Below are positions 1-64,000 of a stretch of DNA of 64,000 bases, one piece after another. Source of the DNA: Candidatus Helarchaeota archaeon (GTDB lineage: Archaea > Asgardarchaeota > Lokiarchaeia > Helarchaeales > RDOG01). The stretch spans positions 73,669 to 137,668 of the forward strand of contig JAHPZH010000003.1 of the NCBI GenBank assembly GCA_019058315.1, read 5' to 3'. The position numbers and the translations under genes are program-made. The notes below the pieces were generated by a model. That model was not told the origin of the DNA. It saw only the letters and a list, made by a program, of their open reading frames with translations, and made no database searches. Each line of letters starts with the position of its first letter. Position 1 is the stretch's first letter.

Positions 1-194
1 GTTCCAGGACCTGTACCGATATCTAAAATATTCATATTCGGTTTAATATCAATCATTTTAAAAATATTTTTTAAAAGTGGGTCAAAATTTTGGATTCTAC
101 TTCTCAATTTTAAACTATCATAATTATTCCATTTACCACTGTAATATTCAACTGTATATTTGTTTATTCCACAGCTATTATCACAATTCTTCAT
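1..194 (-). CDS. Class I SAM-dependent methyltransferase, 5' part (runs off window edge)
   Basis: Manual translation from ATG at 194 gives MKNCDN...MIDIKPNMNILDIGTGPGT, with the SAM-binding motif I (LDIGTGPG). Not in the ORF track. Confidence 0.8.
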   Translation of the reverse strand, partial: MKNCDNSCGINKYTVEYYSGKWNNYDSLKLRSRIQNFDPLLKNIFKMIDIKPNMNILDIGTGPG

Positions 195-343
195 TTACAG
201 TCTTATCCAAATTACTTTTTCATAATTAAAATATTCAAAAAGAGAGTAATTTTCTATATTTTTTTCCATTCATAACAAAATCTCAATGATTTAAATAGCT
301 GTTTGCTATAAAGGTGTTATATATTTTTTTTATGGGATGCAAA

Positions 344-742
344 ATGATCGAAAAAATTAGTGTCAGAACTCATGGACGAGAAGAAATAATAGACATAACT
401 GAAAATATCGAAAAAATTATATCTAACTCTAAGATTTCCAGTGGTTATTGTATCATTTTTGTCCCTCACACGACTGCAGCTATAGCCATAAATGAAAATG
501 CAGACCCTGCAGTAAAACGAGATGTCTTAAAGATTCTAGATACAATAATACCCCAAAATGGAGATTATGAGCATTTTGAGGGCAATTCACCGGCTCATGT
601 GAAAACAATATTAACAGGAAATTCCCAAATGATATTAATAGAAAATGGAAAATTGAAATTAGGTACTTGGCAAGGGATTTACCTTTGTGAATATGATGGA
701 CCAAGATCTAGAAGTGTTTTGATAAAAATAGTAAGTTCTTAA
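344..742 (+). CDS. yjbQ: YjbQ/UPF0047 family protein (secondary thiamine-phosphate synthase)
   Basis: HTTA..INEN, H.EGNSPAHVK and LGTWQGIYLCEYDGPR motifs. ATG at 344 is preferred over GTG at 314. Confidence 0.9.
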   Translation: MIEKISVRTHGREEIIDITENIEKIISNSKISSGYCIIFVPHTTAAIAINENADPAVKRDVLKILDTIIPQNGDYEHFEGNSPAHVKTILTGNSQMILIENGKLKLGTWQGIYLCEYDGPRSRSVLIKIVSS

Positions 743-928
743 CCACAATAGTCCCAGCTAAGATAAAAAAAGAATTGTCCATTTTTGATAGCAACAAACT
801 ATCATAATTTTTCTGAATATTAATTAATTATATCTTTTAGTTTTCTAATTCTTTAATTTAAAAAAATCTTCTGTTTTATGATGATTTAATATGCATTTAT
901 AATAAATAATAGAAAAGATGTATATTTA

Positions 929-2188
929 ATGAAAGATATAATAACTTTTATATGTCCACCATTAAAAGGACATATTAATCCAATGTCATCCATTGCTTAT
1001 GGATTAAAAAACAAGGGTATAACTGTAAAATTTATTGGATTGTTAGATATTGCCAATTTTTTTGATGAATTTGATTTTATACCTATCGGAAAGGAAATAT
1101 TTCCAAAGGGGAGTATAGAAAAAATAACACAAAAGATGTCAAAACGAAAGGGTTTACGGATGGGTCGGGTTTGGCAATCAAAATTTTCAAATAAATGGTC
1201 TAAAGTGGTTTGTGAGGAATTGCCAAAAGTTTTGGAGCTTGAAAGCGTAGATTTTATTGTTTGTGATCAATTGGAAAATGCAGTTGCTCTTGTCGCTGAT
1301 TATTTAAAAATTCCGTTTGTTACTATATGTAATGCCATGGCTATTGTGATGCACGAAACTTATCCCCCATTCTTTACTAATTGGGATTATGATATTTCTA
1401 ATAGGAGATTAAATATTAATAAAGGATTTTATAAAATTGCGAGGTATCTTCTTAATCGTGATACTAAAATACTAGAAAAATGGCGTAAAAAATGGGGAAT
1501 GCCTGAAAGAATTGGGATGAAACGTTATTTTGCACATTCAACATTAGCAACTTTTTCTCAACAAACTAAATCTATTGAATTTCCATTAACTGAAATTAAT
1601 AAAGATTGGTATTATTGTGGACCTTTTAGAACTGACGGTCTTTTAACTTATAACATACCAGAATTACCAAATGATGAAATTACAAATGTCTATATTTCAT
1701 TGGGAACCATTCAAGGTTCTAGATATAAATTATTTAAAAAATGTGTTGAAGCATGTAATGATTTAGGGTTAAGAGCTATAATTGTTCATGCAGGACTACT
1801 TGAAGAAAAAAAAATTGAAGAACTTAAAAAAATCGCACTTGTTTATGATTATTTGAAACAGCCAGATATCTTTAAAGATTGTAAAGTCTTAATTTCACAT
1901 TGTGGATTAAATACCGCCTTAGATGCTTTGAGTTATGGTAGACCAATAATAGCTATCCCTATCGGGATCGAACAAGGTGCAATAGCTACGAAATTAAAAA
2001 GAATAGGATGTGCTATTGTTGTTAAAAAACTAAATAAAAAAAACCTAAAGAAAGCCTTATCCGAAATCCTTTCCAACCCAGAATATAAGAAAAAAAGTCA
2101 ACTAATTAAGGAAGAAATAAAATCTTCTGGTGGTACAGAGAGAGCCGTTGAGGTTATTTATAATCTAATCAAAAATACAGAGTTTTAG
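929..2188 (+). CDS. GT1 family UDP-glycosyltransferase, zeaxanthin glucosyltransferase (CrtX)/MGT-like
   Basis: PP..GH.NP N-terminus, DQLE, SLGTIQG.RY.LFK and the ISHCGLNT...EQ UDPGT signature. Confidence 0.85.
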   Translation: MKDIITFICPPLKGHINPMSSIAYGLKNKGITVKFIGLLDIANFFDEFDFIPIGKEIFPKGSIEKITQKMSKRKGLRMGRVWQSKFSNKWSKVVCEELPKVLELESVDFIVCDQLENAVALVADYLKIPFVTICNAMAIVMHETYPPFFTNWDYDISNRRLNINKGFYKIARYLLNRDTKILEKWRKKWGMPERIGMKRYFAHSTLATFSQQTKSIEFPLTEINKDWYYCGPFRTDGLLTYNIPELPNDEITNVYISLGTIQGSRYKLFKKCVEACNDLGLRAIIVHAGLLEEKKIEELKKIALVYDYLKQPDIFKDCKVLISHCGLNTALDALSYGRPIIAIPIGIEQGAIATKLKRIGCAIVVKKLNKKNLKKALSEILSNPEYKKKSQLIKEEIKSSGGTERAVEVIYNLIKNTEF

Positions 2189-2238
2189 GTGGAAACTTGT
2201 TATTCCAAATTCTCTCCAGATTAAATGTATTTTATTAC

Positions 2239-3174
2239 TTATTTTCCACTATTCAAATATTTTTTTAGAAAGGGTTCTATTTTTACCGTGTGTGTCTGAA
2301 TCCCCACAACTCTATAGGGATCCCCACCCATTACCAAAGCAATTAATTGAGCTAAATTGAGATGAAATATATTAAATTGCTCTCCATACGTCTTTTCTAA
2401 ATAAGGTTGGTAACGATCGAATTGTAGCTGACAATTAGGGCACATGTGTAATAAAAGATTTACTCCTTCAGACCTCAAACTTTTGAGCTTTTTTAAAGTT
2501 ATTTCTAATGAAAGAGGTTTATTTTTATATCTAACCCTAAAACCCGCACCACAAGTGAGAATCTTTTCAGGATACCAATGAAGTGCATCCAGTCCAATGG
2601 ATTCAGCAATATCATCAAGAACAGTCGTGTCATCATATTTCCCAATGGCATCATTAGAAAAGGTTTTATAATAATGACATGCAGGATGGGACGCAACTCT
2701 TAATTTCGATAAATCAAATTTATTAAATTCCGCTATCTTTTCCCTTACTTTGTGAAAAATCTCAACAACATGAAAAAAGTTATTTTTACTATCCAGATTG
2801 TTCTTATATTTCATACCCACTTGCTCTAAAATACTATTGACTTTTTCATAAATTTCTTGTTTTTCTTTTAATAAAGAGCAACTTTTTTTATTTATAGCAT
2901 AACAAGTGGAACACAAGACTGCAAAATTTTCATATTTTGTTTTTTCTTTAGCAAGCCAAAAATTTCGGGCTGCTATTGTTGTAGTGGAGAGTTGATCGAA
3001 TAAATCATAATAATAACCTAGACCAGTACAACAACTTTGATTAGGATCTTGTATCCAATCAATTCCTAATTTATTAAATGCCCATTTTGTTGAACTTTCC
3101 ACTCCAGGATATTCAACATTCATTAAACAAGATCTAAAGAAGAAGATTTTTCGAGTTGGAATATTTTTTGTCAT
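2239..3174 (-). CDS. hdrB: Heterodisulfide reductase subunit B (CCG domains), methanogen HdrB-type
   Basis: RSCL..VEYPGVES, SCCTG, CSTC, HPACH, TCGAG and CPNCQLQFDRYQ motifs. Overlaps the hdrC stop (ATGA). Confidence 0.9.
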   Translation of the reverse strand: MTKNIPTRKIFFFRSCLMNVEYPGVESSTKWAFNKLGIDWIQDPNQSCCTGLGYYYDLFDQLSTTTIAARNFWLAKEKTKYENFAVLCSTCYAINKKSCSLLKEKQEIYEKVNSILEQVGMKYKNNLDSKNNFFHVVEIFHKVREKIAEFNKFDLSKLRVASHPACHYYKTFSNDAIGKYDDTTVLDDIAESIGLDALHWYPEKILTCGAGFRVRYKNKPLSLEITLKKLKSLRSEGVNLLLHMCPNCQLQFDRYQPYLEKTYGEQFNIFHLNLAQLIALVMGGDPYRVVGIQTHTVKIEPFLKKYLNSGK

Positions 3175-3767
3175 TTTGAATTGTTCCTAAGTTTTTTAAG
3201 TCTTTCAACAAAACCAGTTTGCTCCAGAATAATGCGAATTTCTGTCCTTGCTTTAATTGGCAGTAATGGCGATTCAAGACCGAGTTGTTTTCGCACATTC
3301 TCATTATTCAATCGTATCTCTAACCATTCTTCTCCCCAATCCTCGTATAAACTTTCGACCATTTCTTTTGAATAAGATCCGGCTCCAAGTTCTATGAAAC
3401 TATCCCCATATGCTAAAAAGTCTTGAATTTGATCTTTATTATACCCCTCTTCAATTGATTTCTGTTTAAGAACTTGGATTACGGTTATTGGACTATTTCC
3501 TCGGGGACATCGCATATGACAAGTATAACAAGAAAAACAATTCCAAATTAATTGATCTTGAAGTATATTGGGATATCCTTGCAAAACCGCGTTCATAATT
3601 TTACGTGGAGAAAAATCGCTATATCTAGCTGCAGGACATCCAGATGAACAAAGACCACATTGAATACATTTCAAAAGACCTATATCTTTTGGAGTTCGAT
3701 CAGCTTCCAAAACTTCTTTTAGAATTTTTGTTTTCTTACTATTAGTTTTTTCCAAAAAATCGACCAT
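3171..3767 (-). CDS. hdrC: Heterodisulfide reductase subunit C (2x[4Fe-4S])
   Basis: CIQCGLCSSGCP and WNCFSCYTCHMRCPR motifs. Adjacent to hdrB. Confidence 0.9.
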   Translation of the reverse strand: MVDFLEKTNSKKTKILKEVLEADRTPKDIGLLKCIQCGLCSSGCPAARYSDFSPRKIMNAVLQGYPNILQDQLIWNCFSCYTCHMRCPRGNSPITVIQVLKQKSIEEGYNKDQIQDFLAYGDSFIELGAGSYSKEMVESLYEDWGEEWLEIRLNNENVRKQLGLESPLLPIKARTEIRIILEQTGFVERLKKLRNNSK

Positions 3768-3797
3768 TTTAATTTAAGAAACAAATATTTCTTTTAA

Positions 3798-4994
3798 TTA
3801 TCTTAACATCTCTAAAAACGCTTCTAACCTAGTCTTGACTTGTCCTGCCGAGCACTGTGTAGGATCTACACAATCTCCATCCAATATCAAAAATGGAATG
3901 CCTTCATCTTGAAATGCTTGTTGAATAGAAGGTGCACCACTAGTCGACTGTCTGCAACCCCAGATTGAATAATGGATGGCGGCATCTATTTTATATTTCT
4001 TTGCAGCTTCAAGATTCATTTTTATTCTTTTTTCAATAGACCCATTGAAAATATTGCGGACATATTTTTTGGCCAGACCTTCGAATAAATCATGATTCTC
4101 AATTTTATGGGAACTTGTCATATATAGTTCGTTAAATACGATTGTAGCATTATTCTGTTCAAAGATCTCCCCAAATAGTTGTAGATTATATAATGGGGGT
4201 AAAAATAACCACATAATTCTAGGAGCATCGTTATCAACAAATCCTTCACCTTTTTCGATTCTTTTTTTAATTTCCTTTAATACTTCTTCATGATATGCAA
4301 TACCATCTAAAAAATTGCCTCCTTTAAAAGTAAAGTTGAAGAGGTCTAATAAAAAACCTTCACTACTGCTCCCGGGAGGTGGTTTTACTGTAGCTCTTAA
4401 ATTACATATTTCTCTATATAAATCAACGCATCTATTAGAAAGTTTCACCATTTCTTTGAACTTATCTACATTAAATTCTTCATAATGACTATGTTTCCCA
4501 ATGAAATCTGCTGCTTTTAACAATTGATTTTTAACATATTCAATTCCCTCTTCATTTTCTTCTGCACCAAAATCGAGATATAATATTGGTTTTTTTTCAT
4601 AATAATTAAGTAAATCAAAACTTTTACCTTGGGCATCACATGAATTAGGAATAGTAGAGACGATCATGTCGGGATTTCTTGGAAACCCCTTTAAAAAGTA
4701 ATTTCCAATGATATGTCTTTGAAAGCTACAACAATCTCTACTAATATATTTCTCTGCTTCAGTCAAGATTTTTTGAGTTTTTGACTCCATAGCTGAAAGG
4801 ACTCCGCTTAATAACTCCGGTTGAAGCGGAATAACATCATTTGCAAAGAATAATTCCAAGGGAGATGGGACGTTTGTCCATGCCATTTTTACATTATTCT
4901 TTTTCGCATTAAGTGCAGTATTCATATATTTAAAAAAATATTTTCCGAATAACGTTCCAGTAGTTGAAAAACCTAATCCGCTCTTAACTGACAT
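3798..4994 (-). CDS. 2-hydroxyacyl-CoA dehydratase / benzoyl-CoA reductase family subunit (HgdA/BcrB-like), copy 2
   Basis: DCCSF, NSCD, WGCRQ and LDGDCVD...GQVKTRLEAFLEML motifs. Confidence 0.85.
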   Translation of the reverse strand: MSVKSGLGFSTTGTLFGKYFFKYMNTALNAKKNNVKMAWTNVPSPLELFFANDVIPLQPELLSGVLSAMESKTQKILTEAEKYISRDCCSFQRHIIGNYFLKGFPRNPDMIVSTIPNSCDAQGKSFDLLNYYEKKPILYLDFGAEENEEGIEYVKNQLLKAADFIGKHSHYEEFNVDKFKEMVKLSNRCVDLYREICNLRATVKPPPGSSSEGFLLDLFNFTFKGGNFLDGIAYHEEVLKEIKKRIEKGEGFVDNDAPRIMWLFLPPLYNLQLFGEIFEQNNATIVFNELYMTSSHKIENHDLFEGLAKKYVRNIFNGSIEKRIKMNLEAAKKYKIDAAIHYSIWGCRQSTSGAPSIQQAFQDEGIPFLILDGDCVDPTQCSAGQVKTRLEAFLEMLR

Positions 4995-4998
4995 ATAA

Positions 4999-6195
4999 TT
5001 ACCTCAACATCTCTAAAAATGCTTCGATTCTCGTCTTTACTTGTTCAGGTGAACAAGTAGTCGGATCTACGCAATCTCCATCTAAAATCAATAAAGGAAT
5101 ATCTTCATCCTGAAATGCTTGTTGAATAGAAGGTGCTCCACTTGTTGATTGGCGACATCCCCATATTGAAAAATGAACTGCTGCATCTATTTTATATTTT
5201 TTAGCAGCCTCTAAATCCATTTTAACCCTTTTTTCAATAGAACCATTAAAAATATTACGTATATGTTTTTTTGCTAATCCTTCGAATAAATCATGGTTCT
5301 CAATTTTGTGGGAGCTTATCATAAAAAGCTCGTTAAAAACTATTACTGCATTATTTTGCTCGAAAATATCTCCAAATAGTTGCATATTATATAAAGGTGG
5401 TAAAAACATCCACATAATCCTAATTGCATCCTCATCAACAATCCCTTCACCTCTTGCAACTCTTTCTTTAAGTTCTTTTAATATTGCCTCATGAAATAAA
5501 ATACAATCATTAAAATTTCCTCCTTTATTCGTGAAATTAAAAATATCAAGTCCAAAACCATCAGCACTATTCATTGGAGGAGGATTTGTTGAGGATCTTA
5601 AATTACATATTTCAATATATGAATCGACGCACTTATTGGATAGCCTTACCATTTCTTTAAACTTTTCTTCATTAAATTCTTCATAATTACTGTTTTTTCC
5701 AATAAAATCAGCTACATTTAACAACTGATTTTTAACATATTGTATTCCTTCTTTATCTTCTTCTGCACCAAAATCGAGGTATATAATAGGTTTTTTCTCG
5801 TAATAATTAAGTAATTCAAAACTCTTTCCTTGAGCATCGCATGAATTTGGAATTGTAGAAACAATCATGTCAGGGTCACGAGGAAATCCCTTTAAAAAAT
5901 AATTGCCAATTACATGTCGTTGGAAAGAGCAGCAGTCTCTAGAAATATATTTTTCTGCCTCCGTTAAAACTTTTTGCGTTTGTGCCTCCATAGCGGAGAG
6001 AATACCGCTTATTAGTTCTGGTTGAAGAGGTATAACATCATTTGCAAAGAATAATTCCAAAGGAGTTGGAATATTTGTCCATGCCATTTTTGTATTATTT
6101 CTTTTAGCATTCAAAGCAGAATCCATATATTTGAAAAATAAGGTTCCCATCATTTCAGTACTTTTTAGAGAACCTTCTGGAAGTTTTATTGCCAT
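4999..6195 (-). CDS. 2-hydroxyacyl-CoA dehydratase / benzoyl-CoA reductase family subunit (HgdA/BcrB-like), copy 1
   Basis: Same motifs and same 398-aa length as 3798..4994, with long identical stretches. Confidence 0.85.
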   Translation of the reverse strand: MAIKLPEGSLKSTEMMGTLFFKYMDSALNAKRNNTKMAWTNIPTPLELFFANDVIPLQPELISGILSAMEAQTQKVLTEAEKYISRDCCSFQRHVIGNYFLKGFPRDPDMIVSTIPNSCDAQGKSFELLNYYEKKPIIYLDFGAEEDKEGIQYVKNQLLNVADFIGKNSNYEEFNEEKFKEMVRLSNKCVDSYIEICNLRSSTNPPPMNSADGFGLDIFNFTNKGGNFNDCILFHEAILKELKERVARGEGIVDEDAIRIMWMFLPPLYNMQLFGDIFEQNNAVIVFNELFMISSHKIENHDLFEGLAKKHIRNIFNGSIEKRVKMDLEAAKKYKIDAAVHFSIWGCRQSTSGAPSIQQAFQDEDIPLLILDGDCVDPTTCSPEQVKTRIEAFLEMLR

Positions 6196-7326
6196 TTAAT
6201 CACCCAATATTTCCAAAAATGCTTCAATTCGAGTTCTTAGTTGTCCTAAATCAACTCCATATTCGGTTTCTAAATTTAGGATTGGAATCCCAATTTTGTT
6301 TAATTCTTCTTTAAAAATTGGGTAGTCATATTTAAAATTATCACAAAATTTTAGAGTATGATAAATAACTCCATCTATTTTATAATCTTCAATTGCATTC
6401 AACACATAATTTAAACGTGAACGTGAATCTGTTTCTCTCATACGTGGGCATTGAATTTTATTAAATTGATATTCAGCAATCGCAGTGACTGGGTTTTCAA
6501 TTTCTTCATTGATTAAATCAGAGGCATAACGACTTTCAGTGCAAGTTTCTTCAAAAACGACCATTCCTCCTGCTGATTCTACTGTTTTCTGGATTCTCGT
6601 ATCTTGTTCTGCTAAGATACTTCCTGAGTACAGAATTCTCTTTCTTCCATTGATTTTTGGGTAATTATCAATTTCTTTTATCAATAAAGTTAAAAGATCA
6701 TTGACCTTCTCCTTATCTAAAATCATCGCAGCACGATATACCTCGAAAGCATCAATACTGTTTATCGGTACAGCAATCTCTCTTCTTTTCTCTTGAAATT
6801 TTTTTAATAATCGTCTCGTTTCATTAAATATTCCTATTGAATTGGAAATTTCATCATTTGTGATCTTAACATCCAAAAAATCTTCGAGACTTTTAATAAA
6901 TTTTGTAAGCTCTTTTTCGAAATAATTCACTCCATTCTTTGTTTTATTCCTAGGTAAAAGAATTTGATATATGAAGGAGGGTTTATTTAGATGAATTTGC
7001 CATATTTCTAGTAATCTTCTAATAGCATCGCATGTATGTGCAGATACAACTCCATCTAGGAAATCCAATGAATTGCCTGTAAGTTTGTAGCCAAGGATTG
7101 CGCGTGCAAAAGGGCATATCCTTGAAAAAAATAAGTTATCTGCTTCAGATGCTGGAGTGTCTTCATCGCCCCCAGGATAGATTCGGTACGGGATAGCCCC
7201 TCCAGCATGTATAATTTCTTCTGGTGTATAATTACAAATCCAACCAACTATTTTCTTATCATTTATTGTACGGAGTTCATCTATTCTTTTATTATTAAGA
7301 TCCTTAATCTTATCTAAAATTGTCAT
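6196..7326 (-). CDS. 2-hydroxyacyl-CoA dehydratase / benzoyl-CoA reductase family subunit (HgdB/BcrC-like)
   Basis: GWICNYTPEEIIHAGG, CPF, TCD, KFCD and GQLRTRIEAFLE motifs. Confidence 0.85.
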   Translation of the reverse strand: MTILDKIKDLNNKRIDELRTINDKKIVGWICNYTPEEIIHAGGAIPYRIYPGGDEDTPASEADNLFFSRICPFARAILGYKLTGNSLDFLDGVVSAHTCDAIRRLLEIWQIHLNKPSFIYQILLPRNKTKNGVNYFEKELTKFIKSLEDFLDVKITNDEISNSIGIFNETRRLLKKFQEKRREIAVPINSIDAFEVYRAAMILDKEKVNDLLTLLIKEIDNYPKINGRKRILYSGSILAEQDTRIQKTVESAGGMVVFEETCTESRYASDLINEEIENPVTAIAEYQFNKIQCPRMRETDSRSRLNYVLNAIEDYKIDGVIYHTLKFCDNFKYDYPIFKEELNKIGIPILNLETEYGVDLGQLRTRIEAFLEILGD

Positions 7327-7327
7327 T

Positions 7328-7340
7328 ATTACACCGTTAT
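7328..7340. promoter_or_regulatory. Weak copy of ATNACANTGTWAT operator (attacaccgttat), overlapping the RBS of 6196..7326
   Basis: One mismatch to the consensus. Could partly reflect the GGTG RBS on the minus strand. Confidence 0.3.
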
Positions 7341-7399
7341 ATTCCTATTTTATCATATCAAATTTTATTTTCAAGATTGTAAATATTAAATAAGTGGGA

Positions 7400-8188
7400 T
7401 TAGCTTTTTTCTAACTTCTCATATGCTATTATTGCAGCCCCTAATGCTCCTGGGATCTGTGGTTCGTCAGGAACTAATACATCCATTTTAAGCTCATCCT
7501 TAATAGCTTTTCTTACACCCACATTTTTCGCAACACCACCACAGAATGCGAGTGTAGGTTGAATTTTAATACGCTTCACCATTCCAACAATTCTTTTGAC
7601 TATAGCCTTATGAATTCCTGAAATGATATCTTCTTTCTGAATCCCACTTGCAAATAAAGAAATAATTTCACTCTCTGCAAAGACTGTACACATTGAACTA
7701 ATGTTTGACGGTTTTTTAGATTTGAGTGATATTGGTCCCATTTCACTAATATGGCCAACTTTAAGAGCATTCGCCATTACTTCAATAAATCTTCCTGTTC
7801 CTGCAGCACATTTGTCATTCATTACAAAGTCTAATACTTTTCCATTTTTTCCTACACTAATACCTTTGGAATCTTGTCCACCAATGTCTATAATAGTCCT
7901 TACGTTGTCACCCAATAAAAAATTAACACCTCGGGCATGGGCACTAATTTCAGTAATGGTCCCATCTGCAAATGGAATTGAATATCGCCCATATCCAGTA
8001 CCCATGATAAAATTGATGTCACCCTTGTTTAAATTACATTGACTCAATGCTTTTTCATAAACTTCTCCCCCAATTCTCTCGAATTCATGACCACTCCGTG
8101 AAATAAAGTACCCAATCATTTTTTCTCCATCATAAAAAGCACATTTAGTTGTTAGACTTCCTATATCTATTCCTGTAGTAATAGGCAA
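7400..8188 (-). CDS. ATP-dependent acyl-CoA dehydratase activase (HgdC/BadF/BcrD ASKHA family)
   Basis: GIDIGSLTTK, TGYGR, IDIGGQDSK, MNDKCAAGTG, CTVFAESE and GGVAKN motifs. Confidence 0.92.
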   Translation of the reverse strand: MPITTGIDIGSLTTKCAFYDGEKMIGYFISRSGHEFERIGGEVYEKALSQCNLNKGDINFIMGTGYGRYSIPFADGTITEISAHARGVNFLLGDNVRTIIDIGGQDSKGISVGKNGKVLDFVMNDKCAAGTGRFIEVMANALKVGHISEMGPISLKSKKPSNISSMCTVFAESEIISLFASGIQKEDIISGIHKAIVKRIVGMVKRIKIQPTLAFCGGVAKNVGVRKAIKDELKMDVLVPDEPQIPGALGAAIIAYEKLEKS

Positions 8189-8393
8189 ATAAATTCACTC
8201 AATTCTGTTTTTTTTCCAAAATAGAAGAATTCTCAATAAATACTTCATGATTTTACTTTCTTAATAATTTATGTTGTTTTTAGACATATTCTGAAAATAG
8301 ATCTTTTTTTTTATAATTCAATTTATGAAAAAAATATTTGCGGAATCCCGCTGAGTAGCATTTAATTATTTCTTTATAACATTTACTATGATT

Positions 8394-8406
8394 ATAACGA
8401 TGTAAT
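8394..8406. promoter_or_regulatory. Weak copy of ATNACANTGTWAT operator (ataacgatgtaat) upstream of the activase operon
   Basis: One mismatch to the consensus, intergenic. Confidence 0.35.
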
Positions 8407-8492
8407 ATAATTAATAAATTTCGTTAATTTACTTAGTTTAGACAGATTTCAAAAAAAAAATTAATTAGTTATAGTTTTCTATATATAAAAAA

Positions 8493-9680
8493 TTAGATTG
8501 TAGGTGGATGCTCTTTTTCTTGTTCATAACGAGATCCAGCGTCTATAATATTAACTTCTGGGATCATATCTCCAACTTTTTCAAGGATGATTGCTTCATG
8601 TGGACAGTTTGTCGCACAAACACCACAACCAATACACTCAGGTTCATTCAAATAGATATAATTATCTAATAAGTCCACCGAATGTGGTTGATGATGATGT
8701 AGAGCATTCATAGGGCATAACTTTACACATTTTAGGCATAATTTGCAATTATCCTGAATAAATTTTGGCCGAAAATTTGATTTTGCTAGGCCCCCTTGGC
8801 CTCTAGTTTTAAGTAAACCTTGTAAAATAAAACAACAGCAAGAGCAACAATTACAAATCATCCCAGCCATATCTTTAGTAAATTCTTGATTATTTGTAGT
8901 ACAGTGGACCAAACCTGATTCTGCTGCTATACGGAGAACTTCCTCTGCTTCTTCATGGCTTATTAGACGTCCGATCCCTTTATCAGCCCAATAACGGGCA
9001 ACACGATCAAAAACTAAGCAAACATTTAAAGGTCTATCACATCTTCGTTCGCCATCTATATGCTCAGCATGCATTCGACAAGCACAGTCCCCTACTGCGA
9101 TATATTCAGCAGATCTAATGTAGGAGTTAGCTACTTCAAATGGTAAAATTTTTGTTTCCGTAGAAACTTTTTGATCAATTTCAATAGTTTTTTCAACTGG
9201 GTCATTATGAGGCAATACTCGAAACATTGGGTAGCCAAAGTGACAAAATACCTCAGGAGCAAATGTTTCAAAGTAATAATCATCAAGTATTTTTAATATT
9301 TCTTTCTTTTTTTCTGGTGGATCATTTTCACTCATTGTATAAAATTCATATATTCCTGGTATAAAAGGGGCTAAAGAATATAATTTTTTACCTTTTTCAT
9401 TTGTTCGAACAAAAAGAGTTCCTTTATCGACCATTGATTTGAACATTTTTTCAATGTCCTCTCGAGATTTTCCAACTTTTTTTGCCACGCGATTAATTTT
9501 TTCTTCGTTAATATATGGAATACCAAAAATTGATAATACTTCAGCTTCATCTTTGGTGTATAAATTTTCTAATAGTTTTTGAAACTTTTTTGATTTAGGT
9601 ACTGGTAAGAAGAAATTATTTAATGCCTTTCTAAGGTTTTCGTATGGATTTTTTTCATTCATTTTTCTAATCCTACTCAT
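8493..9680 (-). CDS. Multi-Fe-S protein with N-terminal winged-helix-like region and C-terminal 2x[4Fe-4S] ferredoxin domain
   Basis: CACR, ICNCCSCCC, CKLCLKCVKLCP and CIGCGVCATNCP motifs. Confidence 0.8.
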   Translation of the reverse strand: MSRIRKMNEKNPYENLRKALNNFFLPVPKSKKFQKLLENLYTKDEAEVLSIFGIPYINEEKINRVAKKVGKSREDIEKMFKSMVDKGTLFVRTNEKGKKLYSLAPFIPGIYEFYTMSENDPPEKKKEILKILDDYYFETFAPEVFCHFGYPMFRVLPHNDPVEKTIEIDQKVSTETKILPFEVANSYIRSAEYIAVGDCACRMHAEHIDGERRCDRPLNVCLVFDRVARYWADKGIGRLISHEEAEEVLRIAAESGLVHCTTNNQEFTKDMAGMICNCCSCCCFILQGLLKTRGQGGLAKSNFRPKFIQDNCKLCLKCVKLCPMNALHHHQPHSVDLLDNYIYLNEPECIGCGVCATNCPHEAIILEKVGDMIPEVNIIDAGSRYEQEKEHPPTI

Positions 9681-9764
9681 ATTATCTATATTTTTATTTA
9701 GTTGGTGTTTAAGATTTAATGCAAGATTTAAATCGTATTAATAAGATTTATTATTTCTTTTTAA

Positions 9765-9783
9765 ATTATTACATTGTAATAAT
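9765..9783. promoter_or_regulatory. Palindromic operator attattaca-t-tgtaataat upstream of larE (divergent region with the Fe-S gene)
   Basis: Perfect 9-1-9 inverted repeat about 20 bp upstream of ATG 9804. Its core matches the other copies. Confidence 0.75.
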
Positions 9784-9803
9784 AAAAAGATGTCTTGACT
9801 TAA

Positions 9804-10610
9804 ATGAGTTTTGAACTAAAACAGAAAATCAAAACAGTTCATAAAATTTTAAACAAAAAAAAAGTATTAGTTGCATTTTCTGGTGGAGTAGATAGTAGTG
9901 TGATTACAAGTTTAGCAAAAGAAGTATGTGAAGAAGTTTTAGCAGTTACGGCAAATTCCAACACATTTCCTGAAGATGAAATTTTAAATGCTGAAAAAGT
10001 AGCAAAAGAATTAGGTATTAAATGGAAGATAATTGAGATAGACGAACTTGCAAATGATAAATTCGCAGAAAATCCTCCTATTAGGTGTTATTATTGTAAA
10101 AAGGAATTGATGAATGAATTATTAAATATTGTACAAGCTGAAAATTTTGATTTAATAATTGATGGAACAAATGCAAGTGATTTACATGATCATAGACCAG
10201 GAATTTTGGCTCTTAAAGAATTAAAAGTAAAATCTCCTTTAGCAGAAGCTGGAATTACAAAAAAAGAAATTCGACAAATCGCTAAAGATCGAGGAATAAG
10301 TGTTTGGCAACGACCTTCAATGGCATGTTTATCTTCAAGATTTCCCTACGGGGAACGAATCACTGCAGAAAAATTAAAAATGGTAGAAAATGCAGAAAGA
10401 TTTATTCGAAATAGTTATGACATTAAAATTTTGAGAGTAAGATATTATAATGGATTAGCAAGAATCGAGGTCGGGAAAGAAGAAATAAAAAGAGTTTTGT
10501 CTGAAAAAAGATTTTATGAAATTTTAAATTATTTAAAAAATTTGGGATTTAAATATGTGACTTTAGATTTAGAAGGGTATCGAACTGGATCTATGAATGA
10601 AATACTTTAA
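9804..10610 (+). CDS. larE: ATP-dependent sulfur transferase LarE family (PP-loop)
   Basis: AFSGGVDS, RCYYCK, DGTNASD...RPG, PSMACLSSRFPYG and LDLEGYRTGSMN motifs. Confidence 0.92.
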   Translation: MSFELKQKIKTVHKILNKKKVLVAFSGGVDSSVITSLAKEVCEEVLAVTANSNTFPEDEILNAEKVAKELGIKWKIIEIDELANDKFAENPPIRCYYCKKELMNELLNIVQAENFDLIIDGTNASDLHDHRPGILALKELKVKSPLAEAGITKKEIRQIAKDRGISVWQRPSMACLSSRFPYGERITAEKLKMVENAERFIRNSYDIKILRVRYYNGLARIEVGKEEIKRVLSEKRFYEILNYLKNLGFKYVTLDLEGYRTGSMNEIL

Positions 10611-10624
10611 TTATGAATAATCGG

Positions 10625-11485
10625 CTAGATTAGTGGTTTTGGAGGTTTGAATTCTCCAATCACAATTTTTGGTGGTTCTTTTTGCATTTCTTTTTCTCGT
10701 AAATCAAGGAGAGTTTGTCCAATTTCTGAAAATGCATAAACGGGTATATTTCTTCCATATTTTTTTCGAGCTTTTTTAGAAATAATATTTCTCATAACTT
10801 TAGAACCACAACCATGAGCGAGATCAAATTGAAGGATAAAAGGAATCAGGTCTTCAGTAATTCCTGTAGTGTGCATTCCACATACTATAGCCTTTGAATC
10901 ATATTCTTTTTCAAAAGCTCGTATTTTAATTATCTCCTTTGCATTAGGCCCTGCTATCGTAACTCCTACTTTCTTATATCCCAATTCAAATGCTTTTTTT
11001 ACTCCAGCAGTTTGATCTAATGTAGCATTTACAGGATCAAGAAGAATTGCTCCAAGATTTTTTAGTCTGGATATCACTTCTGGGATTGGAGATGTTGAGA
11101 TGAGAGCATTCATCGCTATTCCAATTCCTTGGACAATTTTGGGATTATTAGTTATTACTGTTCCTGCTCCATCACATGGTTCAACTACACTGTCAATTAA
11201 CCCAAATTTTAAACCTGTACAAAAAGTTTCAGAGGCCCCATATCCGATTCCATCAAAATCCACAGTTACAGTTCTGTTAGGAGAACATAAATGAAATAAA
11301 AATTTTATCTTTCTCTCAAGATGTTTTTTAACAGTATCACGGGTATGAAATTTTGTCCCGCCCATAAACTCATGAAGAGGACAAAATTTAACAAGTGGAT
11401 CACTTTCAACTGAAATCACTTCTCTTTCACTTACAATTACTCGCGCTTTAGCGATTTCCCAAACATGTCGGTCTTTTTTAACCAA
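10625..11485 (-). CDS. DUF2099 family protein (methanogenesis marker 8-like)
   Basis: DRHV.E....RV, FCPL, GYGASE, CDGAGTVIT.NP.IVQGIG, TSPI.EVI, DQ.AGV and HTTG motifs. Confidence 0.75.
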   Translation of the reverse strand: MVKKDRHVWEIAKARVIVSEREVISVESDPLVKFCPLHEFMGGTKFHTRDTVKKHLERKIKFLFHLCSPNRTVTVDFDGIGYGASETFCTGLKFGLIDSVVEPCDGAGTVITNNPKIVQGIGIAMNALISTSPIPEVISRLKNLGAILLDPVNATLDQTAGVKKAFELGYKKVGVTIAGPNAKEIIKIRAFEKEYDSKAIVCGMHTTGITEDLIPFILQFDLAHGCGSKVMRNIISKKARKKYGRNIPVYAFSEIGQTLLDLREKEMQKEPPKIVIGEFKPPKPLI

Positions 11486-11530
11486 TTATATCCCTTTTTT
11501 AAGCTTTATAAAATGAAAATTATTTAAATT

Positions 11531-11556
11531 ATCACATTGTTATATTACAATGTTAT
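11531..11556. promoter_or_regulatory. Two abutting 13-bp operators (atcacattgttat + attacaatgttat) in the divergent DUF2099 / PP-loop thiolase promoter
   Basis: Both copies match ATNACANTGTWAT. Confidence 0.75.
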
Positions 11557-11600
11557 GTATTGATATTTATTGATTACGATTATTATCAGATGAATGACAA

Positions 11601-12593
11601 ATGACTATCAAAGCACTTGGTTTATTATCTGGCGGATTGGACAGTACATTAGCTATAAAATTAATGTTAGATCAAGGAATTGAAGTCATAGCTTTGAATT
11701 TCTCTTCTCCTTTTTGTCTATGTAATCGTAAAGGCAGATGTGAAGCTGTTGAAGTAGCAAATAAGTTCAAAATACCTATTAAAGTAATATCCAAAGGCGA
11801 GGATTATCTTGATATCATAAAACACCCGAAATTTGGTCGCGGAAAAAATATGAATCCTTGTATTGATTGTAGAATATTCATGTTGAAGAAGGCAAAAATT
11901 TATGCTGAAGAAATTGGTGCTAAATTTATTTTTACGGGAGAAGTTCTAAATCAGCGTCCGATGTCCCAACATCTTAAAGCTTTGAGATTGATAGAGATTC
12001 AGTCAAAGCTGGAAGGAAAAATTTTGAGACCATTATCCGCAAAAATATTACCAAAAACTGAAGCTGAGATGAAAGGTTGGGTCGCTAGGTCAAAAATGTT
12101 AGACATAAAGGGCAGATCTCGAAAAATTCAAATGAAATTAGCAAATGATATAAATCTAGTTGATTATCATTGCCCAGCAGGGGGGTGCTTACTCACATAT
12201 TCCGATTTTTCAATAAAAATTAAAGACCTTATAAATAATAAACCAAAATTCACATTAAAGGACGTTCAATTACTTAAAATTGGAAGACATTTTAGATATG
12301 ATAATAATAAAATCATTGTTGGGAGAAGTTTTTCAGAGAATGAGTTAATAAAATTACAAAAATTTAATGATGATTATCTTTTTGAAGTAATTGGCACTCC
12401 AAGCCCAATCTCAGTATTGCAAGGTCCAAAAAATTCAAATGCAATTAAAGTAACAGCTCAAATTACATTACGATACTCCGATTCAATAGGAGAATCTGTT
12501 GTAAGATATGGACCAAATTTAAGTGAATTTAAAATCATGGTTACGCCTTTAGATAATAGAGAAATTGAGAAATTGAGAATTAACGCAATATAG
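11601..12593 (+). CDS. PP-loop tRNA thiouridine synthase-like (ThiI/MnmA-related) protein with DUF814-like C-terminus
   Basis: LLSGGLDS, NPCIDCR, TGEVLNQRPMSQ, PAGGCLLT and GRHFR motifs. Confidence 0.8.
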   Translation: MTIKALGLLSGGLDSTLAIKLMLDQGIEVIALNFSSPFCLCNRKGRCEAVEVANKFKIPIKVISKGEDYLDIIKHPKFGRGKNMNPCIDCRIFMLKKAKIYAEEIGAKFIFTGEVLNQRPMSQHLKALRLIEIQSKLEGKILRPLSAKILPKTEAEMKGWVARSKMLDIKGRSRKIQMKLANDINLVDYHCPAGGCLLTYSDFSIKIKDLINNKPKFTLKDVQLLKIGRHFRYDNNKIIVGRSFSENELIKLQKFNDDYLFEVIGTPSPISVLQGPKNSNAIKVTAQITLRYSDSIGESVVRYGPNLSEFKIMVTPLDNREIEKLRINAI

Positions 12594-12646
12594 AGTAACA
12601 AATTTAATTTTCTTAATGACTAGAATTTAATCAAAAATATAGTTAT

Positions 12647-13606
12647 TTATATCACAATTCCATTTTCATAATGATGTTTTTCTGGATGTATTTTTTCAAT
12701 AATAGATAGATCAAAAATATCCGATTCATTCAATTTTCTTTCAATATAACCCAACTTCTGAAGCACTGAAACAAATTCCATTGTGGAATTTATATATTCA
12801 GGTGGTAAGGCTGCACAGTATTTTGGTGAAATTTTAAATGTATTTAAAATAAAGTCCAAATTAATGAATTCAACTTCTTTCTCTACAATTTTTGCGATTG
12901 CTCTTGGATTTTGTCGGATTGATGTACAAGCATCCTTATGAAGTATAATAAAACGTTCAACGATTTCACGATAATTGTCAATTAAAAAATCACTTACTAT
13001 TATACCATAACTCGGATTATACGGCCACCAGATTTTAGTTGGAATAACAACCTTAGTAGTTAAATATTGGTTTAAATATACAGGCAATGCTGGAGTCCCA
13101 ACTGCAGCTTCTACAATTTTTTTCTCCATATCGGGTAAAATAAAATCAGTTATGTCATAATTTTTTATTTTAATTTTATCTTCTAATCCAGCTTTTTCAA
13201 TACAATCCCGTAACATTACATCATGAATAGATCCTCTTTTTGGAACACCAATAAATTTGTTCCTAAATTGATTAAAAAAATCTATTATATTATTATCGAC
13301 CTCTTGTATTGATTTAAAATGATCGAATGCAACCATGATTGTGCCTTCGACATGTCCTCCTGCTATACATTTAATATTAGCCCCTTTATCTATTCCAATA
13401 ATGGATGGTGGTAATCCAATATAACCTATATCTAGTTCTTCTTGTAAAAATTTTTTAATTATACTTGGACCAGTTCCATGTAACTCCCATTCAGTTTTAA
13501 TACCTAAAAATTTTTCAACATTATTATTAAACATTAAAGGAAATGATGTATGATAGATGGTTGAGAGAAATGCTATCCGAATTTTCTTTAGATCTTTAAT
13601 AGTCAT
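12647..13606 (-). CDS. SsuA/TauA/NMT1(THI5)-family substrate-binding-fold protein, no evident signal peptide
   Basis: GP.I...LDIGYIGLPP, GGHVEG and GVPKRGSIHDVML motifs. ATG at 13606 has a GGAG RBS and is preferred over 13651. Confidence 0.75.
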   Translation of the reverse strand: MTIKDLKKIRIAFLSTIYHTSFPLMFNNNVEKFLGIKTEWELHGTGPSIIKKFLQEELDIGYIGLPPSIIGIDKGANIKCIAGGHVEGTIMVAFDHFKSIQEVDNNIIDFFNQFRNKFIGVPKRGSIHDVMLRDCIEKAGLEDKIKIKNYDITDFILPDMEKKIVEAAVGTPALPVYLNQYLTTKVVIPTKIWWPYNPSYGIIVSDFLIDNYREIVERFIILHKDACTSIRQNPRAIAKIVEKEVEFINLDFILNTFKISPKYCAALPPEYINSTMEFVSVLQKLGYIERKLNESDIFDLSIIEKIHPEKHHYENGIVI

Positions 13607-13644
13607 AAAAATTCTCCTTAATAACATTAATAATTTATTCAAAT

Positions 13645-13657
13645 ATGACATTGTTAT
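13645..13657. promoter_or_regulatory. Operator atgacattgttat upstream of the binding-protein gene
   Basis: Exact match to ATNACANTGTWAT, about 40 bp upstream of ATG 13606. Confidence 0.7.
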
Positions 13658-13769
13658 ATTAATAATGCTAATAAATTATACGATTATTACTATTAGTAAT
13701 ACTTTCCTTAGGAAATATTACTTATATGCATAACATTTATAAATAATTGCTAATTAGTTTAAGTAATAA

Positions 13770-13782
13770 ATTACATTGTAAT
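13770..13782. promoter_or_regulatory. Operator attacattgtaat upstream of the sulfur-relay operon, downstream of TATA-like tttataaa (13736..13743)
   Basis: Perfect palindrome near the expected transcription start. Confidence 0.75.
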
Positions 13783-13817
13783 AAATTACCAATAGTAATA
13801 ATGGTGATGAAGAAAAA

Positions 13818-15074
13818 ATGTCAAAGAGAATAATTGGATTAGAATGTCCGGAATGTGGTATTATTTACCCACAGGAATTAACTCCCATTTGTAAAGAATG
13901 CTGGGGACCCTTAAAAATAAAATATGATTATGAAATAATAAAAGATAAAATTTCTAAAGAAAAACTAAAAAATCGTCCTTTTAATCAATGGAGATATATT
14001 GAATTATTACCCATTGAGGATTTAACTAAAATAATTTCACTTAATGATGGTGGTACTCCATTAATAAGATGTAAAAATTTAGAGACTGAATTAGGTCTTA
14101 AAGAATTGTATGTAAAAAATGATACCATTAATCCTACTTTATCATTTAAAGATCGTCCTGCATCAGTTGGAATATCTAAATGTAACGAATTAGGTATTAA
14201 TACTGTTGGTTGTGCCTCAACAGGAAATTTAGCCGCATCAACTGCCGCCCATGCCGCTAAAGCTGGGTTTCCTTGCTATATTTTTGTTCCAGCAAACATT
14301 GAGTATTCAAAGATTACACAAACAGCAATTCACGGAGTAAATATTATTGGTGTTAATGGAACATATGATGCTGCAAATCAGTTAGGTATTCTTGCAGCTG
14401 AAGTTTTTAAATGGGGGCTTTTAAATATAAACGTACGTCCCTATTACACGGAGGGCTCAAAAACAATCGCTTTTGAAACTTGTGAACAGTTGAATTGGGA
14501 ATCACCTGATAACATAATCATTCCAATGGGAAGTGGTGCATTATTATGTTCGGTCAATAGAGCTCTAATAGATCTATATAAAATTGGTTTTATTGAGAAA
14601 AATAATATCAAAATTTCAGGAGCCCAACCATCTGGATGCTCCCCAATTGTAACGTCCAAAAATACGAAATCTGATATTTTTCCAATTGAAAATCCAGACA
14701 CCTTAACAAAAAGTTTAGCGATAGGAAATCCAGCTAGCGGTTACGAGGCTATTAATGTAATAAATTCTACAAATGGTTGTGCAATTGCGCCTTCTGATTC
14801 TGAAATCACAGATGCGATAAAACTCTTAGCAAAAAGAGAAGGAATTTATGCGGAACCTGCAGGTGCAATTCCGTTAGCTGCTCTAATAAATTTAATTCAG
14901 TCAGGCGATATTTCCAAAGATGAAAGCGTTGTGTTACTTGTAACAGGAAATGGTTTCAAGGCTCATCAAACAGTAACGAATTTAATTTCAGAAATACCCA
15001 TTATCGAACCAACTTTAGATGCATTAGAGAAATATACAAACAAAAAGGAGGCGATAGCATTTGCCAAAAATTAA
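13818..15074 (+). CDS. thrC: Threonine synthase-like PLP enzyme (fold type II) with N-terminal Zn ribbon
   Basis: CPEC..CKEC, NPTLSFKDR (PLP lysine), ASTGN, EGSKT, PMGSG and EPAG motifs. True substrate uncertain. Confidence 0.8.
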   Translation: MSKRIIGLECPECGIIYPQELTPICKECWGPLKIKYDYEIIKDKISKEKLKNRPFNQWRYIELLPIEDLTKIISLNDGGTPLIRCKNLETELGLKELYVKNDTINPTLSFKDRPASVGISKCNELGINTVGCASTGNLAASTAAHAAKAGFPCYIFVPANIEYSKITQTAIHGVNIIGVNGTYDAANQLGILAAEVFKWGLLNINVRPYYTEGSKTIAFETCEQLNWESPDNIIIPMGSGALLCSVNRALIDLYKIGFIEKNNIKISGAQPSGCSPIVTSKNTKSDIFPIENPDTLTKSLAIGNPASGYEAINVINSTNGCAIAPSDSEITDAIKLLAKREGIYAEPAGAIPLAALINLIQSGDISKDESVVLLVTGNGFKAHQTVTNLISEIPIIEPTLDALEKYTNKKEAIAFAKN

Positions 15075-15345
15075 ATTTGTATTTTTTTCATCGCTCCATG
15101 ATTTAACAAATACAGAGTCAATTGAATTAGAAATAAATGGAACAGTAGAAAAAGCGTTGGAAAAGATTTATGATATTTATGGAGATGTATTTAAAAATAG
15201 AATTTTAGATAAAAATACGGGAAAAATTAAGAAATACGTCATAGTTGCTATTAATCGAAAAGATATTCGCCATCTCAATGGATATGATACAAAATTAAAT
15301 GAAGCAGATGAAATTTCAATACTTCCCGCTGTTGCAGGAGGCTAA
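15061..15345 (+). CDS. MoaD/ThiS/SAMP ubiquitin-like sulfur carrier
   Basis: 94 aa beta-grasp pattern ending ILPAVAGG (free C-terminal GG). Confidence 0.92.
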   Translation: MPKIKFVFFSSLHDLTNTESIELEINGTVEKALEKIYDIYGDVFKNRILDKNTGKIKKYVIVAINRKDIRHLNGYDTKLNEADEISILPAVAGG

Positions 15346-15371
15346 AATCTAAATTTGGTGATTTTTAATAA

Positions 15372-16025
15372 ATGATATCTCTTGAAACTAAAATAAATGA
15401 AATTATAAAGATTTTAGATACCAAATTTTCTCCTGTTGGAGTTAAAATTATACAAAATAATGATCAACATATCGATAATTCTTTTCAAGAAGTGAATGAA
15501 AATAAGAGATTTTGCTATTATGTACGTCAAGCTGCGTTAGGAAAGAAATTTATTATTAAGAATGATAACAAACTTGAGTGTAAGACCCCATATTATTGTT
15601 TAGGATTTAAAGAACCAAAATATGGTAATTTTGATTATAGAATTAGACCAGCTATTACAAAGACTGTTTTAATAGCTCCATTAAATAAATTTAAAATGAA
15701 CGTAGATAGCGTTGTTTTTATTATAAACGCAAAACAGTCAATGCTATTAGTTGATGCTCTACGAAGAATTCAAAAGAAGAAGATACAGGCAACTTTTGGA
15801 GTGTCTATGTCTATTTGTGGGGAAATTGTTGCGAATTCTATTGTGAATAAAACCCCTAGTTTATCTCTTCTTTGTTATGGGGCTCGAATTTATTCCGATT
15901 ATAAAAATAATGAACTTGCTCTAGGAATTCCATTTGTATTGTTTGATTCTATCTATGAAAATTTGAAAAAAATTGAGAAGTTACAGGAATTAGAGGAAGA
16001 ATTAAAAAATTTAGAGGTGAAATAA
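15372..16025 (+). CDS. DUF169 family protein
   Basis: SPVGVK, RFC..V..A, Q.M.L, SICG and SLLCYGAR.Y....NEL..GIP motifs. Confidence 0.75.
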   Translation: MISLETKINEIIKILDTKFSPVGVKIIQNNDQHIDNSFQEVNENKRFCYYVRQAALGKKFIIKNDNKLECKTPYYCLGFKEPKYGNFDYRIRPAITKTVLIAPLNKFKMNVDSVVFIINAKQSMLLVDALRRIQKKKIQATFGVSMSICGEIVANSIVNKTPSLSLLCYGARIYSDYKNNELALGIPFVLFDSIYENLKKIEKLQELEEELKNLEVK

Positions 16026-16834
16026 TGTTTGGGTTTACAGAAGAAGAAATAAGAAGATATAGCCGTCAAATTGTATTAAAAGGTGTAGGAGGAGTAGGCC
16101 AGAAAAAATTAAGAGAATCATCAGTTCTTGTAGTAGGAGCTGGTGGTCTTGGTTGTCCTGCTGCTTTTTATCTGACAGCTGCAGGGGTTGGAAAATTAGG
16201 AATTCTAGATTTCGATGTTGTAGATATAAGTAATTTACAAAGACAAATATTACATTTTACTAAAGATGTTGGAAAGCCAAAGGTAATTTCAGCTGCAGAA
16301 AAATTAAGAGAATTAAACCCAAATATTACTATTGACACTATTCAAACTCAATTGACTCCCAAAAATGCAAGGGAAATAATAAAACCTTATGATTATGTTA
16401 TTGATGGATCTGATAATTTTGCGACAAAGTATATTATAAATGATGCTTGTATTATAGAAGATATTCCATTCACAATGGCAGGGATTTTAGCTTTTAATGG
16501 TCAAATTATGACAGTAATCCCTAAAAAATCTGCATGTTACCGTTGTGCTTATTCTGATCCTCCACCCCCAGGAGTAGTCCCAAGTTGTTCACAAGCGGGA
16601 GTTTTTGGAGCAATACCAGGTATTGTTGGATCTATTCAGACTAGTGAGGCAATTAAATATCTACTTGGTTTTGGGGAACTTCTAACTAATAAGATATTAG
16701 TGGTTGATATAGGAAGTTTGATATTTCAATTAGTTACAGTGAAAAAGAGTGATGATTGTAAAGCATGTGGTAATGTTCCTGAAGATCTTTTAAATGTTTT
16801 TGATTATTATCAAGGAGAATCATGTGAAATATAA
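16025..16834 (+). CDS. moeB: MoeB/ThiF/UbaA E1-like adenylyltransferase
   Basis: RYSRQ, GAGGLG, SNLQRQ, DGSDNF, CYRC, PSCSQAGV and CKAC motifs. Confidence 0.92.
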   Translation: MFGFTEEEIRRYSRQIVLKGVGGVGQKKLRESSVLVVGAGGLGCPAAFYLTAAGVGKLGILDFDVVDISNLQRQILHFTKDVGKPKVISAAEKLRELNPNITIDTIQTQLTPKNAREIIKPYDYVIDGSDNFATKYIINDACIIEDIPFTMAGILAFNGQIMTVIPKKSACYRCAYSDPPPPGVVPSCSQAGVFGAIPGIVGSIQTSEAIKYLLGFGELLTNKILVVDIGSLIFQLVTVKKSDDCKACGNVPEDLLNVFDYYQGESCEI

Positions 16835-16840
16835 AATTAG

Positions 16841-17086
16841 GTGATTAAAATTACAAAAAATGATATTAGGAAAATAGATTTAAAGGGTGAGGTTTGTCCA
16901 TATACGTTTGTTTTGACCAAACTAAATCTGGAGGAAATGCAACCAAATCAGATTTTAGAAGTGATTGTTGATTATCCACCAGCGGCTGAGAATATACCTC
17001 GCAGTATAAAAGATCAAAATTTAGGTGAAGTTTTGAGTGTAGATAAATTAAGTAACGTAGAATGGAGAATCAAGATAAAAAAATAA
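16841..17086 (+). CDS. tusA: TusA/SirA family sulfurtransferase
   Basis: IDLKGEVCPY motif, 81 aa. Confidence 0.88.
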   Translation: MIKITKNDIRKIDLKGEVCPYTFVLTKLNLEEMQPNQILEVIVDYPPAAENIPRSIKDQNLGEVLSVDKLSNVEWRIKIKK

Positions 17087-17119
17087 CAAACAAGATGAAA
17101 TATTGAAAAAAATAAAATA

Positions 17120-17449
17120 TTGGAGAGTGATGAGATGGCAAATGTGTTAATAATAATATCAAAAGAAAAATACCAATCTAACAAGACTCAGTTAGCTATA
17201 GAAATTTCAAAAAATATTCAAAATAAAGGGAATTCTACAACAGTTTATCTTGTTGAAGATGGCGTGTATTTAGGTTGGGACAGTAGTATCAATGATTTAA
17301 TTAAAACAGGTATAATTGTGAAGGCTGACGAGTGGGATCTAAAAGCCAGAGGATTAAAAGGAAAGATTAATGAAAAAATTGAGATTAAAACTCCTAATGA
17401 TCTTTTTAACGAAGTAGCTGAGAATAGTGATAAGGTTTTATGGTTTTAG
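17120..17449 (+). CDS. DsrH/TusB-like sulfur relay subunit
   Basis: YLVEDGVY and DLKARG motifs. No cysteine. Confidence 0.75.
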   Translation: MESDEMANVLIIISKEKYQSNKTQLAIEISKNIQNKGNSTTVYLVEDGVYLGWDSSINDLIKTGIIVKADEWDLKARGLKGKINEKIEIKTPNDLFNEVAENSDKVLWF

Positions 17450-17460
17450 GAGGTAAATAT

Positions 17461-17856
17461 ATGGTAAAAACTTTAACATTTATTGTGACAAAAGGTCCTT
17501 ATTCCTCTGAAATTCCTTATACAGTCTTAAAACTAGTTAAAGCAGCTCGAAAAAAAAATGTGAATATTAATCTTTTCTTCTATCTTGATGGGACATTTAT
17601 TAGCCACCACAAACAATCTCCTGGTGATTACCCCAATGTTCAATATATAACCCATGATTTATTGAAAAAAGGTCTTTTAAATCCCAAAATAGATGCGATC
17701 GCATGCATTAAATGTACCCATGCTAGAGGAATTACACATGGAGACGATTCATTTAAAGAAGGTTCTGCTTACACATATGAAGGAGTTATTATTGGGGGAT
17801 TAGGCGATTTAGCAATCTGGCTTAAAAATAGTGATAAAACCATATTAATTAGTTAG
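17461..17856 (+). CDS. DsrE/TusD-like sulfur relay subunit
   Basis: GPYSSE, FFYLDG, ACIKCTHARGI and IGGLGDL motifs. GGAGG RBS before ATG 17461. Confidence 0.82.
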   Translation: MVKTLTFIVTKGPYSSEIPYTVLKLVKAARKKNVNINLFFYLDGTFISHHKQSPGDYPNVQYITHDLLKKGLLNPKIDAIACIKCTHARGITHGDDSFKEGSAYTYEGVIIGGLGDLAIWLKNSDKTILIS

Positions 17857-17867
17857 GAGATGATTTT

Positions 17868-18242
17868 TTGACAAAAGTGATTATAATCATAACAGATCCG
17901 CCTTATGGGGTAGAGAATGCTTATGGATTCTTGGCGGCTGCAGGAGCTTTAGCCACTATTCATGACACAAGTGTCATTTTTTCAGAAGCAGGAGTACTAA
18001 ATTCTCTTAAAAATCAAGATACTTCAGATTTCATTGAACTGGATAAAAAATATTTGGATATACCATCTCATGAATCAAAAATAAAGGAATTCAAAGAATT
18101 AGATATCCGATTTTTTGTTCATAAGGAGGCTTTAGATATACGAGGAATAAAAGATGGTGATATTATAGAAGATATAGAGAAACTATCAATCGATCAGATA
18201 ACGGACAAAATACTTGACAGTGATCAGGTGCTAATTATATAA
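17868..18242 (+). CDS. DsrF/TusC-like sulfur relay subunit
   Basis: PPYG.E.A, F...GV...LKNQ and AL..RGI motifs. Confidence 0.78.
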   Translation: MTKVIIIITDPPYGVENAYGFLAAAGALATIHDTSVIFSEAGVLNSLKNQDTSDFIELDKKYLDIPSHESKIKEFKELDIRFFVHKEALDIRGIKDGDIIEDIEKLSIDQITDKILDSDQVLII

Positions 18243-18254
18243 TTTTTTTACTAG

Positions 18255-18506
18255 TTGATAAAAATGGTAACAAAGAACTTAGAAGTAAGTCTAATTATTG
18301 ATTCTCAAGGAAAAATTTGCCCCTATCCCCTAATTGAAGTAAAAAAAGCAATAAAGAAGTTATCATCTGGTGAAATATTAAAATTAATTACAACAGATCC
18401 TATATGTCCTGATAATGTTGATTCATGGTGTGAAACTACTGGAAATACTTTGATTCGAGTCGATAATCACGGAGATAAAATTGATATTTACGTAAAAAAA
18501 GGTTGA
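18255..18506 (+). CDS. tusA: TusA/SirA family sulfurtransferase (second copy)
   Basis: DSQGKICPYP, TTDP and WC..TGN motifs. Start may be ATG 18264. Confidence 0.88.
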   Translation: MIKMVTKNLEVSLIIDSQGKICPYPLIEVKKAIKKLSSGEILKLITTDPICPDNVDSWCETTGNTLIRVDNHGDKIDIYVKKG

Positions 18507-18558
18507 TAGATTGTTGTGATTTTTCATTATAAGCTATTTTGAATTTTGAGCGAATTTT

Positions 18559-27220: not shown

Positions 27221-28513
27221 TTAATCAAATTTTCTTAAGTCAACTATTTCTTCTTTGCCCTTAATTTCTCCAGGTTTGACAAATTCGACATTTGGTTTTA
27301 GAATAATCGCATCTGCTAATTCTTTATTAATCTCATTTAAGGGTAGTGAGCTTGGATCTCCATCAAATTCTACTTTTATTACGAATTCATCACTGATATT
27401 ATCCGGTCGAGTAACAACAACTTGAAACTTCTTTAATCCGTGTTTTTTAAGCACATTTTTTACTTGTTTGGGATGTAAAAACTGACCTTTTACCTTGATT
27501 ATTTGATTTACTCTACCTAACCATCTTTCAAGTTTAGGTGATGTCCTACCGCAACCACATATAGCTTCATCCATTACTCTGGATGCATCACCTGTGCAGA
27601 ATCTGATGAATGGAATAGCACGTCGATATGGAACTGTTACTATAACCTCCCCACGTTCACCAGGAGGAAGTGATTCTTTAGTGTTAGGATCTACAATCTC
27701 CGTAACCATAGTTTCTTCTAAATGCATTCCTTGTGCTAAACCGCATTCTCTTCCAATAATTCCTAAATCTGCAATCCCATAAACTTGTCTAGCCATCATA
27801 TCAAATGTATCTTCAAGATTTTTTCGTAGAGATTCAGGTAATGGTTCTGCTGTGAAACAACCCACATCAATTGATAACTCTTCCTTTGTGTTTACTCCTT
27901 GTTTATTAGCTTTTTTACCTAACTTACCAAGAAAGCTAGGAGTTCCAATAAATCCGGTAACGTTTAATTGTTTCATTAATTCAATTTGGACATCAGTCTT
28001 ACCCGTCCCCATTGGAATGGATATAGCACCTATCAAATTTACACCTTGAGTGAAACCCAGACCTGCTGGAACACCAGCGAAAGAGAAAGTAACATTTACA
28101 ATATCTCCTTTTCGAAAACCATTACAATAAAGGGCTTTGCAAAGCGAATTTCCAACTGATGTCATAGCTTTTATACTAAAACCTTCTAATAATGGACCCG
28201 GAGATCTAAAAACTACATTTAAATCATTGAGTGGGATTGCCAATAAACCTCCAAATGGGGGATTATTTTTTTGAATTTCGACTAATTCTGATTTTTCAGT
28301 AAGGGGAACATTATAGAAATCTTCAAGAGTCTTAATATCAATTGGTTTTATACCAGCTGCATCGAATTTGTCATGATAATATTTTGTGTTGTTGTAAGCA
28401 TATTCACAAAATTCACGAATTAATTTCTCTTGAAATTCTTTTTGTTCTTTTCTAGGCATGGTTTCATGTTTTTCATCATAATATCCTATCATTCTTTCTT
28501 CTCGAGAAACCAT
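27221..28513 (-). CDS. Phenylacetate-CoA ligase / F390 synthetase-like AMP-forming ligase
   Basis: GTPSFL, TAEP, YGIADLG, IRFCTGD and CGCGRTSP..GR...IKVKG motifs. Confidence 0.85.
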   Translation of the reverse strand: MVSREERMIGYYDEKHETMPRKEQKEFQEKLIREFCEYAYNNTKYYHDKFDAAGIKPIDIKTLEDFYNVPLTEKSELVEIQKNNPPFGGLLAIPLNDLNVVFRSPGPLLEGFSIKAMTSVGNSLCKALYCNGFRKGDIVNVTFSFAGVPAGLGFTQGVNLIGAISIPMGTGKTDVQIELMKQLNVTGFIGTPSFLGKLGKKANKQGVNTKEELSIDVGCFTAEPLPESLRKNLEDTFDMMARQVYGIADLGIIGRECGLAQGMHLEETMVTEIVDPNTKESLPPGERGEVIVTVPYRRAIPFIRFCTGDASRVMDEAICGCGRTSPKLERWLGRVNQIIKVKGQFLHPKQVKNVLKKHGLKKFQVVVTRPDNISDEFVIKVEFDGDPSSLPLNEINKELADAIILKPNVEFVKPGEIKGKEEIVDLRKFD

Positions 28514-29527
28514 TTAATCCAACCTCCTTGGATAATTAACCAATCTAGGTGAAGTCCTTCCACATTCACAAACTTCCTCATTTATTGAACCTCTTGCGCC
28601 TAGACGAAATCTAATATAAGGTAAAGTATTACGAAATGGAATCGTCACCACAATCTCTCCTTCTTCTCCAACGTTAACAGGTTCTAGAGAGCTTGTGTCA
28701 AGAATTTCAACTAATAATTCTTCAGATAAATGGAATCCGTTCATTTGAGGGCATTCTCTGCCTACAACACCTACTTCATCATGAACAAATAAACCTCGCA
28801 AAACCATGTCCCATTTATTGATTAATTCTTTTCTAATTTCATCCCCTAATGGTGAGCCAACAACGCAACCAACGTCAATTTTTAGATCTTTCGGATTAAT
28901 TCCTTCTTTTTCACAAGTTTCAGTTAATGTTTGAAAAAACATTATATCACCGATAATCCCGTTTATTCCTAACTGTTTTATTGTCTCTATTTGCGATTTA
29001 TGCCCTGTGGACCCTAGGGGCACGGCGCAACAACCAAATGTCAATATAGCTTGATATAACCCGAATCCTCTAGCACCACCCGCAGCCAAAGCGACAGCTA
29101 TATCGATAATATCAGCTTTCCGCAAACCGGCGGAATACAGAGCTTTAGAAGAGGCATTTCCTGAGCCTGTTGCCTCTTTTAATGATGTCGGAATGAGGAA
29201 AGGTTTGTTATCAATTATTGATACTAAAATGGTACCTATTTTTTCGATTGGAAGCATTAATAAACCACCCCAAGGGGGATTTTCTCGCTGCGCATTTAAG
29301 AACTCCTCCATGGTAATAAGCGGTAATTTTGATATTTTTTCTTTATCACTAATATCTTCAGGGGTTAAATTAGCTTCCTTCATCTTATTTTTATAAAATT
29401 GAGAATTTTGAAAGGCATGATTTAAAATCCATTTAAAATCCTTCCATTGTTTTTCTTTTAAATCTTTCAAAGGCTTTGTGACTTGACTTTTTCTGTAATA
29501 ACCAGTATTTCTATCAGATTTACTCAT
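28514..29527 (-). CDS. Degenerate, C-terminally short PaaK-like paralog
   Basis: PPWGGLL, GREC, GEEGEIVVT and CECGRTSPRL motifs. Ends where the partner's C-terminal domain begins. Confidence 0.75.
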   Translation of the reverse strand: MSKSDRNTGYYRKSQVTKPLKDLKEKQWKDFKWILNHAFQNSQFYKNKMKEANLTPEDISDKEKISKLPLITMEEFLNAQRENPPWGGLLMLPIEKIGTILVSIIDNKPFLIPTSLKEATGSGNASSKALYSAGLRKADIIDIAVALAAGGARGFGLYQAILTFGCCAVPLGSTGHKSQIETIKQLGINGIIGDIMFFQTLTETCEKEGINPKDLKIDVGCVVGSPLGDEIRKELINKWDMVLRGLFVHDEVGVVGRECPQMNGFHLSEELLVEILDTSSLEPVNVGEEGEIVVTIPFRNTLPYIRFRLGARGSINEEVCECGRTSPRLVNYPRRLD

Positions 29528-29647
29528 TATCTCTCCGATCCTTTTAATTATTATATATTATCAATTAAAAATTTATTTTGATTATGTTTCAACTTTAATA
29601 TTAAAAATAACTTATTAAAATTCTGTTATATTAATGACTCAATTAAT

Positions 29648-30361
29648 ATGAATTTTGGATCGATAAAATTGGTAAAACATATTGGAATAGTAGCTTGCAG
29701 CGCTGAAGGAGCATCTCTTTGCTATCGAACTATCTGTATAGAATCACAACAAGAGTTGGGTGAATATAGGCATCCTGAAATAACAATGCACACACCATCA
29801 TTTTCAGAATATATGGTAAATATCCGAACTGGCCGTTGGGATAAAGTTGCGCAATTAATGCTTTTATCAAGTCAAAAGGTTGCTCAAGCTGGAGCTGATT
29901 TTGCAATTTGTCCTGATAATACTATTCACCAAGCCTTTGATCTTATGGTTTCTAAATCACCAATTCCTTGGTTACATATTGCAGAAGTTGTTGGAGAGAA
30001 AGCAAGAGAAATGGGATATATGAAGTTGGGAATCTTGGGAACAGTATATATAATGACAGGCCTAATGTACCCAACTTCTCTTAAAAAGTTTGATATTACT
30101 TTTGAGATACCAGAAAAAGAAGATCGAGAGAAAATTAATAATATTATTTTTAAAGAACTTGTAAACGGTATATTTACTGAAAAATCACGACTTTATTTTA
30201 ATGAAATTATTCAAAAGTTTAAAAATTCGGGATGTGATGCGGTAGTTTTGGGTTGCACTGAAATTCCATTAATTGTAGACCCAAATGATTGCCCTTTACC
30301 AACATTGGACTCAACTCGTTTACTTGCAAGAGCCGCTATAAGAAAAGCTCTCGAAATATAA
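29648..30361 (+). CDS. Aspartate/glutamate racemase family amino acid racemase
   Basis: CPDNTIH, LGILGT, LGCTEIPL and DST..LA motifs. Confidence 0.88.
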   Translation: MNFGSIKLVKHIGIVACSAEGASLCYRTICIESQQELGEYRHPEITMHTPSFSEYMVNIRTGRWDKVAQLMLLSSQKVAQAGADFAICPDNTIHQAFDLMVSKSPIPWLHIAEVVGEKAREMGYMKLGILGTVYIMTGLMYPTSLKKFDITFEIPEKEDREKINNIIFKELVNGIFTEKSRLYFNEIIQKFKNSGCDAVVLGCTEIPLIVDPNDCPLPTLDSTRLLARAAIRKALEI

Positions 30362-30438
30362 CATTAATTGAAAAAAATATAAACCAATAACGCAATTATG
30401 GTAATATAAATTTCCTTCATGGTTTTGGTGTTATTTTA

Positions 30439-30801
30439 TTGGGAAGATTAGATAAAAAATCGGAAAAAAAGAACAAATCCGAAATAAAATCCAAAGAAGA
30501 ATTAAAAAAACATAATGAAGCAGTAATTAACGCCATATTAAAAGATTTATCCGAATCTGAGAAAGCACTTCAAATAAATGAGAAACATCCTGAGGAAAAT
30601 ACTATAACAGATATTGAAATTTTACCTCAACTAAAAATGGAATCCAAGGAAATCTCTGAAGATATAGAATTAACTCAAAATAAAGGCACTATAGAAAATT
30701 TGGAGAAAATTTTTGAAAATGAAACTGGAAAACATGCAATTTGGCGTGGAAAAGAAACTAAAAGCTTTATTCAATGGAAAAAAAAGAGACAGAAGTCATA
30801 A
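30439..30801 (+). CDS. Hypothetical protein (charged, with compact C-terminal ETGKHAIWRGKETK..W motif)
   Basis: 120-aa ORF filling the intergenic gap. No function recognised. Confidence 0.6.
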   Translation: MGRLDKKSEKKNKSEIKSKEELKKHNEAVINAILKDLSESEKALQINEKHPEENTITDIEILPQLKMESKEISEDIELTQNKGTIENLEKIFENETGKHAIWRGKETKSFIQWKKKRQKS

Positions 30802-30879
30802 ATTTGAAAATAAAATTATTATTTTTTAGTTAAAATAAAGTGGAATTTTATTTACTTCTAATAGAAAAAAATATAAAAA

Positions 30880-32286
30880 GTGGATGAAATGAGTAAAGAA
30901 TTATTTGATATGATAGACAGATTAATCATAAATCTTATGGGTGAAACAAAAATCCCTGGCCTTGCTATTGGAATTGTAAAAGATGGAGAACCATTTTATA
31001 CTAAAGGATTTGGTGCAAGAAACTTGGAAAAAAATCTTCCCTTCACTCCAGATACTCTATTTGGAATTGGTTCTATCTCAAAATCCTTTACAGCTTTATC
31101 CATAAACCAACTTGCTGAGCAAGGAAAAATAGATCTCCATGAACCAGTTAGAAAATATATTAATTTTAAGCTCGGAAAAAGAAAAAATCCAATAACAATC
31201 CATCATTTACTTTCCCATTCCTCTGGGATTCCTGAACTTCATGCAACTATTTTAACATTAATACGCAGTCTGGGCTCTTTAGATTCTATAATTCCTATGA
31301 GCAGTTGGGATGATTTCTTGCTGCATATCAATGGTGCAGAAAAAGAAATTTTCGATGAACCAGGAAAGTGTTATTTTTATAATAATGATGCTTTCGCTTG
31401 TCTTGGTCTGATTATTGAAGAAGTTACAAATATGAAATTTGAGGATTATATTAGAAAAAATATTCTTAACCCTCTAGAAATGAAGAGATCAACATATTTA
31501 AAGATTGATTATGAAAAAGATAATAACGTAATGACGGGATATTTACCTTCTGATGATGATAAGCCCTTAAGAGCAACACCTCCTCCATTCGATAAAATAA
31601 TGTATCCAGCAGGGGGATTATTAAGTTCAGTTCGAGAGATGCAAAATTACATAATTGCTTTATTAAATAAAGGAAAATTTAAAGATAAACAAATAATTCA
31701 AAAATCTTCATTAGATAAAATCTGGACTCCCCATACAAAATTACCAGCAGGAACTAGTTATGGTGAAGGAGATGCCTGGTATTGTTATGGTTGGACTCTA
31801 GAAAAAGATTTTTTTGAACAAACATTAATACATCACGGAGGAAATGCATTAACATCTTCTGGATTTTTAGCAATTCATCCAGTTGAAAAGATGGGTATTA
31901 TTATTGGAGTTAATTGTAGTATTCAAGTGGTTCTTGGAGTTATTGTACGCGGATTACTTGCTCTTCTATTAGGTAAAGATATTAATCAAGCCATACCAAT
32001 AATAAATGCTCAACGAAAATTAAGCTTGTTGACAGGTAAGTATGCAATATATAAAGGACTTCAAACTTTAGAAATCTTGCTTGAAAACGGTATTCTTTTC
32101 TTAAAAATCAAATACCCATTAACATCCAAACCGTTAATTGTGTCCCTTGCTTGTGAAAATCTTGAAGAACTAAAATTTTATGTGCCTTTTGCAATTCCCA
32201 ATCAAAAAATCAACGTCCAATTCTTAATTGATAAAAAAGGAAAAGTTCACTTATTAATAGATCGATATTATTTCCATAAATTATAA
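30880..32286 (+). CDS. Serine hydrolase, beta-lactamase class C / D-aminopeptidase (Pab87-like) family
   Basis: SxxK (SISK), LLSHSSG, YxN (YNN), PAGGL and HGG motifs. Confidence 0.9.
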   Translation: MDEMSKELFDMIDRLIINLMGETKIPGLAIGIVKDGEPFYTKGFGARNLEKNLPFTPDTLFGIGSISKSFTALSINQLAEQGKIDLHEPVRKYINFKLGKRKNPITIHHLLSHSSGIPELHATILTLIRSLGSLDSIIPMSSWDDFLLHINGAEKEIFDEPGKCYFYNNDAFACLGLIIEEVTNMKFEDYIRKNILNPLEMKRSTYLKIDYEKDNNVMTGYLPSDDDKPLRATPPPFDKIMYPAGGLLSSVREMQNYIIALLNKGKFKDKQIIQKSSLDKIWTPHTKLPAGTSYGEGDAWYCYGWTLEKDFFEQTLIHHGGNALTSSGFLAIHPVEKMGIIIGVNCSIQVVLGVIVRGLLALLLGKDINQAIPIINAQRKLSLLTGKYAIYKGLQTLEILLENGILFLKIKYPLTSKPLIVSLACENLEELKFYVPFAIPNQKINVQFLIDKKGKVHLLIDRYYFHKL

Positions 32287-32302
32287 GATATATATTCCTT
32301 AA

Positions 32303-32797
32303 TTAAATTCCAACGATTGAACTTCTTCTTTCCATTAACACAACATCTCTCCATTTACCATTTAATTGACCGATTCGTTCTCTTATGCCCACTTCTTTAA
32401 ATCCACAAGCTTTATGAAGTGATATGCTCGCAATATTTTCAGGAAATATTTTTGCTTGCAATGTCCATATACCATTCTTTTCAGATTCTTTAATAACAGA
32501 TTTTAGAAGACTCTTTCCTATACCTTTACCTCTTGCAGAAGATGTTAAATATATACTTACTTCCGCAACACCAGTATAAGCACACACACCTGAGAATGGA
32601 CTTAAAGCAGCCCAACCTATAACTTTATTATTACTTTTTACAACCAAGCGACAATTTTTTAAATGGTTTCTATCCCATTCCTCCCAACTTGGACACTCAG
32701 TTATAAATGTGGCATTTCCAGTCGCGATACCCTCATTGAAAATCGATTTAACCGAAGACCAGTCGTCATTTTCCATCTTTTGAATTTTAAAATTCAT
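32303..32797 (-). CDS. GNAT acetyltransferase, phosphinothricin/YncA-like
   Basis: ATF, AEVSIY, RGKGIG, IFPEN.AS..LH and WRDV..MERRS motifs. Confidence 0.9.
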   Translation of the reverse strand: MNFKIQKMENDDWSSVKSIFNEGIATGNATFITECPSWEEWDRNHLKNCRLVVKSNNKVIGWAALSPFSGVCAYTGVAEVSIYLTSSARGKGIGKSLLKSVIKESEKNGIWTLQAKIFPENIASISLHKACGFKEVGIRERIGQLNGKWRDVVLMERRSSIVGI

Positions 32798-32836
32798 AAT
32801 ATAACCTTATGGAGGGAATAAAAAATGTAGAATTCA

Positions 32837-34354
32837 TTAAATTTCAAAATCAATCTCTGCAACAGGTGCAGCTGCAGTAGATATACCTTCTGCTGTTTTA
32901 TACTCTTCGAGAGTTCTTTTTTCTACCTTTTTAATATATTCTTGTAATTTCCGATCAATATCAGGTGATATTTCAGGAGGTACATATGATTTAATTATGT
33001 CATCAATTTTTTCTTTAGCGATTGCAATTAAATCCCGAGAACCTTCTTTACGCCATCTACTTCGACGCTTGCGATCCAATAATTTAGGTATATATAATTC
33101 TTTTTTCATATGTTTTAATGTGTGCATCTCTCCTAAAAATGAAACACCTTTTTCAGTACTTGTTGCAATCTTCTTAATGACATCCAATGCAAGAGTTTCA
33201 TCATTAACCGTTATGCCATCAAATGCTCTCTTTATTATTCCTACTAATTCATCATCAATCACTAAAAGTTCAAGAGCTTCAGTTAAGGTTGATTCATAAG
33301 TACCAGCACATGTAATATAATTAATTCCTGCTTGTGCAGCTAATAAGAGAGTTTGTAACCGCTCAATTCCATTTTGAATATCTAAACATTTCGAATCTGT
33401 AACTCCACCAACTCCCCGAGATGGAATATTATAAAATCTTGCTAATTGAGCAATTCCTGTAGTAATTAAGCCTGTTTCCAATGCTCCTAAGGCGGTATTT
33501 CCTGAACGCATATCGGTTGCACATGAGACAGTTCCAAAAAATACCGGGCTTTTTGGATCATATATTTGCGCTAAAATGATTCCACCAATAATTTCAGCAT
33601 TGGTTTGTACTAATAATCCTGCTAATGTTACAGGTGCAGTACTACCTGCAAGAGCTTCTGGTGCAATAATTGTAGGTTGTTTATATTTAGCAAAGACTTG
33701 AAGACCATTTGTCATTATTTGAGGAAGTTGTAACGGACTAGTTGGATTCACAAATCCTACAAGTCTAGGTTTCTTTATAAGTTCCTCATCATCACCTACA
33801 ATTATAGATACCATATTCATCATATCTTGACTCGCAACCTTTCCATAACATCCCAAACCATATGGTTTGCGAGTATTTTTTGACCATTGATAAATACATT
33901 GAGCGTGGATTGAGGTAAATTGAACATCATTTGGCCATACATCCACATGAGAACAATTGATATGCTTCAAAGAATCAACTACTCGAATTTGTTGAATTGT
34001 ATCTGCTAGAACTGTTTTTCTAACTTTGGTTTTCTTTGAAGGATCGTAAATTTTCACTGGCGTTCCTATTGTAGCAAATTGAGTAGTTTTGGTATTTACT
34101 TCAAAATTAAAAGATCCATCAGGACCATGTAATTTGAATGAATTTGGAACTAATTTTAACTGTTCCTTAATGAATGATTCAGAAAATTTTACAAAAGAGG
34201 ATTTTTCATCAGTTTCTGCACCCTTTTTTTGAAGTAATTTACGAGTTTTAGGATCTTCAATTTGAATACCAACAGTTTCAAGTAATGACATAGTTGAATT
34301 GTGGATTGTGTTAATCTCATCCTTAGAAAGAACTTCAATTTTTTTCAATCTCAT
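32837..34354 (-). CDS. mttB: Trimethylamine methyltransferase MttB superfamily, non-pyrrolysine (MtgB-like)
   Basis: SPL, AGSTAPVTLAG..VQ.NAE, DMRSG, TDSK..D.Q.G.E and LVIDDE motifs. No in-frame amber codon. Confidence 0.9.
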   Translation of the reverse strand: MRLKKIEVLSKDEINTIHNSTMSLLETVGIQIEDPKTRKLLQKKGAETDEKSSFVKFSESFIKEQLKLVPNSFKLHGPDGSFNFEVNTKTTQFATIGTPVKIYDPSKKTKVRKTVLADTIQQIRVVDSLKHINCSHVDVWPNDVQFTSIHAQCIYQWSKNTRKPYGLGCYGKVASQDMMNMVSIIVGDDEELIKKPRLVGFVNPTSPLQLPQIMTNGLQVFAKYKQPTIIAPEALAGSTAPVTLAGLLVQTNAEIIGGIILAQIYDPKSPVFFGTVSCATDMRSGNTALGALETGLITTGIAQLARFYNIPSRGVGGVTDSKCLDIQNGIERLQTLLLAAQAGINYITCAGTYESTLTEALELLVIDDELVGIIKRAFDGITVNDETLALDVIKKIATSTEKGVSFLGEMHTLKHMKKELYIPKLLDRKRRSRWRKEGSRDLIAIAKEKIDDIIKSYVPPEISPDIDRKLQEYIKKVEKRTLEEYKTAEGISTAAAPVAEIDFEI

Positions 34355-34380
34355 TTAGATATCAACTCTGATATGATCAT

Positions 34381-35046
34381 TTAATCATGAATGTTTAATA
34401 ATTTTTTAGCTAGAGCAACAGCTTCTATGGCGTCATCTGCCCATCCATCTGCACCAATTTGCTTCGCCCACTCTTCGGATGTCGGGCTACCACCTATGAT
34501 TACTTTATATTTTTCTCGAATACCCCTAGATTTTAATTCTTCTATCACTCGACGCTGTTCATCCATAGACATAGTTATAAGAGCTGAAAGACCTATTATT
34601 TGAGCTCCAACTTCTTCTGCCTTGTCTATAAACGCTTGAGCAGTAACGTCCACTCCAATATTAAATACTTCAAATCCGTTAGAAAATAAAAACGATCCAA
34701 CAAGATCTTTCCCAATCGAATGTATATCACCTTCCACAGTCCCAATGATCACTTTCCCCTTTGTTTGTCGTTCACTTTTCCCTAATTTTTTAATAACAGG
34801 ATCGATAATTTCATCCATAGTGACTTTAACAACATTAGAAGCCATAATTAATTCAGGAACGTAATATTCTTCCTTTTCAAACTTAATTCCTATTAATTTC
34901 ATAATATCTCCAATAATCTTAATGATGCTCTCTGGTGTTGCTTCATTACTATCAATGGCTTTTCTACAAAATTCTTTTAATCCATTTTTATCGAAATTTA
35001 AGATTAAATCTTTAATTCTTTCGTCAATCGACATTGCTCTATTCAC
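34381..35046 (-). CDS. mttC: Corrinoid (B12-binding) protein, MttC-like
   Basis: GTVEGDIHSIGK (DxHxxG), GLSAL and IIGG motifs. Start may be ATG 35034. Confidence 0.9.
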   Translation of the reverse strand: MNRAMSIDERIKDLILNFDKNGLKEFCRKAIDSNEATPESIIKIIGDIMKLIGIKFEKEEYYVPELIMASNVVKVTMDEIIDPVIKKLGKSERQTKGKVIIGTVEGDIHSIGKDLVGSFLFSNGFEVFNIGVDVTAQAFIDKAEEVGAQIIGLSALITMSMDEQRRVIEELKSRGIREKYKVIIGGSPTSEEWAKQIGADGWADDAIEAVALAKKLLNIHD

Positions 35047-35137
35047 TTTTAGTAGTAATGTGATATAATACTATAAATAACTATTAAATTAAATCTTCGC
35101 TTGAGATTTAATTGAAAAAAAGAAAAATAAGACAATA

Positions 35138-36280
35138 TTAGGCTGGAATTTGTTTTATAACTTTTCCCGGTAATTTTGTTATTATTTGTTCGGCTTGTTG
35201 TACAATTCCATCAATCATTTCTTTTACTGTAGGGATGCTATGGATTCTACCAGTGACTGCGCCGCCCAAGAACGCCGCCTCATCTTCAAGTCCATCCATT
35301 AAATTCGCAAAACCCGACATTTCTACTTTCATTATTTCATTAGTCGAGGGGCATGGTATTCCGCGATATAAATCTGAGGCCCCTTCAATTGTTGCATCAA
35401 TGATTTCGAGAGTTTTGGGATTTCTTACAAATCGCATTGGTCCAAAAACTCCACGACCAACTAATGTATCTTCTTCGGTTCTTTTAACTAGTACTTCTTT
35501 CCATGTTTGATTGAAATCCGATTCCTTGGTGGCAATAAAACGTGTACCCATTTGAATTCCAATTGCTCCTAATGCTAGTGCGGCTGCTAATGATGCACCG
35601 TCTGCAAATCCACCAGCACCAACAACTGGTGTATTAACAGTTCTTACGACTTCAGGAAGAAGAACCATTGAAGAAACATCACGCCAAGAACAGTGTGCTC
35701 CTCCTTCTCTACCAGATGCAATAATTATATCCACTCCAGCTTTTTCGCATCGTTTTGCAGTCTTCACGCTTGGGCAAACATGGCACCAAACAATATCGGG
35801 CAATTCTTCCTTTATTGGAATTCTTGGTTTTTTGGCACCTTTTGCCTTTGCATCAACCGCCCATGGCAAGGGATCACCTGCAGATGTTACTATAACTTTA
35901 AATTTTTTCTGCATCTCCGGTTTTTCTTTCATTAGTTCAATCATGCCTTTAATCAAGCGTCGTGCCGCAAAATCGAAATCAACCGCAACTGGAGTATTCA
36001 TGCCAAATTTCGCATCGGGATGGTCTTTTAGATGGTCATATACGTATTGTATGACTTTTTTTATGATATCTTTGGGACGACCTCTCCCAAAAATTTCCTG
36101 AGCTCTTTCTGGAGTTGCTTGGGTTGCAGTTCCGCCCGCCATTCCTATGGTAGAAACCAAACCTAAACCACCAGCCTTTGCCACGGCGATACTAAGTTCG
36201 GTAGTGCTATAAGGTCCCATTCCGGCTTGTATTATTGGATATTTTGTTCCAATCATTTCTTGAAATTTTGTATAAATCAA
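35138..36280 (-). CDS. Nitronate monooxygenase / FabK-like FMN oxidoreductase
   Basis: YPIIQAGMG, AGGLG, G.EGGAH, AGGFAD and GIQMGTRF..T.ES motifs. Confidence 0.9.
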   Translation of the reverse strand: MIYTKFQEMIGTKYPIIQAGMGPYSTTELSIAVAKAGGLGLVSTIGMAGGTATQATPERAQEIFGRGRPKDIIKKVIQYVYDHLKDHPDAKFGMNTPVAVDFDFAARRLIKGMIELMKEKPEMQKKFKVIVTSAGDPLPWAVDAKAKGAKKPRIPIKEELPDIVWCHVCPSVKTAKRCEKAGVDIIIASGREGGAHCSWRDVSSMVLLPEVVRTVNTPVVGAGGFADGASLAAALALGAIGIQMGTRFIATKESDFNQTWKEVLVKRTEEDTLVGRGVFGPMRFVRNPKTLEIIDATIEGASDLYRGIPCPSTNEIMKVEMSGFANLMDGLEDEAAFLGGAVTGRIHSIPTVKEMIDGIVQQAEQIITKLPGKVIKQIPA

Positions 36281-36592
36281 TAAATTATCTCCTTTTATTC
36301 TAAATTAAGATAACAAAAAGATTTTAAAAAATTATGCCTTTATATATTATCTCAAGTAAGATAATATATTATCTCAAGTAAGATAAGTAAAAAGACAATT
36401 AATCTTAATCTAAGCACTAATACTCATTAATTATTAACAATATATCTTGATAAAACATGCCCATTTAAAATAATTTGTGCAAATTACATGCATATAGATT
36501 AATATGGTGTACATTTAATTATTTAATCTAGAAATAATAATCATTTCTTGAAATTTTGTATAAATCAATTTTTTATCTCCTTTTATCCTAAA
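36251..36592. repeat. Direct repeat of about 54 bp (36251..36304 and 36539..36592) covering the RBS and first 10 codons of the NMO gene
   Basis: aatcatttcttgaaattttgtataaatcaat is identical in both copies. About 4 mismatches overall, offset 288 bp. Confidence 0.9.
36343..36386. repeat. Exact 22-bp tandem duplication (tatattatctcaagtaagataa x2), each unit containing TTATCT-N6-AGATAA; putative double operator
   Basis: Read directly from the sequence, about 65-105 bp upstream of the NMO start. Confidence 0.8.
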
Positions 36593-36617
36593 AGCCCCCC
36601 AAGAAATCTTTAAAAAA

Positions 36618-36851
36618 TTATAGTAGACCTAGCAATAATTGAAGTTCTTCTAAATATAGTTGACGATTTTCCCCTTCTGTAAGTTCAATTGACACCTCTC
36701 CCCCGTAAAATTCGATAACTGCCATTAAATCCCCTTTTTTGTATGTTAAAATTATACTTTTTCCTGCTTTTTTACTATTTACAAAAAAGAATTTCTTTTC
36801 TTTTAAAAACGGTTTAATGATAAGTTTCCAATTTTCACCATTTGTTATCAA
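36618..36851 (-). CDS. Hypothetical protein
   Basis: 77-aa ORF with TTG start, GTGA RBS-like element and plausible composition. Confidence 0.5.
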   Translation of the reverse strand: MITNGENWKLIIKPFLKEKKFFFVNSKKAGKSIILTYKKGDLMAVIEFYGGEVSIELTEGENRQLYLEELQLLLGLL

Positions 36852-37032
36852 AATATCACAAATCCATTAAGAGCCTATTTTATTAATTTGAATTAATTAT
36901 TTTAACCTCTTTAAAGATTTTAAAAAGATTTTTATATTTTTTATCTTAAAATTGATAGAAATCCAAAAAAGATTGACTGTAAATTTATTATTTATATCAT
37001 TTTAACAAAAAATCTGCTAAAAAAAGTTTAGG

Positions 37033-37614
37033 TTGTATTCAAAAATGGGAACTATGTATGAAATTCGATGGCACGGACGTGGTGGACAAGGTGCTATTAC
37101 TGCTGCTGAAATTCTTGCTGAAGCGGCTTATTATTATGAAGATAAATGGAATTGGGTGGCTGTATCTCCTACATTTGGAGCAGAAAGACGTGGTGCACCT
37201 ATTATAGCATCATCTCGAATAGCGGATGAAAAAATCAGAGTCCGTTCTGCAATCACTACACCTGATATTGTAGTTGTCTTAGATGACACCTTATTAGACG
37301 TTGTAGGTGTTACGATGGGGCTTAAATCAAATGGAAAAATTATAATTAATACTCCTAAAAAACCAAATGAACTTAATCTCGAAGGAGACTTCCAAATTGT
37401 CACTGCTGATGCTACAGGGGTCGCTTTGGAGCTTGATTTGAAAGCAGCTGGTTTACTTGTAACTAACACTCCAATATTAGGAGCAGTTGTAAAAGGAACA
37501 GAATTAGTTGCACTTGATGCAGTTCAAAAGATTATTAAAAAGAGATTTCCCGGAAAAAAAGGTGACCTAAACGCCAAAGCAGCCCAATTAACTTATGAAA
37601 GAACACTATTATAA
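37033..37614 (+). CDS. porC: Pyruvate/2-oxoacid:ferredoxin oxidoreductase gamma subunit
   Basis: EIRWHGRGGQG and FGAERRGAP motifs. The true start may be a few codons downstream. Confidence 0.92.
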   Translation: MYSKMGTMYEIRWHGRGGQGAITAAEILAEAAYYYEDKWNWVAVSPTFGAERRGAPIIASSRIADEKIRVRSAITTPDIVVVLDDTLLDVVGVTMGLKSNGKIIINTPKKPNELNLEGDFQIVTADATGVALELDLKAAGLLVTNTPILGAVVKGTELVALDAVQKIIKKRFPGKKGDLNAKAAQLTYERTLL

Positions 37615-37695
37615 TAAAAATTATTTAATCTTTTACGAAAACTTGAAAAACCTTTTATTCAATTTTTCGTTGTTTAGTTAGAATTAATATAGGAT

Positions 37696-37995
37696 TTGAC
37701 TAGTATGGACGAAGAAAGACCGATATCTTCCATGTCTTTTCCAATTGAAGGTGAAGCTGGTAAAACTGGGACATGGAGGACCCATCGACCAATTATTGAT
37801 AAAACTAAATGTACTGCTACCAAACAAAATAAATTGGTTTGTATGTTATGTTGGTTATTTTGCCCCGAAGCTACTATTAGTAAAACTATCCCTCCCAAAA
37901 TAAATTATGAGTATTGCAAAGGGTGTGGTGTTTGTGCAGAAGAATGTCCCACCAAAGCTATTTCCATGGAAGAGGAGGCTAATTTTAAGGAGTAA
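37696..37995 (+). CDS. porD: Pyruvate/2-oxoacid:ferredoxin oxidoreductase delta subunit
   Basis: KTGTWR..RP and YCKGCGVCAEECP motifs. Confidence 0.92.
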   Translation: MTSMDEERPISSMSFPIEGEAGKTGTWRTHRPIIDKTKCTATKQNKLVCMLCWLFCPEATISKTIPPKINYEYCKGCGVCAEECPTKAISMEEEANFKE

Positions 37996-38000
37996 TACTT

Positions 38001-39224
38001 ATGGGTGAGAAGTTATTAGTAACTGGAAATCATGCAGCTGCACATGCATGTAAAGATGCGAGAGTCCAAGTAGTAGCGGCATATCCAATAACCCCACAGA
38101 GTCCTGTTACAGAAAAGATTTCTGAATTTATAGCAGAGAAAAAAATGAAGGCACAATATATTTGTGTTGAATCCGAACATAGTGCAATCAGTGTTTGTAT
38201 TGCAGCTAGTACCACTGGTGCAAGGGTATTTACAGCATCTTCAGCTAATGGATTATGTTTGATGCATGAACAATTACATTGGGCTGCAGGGTCCAGACTA
38301 CCTATCGTTCTCGCAGCAGTTAATCGTGCTCCAGCAGCTCCTTGGAATGTATGGACTGATGAACAAGATTCAATTAGTCAGAGAGATACTGGTTGGATTC
38401 AATTATACTGTGAAGATAACCAAGAAATATATGATACTGTTCTCCAAGCATATAGAATTGCTGAAGATCCAAGGGTATATGCACCAGTGATGGTTTGTTA
38501 TGACGGATATATTCTATCTCATACAATAATGCCAGTCGAAACAATTGATCAAAAACAGATTGATGATTTTTTACCTCCATATAAACCGCATACAATCTTA
38601 GATCCAAAAGATCCTCGTGTTATTAATCTTGTAACCTTCCCATGGATTCGTCATGATGTTGATAAACCAGGAATAGAAAAATTTGGAGCATACCCTGAAA
38701 TAAGATTTGGACTTCAAAAATCATTACTTAATGCAGTAGACGTTATTAAGGAGATAGATGCAGATTTTGGTAGTCGGTTTGGTAGAAATTATGGAATTTA
38801 TAAAGAATATAGGTGTGAAGATGCCGATTTAGTAATAATGGGATTAGGCACACTCATTTGTGAAGCTCAAATTTCTGCAGATATGTTAAGAGAAGAAGGA
38901 TATAAAGTAGGAGTGTTGAGTCTAAAGCTATTTCGTCCTTTTCCAAGACAAGATTTAATTAAATTTGCTTCAAGAGAAAATATCAAGGCATTTGCTGTTT
39001 TTGATAGGAATCTAAGCTATGGCTATGAAGGAGCTTTATGTTCTGATTTTAAAGCCACACTTTTTACTGGTCATATCGATAAACCAGTTCATAATTATGT
39101 TGCTGGAATAGGGGGAAGGGATGTAACTGCCCAACAAATTGTAGATGCAACTAGAAAAAGTTGCAAAGCCCTTGAAAAAAATCAGATTGATAAGGAGTTA
39201 GAATGGATTAATGTCTTTCCTTGA
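38001..39224 (+). CDS. porA: Pyruvate/2-oxoacid:ferredoxin oxidoreductase alpha subunit
   Basis: AYPITPQ, VESEHSA, FRPFP and GIGGRD motifs. Confidence 0.92.
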   Translation: MGEKLLVTGNHAAAHACKDARVQVVAAYPITPQSPVTEKISEFIAEKKMKAQYICVESEHSAISVCIAASTTGARVFTASSANGLCLMHEQLHWAAGSRLPIVLAAVNRAPAAPWNVWTDEQDSISQRDTGWIQLYCEDNQEIYDTVLQAYRIAEDPRVYAPVMVCYDGYILSHTIMPVETIDQKQIDDFLPPYKPHTILDPKDPRVINLVTFPWIRHDVDKPGIEKFGAYPEIRFGLQKSLLNAVDVIKEIDADFGSRFGRNYGIYKEYRCEDADLVIMGLGTLICEAQISADMLREEGYKVGVLSLKLFRPFPRQDLIKFASRENIKAFAVFDRNLSYGYEGALCSDFKATLFTGHIDKPVHNYVAGIGGRDVTAQQIVDATRKSCKALEKNQIDKELEWINVFP

Positions 39225-39233
39225 GGTGAAAAT

Positions 39234-40148
39234 ATGGCCGAAAAAATAACGATTAAAGATATTCCAGACGAAGAATACATATATCCAGGAACTAGGGCGT
39301 GCTCAGGTTGTGCCTTATCTTTAGCTTATCGACATGCGTTGAAAGCTCTCCATTCAGATGGGGGAGAAATTATTGTAACTGTTCCTGCATCATGTTGTAC
39401 TGTATTACATGGAATGTATCCTGTTACATCAGTTAAATTTCCAATGTTAAATTGTGCATTTGAAACCACTGCGGCTACTGCTTCCGGAATTAAAGCAGCT
39501 CTTAAAGCTCAAGGAAAAGAAGATATAATTGTAGTAGGATGGGCAGGAGACGGAGGTACAGCGGATATAGGGATTCAAGCCCTAAGTGGTGCTGCAGAAC
39601 GTGAAACGGATTTTATTTATGTATGTTATGACAATGAAGCATATCAAAACACTGGAATGCAGAGAAGCTCACAAACTCCATTTAAAGGTTTTACAACTAC
39701 AACACCAATAGGAAAAATGGAACAAAAAAAGAATGTTCCCGCAATAATGGCAGCTCATGGCATCCCTTATGTTGCGACAGCCAATCCAAGTTATCCATTT
39801 GATTTATTTAAAAAATTTAAAAAAGCAAAAGAAATGAAAGGAGCAACTCGTTATATCCATATAATTAGCCCATGTCCACCAGGTTGGGGATTTGATACAA
39901 AAGATCTAATAAAAATTGGAAAATTGGCAACTGAAACAGGGATATTTACCCTCTATGAAATAATTAATGGAGATTTCCAATTAACAGGAGTTAGTAAATT
40001 AATCGCAGAAGGACGAAAAAAACGTTTACCAGTTAAAGAATATATAAAGGCTCAAAGAAGATTTAGATTTCTCACAGAGAAAGATATTGAATTAATTCAG
40101 AAAAATATTGATGAAAAATACAAAGAATATTCTAATAAAATCATGTAA
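39234..40148 (+). CDS. porB: Pyruvate/2-oxoacid:ferredoxin oxidoreductase beta subunit (TPP-binding)
   Basis: ACSGC, GDGGT.DIG, DNEAY.NTG.QRS and PCPPGW motifs. Confidence 0.92.
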   Translation: MAEKITIKDIPDEEYIYPGTRACSGCALSLAYRHALKALHSDGGEIIVTVPASCCTVLHGMYPVTSVKFPMLNCAFETTAATASGIKAALKAQGKEDIIVVGWAGDGGTADIGIQALSGAAERETDFIYVCYDNEAYQNTGMQRSSQTPFKGFTTTTPIGKMEQKKNVPAIMAAHGIPYVATANPSYPFDLFKKFKKAKEMKGATRYIHIISPCPPGWGFDTKDLIKIGKLATETGIFTLYEIINGDFQLTGVSKLIAEGRKKRLPVKEYIKAQRRFRFLTEKDIELIQKNIDEKYKEYSNKIM

Positions 40149-40313
40149 ATTTTTTGAAAAAATGTAATTTTATTAAAAACTCTATTTTTTTCAACCTAAT
40201 TGAAATTCCTTTTTAAAATTAATTATAGTAAAAACTTATAAAACATATCTATCATGTTTTTTTAATAAGTTCTTAATTTAATAAATATAAAAAGAACTTG
40301 TAAATTAATTGAG

Positions 40314-40556
40314 GTGGTTAGAGAATTGAAACAACCTGAAACAGAGATAACAAACTCGGTATCCTATGATTTGGCAAATGTAGGTAAATTTGTTTTATAT
40401 CTATCGGTAGCTATTTCACTATCTATTACATTAATACTCTGTGGACTAGCTTTAATTAGATTTCTAGATTTCTATAATTCAGATTTAGTAACTTTTAGTC
40501 AAATAGTGGATATATATGCAAAAATTGAAGTATTAAAAATAGCTGGAATAATTTAA
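40314..40556 (+). CDS. Small single-TM hypothetical protein
   Basis: 80 aa with one long hydrophobic segment. Confidence 0.55.
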   Translation: MVRELKQPETEITNSVSYDLANVGKFVLYLSVAISLSITLILCGLALIRFLDFYNSDLVTFSQIVDIYAKIEVLKIAGII

Positions 40557-40624
40557 GTAAACATTTCATTTTTTTTTTAATTTAAAATATTTATTTTTTA
40601 TACAATTAAAATAATCAAGATACT

Positions 40625-41659
40625 ATGAGTTTTAACATTCAAACAATTCTCTTTGAGCTAACAAAATCATGTAATTTAAATTGCAAACATTGTTACACAA
40701 TTGATTTTGAAAATCATAGAGATTCAATATCAGAAGTTTTATCATTAAATCAAGTAAAGCTCATTTTAAATAGAGTAAAGCAATATAATATTAAAAATAT
40801 CGTTTTATCTGGAGGGGAGCCGTTTCTACGAAAAGATATATTTGAAATTATAGATATTGCAGGAAATTTTGGTTTTGAATCCATAGTAATTAATACTAAT
40901 GGTATTTTATTAAATGATCTAAGAATAATCAATCAAATTAAAACACGATTAGATCTTATTACAGCTATAGTTATTAGTTTTGATGGGGCAACTAGTCAAA
41001 CTCACGATTTTATTAGAGGAAAGGGACAATTTGATAAACTTATAAAAATCTTAGAAAAAATTTATTCTTACGATCTCCCTTTAGGACTAAATGTCACCAT
41101 TGGAAATTGGAATTTCCATGAATTGAATGATTTTTTTAATATTTATGATAAATTTAATGCGTTTTATATGAATTTTGGGTTGTTTATCCCTATTGGAAAT
41201 GGAATAAAAATCAAAGAACAAATATTATCTCCAAAAAAAATTGCAGAATTGATTCATATGACAGCAGAAAAAAGATTAACTGGTTATAATGTCGATCTTT
41301 GTTCTTTCCCTTATTCCAAGTTAATAAATAAAGATATTTCAGGATATTGTTGTAATATTTTTACGGATTTTATTACAGTTACAGCTCAAGGGAATGTTAT
41401 TCCTTGCATAATGTATGATTTTAATTGCGGTTCTTTACTAGAACCAGATATAAATATCAAAGAAATTCTAAATCATCCATTAGCTCAAACATTTCGTGAT
41501 CCATCCAAATTAAAGAAAAAAATGAAAGGTAAATGCACAGATTGTTCTGAATTTAATACTTGCAAGGGTGGTTGTAAATTATTAGCCTTATCATTAAAAA
41601 ATGATATGTTTGAATCAGATCCACTATGTCCTATAAAATATTTGCTAAATTTGGAATAA
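40625..41659 (+). CDS. Radical SAM/SPASM-domain protein (PqqE/NirJ/Ahb-like)
   Basis: CNLNCKHC, SGGEP, NTNG, G.VIPC and C..C.....CKGGC...DPLC motifs. Confidence 0.88.
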   Translation: MSFNIQTILFELTKSCNLNCKHCYTIDFENHRDSISEVLSLNQVKLILNRVKQYNIKNIVLSGGEPFLRKDIFEIIDIAGNFGFESIVINTNGILLNDLRIINQIKTRLDLITAIVISFDGATSQTHDFIRGKGQFDKLIKILEKIYSYDLPLGLNVTIGNWNFHELNDFFNIYDKFNAFYMNFGLFIPIGNGIKIKEQILSPKKIAELIHMTAEKRLTGYNVDLCSFPYSKLINKDISGYCCNIFTDFITVTAQGNVIPCIMYDFNCGSLLEPDINIKEILNHPLAQTFRDPSKLKKKMKGKCTDCSEFNTCKGGCKLLALSLKNDMFESDPLCPIKYLLNLE

Positions 41660-41731
41660 TAATGCTTACAGAAATAAGAAAATATAACATTATGATATTC
41701 TTAAAAAAAAAAATGTTAAAATTAATTTTTT

Positions 41732-43204
41732 TTATGAAGATTTTACTTTTCGATAATAGAAAAGAACTGCAATAGCTGCTGCAACACCTATCAGAGGTAA
41801 AATAATAAATAACGCGAGCATCGTATTGTCTTCGGGTATTAAAAGCAATATAAGAGGATTTATAGCTCCTTTTTTATGTTCTGTAGTAGGTCCATTAAAA
41901 ATCCTGCAAAAAACACCTCGAGCTGATCCATCTTGATCCATACTATCCCAAGATATTATAAATGAGGTGTTACCATAACAACATACAGAAGGACGCTGTT
42001 GATCATTAGTTGTAATCTTATTCACTAGGATATCATCTGTTTGATTAACACCCGTTAAATTGAATAGTTTCGCGAAAATTCCCCATCCACTTCCATCTTG
42101 ACCATTGCTTTCCCAAGCGACAACAAAAGAGCCATTGTCAAAACAATCAATATCTGGATTTTGTTTACTGCTCGTTATATTTGTATTAACTCTTATTTCT
42201 CCGGTTAGAGGAGTGCCATTGTAATTAAAAATTCGGACACCAATACCATCAATATCTCCTGGAACGTCACCCTGCCAAGTTACTATGAAAGTATCATTAC
42301 CAAAACAACAAACTCTGTGATAAAAATCAAAATTTGAATTGGGTTCATTCACCAAAATATCATCAGTCTGGTTATGTCCGGTTGAGTTAAAGACCTTGGC
42401 ATAAATATCATAATCACCATCTTGATCGCTACACCAAGTAACAATAAAAGAGCCGTTATTGAAACAACCTACGGAGGGGAATTTTTGATTACTTGTCTTA
42501 TTCGTATTTACCATGATATCATCCGTTCTATTATCACCAGTTGCATTGAAAATCTTGACATATATATCATCGTCACTTGAAGTTGTATCGTGTTCCCAAG
42601 CTATTACAAAAGAGCCATTATTAAAACAATCAATGGATGAAGGATATTGATCATCGGTGGTATTTGTATTTACTATGATATGGTCAGTTTGAGCTTGTCC
42701 TGTTGAGTTAAAAATTCTAGTGATAACCCCATAGTAACTCATTTCATCTTCACCAAGACTTGACCAAGTTATCACGTTTGTTTCTTCGGAATTGTAAGAA
42801 ATTGAAGGTGTTATTTGAGAACCACCCGTATATTGGTCATTAACTAAAATATCATTTGTTAAATTCATTCCCTTTGAATCGAAGTTTTTAAGATAAATAC
42901 CATTTGTATCTCCTGAACCATTACCACGCCAGACTACTGTAAAGGCACCACTCGAATTGCAACTAACATCTGCAGTCCATTGCTCGCCCGAGATAAACGT
43001 ATTAACTTGTATTTCATCTCCTTTTGTTATTTCAATGGCTTTTGGTGTTAGTTCTTTGACATAGTTTTTTGAATCAATTGTTTGGGAAAGTAAACACGTG
43101 TAACTTTGCAGAGAATTTTGAACTTGAATCGTTGAAAGTAGACCTATCGTAATTAATAAAATTATATATGCAATTTTAGTCTTTTTTACCAATTTATCTC
43201 TCAC
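41732..43204 (-). CDS. Surface-anchored glycoprotein with seven repeats of about 55 aa (likely beta-propeller)
   Basis: N-terminal hydrophobic signal, repeated VN....Q..P...C...GSF.V.W....D..I....FN.TG...TDDI units, many NxS/T sequons, C-terminal TM and basic tail. Confidence 0.75.
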   Translation of the reverse strand: MRDKLVKKTKIAYIILLITIGLLSTIQVQNSLQSYTCLLSQTIDSKNYVKELTPKAIEITKGDEIQVNTFISGEQWTADVSCNSSGAFTVVWRGNGSGDTNGIYLKNFDSKGMNLTNDILVNDQYTGGSQITPSISYNSEETNVITWSSLGEDEMSYYGVITRIFNSTGQAQTDHIIVNTNTTDDQYPSSIDCFNNGSFVIAWEHDTTSSDDDIYVKIFNATGDNRTDDIMVNTNKTSNQKFPSVGCFNNGSFIVTWCSDQDGDYDIYAKVFNSTGHNQTDDILVNEPNSNFDFYHRVCCFGNDTFIVTWQGDVPGDIDGIGVRIFNYNGTPLTGEIRVNTNITSSKQNPDIDCFDNGSFVVAWESNGQDGSGWGIFAKLFNLTGVNQTDDILVNKITTNDQQRPSVCCYGNTSFIISWDSMDQDGSARGVFCRIFNGPTTEHKKGAINPLILLLIPEDNTMLALFIILPLIGVAAAIAVLFYYRKVKSS

Positions 43205-43281
43205 CTATAGTTATATCTGAGAGATTTTTTTTTCATTCTCAAATATTTAAATCTTGTGTTGAATGATTTCAAAAGGGAATA

Positions 43282-43665
43282 TTATTTATTATCTATTAGT
43301 TCATTTAATTTCTTTTGACGAAATTTTTTAAATTTTGAAGGTTTAATAGATTTTATTGCAATTAAAGGGTTATTCTTAGGCAATCCATGTGGTAAAATAA
43401 ATTCCTCATTCTCTAATTTTAATAAATATTTTTTGGCATCCTTGAATAAAGAATACTTGCCATTCTTACTGGTATTTAGGTCTTTTTTTTCCCTATAATA
43501 GTCAAAGGTACTCCATTTTTCTTTGCTACGTGCCCATACAATTAAATAATTTCTATCCTTTGGAATTAAGGTATATTTGGTAATTTTTTGGTTTGTTTTT
43601 AGTAAAATGCTAATTAAATTCTCTGATTCCCAATATACAAATTCACCTTTCTGTAATTCTTCCAA
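43282..43665 (-). CDS. Hypothetical protein
   Basis: 127-aa ORF 3 bp downstream of 43669..44049, TTG start. Confidence 0.5.
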   Translation of the reverse strand: MEELQKGEFVYWESENLISILLKTNQKITKYTLIPKDRNYLIVWARSKEKWSTFDYYREKKDLNTSKNGKYSLFKDAKKYLLKLENEEFILPHGLPKNNPLIAIKSIKPSKFKKFRQKKLNELIDNK

Positions 43666-43668
43666 GGC

Positions 43669-44049
43669 TTACCACTTGAATATAAATTCATCAACTTCAA
43701 GAATATCATTGATTTTGATCTTAATTTTAGCAATACTTTCAAGGGCATGTTCATCTTCGGAAAATGTGTGAGAGCTATACCGTTCCATTGTGCAAGTGGT
43801 GGATATTTCAAAAATTCCTTTTTCTAATTCCTTTATAGAATTTACCTTTATCTCTTTAAGAACCCAAGAGGATTCGACGCCCCACCATATATTATATCCT
43901 TTTAATGATTTTAATTTGTTATTAAATTCTTCCTTTGTTATTTTTTTATTGAATAATTTTTGGTATAACTCCATTCCCTCATCTTCGTCTTTTTGAAGCT
44001 CTTTTTTTATTATCTTTTTGATAGTTTTTTCTGTAAATTTTTCTTTCAT
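43669..44049 (-). CDS. Hypothetical protein
   Basis: 126-aa ORF with ATG start and typical composition. Confidence 0.55.
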   Translation of the reverse strand: MKEKFTEKTIKKIIKKELQKDEDEGMELYQKLFNKKITKEEFNNKLKSLKGYNIWWGVESSWVLKEIKVNSIKELEKGIFEISTTCTMERYSSHTFSEDEHALESIAKIKIKINDILEVDEFIFKW

Positions 44050-44144
44050 TTCTTCAACTCGAAAAATATCTTAATTTTCCTAAAATTTTAAAGTTTTGTC
44101 TAATTTGTTATCATATAAAATTTAAATCATGGAAAGAAAAAAAG

Positions 44145-44876
44145 ATGGAAGTAATTCCAAAATATGCTGCTAGTGTAATTCTGATTCGTAATTTTAAAGA
44201 GAAAGGAGATAAGTTTTTTGAAGTCCTGTTGATTAAAAGGTCAGAAACGATGAAATTTCTAGGAGGATTTCATGCTTTTCCTGGAGGGAAAATAAAGGAA
44301 GATGATTATATTGAAAAAAATTTAGAAAGATGTAGGGGATTGAGTATAGATCAAGCTTATGATATCTTATATAATCAAAATACCTCTTTTAAAGAAAAAA
44401 AAATTGCATTAAGTTGCTGGATTGCTGCTATTCGTGAAGTTTTTGAAGAAGTTGGCATTTTAATCGCATACAAGGATAACAAGTTAATTGATTTGTCTAA
44501 TAAAAGTAAAATAAACAAATTTCAAGAATATAGAGGTAATTTAATAAAAAATGAAATTTCCATGTTGGAAATAATGGAAACAGAAGATCTATTTTATGCA
44601 GTTGATAAACTCCATTATTTTCGTCATTTTATCACTCCACCATTTGCCCCAATTAGATTTGATACACGATTTTTTCTCACTAAATTACCCGACGGTCAAC
44701 AAGGAATAGACCCAGATAATAAAGAAATTGTTGATTATGAATGGCTAACACCAAAAAATTCTTTGAAAAAATATAGAAAAAAAGAGATTAAAATCATTCC
44801 ACCACAATATGCTTGTTTAAGAGGTTTAATGAACAGAGATCAAATTCGAGAACTTGAAAAATGCGATCTTATTTAG
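44145..44876 (+). CDS. NUDIX hydrolase, NUDT19/acyl-CoA diphosphatase-like
   Basis: AASVIL, FPGGK, AAIREVFEEVG, ITP....RFDTRFF and PPQ motifs. Confidence 0.88.
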   Translation: MEVIPKYAASVILIRNFKEKGDKFFEVLLIKRSETMKFLGGFHAFPGGKIKEDDYIEKNLERCRGLSIDQAYDILYNQNTSFKEKKIALSCWIAAIREVFEEVGILIAYKDNKLIDLSNKSKINKFQEYRGNLIKNEISMLEIMETEDLFYAVDKLHYFRHFITPPFAPIRFDTRFFLTKLPDGQQGIDPDNKEIVDYEWLTPKNSLKKYRKKEIKIIPPQYACLRGLMNRDQIRELEKCDLI

Positions 44877-44984
44877 ACCTAGATAACATAAAAAAAATAT
44901 ACATTTTTCATAAAAGATCGAATTTATTGATCAAAATTAGATGATTTTACTATTTGATCCAATAAAAGGGAAAGGTCAAAGTTA

Positions 44985-45308
44985 ATGATTTGGTTAATAC
45001 TCAGCTTTCTATTTGTATATGGATTTATGCTTTGTATGTATTATGGCATGCAACATCTAAAAACCACAAAAAATGACATTCAAACTTCTTTTAAATCTAA
45101 TGTTGAGAAAGGTGTCCCATTAGAAGCTGTAGGTAGGCTTTACTCTGATTCGATCAATATTCCAATTCTTGATGATACCCTAAATAACCAACATAATCGA
45201 AATCTTGAAAATCCTCAAAACAAAGAAATGATAATTTGCAGAGCATGTTCCAGATCTATACCAGTAGATTCAAAGTTTTGCATTTATTGTGGTTCAAAAT
45301 TATTTTAA
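44985..45308 (+). CDS. Membrane-anchored double zinc-ribbon protein
   Basis: N-terminal TM segment and C-terminal CRAC...SKFCIYCG. Confidence 0.75.
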   Translation: MIWLILSFLFVYGFMLCMYYGMQHLKTTKNDIQTSFKSNVEKGVPLEAVGRLYSDSINIPILDDTLNNQHNRNLENPQNKEMIICRACSRSIPVDSKFCIYCGSKLF

Positions 45309-45522
45309 AATTAAAACTCTCTATTTTTTTTATAATATTGGCGCTAATTTTTATTGAAATAATGGGATATTTGTAAAAATAAATTACTTTTTACTCAAAA
45401 GTCGTAAATAGCTGCTGATTAAAAAAATATTTAAATTATCTATATAAAATTAGATTTAAATTTGAATTAAAACTAATTATCATACCATTAATTAAAAAAT
45501 TAGGAAACGATGTGAGTTTCTT

Positions 45523-46122
45523 ATGTCTGATGAGATAGAAATAGAATCATTAAAGAAGATGTCTAAAGATCTTTACAATCAGAACCAGAAATTAAAGCAA
45601 GAAATCAAGGCGCTTCAAGAACAGATTTATAGTATTTTTTCACAATATAAAATGGTTACAGGAAAGACCCTTGAATCAGCATTGGACTGCGCTAAAATTG
45701 CAGATGAGTTAGTTGATGGAGCTAAAGAAGAATTATTAATTATTACTCCTGTTATTGATAAAAAATATGTAGGCAAAATATTTGACAAGGTCAATAAAAA
45801 AGTAAATGTAATGATAGTAACATCCGAAATGGATCAATTGAAAACTAAAGACCTTAAACAATATATAGAAAATTTGAAAGCGATTAAATCAAATGAATTG
45901 ATAAAGAGTTTTACAAATCCTACAACAAGGTCCTTTATAATTATTAAAGATAAAGAACGAGCGTTAGTTTCTAGTGGAGCCTTAGCTGAGATGGTGATGA
46001 CTTTAACGCAGAATATAGGATTTATGTTAACAAATAAGAATGATTTAAATACATTACTCAGGTTTTTTAAACAACATCTTCCTAGGTTTGTAAAAGTTGA
46101 TTTAATACCGGTGACAGACTAA
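45523..46122 (+). CDS. Coiled-coil plus degenerate PLD-like (HKD-less) domain protein
   Basis: A.EEL.I.TP.I and V.V.IVT pattern. RSFIIIKD..RALVSSG.L sits where H.K..I.D...I.S.N is expected. Confidence 0.5.
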   Translation: MSDEIEIESLKKMSKDLYNQNQKLKQEIKALQEQIYSIFSQYKMVTGKTLESALDCAKIADELVDGAKEELLIITPVIDKKYVGKIFDKVNKKVNVMIVTSEMDQLKTKDLKQYIENLKAIKSNELIKSFTNPTTRSFIIIKDKERALVSSGALAEMVMTLTQNIGFMLTNKNDLNTLLRFFKQHLPRFVKVDLIPVTD

Positions 46123-46129
46123 AAATAGA

Positions 46130-46519
46130 TTATTTTCGGGAAACTTTTCTCATTTTATCAAATGTTTCAGCTAAAATATTTACTAAATTAGGATTCTCTA
46201 CATTTTTTAAAATATTTCCTGCAGCTCCTTTGAGTATATCTTTGAAATTTAGAGGATTTTCGTCCTTCCTTAATAATAAAGCCACTATATGGTTTGGAAT
46301 CCCAATATAGTTCTCTCCCTCAAGTCCCGAATAAAAGCTTGAGATTTTCATATTAGGTTGTGTAGTAACTGCAAAAGATGGTTCATTAGATTGTAATCGA
46401 TGAGTTGAATAAATCGACATCAATAATCGTTCTGTTACTTTATATCTCTTTGGATATTGGGCTATTAAAGATGTCCCAATTTCATTATCCCATTTTAATA
46501 GGATGATTCCTAGTGGCAT
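46130..46519 (-). CDS. Stand-alone longin/uDENN-like domain protein
   Basis: GIILLKWD..IG....AQYP, IY..H, SFYSG and LLL..DE.P..F.DIL motifs. Clearly homologous to the N-terminus of 49889..50980. Confidence 0.6.
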   Translation of the reverse strand: MPLGIILLKWDNEIGTSLIAQYPKRYKVTERLLMSIYSTHRLQSNEPSFAVTTQPNMKISSFYSGLEGENYIGIPNHIVALLLRKDENPLNFKDILKGAAGNILKNVENPNLVNILAETFDKMRKVSRK

Positions 46520-46532
46520 AATTTTATCTCCT

Positions 46533-47669
46533 TCACTTTGGAATTGAAACTACATCATTTTCAACTTTTACTAAACCTCTTCGTTGAAGTTCCATAGCTA
46601 ATCGTCGAGTGTTTGCCACGGATTGTCCAATTGCCTTTGCTAACTGATCTAAAGTTCTAGAACCTGCGTCATCTACAATTACAAATATTCTTAGTGTTGG
46701 TTCAGTTTCCAATATTTTTTTCATGCTTTCCATTAATGCTAATGCATTTTGCTTCTCTTTTATAGCTTTTTCAGCTTCTTCTTTAATTTTGTCTGTATCT
46801 TCTTTAAGCTCTTTATATTCTTCCATTCCTTTTTTCGAATCTAAAACTTGGGTTTGAAGTTCTTCAATTTGTTTTATATATTTTTGTTCTTTTTCCAATA
46901 ACTTGGAAATTTTTTCCTCATTTAGTGTAATAATTCCATCTTTTTCCTTTAATTGAAGTGATAATTCTTTTTCCAATTCTTTAAAGTCAAATTCTTCTAA
47001 ATCTTCTTTTAGACCATCCATATGATATTTTATTCGCAATTTATTAACTTGTTCTTGAAATCTGTTATAAGATTCTTTATAAGTATCTAATTCCGTTTCG
47101 AGTGTTTTAATTCGTTGATCCTTTTCTACTAATTCACCCTTAACGTCAGCAACTGCAGCTTTTTCAATATCTGTTTTTGATTTTTCAAAACCATCTTTTA
47201 TAGCTTTTATCTCTACTTTTAATGAATTGACTTCGTCGTCTTTTAATTTCAATTTTGAATCGAATTCAGCTTTAATTTCACCGATCTCTAGGTCTTTTTC
47301 TTTTAAACGTACACCGTATTCTCCTTGCTCTTGCATTCTTTTCATTAATTTGTCGTATCTTTCTTTTACGACTGTTAATTCTGTAGACAATTCAGTCATT
47401 TTAAAGTCTTTTTCGCTCATCTCATTTTCAAATGAACTAATTTCTGCTCGTTGCCGACCGATTATTGCTCTTAATTCTATCACATCGGTAGGGAAATCAA
47501 CCATACCATCCATTTTATCTTCTAATTCCTTAATTTTTGTCTCATACTTTTTAAGTTTGTCATTTAACATTGTATTCTCAGTTTGGAGAGCTCTAAGGCG
47601 ATTTACTACACTTGCCTCATCTTTTTGTTTTTTATCTACATTAGATATTAAATCTTCGATATCAGGCAT
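46533..47669 (-). CDS. Long coiled-coil protein with C-terminal winged helix-turn-helix
   Basis: About 300 aa of heptad-rich K/E sequence, then TLDQLAKAIGQSVANTRRLAMELQRRGLVKVE. Confidence 0.75.
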   Translation of the reverse strand: MPDIEDLISNVDKKQKDEASVVNRLRALQTENTMLNDKLKKYETKIKELEDKMDGMVDFPTDVIELRAIIGRQRAEISSFENEMSEKDFKMTELSTELTVVKERYDKLMKRMQEQGEYGVRLKEKDLEIGEIKAEFDSKLKLKDDEVNSLKVEIKAIKDGFEKSKTDIEKAAVADVKGELVEKDQRIKTLETELDTYKESYNRFQEQVNKLRIKYHMDGLKEDLEEFDFKELEKELSLQLKEKDGIITLNEEKISKLLEKEQKYIKQIEELQTQVLDSKKGMEEYKELKEDTDKIKEEAEKAIKEKQNALALMESMKKILETEPTLRIFVIVDDAGSRTLDQLAKAIGQSVANTRRLAMELQRRGLVKVENDVVSIPK

Positions 47670-47906
47670 ATAATCACCAGTGTTTTAAGTGAGGTTATGA
47701 TCGAATAATGAATTCTTTATAATTCTTAATTATGTATGAATAGTATTAAAATTATACTTAATAAATAAGTAAATTTTCTTGAAAAACAATTGAAATTAGT
47801 CTTTAATTAAATAAATAAAATAATAACTAATTTTAATGTTTATTTACAGATTAGATGTGGTAAAAAGCTAAATATTTAAATAAATTTTTAGGATTGGATT
47901 ATTTAA

Positions 47907-49628
47907 TTAACTAGAATCAAATTGCTCGATTTTCTTTTCCACTTCTTCTAAATTACCCTCCAATTTCTTAAGAACATTTTTAAATATTTTTTCTGTCAAC
48001 TCGCCACTTTTAAATTGTTTCGCTAACAATTTCATTTTAAATTGAATATTCTCTTTTTCTTTATTTAATTCTTCAACTTCTTTAGGTATTTTTACCGTTT
48101 TTACTTTAGGCTTAACTACTGGTTTTGGGGCAGGTTTTACAACTGGTTTTGGGGCAGGTTTTACAACTGGTTTTGGAGCCTTTTCGAATGTTTTTTGAAG
48201 ATCTTCTTTAATTTTTGCTTCTCTTTCTTTTTTTACTCTCTCTTCATCTGTTACTTTCTTTTCTTCCTCTGCTTCTTTCCTTCTTTTCTCCAACTCCTCT
48301 TTCGCTTTCTCCTCTTCTGCTTCTTTTTTCTTTTTTTCTTCTTCTATCCTTCTCTTTTCTTCTGCTTCCATTTTCTTTTTTTCTTCTTCCATTTTTAAGA
48401 GTTCTTGCTCTTGCTTTAATTTTTCTTCTTCTTCCTTCATTATTTTTTCCATTTTTTCCTTTTCTTTCTTAACAATATCTTCTTCTATGGAGTCTTTAGT
48501 TATTGGTGATGGTGTGGCTTCTTCAGGAATTATAGGTTCAGAACTAGTTTCTGAAGATACTTGAACTCCTTGTTGAAGTTCAGCTAATTTTGAATGTAAA
48601 AATTTAGCTTGTGCTTTAAAATGCTGCATTAAGTCTTCTTCTTCAAGAACTACACATAAATCAGCAATAGCATCGAATTTCTCGGCAGCAAGTTGAATAT
48701 TCCCAGCCATAATAGCAGCTTCGGCTTCTGCAATTAGTCTATCACGTTCTAAAAGAGGTTTAATAAAGGGAGCAATCAGACTTCTAACTTTTATTGTGTC
48801 TGCTATGATATTTAACATAGTTTCTCTGTTATTAGGATCGATGGCGATCATAGCGTAAGTTTTATATCCTAGATATTCCTCAATTTCTTCTGGGACCATG
48901 GATTCTGGTAGATCTTGTTTATTAGCAACTATAGCTATTCGAGCATGCGGTTCCTCTTTTTTTATTAATTCAATAAAAAATTTAGATTCACGAACATTTT
49001 TTGGAGAAGAATCAAGAATTAGTATTACCGAATCAGCACCTTTAATAAATTTATTCCAAACAAAAGAATATTTTTCCTGTCCTGCAAAATCCCAAAGATA
49101 TAAATTAACATGACCTAGCTTTATTGTCGCTACATCACCTGTTATTGTTGGTACATGGCGCATTGGGATATCTTCAGCACGAATTAATCTTGTTAATGTT
49201 GTCTTACCTACACCACTAAATCCAACAAGAGCTATTTTTGGACGTAATTCTTTGAATACTTCATCAGCCACTTCATGGAACCCTTCATATGCAGCTGAGT
49301 CTTGTTGCAAATCAATAATTGAATCATACTTTGAAAAAAATTCGTTTCTTATGATTTCTAATTGTTGAGTTATATTATCATTATCGTCAGTTAGGTCTGT
49401 TATGAAAATAAATAATAGATTATGATCAATATCAGTAGCATAAGCGATTTTAAAATTAATTATATTCATAAATTCAATCGTATTTTCTTTAGCATCTTTT
49501 AAAAAGTCAATTAATGATACTAATATTGGTGATAGAGCTTGGATTGATATTCCTTCCCCATATGTCCTTTTAAAAATTTGAAACTTTTCTTTGAGAATAA
49601 GGATTTCACGAAGCATCTTAATTACCAA
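47907..49628 (-). CDS. Longin-like domain + Arf/Rag-like small GTPase + helical and charged low-complexity tail
   Basis: GFSGVGKT (G1), PTIT (G2), WDFAGQ (G3), NKQD (G4), an EK-rich helix and (PKPVVKPA)n. Confidence 0.85.
   Translation of the reverse strand: MVIKMLREILILKEKFQIFKRTYGEGISIQALSPILVSLIDFLKDAKENTIEFMNIINFKIAYATDIDHNLLFIFITDLTDDNDNITQQLEIIRNEFFSKYDSIIDLQQDSAAYEGFHEVADEVFKELRPKIALVGFSGVGKTTLTRLIRAEDIPMRHVPTITGDVATIKLGHVNLYLWDFAGQEKYSFVWNKFIKGADSVILILDSSPKNVRESKFFIELIKKEEPHARIAIVANKQDLPESMVPEEIEEYLGYKTYAMIAIDPNNRETMLNIIADTIKVRSLIAPFIKPLLERDRLIAEAEAAIMAGNIQLAAEKFDAIADLCVVLEEEDLMQHFKAQAKFLHSKLAELQQGVQVSSETSSEPIIPEEATPSPITKDSIEEDIVKKEKEKMEKIMKEEEEKLKQEQELLKMEEEKKKMEAEEKRRIEEEKKKKEAEEEKAKEELEKRRKEAEEEKKVTDEERVKKEREAKIKEDLQKTFEKAPKPVVKPAPKPVVKPAPKPVVKPKVKTVKIPKEVEELNKEKENIQFKMKLLAKQFKSGELTEKIFKNVLKKLEGNLEEVEKKIEQFDSS
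48118..48176. repeat. 24-bp coding tandem repeat (actggttttggggcaggttttaca, about 2.5 copies) encoding PKPVVKPA units
   Basis: Two exact copies plus a partial third. Confidence 0.9.
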
Positions 49629-49888
49629 TTAAATGATTTCAAGCAAAACATTAATATTTATCGTTATTTCCAATAAATTCTATTTTATTTCTAAAATGAA
49701 ATAATGACTTTAACTTTATCGAATTACTATTAAAAAAATTACTTATTTTTATCGCTTTAAGTTCAATGCTATTACTATTATTTTAAGAAACTCAACTTAA
49801 AATTAAAAATAGATTGTTTAAATTAGTTATAATTAACCAATAATTAATCAAAAATAGAAATATGGATTGGTAATTTATTATCAAGCGT

Positions 49889-50980
49889 CTAATGTTCTTT
49901 GAACTCACCATAGCGGTCTTGAAGTATTCTTAAATGTTCAATTAGAATATAATCAGGTTGAGAACCTTCATAGTAGATTTGGCGGATTTTATCAATTAAA
50001 TATTCTGGGAACACATATTTTACTTTAATATCCGAACGTAAAAACAGATATTCGTTGCCCTTTTTATCCTTTAAGACCGATATCATTTGAGCATCCCAGA
50101 GTCTTTGTAATGTTTCATCAAAATTTTCGATACTTCCATACAACCTTTGATAAGTCTTAGATTTTTGGGAAACTGGAGCTACTCTTAATTCTTTAATCAC
50201 AGTATAACAGTTCATATCCGTAATTAAATCAAGAATCAATTCTGTGTCTTCTGGATTTGGTGAGTATTTTTCAAAAAATGTTCTCACATCATCCATATAA
50301 TTTTTAAGAACGGATGGATCCAGATCTTTCATTGTTTTTGAACGTACAATAGATGCTCTTGGAGGGACTCTACTTACGAAAATATCCCCGATGAGGAAAA
50401 TAGATGAACTAGTCATTGCTTCTAAAGTTTCTTCACGTATTAGTTTGTTTCGAAGCATACTATTCACAATCGAGTCAACATCGATATATTCGCTCCCATA
50501 TTTATCTCTTAACCAAGCTGAAAGCTCAGATTTAGTAAGTGTACTGTCTTCTATGAGTCTATCTAAAATCATTTTTTTGATAGGATCTAGAAGTATTAAT
50601 GCCAATTTTTGCTCATCAGTCATTTTAGGATAGGTAGCGATATGTTTGAAATAACCAGGAAGTTCTTCAATATATTTTTTTCCTTTTAGTTGTGACATTA
50701 CTCTTCTTATTGTATCGGATAAGATATCTTCATAATCTTCTGGGCTTTCATCAATTGAAAGGAGTACAACCATATAATAATCAGTATCTCCAGTATAATA
50801 ACTGGCAAGATTTAAATCACCAATACTAAGTGAAAGAAATCCCGCTTCTTCTTCAAACTCGTGATTGGTATAAATTTGCTTCGTAATAGTGTCGTTAACA
50901 TCAAGATTTTCTGGATATTGGGCTTCAACCCGCATACCATACTTTTTATCCCATTTAATTACACTAATTCCAAAAAGCAT
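49889..50980 (-). CDS. Longin/uDENN-like domain + winged-helix domains (NPRL2/NPRL3-like architecture)
   Basis: GISVIKWD..YG..VEAQYP N-terminus, LTKSEL..WL...DVDSIVNSMLRNKLI wHTH-like segment and a second similar segment. Confidence 0.6.
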   Translation of the reverse strand: MLFGISVIKWDKKYGMRVEAQYPENLDVNDTITKQIYTNHEFEEEAGFLSLSIGDLNLASYYTGDTDYYMVVLLSIDESPEDYEDILSDTIRRVMSQLKGKKYIEELPGYFKHIATYPKMTDEQKLALILLDPIKKMILDRLIEDSTLTKSELSAWLRDKYGSEYIDVDSIVNSMLRNKLIREETLEAMTSSSIFLIGDIFVSRVPPRASIVRSKTMKDLDPSVLKNYMDDVRTFFEKYSPNPEDTELILDLITDMNCYTVIKELRVAPVSQKSKTYQRLYGSIENFDETLQRLWDAQMISVLKDKKGNEYLFLRSDIKVKYVFPEYLIDKIRQIYYEGSQPDYILIEHLRILQDRYGEFKEH

Positions 50981-51188
50981 TGTCTTTTTTCTCCTATAGT
51001 ATTTTTATTTTTTTTTCTTTTATTTAAATATTGTTTTACTAAAGTCAAATGTTGAATAATTGAAAAAACTTATTATTTTAGTGAAAGAACAGATTTTTAT
51101 ATTGAGTTTAATTAGAGAATAAAGAAGCTTAGATTTTTAAAAAGTTATAGCTTATGGAACAAATATTTGCAGAAATATTGGTGGTAAA

Positions 51189-51452
51189 ATGGGTAAATTT
51201 CGTAGTATTAGAGCAAAAGAAAATAAAAAGTGTGATAATTGCGGTCAAATGATTGGTGATGGGGATATGTATTTATTTAACGAGGAAGAAAATGTAATTC
51301 TTTGTCATTTCTGTAATTATCAGCTACAAAAGAAAGAAAAAGCTTCCGAAGACTCCCCAAAACCTACAGGATCCGGAACTGGAGACTTTAAAAAGTCTGT
51401 ATCAAAGTTAGATAAATTAATTGAAGATACTTTAGGAAAAAAAGATGAATAA
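51189..51452 (+). CDS. Small zinc-finger protein (CxxC-x20-CxxC)
   Basis: CDNC...CHFC motif. GGTGG RBS. Confidence 0.7.
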   Translation: MGKFRSIRAKENKKCDNCGQMIGDGDMYLFNEEENVILCHFCNYQLQKKEKASEDSPKPTGSGTGDFKKSVSKLDKLIEDTLGKKDE

Positions 51453-51526
51453 CTCCCCAACTTAATTATAATCTTACTTATTTTATCTCTTTTTCAATTA
51501 ATTGAATATAAAATGAAAGAATTTTG

Positions 51527-52645
51527 TTATGAGACAGGTTTCCAAATTATCCCTAGTTTATCAGCATAATTTCTTGCTTCTTGAATTTCATCTCTTGTGA
51601 GACGGCGATTAATATCGGAAAGTATCGGATCATAAGGAACTTTGTGGGAAGGATGGTATTGTGCCATTACATTTACTATTGCACGAGGACAATTTTCGGC
51701 GATCCAATCCAATATAGGTTTTGTGCAACATTCTACATGGTTAGGCATTACTAAATGCCGTATAATCATTTCACCATTATCATTATCATGGGCCATTTTA
51801 TGATTTCTTGTCGTAATTTCCCAGAAATTAGTTGCATTTGAAAGTTTTTTTGCACATTCATCATTTCCATATTTGAAATCGGGAAGCCAGAAATCCATTA
51901 AGTCAAGGATAAGCTTCATTGTTTCAAGAGAACAATAATGATTGGAATTCCAGAGTTGGGTTATGTTTTGAGTTTGATATTTTAGCGACTCAATGATAAA
52001 ATATGTGTTTGGAAGTGGTGTAACGTAATTAATATTTCTAGCTTTTTCTTCTCTAGCTAGATGATTGGCGAAATGTCCCAATTTTTCAGATGAGGCGTCA
52101 ACACCAGCTTTAGGTTTGGTCGATATATCCCAATTTTGACAAAATTTACACGAAAATACACAACTGCAAAAAAATATCGTACCAGAAGGAACTAAAGGAG
52201 GTTCTTCTCCAAAATGTAAATGCGCACTAGAGATGTTTGCTACATTTCCAACTTTACAATACCCCAATTCACCATTTAAACGATTTATTCTGCACTTTCT
52301 CTCACATAAATGGCATTCAGACATAATCCTCCTACCCAATTCTATTTTTAAATCCAAATAAGAGGTTTTAGGAATTCTGAGATCCCTAAAAGTTAGCTTT
52401 CCTTGATCGATCTTTTTTAAAGTCTCTTTGAAATCCAAGCTTAGTTTCTCATGTTCATACCATAAATTTTCATTTGATTCAGATAAATTGATTTCTGCAG
52501 GAACTTTCTTTGCAATTTGGTATTTTGCAATTCGTTCATTATTCATAATAGCGTAATATCTACTTAATCTATCTTTAACTTCTTTTTTTTCCCATACTTT
52601 TACTGCGTCTGGTCTAACTACACGCCACATTGCAGTTCGATCCAA
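51527..52645 (-). CDS. pflX: Radical SAM protein, PflX family
   Basis: CHLCERKC, HFGEEPPLVPSGTIFF, CVFSCKFCQN, DFKYGN and RHLVMPNH.ECC motifs. Confidence 0.88.
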   Translation of the reverse strand: MDRTAMWRVVRPDAVKVWEKKEVKDRLSRYYAIMNNERIAKYQIAKKVPAEINLSESNENLWYEHEKLSLDFKETLKKIDQGKLTFRDLRIPKTSYLDLKIELGRRIMSECHLCERKCRINRLNGELGYCKVGNVANISSAHLHFGEEPPLVPSGTIFFCSCVFSCKFCQNWDISTKPKAGVDASSEKLGHFANHLAREEKARNINYVTPLPNTYFIIESLKYQTQNITQLWNSNHYCSLETMKLILDLMDFWLPDFKYGNDECAKKLSNATNFWEITTRNHKMAHDNDNGEMIIRHLVMPNHVECCTKPILDWIAENCPRAIVNVMAQYHPSHKVPYDPILSDINRRLTRDEIQEARNYADKLGIIWKPVS

Positions 52646-52745
52646 TATTTTATAGAAATTTCTAAAAATATTAGTAAAAAAATTGAATTTTAGATTTTCT
52701 AAATAATTGATGATTATTAACTAAAACTTTTAAGTTACTTTGTTT

Positions 52746-53105
52746 CTATTCTTCCTTTATCCCAAATATTTTATGTAATTCAGAGATCTTTGCATACATT
52801 AAAGGACCTGCTGCTGCGGTAGCTGGACCGATAGATCCACATCCTATACGTTGTCTTAAATATTCTTCTGTTTCCTTAAAAATTTCTTCCTTTTTTCCCT
52901 TATTTCTCTCCCAGCGCCAAACTGCAAAAGAAATTATTTCATCTGCCATATATTCAAGTTCCTTTAGTCTTTTTGCGATATGTTCACCCGTTATATCCCT
53001 CCCAGTTTCAGGATCAATTACCATCTGTACTAAAGGAGGTTCTATTGGTTTCGTTTCTTCAGGAATAAATTCTTCTTTTTTAGACTTTTTTTTCTTGGAT
53101 TCCAT
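52746..53105 (-). CDS. Hypothetical protein
   Basis: 119-aa ORF with ATG start. No family recognised. Confidence 0.6.
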   Translation of the reverse strand: MESKKKKSKKEEFIPEETKPIEPPLVQMVIDPETGRDITGEHIAKRLKELEYMADEIISFAVWRWERNKGKKEEIFKETEEYLRQRIGCGSIGPATAAAGPLMYAKISELHKIFGIKEE

Positions 53106-53379
53106 GATGTTTAATTTAAAAATCCTTCAATAAAAAATTTCCTAGAGTGAATAATATCATTACCAGTTAAAATAGAAAGTAGATTATAATAAATTATTAT
53201 TAATTTTTTTTATATAGTGTAAAAAATATCTATGGGATTGAATTGGAGTAATTAGTTAATCTAACCAAGCCAAATATCTTCAACCCAGAATTTTAAATTG
53301 AAGTATTATATTCAAGCATAAAAATTTTTAATATAAACAAATAAATTAAAATGAGTTTAAAATTCATCTTCGGTGGAGA

Positions 53380-53913
53380 ATGACAATGGGATTAACCTAC
53401 AGATGTAAGTTAATATTATTTGGAAATGCTGCAGTTGGAAAAACATCAATTATTGATATGTATGTAAATAATAAATTTGAAGAAGAATATATTTCAACTC
53501 TTGGTTATAATGTTTTTGAAAAAAGTATTAAAATGAAGGATGAAAATATAGTAAATTTTATGATTTTTGATATAGGGGGACAAGAACAGTTTGAAGAACT
53601 AAGAAAGAAATATGCCGCTGGTGCTAAAGCCGCTCTTTTAGTTTATGATGTTACAAATAGAGAATCATTTGAAAACATAAAAAAATGGCAGAATGATCTT
53701 ATCAATTTTACAGAAAATGCTACTTTTATATTAGTTGGCAATAAAGTTGATTTAGAAGATGCAAGACAAATTCAAAAAGATGAGGGAGAAGCTTTAGCTA
53801 GTGATATTGGAGCGTATGGATTTTTTGAAACCTCAGCAAAAACAAATACAGAAATCGATGAAGCATTTCATAAATTAGCACAAGCATATTTAGAAATAGT
53901 TATCTCAAAATAA
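53380..53913 (+). CDS. Rab-like small GTPase (paralog 1)
   Basis: GNAAVGKT, YISTLG, FDIGGQE, LVYDVT, GNKVD and ETSAK motifs. Confidence 0.93.
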   Translation: MTMGLTYRCKLILFGNAAVGKTSIIDMYVNNKFEEEYISTLGYNVFEKSIKMKDENIVNFMIFDIGGQEQFEELRKKYAAGAKAALLVYDVTNRESFENIKKWQNDLINFTENATFILVGNKVDLEDARQIQKDEGEALASDIGAYGFFETSAKTNTEIDEAFHKLAQAYLEIVISK

Positions 53914-53942
53914 GTAAATTATAATAATTTCTATTTTTTTAA

Positions 53943-55064
53943 TTATCTTGAAAACAATTCAGCAACTATATTTTCTACTGGATAAAATACGTCGATATTC
54001 CCGTCCCAATCCTTTAGGATGTTCTGATATAGATTTTCAACTTTATTAATAAATTGTTCTAAATTAAAAATTATTGAATTTAGTTTTTCATTGCTAATAA
54101 ATACTCCTGTAAGAAATTTACCGGAAAATATGTTTACTATCTTTCCTCTCTTCTCAATGATAGAGATTTTAGCGTCCGAAGCAGGGATTAGCTCTTCTAA
54201 CATAATATTAACGCTTGTTATAGCGCCAGACATTAAGACTTCAGTGATTTTTGCATCCTTATCAATAAATGATTTATAAAATGCACATAGACCAGAAGAT
54301 TTATCTATTAGAAGAATTTCTTCAACTTTACCTTGCCAATCAAATTCGGAGAACGGAGGTAGCTTTATGAAGAAACGAGATATTAATCCAAAGGATATTA
54401 ATTGAAGCACAGCTCCAAATAATTTGAATTCTAGACCAAATAATTTTAGGAAAAAATCAGTTGAAAATACTATACCTATTGATAATAAAAAAATCGGTGG
54501 AATAACAGTTATTAACTCAATTAGGACGTTTTCTTTATTCTTTGCTTTCTTAAAAAAATCATTGAAATACATTGTGATAAATAAGAGGACTATTGGTCCA
54601 TAAATATATAATGAGATTCTAATAATGGTTAAATTGAATAAAAATAAAGAATAAAAGAATATTACAAGCGAACCTAAACAAGTTGTAAAGAAATATTTTT
54701 TATAAACATATATTTTGTACTTTTCAATAAAATAAACAAGAATTAATGCACCAAATATAAAGGACATGTAGCCTAAATTAAGAAATAAATCCCGGAAACT
54801 ACCACTACTCCAAATAATAAAGGGGGAAATTACAAAATTTGAAGAAAAATAGTCACTAATAATTAAAAAAAGTCTCATAAGAGAAAAATCAAAAAAGAAA
54901 TAAGAAAAACCGAGTTCTTGAGATGATCTAAGTTGTTTTGGTTGCTTTAAATATTTCATAAAAAATATTATCCCAAGTTCTAACGAAATAACAGCATTTA
55001 TCCATTCTACTATTAATAATGGAATTCTTAATGGTCCATAAATAGGAAAATCGACAAATACCAT
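53943..55064 (-). CDS. 7TM membrane domain + C-terminal longin-like domain (type 2)
   Basis: About 7 hydrophobic helices, linker LPPFSEFDW, then ILLID..SG.C.F / LMSGAITSV / LYQNILKDWDGN. Confidence 0.75.
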   Translation of the reverse strand: MVFVDFPIYGPLRIPLLIVEWINAVISLELGIIFFMKYLKQPKQLRSSQELGFSYFFFDFSLMRLFLIISDYFSSNFVISPFIIWSSGSFRDLFLNLGYMSFIFGALILVYFIEKYKIYVYKKYFFTTCLGSLVIFFYSLFLFNLTIIRISLYIYGPIVLLFITMYFNDFFKKAKNKENVLIELITVIPPIFLLSIGIVFSTDFFLKLFGLEFKLFGAVLQLISFGLISRFFIKLPPFSEFDWQGKVEEILLIDKSSGLCAFYKSFIDKDAKITEVLMSGAITSVNIMLEELIPASDAKISIIEKRGKIVNIFSGKFLTGVFISNEKLNSIIFNLEQFINKVENLYQNILKDWDGNIDVFYPVENIVAELFSR

Positions 55065-55075
55065 TTAAATACCCT

Positions 55076-56275
55076 TTAATCTTTTAATATACTTTCTATC
55101 AAGGTTGTAAAACCAATAAAAAATTGCTCCTGTTTTTCCTTTAAACTATCTAAATTTAATAAAATCTCCTTATAGTATGATTCAAAGTTTGATTTAATAC
55201 TCTTCAAAAAATAACGATGACTGGCTATATCTTTTTTAACAGATAAAGCGTATGTAATATTAAATGGTTTTATTCCATATTCCAATAGAAGAATAGAATC
55301 TTCATGTTTTATTTTGCTAATTTTTTCAGTTTTTGTATCAGTTATTTGAGTAATTATTGATTCAATTCCCATAATTCCTCCTGTAAGCAGCTTTTCCTTA
55401 AGATATTTAGTAGCATCGTCTTCAATTTCATTTTCAGAGCTATTTTTTTTAATTAGTTCCGTTAAATCACAATAAAAAAGACCCTTGTTATCCTTTTGAT
55501 TAATTATAAATAATTTTAAAAGATTATCTTTCCATTCAAATTCGTAGAAAGGGGGAAAATCATTAGCAGAAAAAAATATTATAATAAATCCTGTTAATAA
55601 AATAGATACCCCTATATAATATACAAATTCATTTAATCCTGGAGGAAAAATACCCAATCCAACCTGTACTGCAAAAACAATTGAAGTAAGACTTATAATT
55701 TCACCAATAAAAAATTGGAGAATTTTTTTTCTAATATCACCTACAGCTTTTTTAATCAATTTAATTTGAAAATTAAGAATGTAATAAGCTCCAGAAAGCG
55801 TAAAGATAATACTAATAATAAAAATTGGTGATCTTGTTGAGGGTAATGCAATAACAGCTATAATAGGTATAAAACTTAAGGCTGTTAGAATTTTTACAAT
55901 TTTAAGATTCATTATTGAGGAAAATTCCTCTAATATAATAAAAGAGAGAAATCCAATTGGGGCGGAAAAACCAAAAATCCAACCAATTCTAGTATAGATA
56001 TCTCTTAATCTTATATTAGTAACAAAAAGTCTTGATACATTTAAAAATAATGCACCCAGCACAATGAAAAAGGTAAACGCCCCAAATGATAACAATATTC
56101 TATTTAATTTAAGATTAACATCCTGAATTTTATGGTATTGATAAAAAAAGTAGATAGCTAGTTGAATACCAATAACAACGGCAGCAAAATAAACTAAAAA
56201 CTGAATTTCTTGATTAGGGGTAATTTGAGAAAGCATTATACTAATTACTTCAAACAATGTGGAACCCCTTTTCAT
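55076..56275 (-). CDS. 7TM membrane domain + C-terminal longin-like domain (type 1)
   Basis: About 7 TM segments, linker FPPFYEFEWKDN, LFIIN, GGIMGI, LLEYG and FESYY. Start may be ATG 56236. Confidence 0.75.
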   Translation of the reverse strand: MKRGSTLFEVISIMLSQITPNQEIQFLVYFAAVVIGIQLAIYFFYQYHKIQDVNLKLNRILLSFGAFTFFIVLGALFLNVSRLFVTNIRLRDIYTRIGWIFGFSAPIGFLSFIILEEFSSIMNLKIVKILTALSFIPIIAVIALPSTRSPIFIISIIFTLSGAYYILNFQIKLIKKAVGDIRKKILQFFIGEIISLTSIVFAVQVGLGIFPPGLNEFVYYIGVSILLTGFIIIFFSANDFPPFYEFEWKDNLLKLFIINQKDNKGLFYCDLTELIKKNSSENEIEDDATKYLKEKLLTGGIMGIESIITQITDTKTEKISKIKHEDSILLLEYGIKPFNITYALSVKKDIASHRYFLKSIKSNFESYYKEILLNLDSLKEKQEQFFIGFTTLIESILKD

Positions 56276-56477
56276 TATATTTTAATTATAATCTATTTTT
56301 ACCTCATATAACGATTTTTTAATCTATAATAGAATAATAATCTTTAAAATATTTATTAAAAAATTATATGTCTGGATATAAATATCAGATATTTTATGAA
56401 TAATATATCAATAAATTTTAATTTAAAAAAATAAAATAGAAATTAGTTTTTATTATATGTTACTGGGAGATTTTATA

Positions 56478-57002
56478 ATGGAACACGAATTCAGATTCAA
56501 ATTAGTACTCTTCGGTAATGTGGCTGTAGGGAAAACCTCTATAGTTGATAGATATATAAATGATAAGTTTGAACAAGAATATATATCAACTTTAGGATAT
56601 AATGTTTTCGAAAAAAATATTGATGTGGGCGGAACTAGTGTTGCATTTATGATATTCGATATTGGAGGACAGGAACAATTTGAAGAGCTTCGGAAAAAAT
56701 ATGCAACAGGTGCAAAAGCAGCATTCTTAGTTTATGACGTTACAAATAGAGAAACATTCGATAATATAAAAAAATGGAATATAGATTTAGAGAAATTTTC
56801 AGACAATGCAACATTTATTTTAGTCGGGAATAAAGTTGATTTAGAAGATTTAAGAAAAGTACAGGTAAGAGAGGGAGCAGACTTAGCAAATGATATAGGT
56901 GCTGTAGGGTTTTTCGAAACTTCGGCAAAGACAGGCGAAGGAATAGATGATTCATTCTATAGATTGGCTCAAATATTACTAGAGAAAATGAAAAAATCAT
57001 AA
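56478..57002 (+). CDS. Rab-like small GTPase (paralog 2)
   Basis: GNVAVGKT, YISTLG, FDIGGQE, GNKVD and ETSAK motifs. ATG 56478 follows GGAG and is preferred over 56457. Confidence 0.93.
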   Translation: MEHEFRFKLVLFGNVAVGKTSIVDRYINDKFEQEYISTLGYNVFEKNIDVGGTSVAFMIFDIGGQEQFEELRKKYATGAKAAFLVYDVTNRETFDNIKKWNIDLEKFSDNATFILVGNKVDLEDLRKVQVREGADLANDIGAVGFFETSAKTGEGIDDSFYRLAQILLEKMKKS

Positions 57003-57100
57003 TATATGAGAATAAAAATTTAATAGTTATTCAATTTTTTATCGTTCTATTAATATTTAAATGGTTTTTTATTTAAATTATAGGAGCATGGAAGCATATA

Positions 57101-58222
57101 TTGATAATTTTTAATACAATAAGAGAAGCAATGTTACGATTGGACTTTTTAATTGTTATTCTCACCATTGAATTATCTTTAATTTTTATCAGGCAATGGT
57201 ATATGGATAAGAAACAAAAATCTGAAAATATAGTCTCCCTTAGTTATGGTATTTACTACCTAATCATAGGACTAGGTTTTGCAATATATTCAATAAGAAG
57301 ACATTATCTTAATAATAACCCATTTTGGAGATTTTTTGGAATTCAATCGAATTATTCATATTTTCTTTTTATTTTAGCAATATTTAGTATGTGTTGTGGA
57401 TCACTTCTATTTTCTTTAGCACTAGAGTTTAAATACAGAAAATTTTTAAAAACCAAATTTAGTTTTTCGCTATTTTTAGCAAGTCTATTATTTATGCTTT
57501 TAATTTTTCAAAAAACACCTTTTTTTTTCCCAATTATTAATTCATTTGCTGTCTTCTCTGCACTTTTTCCATATCTATTTATTTATTATTTAATTGTAAA
57601 TACATTAGGAAGAATTAGAAAAAAACTAATTTTTGGAGCAATTTCTTTAACAATTACAATTATTGGATTGGCGGGTGTATCAGACCAAGGTATAATGATT
57701 TTAAAAAATGTTTCGCCTTATTTTGAACCTTATTTAATTATATTTCAATTATTAGGTGTGTTTGGATTAATTTTATTAATCCTTTCTTTTTGGGGGTTTA
57801 ATTTATTATTAGAAGCTCAATGGAAAGGGAATATAATATCACTTTTTATAATCGATAGATATAGAGGAGATCCTTTATTTACAAAGAAATTTTTGCCAGA
57901 TATTCGAGATGTTGAAGATACAGATGGATTTTTAGCGAAAGGTTTAAAGGGTATTATAGGTCAGATAAGTGAATTATCAGAAACCAAAAAAAACTTACAT
58001 ATTATAGATAAGGAAAATTTAAAAATTGTATTACATTATGGAGAAAAAATTGTTTCTGCTTTATTGATAAGAAGAGAATTAATGAATATTAATTATATTC
58101 TTTCAAAAATAACACTAAAATTTGAGGATAATTTTCTGCCTTTTTATGATTCATGGTTAAAAGAGGATGATATTTTTAAGCCAATGGATAAAATTATTGG
58201 AGAATTAATTCCAGGTATTTAG
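57101..58222 (+). CDS. 7TM membrane domain + C-terminal longin-like domain (type 1)
   Basis: About 7 TM segments, LEAQWKGNIISLFIID, GLKGI, LHYG and FEDNF...W motifs. Confidence 0.75.
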   Translation: MIIFNTIREAMLRLDFLIVILTIELSLIFIRQWYMDKKQKSENIVSLSYGIYYLIIGLGFAIYSIRRHYLNNNPFWRFFGIQSNYSYFLFILAIFSMCCGSLLFSLALEFKYRKFLKTKFSFSLFLASLLFMLLIFQKTPFFFPIINSFAVFSALFPYLFIYYLIVNTLGRIRKKLIFGAISLTITIIGLAGVSDQGIMILKNVSPYFEPYLIIFQLLGVFGLILLILSFWGFNLLLEAQWKGNIISLFIIDRYRGDPLFTKKFLPDIRDVEDTDGFLAKGLKGIIGQISELSETKKNLHIIDKENLKIVLHYGEKIVSALLIRRELMNINYILSKITLKFEDNFLPFYDSWLKEDDIFKPMDKIIGELIPGI

Positions 58223-58232
58223 GTGCGATTTT

Positions 58233-59297
58233 TTGCTAGAAATAGTATTTTTAGGAGAAAATAGAGAAATAGCTATGGTAGTAGAGGGAATATTAATTTT
58301 ATTATGTTGGCAATTCTCAGTTTATTTTTCATATAAATATTATCGAAATGTAAAAGATCAAAAATTATCAAGAAATGAATTGGATTGGGCACTATTTTTT
58401 GTATCATTTGGATTTACACATTTTTTTTATCAATTTGCGGATTATTATCCAGTGGATCACCAATTTTTTTCGTTTTTGGGTTATATAAGCATGGGTATAG
58501 GGATATTTTTATTCACAACACATTTAGAAAAAATTAAAACGATTCAAACGAAATGGGTATTTCCAGCGATAACTTTTATTATTCTTCTTAGTTTTATAAT
58601 CACTTATATTTATGATCCCAGATTACCACAAACTTTAGCCATTATATTGATTATCCCAGCAACAATTATTATTCCATATTTCATATTTAGGATGTTTAAA
58701 ACTTTAAGTCGTAGATATCAATTCTATACTATAGGTCTATTTGGGGGGTTATCCTTTATTCTGGTTGGAAACCTTGGAGCATCTGATGTTGCCGTTTCCA
58801 TTTTTGGAACATATATAAGGATATTAGCGAGTCTATTAATGATATTAGGAATTAGTTTACTTGCGCTTTTTTTCAATATATTACCCTCACTATCAGAACT
58901 TAATTGGTATGATAAACTAAAATATATTATAATTATAGATCAAACCGGGATTTGCTTGTATGATGAAGATTTCCAAGAAAAAACTAGATTAAACAAAAGA
59001 TTATTAGCTGCTGCTTTATTCAACGTTCATGAATTTTTGGATCAAATGACAAAAGGATTCAAAAAGCTGAAAATTCTTGAAAAAGGAGATGAATTCTTTA
59101 TTTTAGAGTATGGACAACAAGTAATCGGAGTATTAGTAACTACAGAATTATTGGAATCTTTAAAATATCTTTTAAGAAGTTTTGTAATAGAATTTGAGAA
59201 TTTTTATTCAGATATTTTAAAATCTTGGAACGGTGATGCTCGAATGTTTCTCCCCACGTCCCAATTAACATCAAAAATATTCAAAAAGATTCGATGA
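58233..59297 (+). CDS. 7TM membrane domain + C-terminal longin-like domain (type 2)
   Basis: About 7 TM segments, LPSLSELNW, IIIDQTG.C.Y, LEKG and FENFYSDILKSWNGD motifs. Confidence 0.75.
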   Translation: MLEIVFLGENREIAMVVEGILILLCWQFSVYFSYKYYRNVKDQKLSRNELDWALFFVSFGFTHFFYQFADYYPVDHQFFSFLGYISMGIGIFLFTTHLEKIKTIQTKWVFPAITFIILLSFIITYIYDPRLPQTLAIILIIPATIIIPYFIFRMFKTLSRRYQFYTIGLFGGLSFILVGNLGASDVAVSIFGTYIRILASLLMILGISLLALFFNILPSLSELNWYDKLKYIIIIDQTGICLYDEDFQEKTRLNKRLLAAALFNVHEFLDQMTKGFKKLKILEKGDEFFILEYGQQVIGVLVTTELLESLKYLLRSFVIEFENFYSDILKSWNGDARMFLPTSQLTSKIFKKIR

Positions 59298-59345
59298 TAT
59301 TGTAAATTTGTTTAAAAAAATCAACCAATAAAGAAGTGTTTTATT

Positions 59346-59906
59346 TTGTTTCCAAGATATAATTTAAAAATTCTTGTTATTGGTATTTCAATCGTGATAT
59401 TTTGTGGAATTATGTTTCCAATTTTAAGCTATCCATGGGAATTTAGTGTTTTATTATCAGTATTATTAAATATTGGTCATTCTGTTGCCTTTTGGGGTAT
59501 GATCTTAATTTTTATTAATTTAGTTCTCCATTATACAAGAAAAAGACGTGATTATAAATTTAAGGAATTCGCAATGACTTCTGGACTTTCTTTTATACCT
59601 TTATTGATTTATAATATTTTTATACCAATTTTAAATAATTTAAAATCCGACAATCTCATCAGTGCTTGGGATATTAATTTAATAACGGTCAGTACAAATA
59701 GGGAATCCTTTCAAATCTTGTTTTTTTTCTCAAGGATAATAACAATATTGTGTATTTTTTTCTTTCTTTTACTCTTGAGCTTCAGTATAAGAGATACATT
59801 TGAACTCGAATTAATTAAAGCAATATATCTTTGTATCTTTATTGTACTAATAGCATACTTGATTTCGGATGGTTTATTCACCATATGGGAGTTCTTTGAA
59901 TTATGA
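59346..59906 (+). CDS. Multi-pass membrane protein, Yip1-domain-like
   Basis: About 5 TM segments. F......GLSFIP and LL...IR..F.L...KAI patterns resemble Yip1 domains. Confidence 0.5.
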   Translation: MFPRYNLKILVIGISIVIFCGIMFPILSYPWEFSVLLSVLLNIGHSVAFWGMILIFINLVLHYTRKRRDYKFKEFAMTSGLSFIPLLIYNIFIPILNNLKSDNLISAWDINLITVSTNRESFQILFFFSRIITILCIFFFLLLLSFSIRDTFELELIKAIYLCIFIVLIAYLISDGLFTIWEFFEL

Positions 59907-61135
59907 GAAAACTGGAAACTGCTTTTTTATCTGCGATTCTAATCATTGCAGGTGTTTCATATTTATCATATTGGTGGATTGAAACTGATGTTACGCCACA
60001 GAATAGAGTGGTTGATTTATGGGGAATAGACCCATTTTCTATTGGATTACAATATGGATTATCTTGTAAAAATGAAATTCAAGGTATATGTTCAGGTCTG
60101 ACTCTAGTAGATGGTCTTTTTAAGCTCATTACGAATTTAGCGAGTATTCATTTTACTTTTATAATGCAACCTTTTGTCCCAAAAGAATATCTAATAGAAA
60201 TGTGTGGAGTTGCTTTAGGAGCAGGCGTGACTTATAATCAGATTTTTTTTCTGAATTATATGGCGGATTACATGCAGATATTATCAGAAAGTGCAATGAG
60301 TTGCTCACAATTTATTTTAATCAATAATACTCTTCCAATTTATGGGCCAATGTTTGGACGAACATTAGATTATCCAGGAGACGTGGTGTTGGATAGATAT
60401 CAGGTTATTATAAGACTAAATGACTATCCCGGTAGTGGACATTCAATAATCGGGCATACAATCGCTGGAATGATTGGATACTTAACTGGGATAAATGAAG
60501 AAGGATTAACTATTGGTGTAAGTCAGATTAATCCTCATAAAATTGATATTGGTCCTGGAATGTCTTGTGTATTAGCAATTCGGGATATTCTTCAACATAA
60601 TGAGACTACTGAACAAGCTGCAAAGACTTTTGGTGATTATGAGCGTCATACAGTAGGAGCATGGTGTTTTGCGATATTAGATGGGAATGGTTCTGCAGCA
60701 GTTGTTGAATTAGCTCATAAAATTCCAGATACGCAAGAAGTATTTAATAATACAATAAAGGGTGATGATTTACCTTTCATGGTAATTACCAATCATTTTA
60801 TATCCCCTGAAATGTATCCTCTCTCCGCTCATTCTCAACAATCAGAAGCTAGATTCGATGCTTTACTTCATGAAATTCCAAAAATACCTTATCATGATTT
60901 ATCGTCAGCAATTAATTTATTAAAGTCCCATTATGATCCAATTTTAAAGTGTAACAATCCAGGTCATCGAACCGTATGTAATCATGGAATACAGCCCTAT
61001 CATGGTACAATGGGAGGTTTTATTGGAGTACCTAAGACCCCTATGGCGGTTTTTTGCCTTGGTCGACCATGTGAATCAGATTTTTATATTATGACTTTTG
61101 AGCCAATTAATTATCTCATTGGACCAATTACTTAA
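59903..61135 (+). CDS. C45/acid-ceramidase-like Ntn hydrolase (autoprocessed, Cys nucleophile), N-terminally anchored
   Basis: G.QYG, EM.GVA.GAG, N-x-CS (MSCSQF), GRTLDY, GINEEGL and TNHF motifs. ATGA overlap with the previous gene. Confidence 0.85.
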   Translation: MRKLETAFLSAILIIAGVSYLSYWWIETDVTPQNRVVDLWGIDPFSIGLQYGLSCKNEIQGICSGLTLVDGLFKLITNLASIHFTFIMQPFVPKEYLIEMCGVALGAGVTYNQIFFLNYMADYMQILSESAMSCSQFILINNTLPIYGPMFGRTLDYPGDVVLDRYQVIIRLNDYPGSGHSIIGHTIAGMIGYLTGINEEGLTIGVSQINPHKIDIGPGMSCVLAIRDILQHNETTEQAAKTFGDYERHTVGAWCFAILDGNGSAAVVELAHKIPDTQEVFNNTIKGDDLPFMVITNHFISPEMYPLSAHSQQSEARFDALLHEIPKIPYHDLSSAINLLKSHYDPILKCNNPGHRTVCNHGIQPYHGTMGGFIGVPKTPMAVFCLGRPCESDFYIMTFEPINYLIGPIT

Positions 61136-61147
61136 GGAGATAAAAAT

Positions 61148-61561
61148 ATGGAATTTGAATTAAAAGAAACGAAATTTGAAGAAAAAATAACCCCTATTAA
61201 AATTTATCTAAAAAGAATCTTAAGAATATTAGTCAGTTCATTAGTTGGAATAATCGCAGGATTGGGTATGTTAGTTCTAAATATCTTTTGGTCTATGAAT
61301 TTCATTCCTGAAATATCTTATAATGATAAAATGTCATTTTCAATTATTTCATTAGGATTACAAGCACTTTTCATCTTGGGTCCACAATTTATTGCAGGTT
61401 TTATCTCAACAAGTATTAAAAAGGCATTAATAACAGCAATAGTTGTAACCGCAACTTTAGGTACTATTTCATTTTTGTTTAGTGTAATTCAAGGAGTGGT
61501 AAACTCAGCAATAATTATTCTAGGAATTTATATAGGCGGATATTATGCTGAACGACTTTAA
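61148..61561 (+). CDS. Hypothetical membrane protein (about 4 TM)
   Basis: Hydrophobic segments and GGAG RBS. Confidence 0.65.
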   Translation: MEFELKETKFEEKITPIKIYLKRILRILVSSLVGIIAGLGMLVLNIFWSMNFIPEISYNDKMSFSIISLGLQALFILGPQFIAGFISTSIKKALITAIVVTATLGTISFLFSVIQGVVNSAIIILGIYIGGYYAERL

Positions 61562-61635
61562 GTAAATTAATTATTGATCTTAAGAACACTTTAGATTAAA
61601 AATTGATAAAAAAGAATAAAATATTGTTTGAATTT

Positions 61636-63102
61636 TTATTTATTTAGTTCTTTTCGTCTTTCTTCCAAATTAAAATCTATATTTACATTTCTAAACACTA
61701 AAAGCCCTAGAACCATGAATATTACTGTAATGGGTCCAAACCATAGGTATCCTGATGAAACCAATTTAGGAATTGGGTCGAATGAAAATGGAAATTTATC
61801 TAATAAGAAGCTCATCCAAATAAATATTTGATTTGGATTAGGTAAATCTTGCGTACTAAGTAAAACAATCCATGTTTTAATATTCGATTCTGTGAAAATG
61901 ATTGGAAGATAGGGTAAAAAGCCAAATATTAATCCAGAGAGAATCATAGCAGGTGCTTGGAATATATTTAGATATAATTCTTTAACACCCCAATATAATC
62001 CTGCTTTGTGTTGTTCTCCAGTTCTAAGTTCGTCATCTTCAGCAAAATCGGCCATAACCACATAAGGGAAGAGATACCAAGAAGAAATCCCAGCAGCAAC
62101 GAGTCCAATGTAAATAAAACCTAAAAATTCAATTCTGATTATGCCTATAATTAGCGAAAATGGTACAAAAATAGTAAATACTATTAAAGCAGATTTCAAT
62201 GCATAATGTTTGGATTTCTTTTTAGATAATCTACTCCATATAGTCCAGAGAAAGATTACAGATAGGAAAAGTATGAGAGCTGCAATAATATATTGAGTTA
62301 ATCCAAATAATAATACATTTTGCATAAATCCGAGGACTGAATTTATAACTATTGTAAAAACTATTGCGAAACAGCCTTGAGCAAGCTGCCACGTCATAAA
62401 ATTCTTGTTTCTCCAAGTTATTTTTAACCCATCTATCAAGCTACGTTCGATCTTAACGCTTGGATCTTCCTTGAGTTTGAATAAAGGTGTAACATAACCA
62501 CAGATTTCAATGAGCCCAAAGATTATTATAATAATAGGCAATATTGACAGCCCTTTACCTGTGAAGGCTGCTGGAAATAATATGGTTACTATTGCAGAAA
62601 TCCCAACAGCTAAAACATTAAAGAAATTTTGGTAGGCAGAAACCTCAATTCTTTCATGTTCTTGTGTTAATTCTCTCATCCAGGCTTGGTAAGGTGAGAG
62701 CAAGAACCCATAGAAGAAATTGAAAGCACAAATGAATATTAATAAGTAGAGGAATAAAAGAACTTCATTTCCTAGTGATACTCCAAGAATTTTAATAAGA
62801 TTTAATCCAAATATATGAGGGATGAATAGCAAAGTAAATGATATCGCTAATGCAGGTGCACCAATGAGAATATATGGTTTTCTTCTACCAAATTTAGTAT
62901 TAGTTTTATCAGATATATATCCAAAAAAAAATCCACTAAAAGCAATGGTGAATTTTCCCATCCCTGTAGCTATACCACTAAGAATTGGTTCTAAATTAAA
63001 GATTTCAAAATAGAGATAGAAACTTAGAAAACTTACCAAATCTAATAAAAGAGAACTACCAAAACGACCGCTTCCATATATTATTTTGTCTTTTTTTTCC
63101 AT
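61636..63102 (-). CDS. MFS transporter, GPH (MelB-like) family
   Basis: GYISDKTNTKFGRRKPY, PYQA...EL....ER and MAD.AEDDELRTG...AGLY motifs. Confidence 0.9.
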   Translation of the reverse strand: MEKKDKIIYGSGRFGSSLLLDLVSFLSFYLYFEIFNLEPILSGIATGMGKFTIAFSGFFFGYISDKTNTKFGRRKPYILIGAPALAISFTLLFIPHIFGLNLIKILGVSLGNEVLLFLYLLIFICAFNFFYGFLLSPYQAWMRELTQEHERIEVSAYQNFFNVLAVGISAIVTILFPAAFTGKGLSILPIIIIIFGLIEICGYVTPLFKLKEDPSVKIERSLIDGLKITWRNKNFMTWQLAQGCFAIVFTIVINSVLGFMQNVLLFGLTQYIIAALILFLSVIFLWTIWSRLSKKKSKHYALKSALIVFTIFVPFSLIIGIIRIEFLGFIYIGLVAAGISSWYLFPYVVMADFAEDDELRTGEQHKAGLYWGVKELYLNIFQAPAMILSGLIFGFLPYLPIIFTESNIKTWIVLLSTQDLPNPNQIFIWMSFLLDKFPFSFDPIPKLVSSGYLWFGPITVIFMVLGLLVFRNVNIDFNLEERRKELNK

Positions 63103-63111
63103 CGTAATGAC

Positions 63112-64000
63112 CTAAGATTTAGATTTTCTTCTTTCTTCTAAATTGAAATCAATTTTTACTCTTTTAAAAACTAAGTGCCCTAATATCATAAAGATTACAC
63201 AGATTGGTCCAAAGAAAATATAACCTGAGGTTACAGGATTAGGCAATTCTAAAGAGAGTTTACCTGTGAAATAACTTAGAATAAGGAATATTTGACCTTC
63301 TGAATCTAGTTCTCTAAATATTGATAATATAATTATGGTTTGTTTATTAGTATCATTGAGAATATAACCGAGAGAAGGCAATACACTAAAAATAATTCCA
63401 GTAACTAACATTGCAAACGCTTGGAAGATATTAAGCGGTATACTATTGAAACCAGTATACATTCCTGCTCTCTTTTCTCCCGTCCTAAGTTCATCATCTT
63501 CAGCCATATCGGCAATTATTACATAAGGGAACAGATACCAGCTGCTAATCGACGAAGCCAAAAGTGCAATATAAATATATCCAAATAATTCATTTGGAAT
63601 AAGACCAAATATCGATAAGGGTATAATTATTGTAAACATGATTAAAGAAATTGAAAGTGACCAATGTTTTGATCTCTTATTTGACATAATAGACCAAGTC
63701 TTCCACATAATGATTATTACAATAAGAAGTATAACTGAAGCGATAATTAATTCAAAGGTAGAATACATCAAAATGCGTTGAACAAAACCAAGAACACTAT
63801 TAATAATAATTGTAAATGCGATCGAGAAAAAACCTTGAGCAACCATCCATAACATATAATTTTTATTTTCCCAAACTACTTTTAATTCTGTTTTTAAATT
63901 TGGTTGTGAGACAAATCTTTCCATGTCTTCTTCTAATGTTATAAATGGAAGTATATAACCCACAATCTCAATTATACCACAAACTATGACTACATAAGGA
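63112..64000 (-). CDS. MFS transporter, GPH family, 3' part (start beyond window); tandem paralog of 61636..63102
   Basis: The frame stays open beyond 63963 to the window edge. Shares SSWYLFPYV..AD.AEDDELRTGE and IDFNLEERRK with the neighbour. Confidence 0.88.
   Translation of the reverse strand, partial: PYVVIVCGIIEIVGYILPFITLEEDMERFVSQPNLKTELKVVWENKNYMLWMVAQGFFSIAFTIIINSVLGFVQRILMYSTFELIIASVILLIVIIIMWKTWSIMSNKRSKHWSLSISLIMFTIIIPLSIFGLIPNELFGYIYIALLASSISSWYLFPYVIIADMAEDDELRTGEKRAGMYTGFNSIPLNIFQAFAMLVTGIIFSVLPSLGYILNDTNKQTIIILSIFRELDSEGQIFLILSYFTGKLSLELPNPVTSGYIFFGPICVIFMILGHLVFKRVKIDFNLEERRKSKS

Follow-up and report, generated by a model that had tools for sequence, protein, structure and literature searches.

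Two pairs of adjacent genes that encode seven-transmembrane (7TM) proteins with a C-terminal longin domain lie beside two Rab-like small GTPase genes in a 64,000-nucleotide stretch of Candidatus Helarchaeota archaeon DNA (the window). The two proteins of each pair, type 1 (T1) and type 2 (T2), are paralogs that diverged long ago within an Asgard-specific family of membrane proteins. Each has a 7TM part, followed by an ExxW linker and a longin domain in the cytoplasm, as modeled for T2a and T1b and as read from the sequences of T1a and T2b. The best explanation of the whole, to which we give about an even chance, is that T1 and T2 form a membrane-embedded longin platform that would recruit and regulate nonprenylated Rab-like GTPases.

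All six open reading frames of the preliminary description were present. The Rab-like small GTPase G1 (53380..53913, plus strand; 177 aa; Pfam Ras, E 6.2e-50) runs toward the 3' end of T2a, 29 bp away. T2a (53943..55064, minus strand; 373 aa; AF2 model) is the downstream gene of the T1a-T2a pair, and T1a (55076..56275, minus strand; 399 aa; assigned by hydropathy, HMM, and tree) is the upstream gene. According to the gene coordinates, T1a is separated from the divergent GTPase gene G2 by an intergenic region of ~200 bp (56276..56477), which probably contains the promoters of both. The Rab-like small GTPase G2 (56478..57002, plus strand; 174 aa; Pfam Ras, E 1.3e-48), for which an alternative ATG at 56457 would give 181 aa, is located upstream of T1b-T2b in the same direction with a gap of 98 bp. 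This pair consists of T1b (57101..58222, plus strand; 373 aa; AF2 model and tree) and T2b (58233..59297, plus strand; 354 aa; tree and match to the C-terminal domain [CTD] HMM). As described earlier, both operons read T1 then T2, one on the minus strand and the other on the plus strand, with spacers of 10 to 11 bp (10 bp for T1b-T2b). The two modules differ in arrangement and are not mirror images: G2 is upstream and codirectional with T1b-T2b, and G1 is convergent with T2a. A recent duplication was ruled out because the identity of T1a and T2a to pairs of other genera (52% and 41%) exceeds their identity to T1b and T2b (about 20 to 25%). In a look-up of sequencing runs, DNA of this stretch was present in sediment metagenomes, and no RNA run containing it was listed.

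The four 7TM-longin proteins are distant paralogs with 17 to 29% identity. Pairwise BLAST within the window fails to separate the subtypes, with T1b-T2b scoring above T1a-T1b; the split was clear once relatives were added to the window's four proteins. Phylogeny with these relatives placed the upstream (T1) and downstream (T2) genes in two reciprocal clades (SH-aLRT 94 each; 0 of 500 shuffles as low), the internal branching of which is mirrored, as the proposal of two subtypes had anticipated. Within the upstream clade, T1a shares 52% identity with the upstream gene of L084, and T2a belongs to the downstream clade with its L080, L082, L084, and L086 orthologs. The two C5 T1 genes join T1b in the upstream clade, and the C5 T2 genes join T2b in the downstream one. 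The subtype motifs first noted in the window also hold across genomes: N43, E238, and W241 are invariant in 14 T1 sequences, and E99, G179, G239, E322, W332, and G334 in 17 T2 sequences. The T1-to-T2 order, with spacers of 7 to 40 bp, was found in four pairs of this genome and at 10 loci of six other genomes.

For the membrane part, AF2 models were obtained for one protein of each subtype (T2a and T1b), and the architecture of T1a and T2b was derived from alignment and hydropathy. The T2a model (pLDDT 77.6) has TM helices at residues 13-40, 48-70, 90-118, 125-142, 147-174, 178-200, and 211-234, and the T1b model (pLDDT 74.1) has seven TM helices followed by a longin-type domain. Seven hydrophobic segments were also seen in the hydropathy of T1a. 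The approximately seven helices proposed for each protein were recovered in both models, and the ExxW linker holds across genomes. The mean K+R counts were 3.8, 3.0, and 2.7 in loops 1-2, 3-4, and 5-6, versus 0.5 to 1.1 in the other loops; because the former loops are K/R rich, the longin domain is assigned to the cytoplasm. By these counts and the models, the N terminus is outside and the C terminus with the longin domain is inside. Polar residues of the TM bundle are conserved within each subtype; those of T2 lie at the outer face (E20, D71, R91, and R/K214) and at the inner end of TM3 (E114). The full-length proteins gave no match above threshold in Pfam or NCBIfam. The 7TM bundle of the T2a model superposed on ADGRL3 (Z 13.7, rmsd 4.0 A) and CD97 (Z 13.4, rmsd about 4 A), at a Z level that the alignment tool flags as common among helical bundles. 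Of the comparison with GPCRs, the seven helices and the N-out/C-in topology stood, and the likeness of the 7TM part itself came down to a common helical-bundle arrangement. The 7TM hydrolases ACER3 and AdipoR2 also matched the 7TM part (Z 11.9 to 12.6). A PAQR/ceramidase-like hydrolase was rejected as an explanation because the 7TM part has neither conserved His residues nor a conserved His/Asp zinc site; PAQR receptors are N-in, the reverse of the topology found here.

The longin secondary-structure order bb-a-bbb-a(a), with a five-stranded sheet between helices, is present in both models. In T2a, the domain spans residues 247-371, with strands at 247-254 and 260-265, a helix at 274-292, strands at 300-305, 308-314, and 318-324, a helix at 329-345, and further C-terminal helices; T1b has the same bb-a-bbb-aa order at 245-369. 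The CTD HMM matched residues 243-398 of T1a, whose longin domain carries an insert, and 220-351 of T2b. Superposition of T2a by VIA-align gave Z 14.5 with CPLANE 7q3d_C (rmsd 2.7 A over 123 residues), 13.3 with VAMP7 4afi_B, 12.9 with Sec22 3egd_C, 12.2 with Trs23 3cue_A, 12.1 with Mon1 9rs7_A, and 11.3 with the Lokiarchaeota longin 8yqg_B. These solved longins cover the whole domain (about residues 244-373); matches to roadblock proteins are shorter (242-348; Z 10.8 to 11.6). The long N-terminal helix of the roadblock type is absent from the T2a model, where merely a 4-residue helix (243-246) precedes strand 1. With the whole model, the best 48 Foldseek matches were all longin/roadblock proteins, yet at E values of 3e-3 or weaker. 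When the CTD profile was compared with PDB sequences, the top five matches were all TRAPP longins (Trs23, E 8.9e-4). Subthreshold Pfam matches were obtained with Sybindin for 5 of 25 members (best E 0.0033; T2b, faintly, 0.058), with Fuz_longin_1 for two (best E 1.3e-4), and with Intu_longin_1 for two (best E 0.0025), and none of the 25 members reached the curated gathering threshold of these families. AF2, Foldseek, superposition, and these weak profile matches agree with the longin-like C-terminal domains of the preliminary description. The same domain also terminates TPR, MFS, and HTH proteins, as expected of a portable interaction module.

The best solved relatives of G1 are Rabs (Ypt7, E 6.6e-34; Rab3; Rab23; Thorarchaeota Rab 7ezb), and its best 60 PDB matches are all Rabs or Ypt proteins. 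Both GTPases contain the P-loop GxxxxGKT, DxxGQ, NKxD, and SAK motifs. Their identity is 70 to 72%, so that they are not near-identical as first described. Together with two C5 GTPases, G1 and G2 make up a separate subfamily (223 bits or more among themselves; next best, 138), in which the switch regions are near-identical and whose four members in the genome are all located at the two T1-T2 loci. A C-terminal Cys (geranylgeranylation motif) is absent from all four; for this reason, the proteins are called Rab-like instead of Rab and would need a protein receptor to reach the membrane. No orthologs of this subfamily were found in five relatives that have T1-T2 pairs (best match, 49% identical), and the GTPases adjoining pairs outside this genome are of different subfamilies (22 to 31% identical to G2). 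Each of G1 and G2 has the other as its closest relative, yet no two pairs are further apart than T1a/T2a and T1b/T2b. Cophylogeny of GTPases and pairs was rejected because the four-GTPase tree does not mirror the pair tree; a one-to-one assignment of cognate GTPases to pairs is thus unsupported.

Small GTPases were the only neighbor family recurring in at least three loci, and they were found at 6 of 12 pair loci. Within 300 bp, a GTPase occurs at 4 of the 17 family loci in the genome, compared with 0.63 expected (P about 0.003). At about half of the T1-T2 loci, and for most family members outside pairs, the surrounding 5 to 6 kb contain no GTPase gene, and no Ras-family neighbor was seen beside tandem family genes on independent public contigs. 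Synteny with GTPases, as proposed, is therefore real as an enrichment and as the only recurrent neighborhood, but facultative, with roughly half of the pair loci involved and other subfamilies elsewhere. A Rosetta-stone search found no 7TM-longin-GTPase fusion; relatives of 507 to 556 aa carry extra N-terminal TM helices or disordered tails and no Ras domain. The predicted complex of the T1b CTD, the T2b CTD, and G2 scored 0.58 (runs of 0.58, 0.72, and 0.55); partner-replaced controls scored 0.00 and 0.01, and the control in which the T1b domain was replaced scored 0.67. This prediction counts neither for nor against a complex. In MK-D1, GTPase genes are generally outside operons with roadblock/longin genes, which makes it difficult to predict which regulators are cognate (Tran et al. 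2024, PMC10933270). The G1/G2 T1-T2 locus is an exception to this pattern.

In the proposed mechanism, T1 and T2, the products of a tight operon, would most likely form a heteromer, and their two longin domains would together make a membrane-bound platform facing the cytoplasm. The operon order kept across genomes and the mirrored clades favor the heteromer indirectly. This platform would bind the neighboring Rab-like GTPases that lack a prenylation site, which would thereby be brought to the membrane and have their nucleotide state controlled. Inference covers the heteromer (obligate in the preliminary description), its binding of GTPases, its action as GEF, GAP, or anchor, and any sensing of a ligand by the 7TM part. 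Longin domains also have GTPase-independent roles, for example in SNAREs and coat subunits, which counts against the proposal. So do the facultative adjacency, the differing subfamilies beside pairs of other genomes, the unmirrored GTPase tree, the absence of a fusion and of a family-wide conserved catalytic residue, and the subthreshold sequence links to named longin families.

Structural analogy makes GEF the likeliest activity of such a platform. The TRAPP core Bet5/Trs23 (TRAPPC1/C4), Mon1-Ccz1, BLOC-3 (Hps1-Hps4), and CPLANE (Inturned-Fuzzy) share the longin fold with T1 and T2 and gave the best structural scores, and the only sequence-level hints also point to these heterodimeric longin Rab GEFs. 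As in those GEFs, the T1 and T2 longins are paralogs that are encoded and evolve together, and the putative client is Rab-like. However, the known GEFs are soluble, peripherally recruited, and multidomain, whereas T1 and T2 each have a single longin domain fused to their own 7TM part, and their putative client GTPase has no prenyl anchor. The proposed platform also resembles MglA-MglB and Ragulator/LAMTOR-Rag, where a small GTPase docks on a dimeric platform of the longin/roadblock superfold. Rags are held at the membrane by Ragulator, and MglB is often encoded beside MglA in prokaryotes. T1 and T2 differ from MglB and LAMTOR in their longin bb-a-bbb-aa topology without the long N-terminal helix, and they are attached to the membrane by integral TM helices instead of a lipidated LAMTOR1 or a basic patch.

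The same assembly could instead be a GAP or could passively serve the GTP-bound GTPase as an anchor or effector, a reading that we consider unlikely. GAP precedents are the roadblock protein MglB and the longin GAPs FLCN-FNIP, GATOR1 NPRL2-NPRL3, and C9orf72-SMCR8; anchor or effector precedents are Ragulator for Rags and the SRX longin of SR-alpha on SR-beta. GEF and GAP are not distinguishable by fold alone, and MglB, LAMTOR, and SRX/SR-alpha are also among the structural matches (Z 10.8 to 11.3). In addition, the catalytic Gln (DIGGQ) is retained in the GTPases themselves, as would suit a GAP of the MglB type, which contributes no catalytic residue. However, the top full-length matches and all sequence hints are GEF-type longins (CPLANE, Trs23/Bet5, Mon1, Fuz_longin_1, and Intu_longin_1). 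An arginine finger is supplied by Arg in FLCN, NPRL2, and SMCR8; no residue conserved across the whole T1/T2 family marks a catalytic site, and no family-wide conserved Arg was found for such a finger.

It is just as doubtful that the 7TM-longin proteins work independently of GTPases, as sensors, transporters, or enzymes with the longin domain serving oligomerization, regulation, or sorting. This lineage is very rich in GTPase and longin genes, and that density together with local tandem duplication would then account for the GTPase neighbors. Consistent with this, few loci of the ~44 proteins in the genome have a GTPase neighbor, and the public contigs with tandem family genes have none of the Ras family. 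The polar residues conserved in the TM bundle within each subtype suggest a function of the 7TM part's own, and 7TM hydrolases are among its structural matches. Against it stand the recurrence of GTPases alone across genomes, their enrichment, and the confinement of an entire GTPase subfamily to T1-T2 loci; the N-out/C-in topology and the missing PAQR/ceramidase zinc site speak against an enzyme of that kind.

A more specific version of the longin platform is a quite improbable one, namely, a receptor-GEF in which the T1/T2 heteromer would sense an extracellular or membrane signal and its longin pair would switch a nonprenylated Rab-like GTPase on at the membrane. T2 would then provide the outward charged cluster E20, D71, R91, and R/K214, which is absent in T1, a division of labor that recalls heterodimeric class C GPCRs. 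This would be GPCR-like logic built from membrane-trafficking parts, with the ~44 paralogs as a receptor repertoire. GPCRs, which are GEFs for G-alpha, and AtRGS1 likewise have seven TM helices, an N-out/C-in topology, and a cytoplasmic module, although there is no sequence relationship and the structural likeness is borderline (ADGRL3, as above). Plant AtRGS1, a 7TM protein fused to an RGS GAP domain (PMC3386157), is a precedent for fusing a 7TM part to a GTPase regulator. The output domain of T1 and T2 is a longin, versus the RGS domain of AtRGS1 or the receptor core of GPCRs, and the putative client is a Rab-like monomeric GTPase.

The family is large. The genome encodes about 44 membrane-longin proteins of this kind, and an exhaustive profile search, which was required because a word-indexed homolog search gave 3 proteins, yielded 521 sequence clusters at E <= 1e-30. 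Of 121 genomes sampled from the phylum, 110 gave matches at E <= 1e-10, many of these matches to the longin domain alone. Public relatives of T1 and T2 are all annotated as "hypothetical protein" with no Pfam family, and in the ESM Atlas (features and shape) the whole architecture was found only in Asgard "hypothetical protein" clusters. No description of an Asgard 7TM-longin fusion or of T1-T2 pairs was found in the literature; "7TM proteins," listed among earlier-reported ESP families in a 2026 preprint, may cover this family.

The Asgard expansion includes 130 asCOGs of roadblock/longin proteins as well as small GTPases, and longin-GTPase fusions are known (Liu et al. 2021; Tran et al. 2024, PMC10933270). 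The Rab/Arf/Rag-like GTPases of Asgard archaea number in the dozens, and their longin/roadblock proteins exceed 100; since operons seldom join the two, it is very hard to assign a regulator to its GTPase (Tran et al. 2024, PMC10933270). The T1/T2 loci are a rare testable candidate for how GTPases without a lipid anchor are brought to the membrane and controlled. G2, T1b, and T2b are clonable candidates; among homologs of TRAPP/Mon1-type longins that are integral to the membrane, T1b and T2b are the closest. If the receptor-GEF proposal is true, such a receptor would exist in the closest archaeal relatives of eukaryotes. If binding and exchange are true, a large Asgard-specific 7TM protein family would be defined, and the switch from a longin pair to a Rab would predate eukaryotes and would originally have been an integral membrane device.

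All six open reading frames (ORFs) of the preliminary description were present where it had placed them in the AT-rich window (GC content of 26 to 36%). The window is part of contig C11 of a 5.79-Mb assembly of 12 contigs (genome G000); in database comparisons, this assembly is closest to Promethearchaeota and other Asgard archaea. Two of the ORFs, G1 (53380-53913, plus strand) and G2 (56478-57002, plus strand), encode Ras-superfamily GTPases (Pfam Ras; E values of 6e-50 and 1e-48, respectively). The other four form two pairs of an upstream type 1 (T1) and a downstream type 2 (T2) membrane protein gene. T1a and T2a were found in this order on the minus strand with a spacer of 11 bp, and the 3' end of T2a is convergent with G1 across a gap of 29 bp. 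On the plus strand, G2 is followed by T1b after 98 bp and T1b by T2b after 10 bp. G2 and T1a are divergent, with an intergenic region of approximately 200 bp between them.

T1a, T2a, T1b, and T2b are distant paralogs (17 to 29% identical), and no Pfam or NCBIfam family was found for them. AlphaFold2 models were obtained for T2a (pLDDT of 77.6, with an alignment of 25 paralog sequences) and T1b (pLDDT of 74.1). As had been predicted from the sequence, both models contained seven long TM helices, then a short stretch carrying the conserved ExxW motif, and then a C-terminal domain, which was ordered bb-a-bbb-a(a). In the family alignment, K/R counts were 3.8, 3.0, and 2.7 in loops 1-2, 3-4, and 5-6, compared with 0.5 to 1.1 elsewhere, and thus the N-terminus is predicted to be outside and the C-terminal domain cytoplasmic.

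The suggestion that the C-terminal domain is longin-like was borne out by structural comparison. The top 48 Foldseek matches in the PDB were uniformly longin or roadblock proteins, including AP-2 sigma, COPI zeta, LAMTOR, TRAPP, MglB, and LC7. In VIA-align, a comparison independent of Foldseek, the best match was CPLANE 7q3d_C (Z of 14.5; rmsd of 2.7 Å over 123 residues), and VAMP7 (Z of 13.3), Sec22 (12.9), TRAPP Trs23 (12.2), Mon1 (12.1), and a Lokiarchaeota longin (11.3) also matched over the full domain. Roadblock proteins reached a Z of up to 11.6 over the shorter span 242-348. As modeled, the order of strands and helices is that of a longin and not of a roadblock domain. When the domain profile was compared with PDB sequences, the top five matches were TRAPP longins (Trs23, E value of 8.9e-4), and single members matched Pfam Sybindin, Fuz_longin_1, and Intu_longin_1 weakly, below the curated thresholds and consistently in kind. 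The 7TM bundle matched adhesion GPCRs with a Z of 13.7 and an rmsd of 4.0 Å, a level flagged by the tool as common for helical bundles, and designed GPCR-like folds, ACER3, and AdipoR2 gave similar scores. Thus, "GPCR-like" is taken here to describe topology and not homology.

From the window alone, the proposed division of the four proteins into two subtypes was ambiguous; T1b scored higher with T2b than with T1a. A second locus of the same system was found on contig C5 of G000 (1284350-1292965; L013-L018, L040, and L041), consisting of T1-T2, an opposite-strand gene for an unrelated 146-aa protein, T1-T2-T2-T2, and two GTPases, to which G1 and G2 are more closely related than to any other paralog. 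Ten more loci, spread over six other genomes of this class, carried an upstream T1-like and a downstream T2-like gene 7 to 40 bp apart. In a tree of 57 sequences, the two subtypes were clearly recovered: all 14 upstream genes fell in one clade, and all 14 downstream genes plus the two extra C5 copies fell in the other (SH-aLRT of 94 for each clade), which none of 500 label shuffles equaled.

Branching inside the two clades was mirrored. T1a clustered with the upstream genes of four loci in other genomes (L084, L080, L082, and L086) and T2a with their downstream partners, L079/L085 and L081/L083 paired up in both clades, and T1b and T2b clustered with C5 copies. These mirrored clades indicate that the T1-T2 pair was inherited and diverged as one unit, and such joint divergence is the pattern expected for two subunits that would work together. 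A recent origin of the window's two modules, initially described as duplicated, is contradicted by the orthology of T1a and T2a to pairs of other genera (52% and 41% identity, respectively); T1b and T2b lie on a lineage-specific branch.

Conserved residues sit at different positions in T1 and T2. In T2 (T2a numbering), the outer face carries the charges E20 in TM1, D71 just past TM2, and R91 and R/K214, with which TM3 and TM7 begin, respectively. Around intracellular loop 2, E114, K123, and F126 are likewise conserved. The outer charged cluster is absent in T1, where conservation lies mainly on the cytoplasmic side, at N43 (loop 1-2) and in the GxIRKK loop that connects TM5 with TM6. Judged by the outer charges of T2 and the cytoplasmic-loop positions of T1, the two subtypes look functionally asymmetric.

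The best solved relatives of G1 were all Rab/Ypt proteins, together with one Thorarchaeota Rab. Canonical G motifs, including DxxGQ, are present in G1 and G2, and a C-terminal cysteine is absent. The two GTPases, first described as near-identical, are only similar (70 to 72% identity). With the two C5 GTPases, they form a separate subfamily (at least 223 bits against G1, next best 138) with 59 to 70% identity inside it and 35 to 39% to the nearest outgroup. Since the switch regions are near-identical across all four, these GTPases could have regulators in common.

All ORFs within 5 kb of the 12 T1-T2 loci were clustered into families, of which only the small GTPase family recurred at three or more loci (6 of 12). 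In G000, a GTPase was located within 300 bp at 4 of 17 family loci, compared with 0.63 expected from random placement (P of about 0.003), and all four members of the G1/G2 subfamily were located at the two T1-T2 loci, with four pairs between them. However, no GTPase lay near about half of the loci with a pair, and the same was true of almost all family members that are unpaired. Outside G000, the GTPases adjoining pairs are of different subfamilies, no G1-type ortholog was found in five relatives with T1-T2 pairs, and the relationships among the GTPases do not follow those among the pairs. Thus, of the GTPase synteny proposed at the outset, the enrichment stands and the link is real but facultative, and the idea of one cognate GTPase per pair is unsupported. 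At L079 (277-699, minus strand) and L085 (3373-3795, plus strand), both in relatives, the pairs adjoin GTPase-like ORFs of only 140 aa that start past the P-loop and switch I; these may be truncated or frameshifted, or they may be pseudo-GTPases lacking the P-loop.

Other genes surround the module in the window. Three closely packed plus-strand genes (59346-61561), the first of which begins 48 bp past T2b, encode a multi-TM protein of 186 aa, a protein of 410 aa carrying an AAT domain of the Ntn-hydrolase type (PF03417; E value of 1.5e-16), and a TM protein of 137 aa. This trio may be cotranscribed with T1b-T2b; in the clustering of neighboring ORFs, it was not conserved beside T1-T2 pairs of other genomes. 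On the minus strand, a 363-aa protein without a clear Pfam family (49889-50980) has upstream of it the gene for a 573-aa GTPase fusion protein (47907-49628), the GTPase match being from neighbor clustering. A 372-aa minus-strand protein (51527-52645), with a Cys-rich motif resembling a radical-SAM cluster site, appears unrelated to the module.

We consider the chances evenly balanced that T1 and T2 act on the GTPases as a longin heteromer. T1 and T2 would form a heteromer displaying the longin pair on the inner membrane face, and this pair would bind non-prenylated Rab-like GTPases, recruit them to the membrane, and set their nucleotide state. The putative activity is most likely that of a GEF, because GEF-type longins are both the nearest structures and the only families hinted at by sequence. 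A GAP, anchor, or effector role is unlikely. A GTPase-independent role of the 7TM-longin proteins, considered beside both the loci without a GTPase and the enrichment at the others, is improbable to the same degree. Least probable is the full receptor-GEF model of the preliminary description, in which the 7TM bundle additionally senses something; the charges that T2 keeps on its outer face are compatible with such sensing.

Longin platforms for Rabs, roadblock platforms in prokaryotes, and expansions of GTPases and longins in Asgard archaea are known. AtRGS1 is a known 7TM protein fused to a GTPase regulator (PMC3386157), and T1/T2 resemble it in joining a 7TM bundle to a (here putative) GTPase regulator. 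In MK-D1, GTPase-regulator operons are generally lacking (Tran et al. 2024, PMC10933270). A literature search gave no description of a 7TM protein with a single GEF-type longin as a coevolving T1/T2 pair beside Rab-like GTPases; a 2026 preprint names "7TM proteins" among previously reported ESP families, an entry that may or may not cover the 7TM-longin family. The component parts are already known, and it is their combination that this search did not return.

The wider family is large. A profile search gave 521 cluster representatives at an E value of ≤1e-30 and 5527 at ≤1e-3, and at ≤1e-10 a match was present in 110 of the 121 genomes sampled from the phylum, many matches being to the longin domain alone. 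Full-length 7TM-longin forms are present in many genera. Named relatives were all "hypothetical protein" entries from Hel-, Hod-, Thor-, and Promethearchaeota, and ESM Atlas matches to the whole fold were from Asgard only. In G000, the longin-like domain was found in 120 ORFs, about 44 of which are 340 to 399 aa long with 5 to 8 hydrophobic segments before a C-terminal longin. At C2:81208-86451 (L038), a 1570-aa protein contains the domain internally (residues 1139-1265), and the gene for a 172-aa Ras-like GTPase 13 bp past it makes this a further candidate regulator-GTPase operon. Besides the 7TM proteins, the domain ends about 11 TPR proteins of ~1100 aa, several HTH proteins, and an MFS transporter (C5:824007-825629; L037), and thus the longin-like domain is a portable module.
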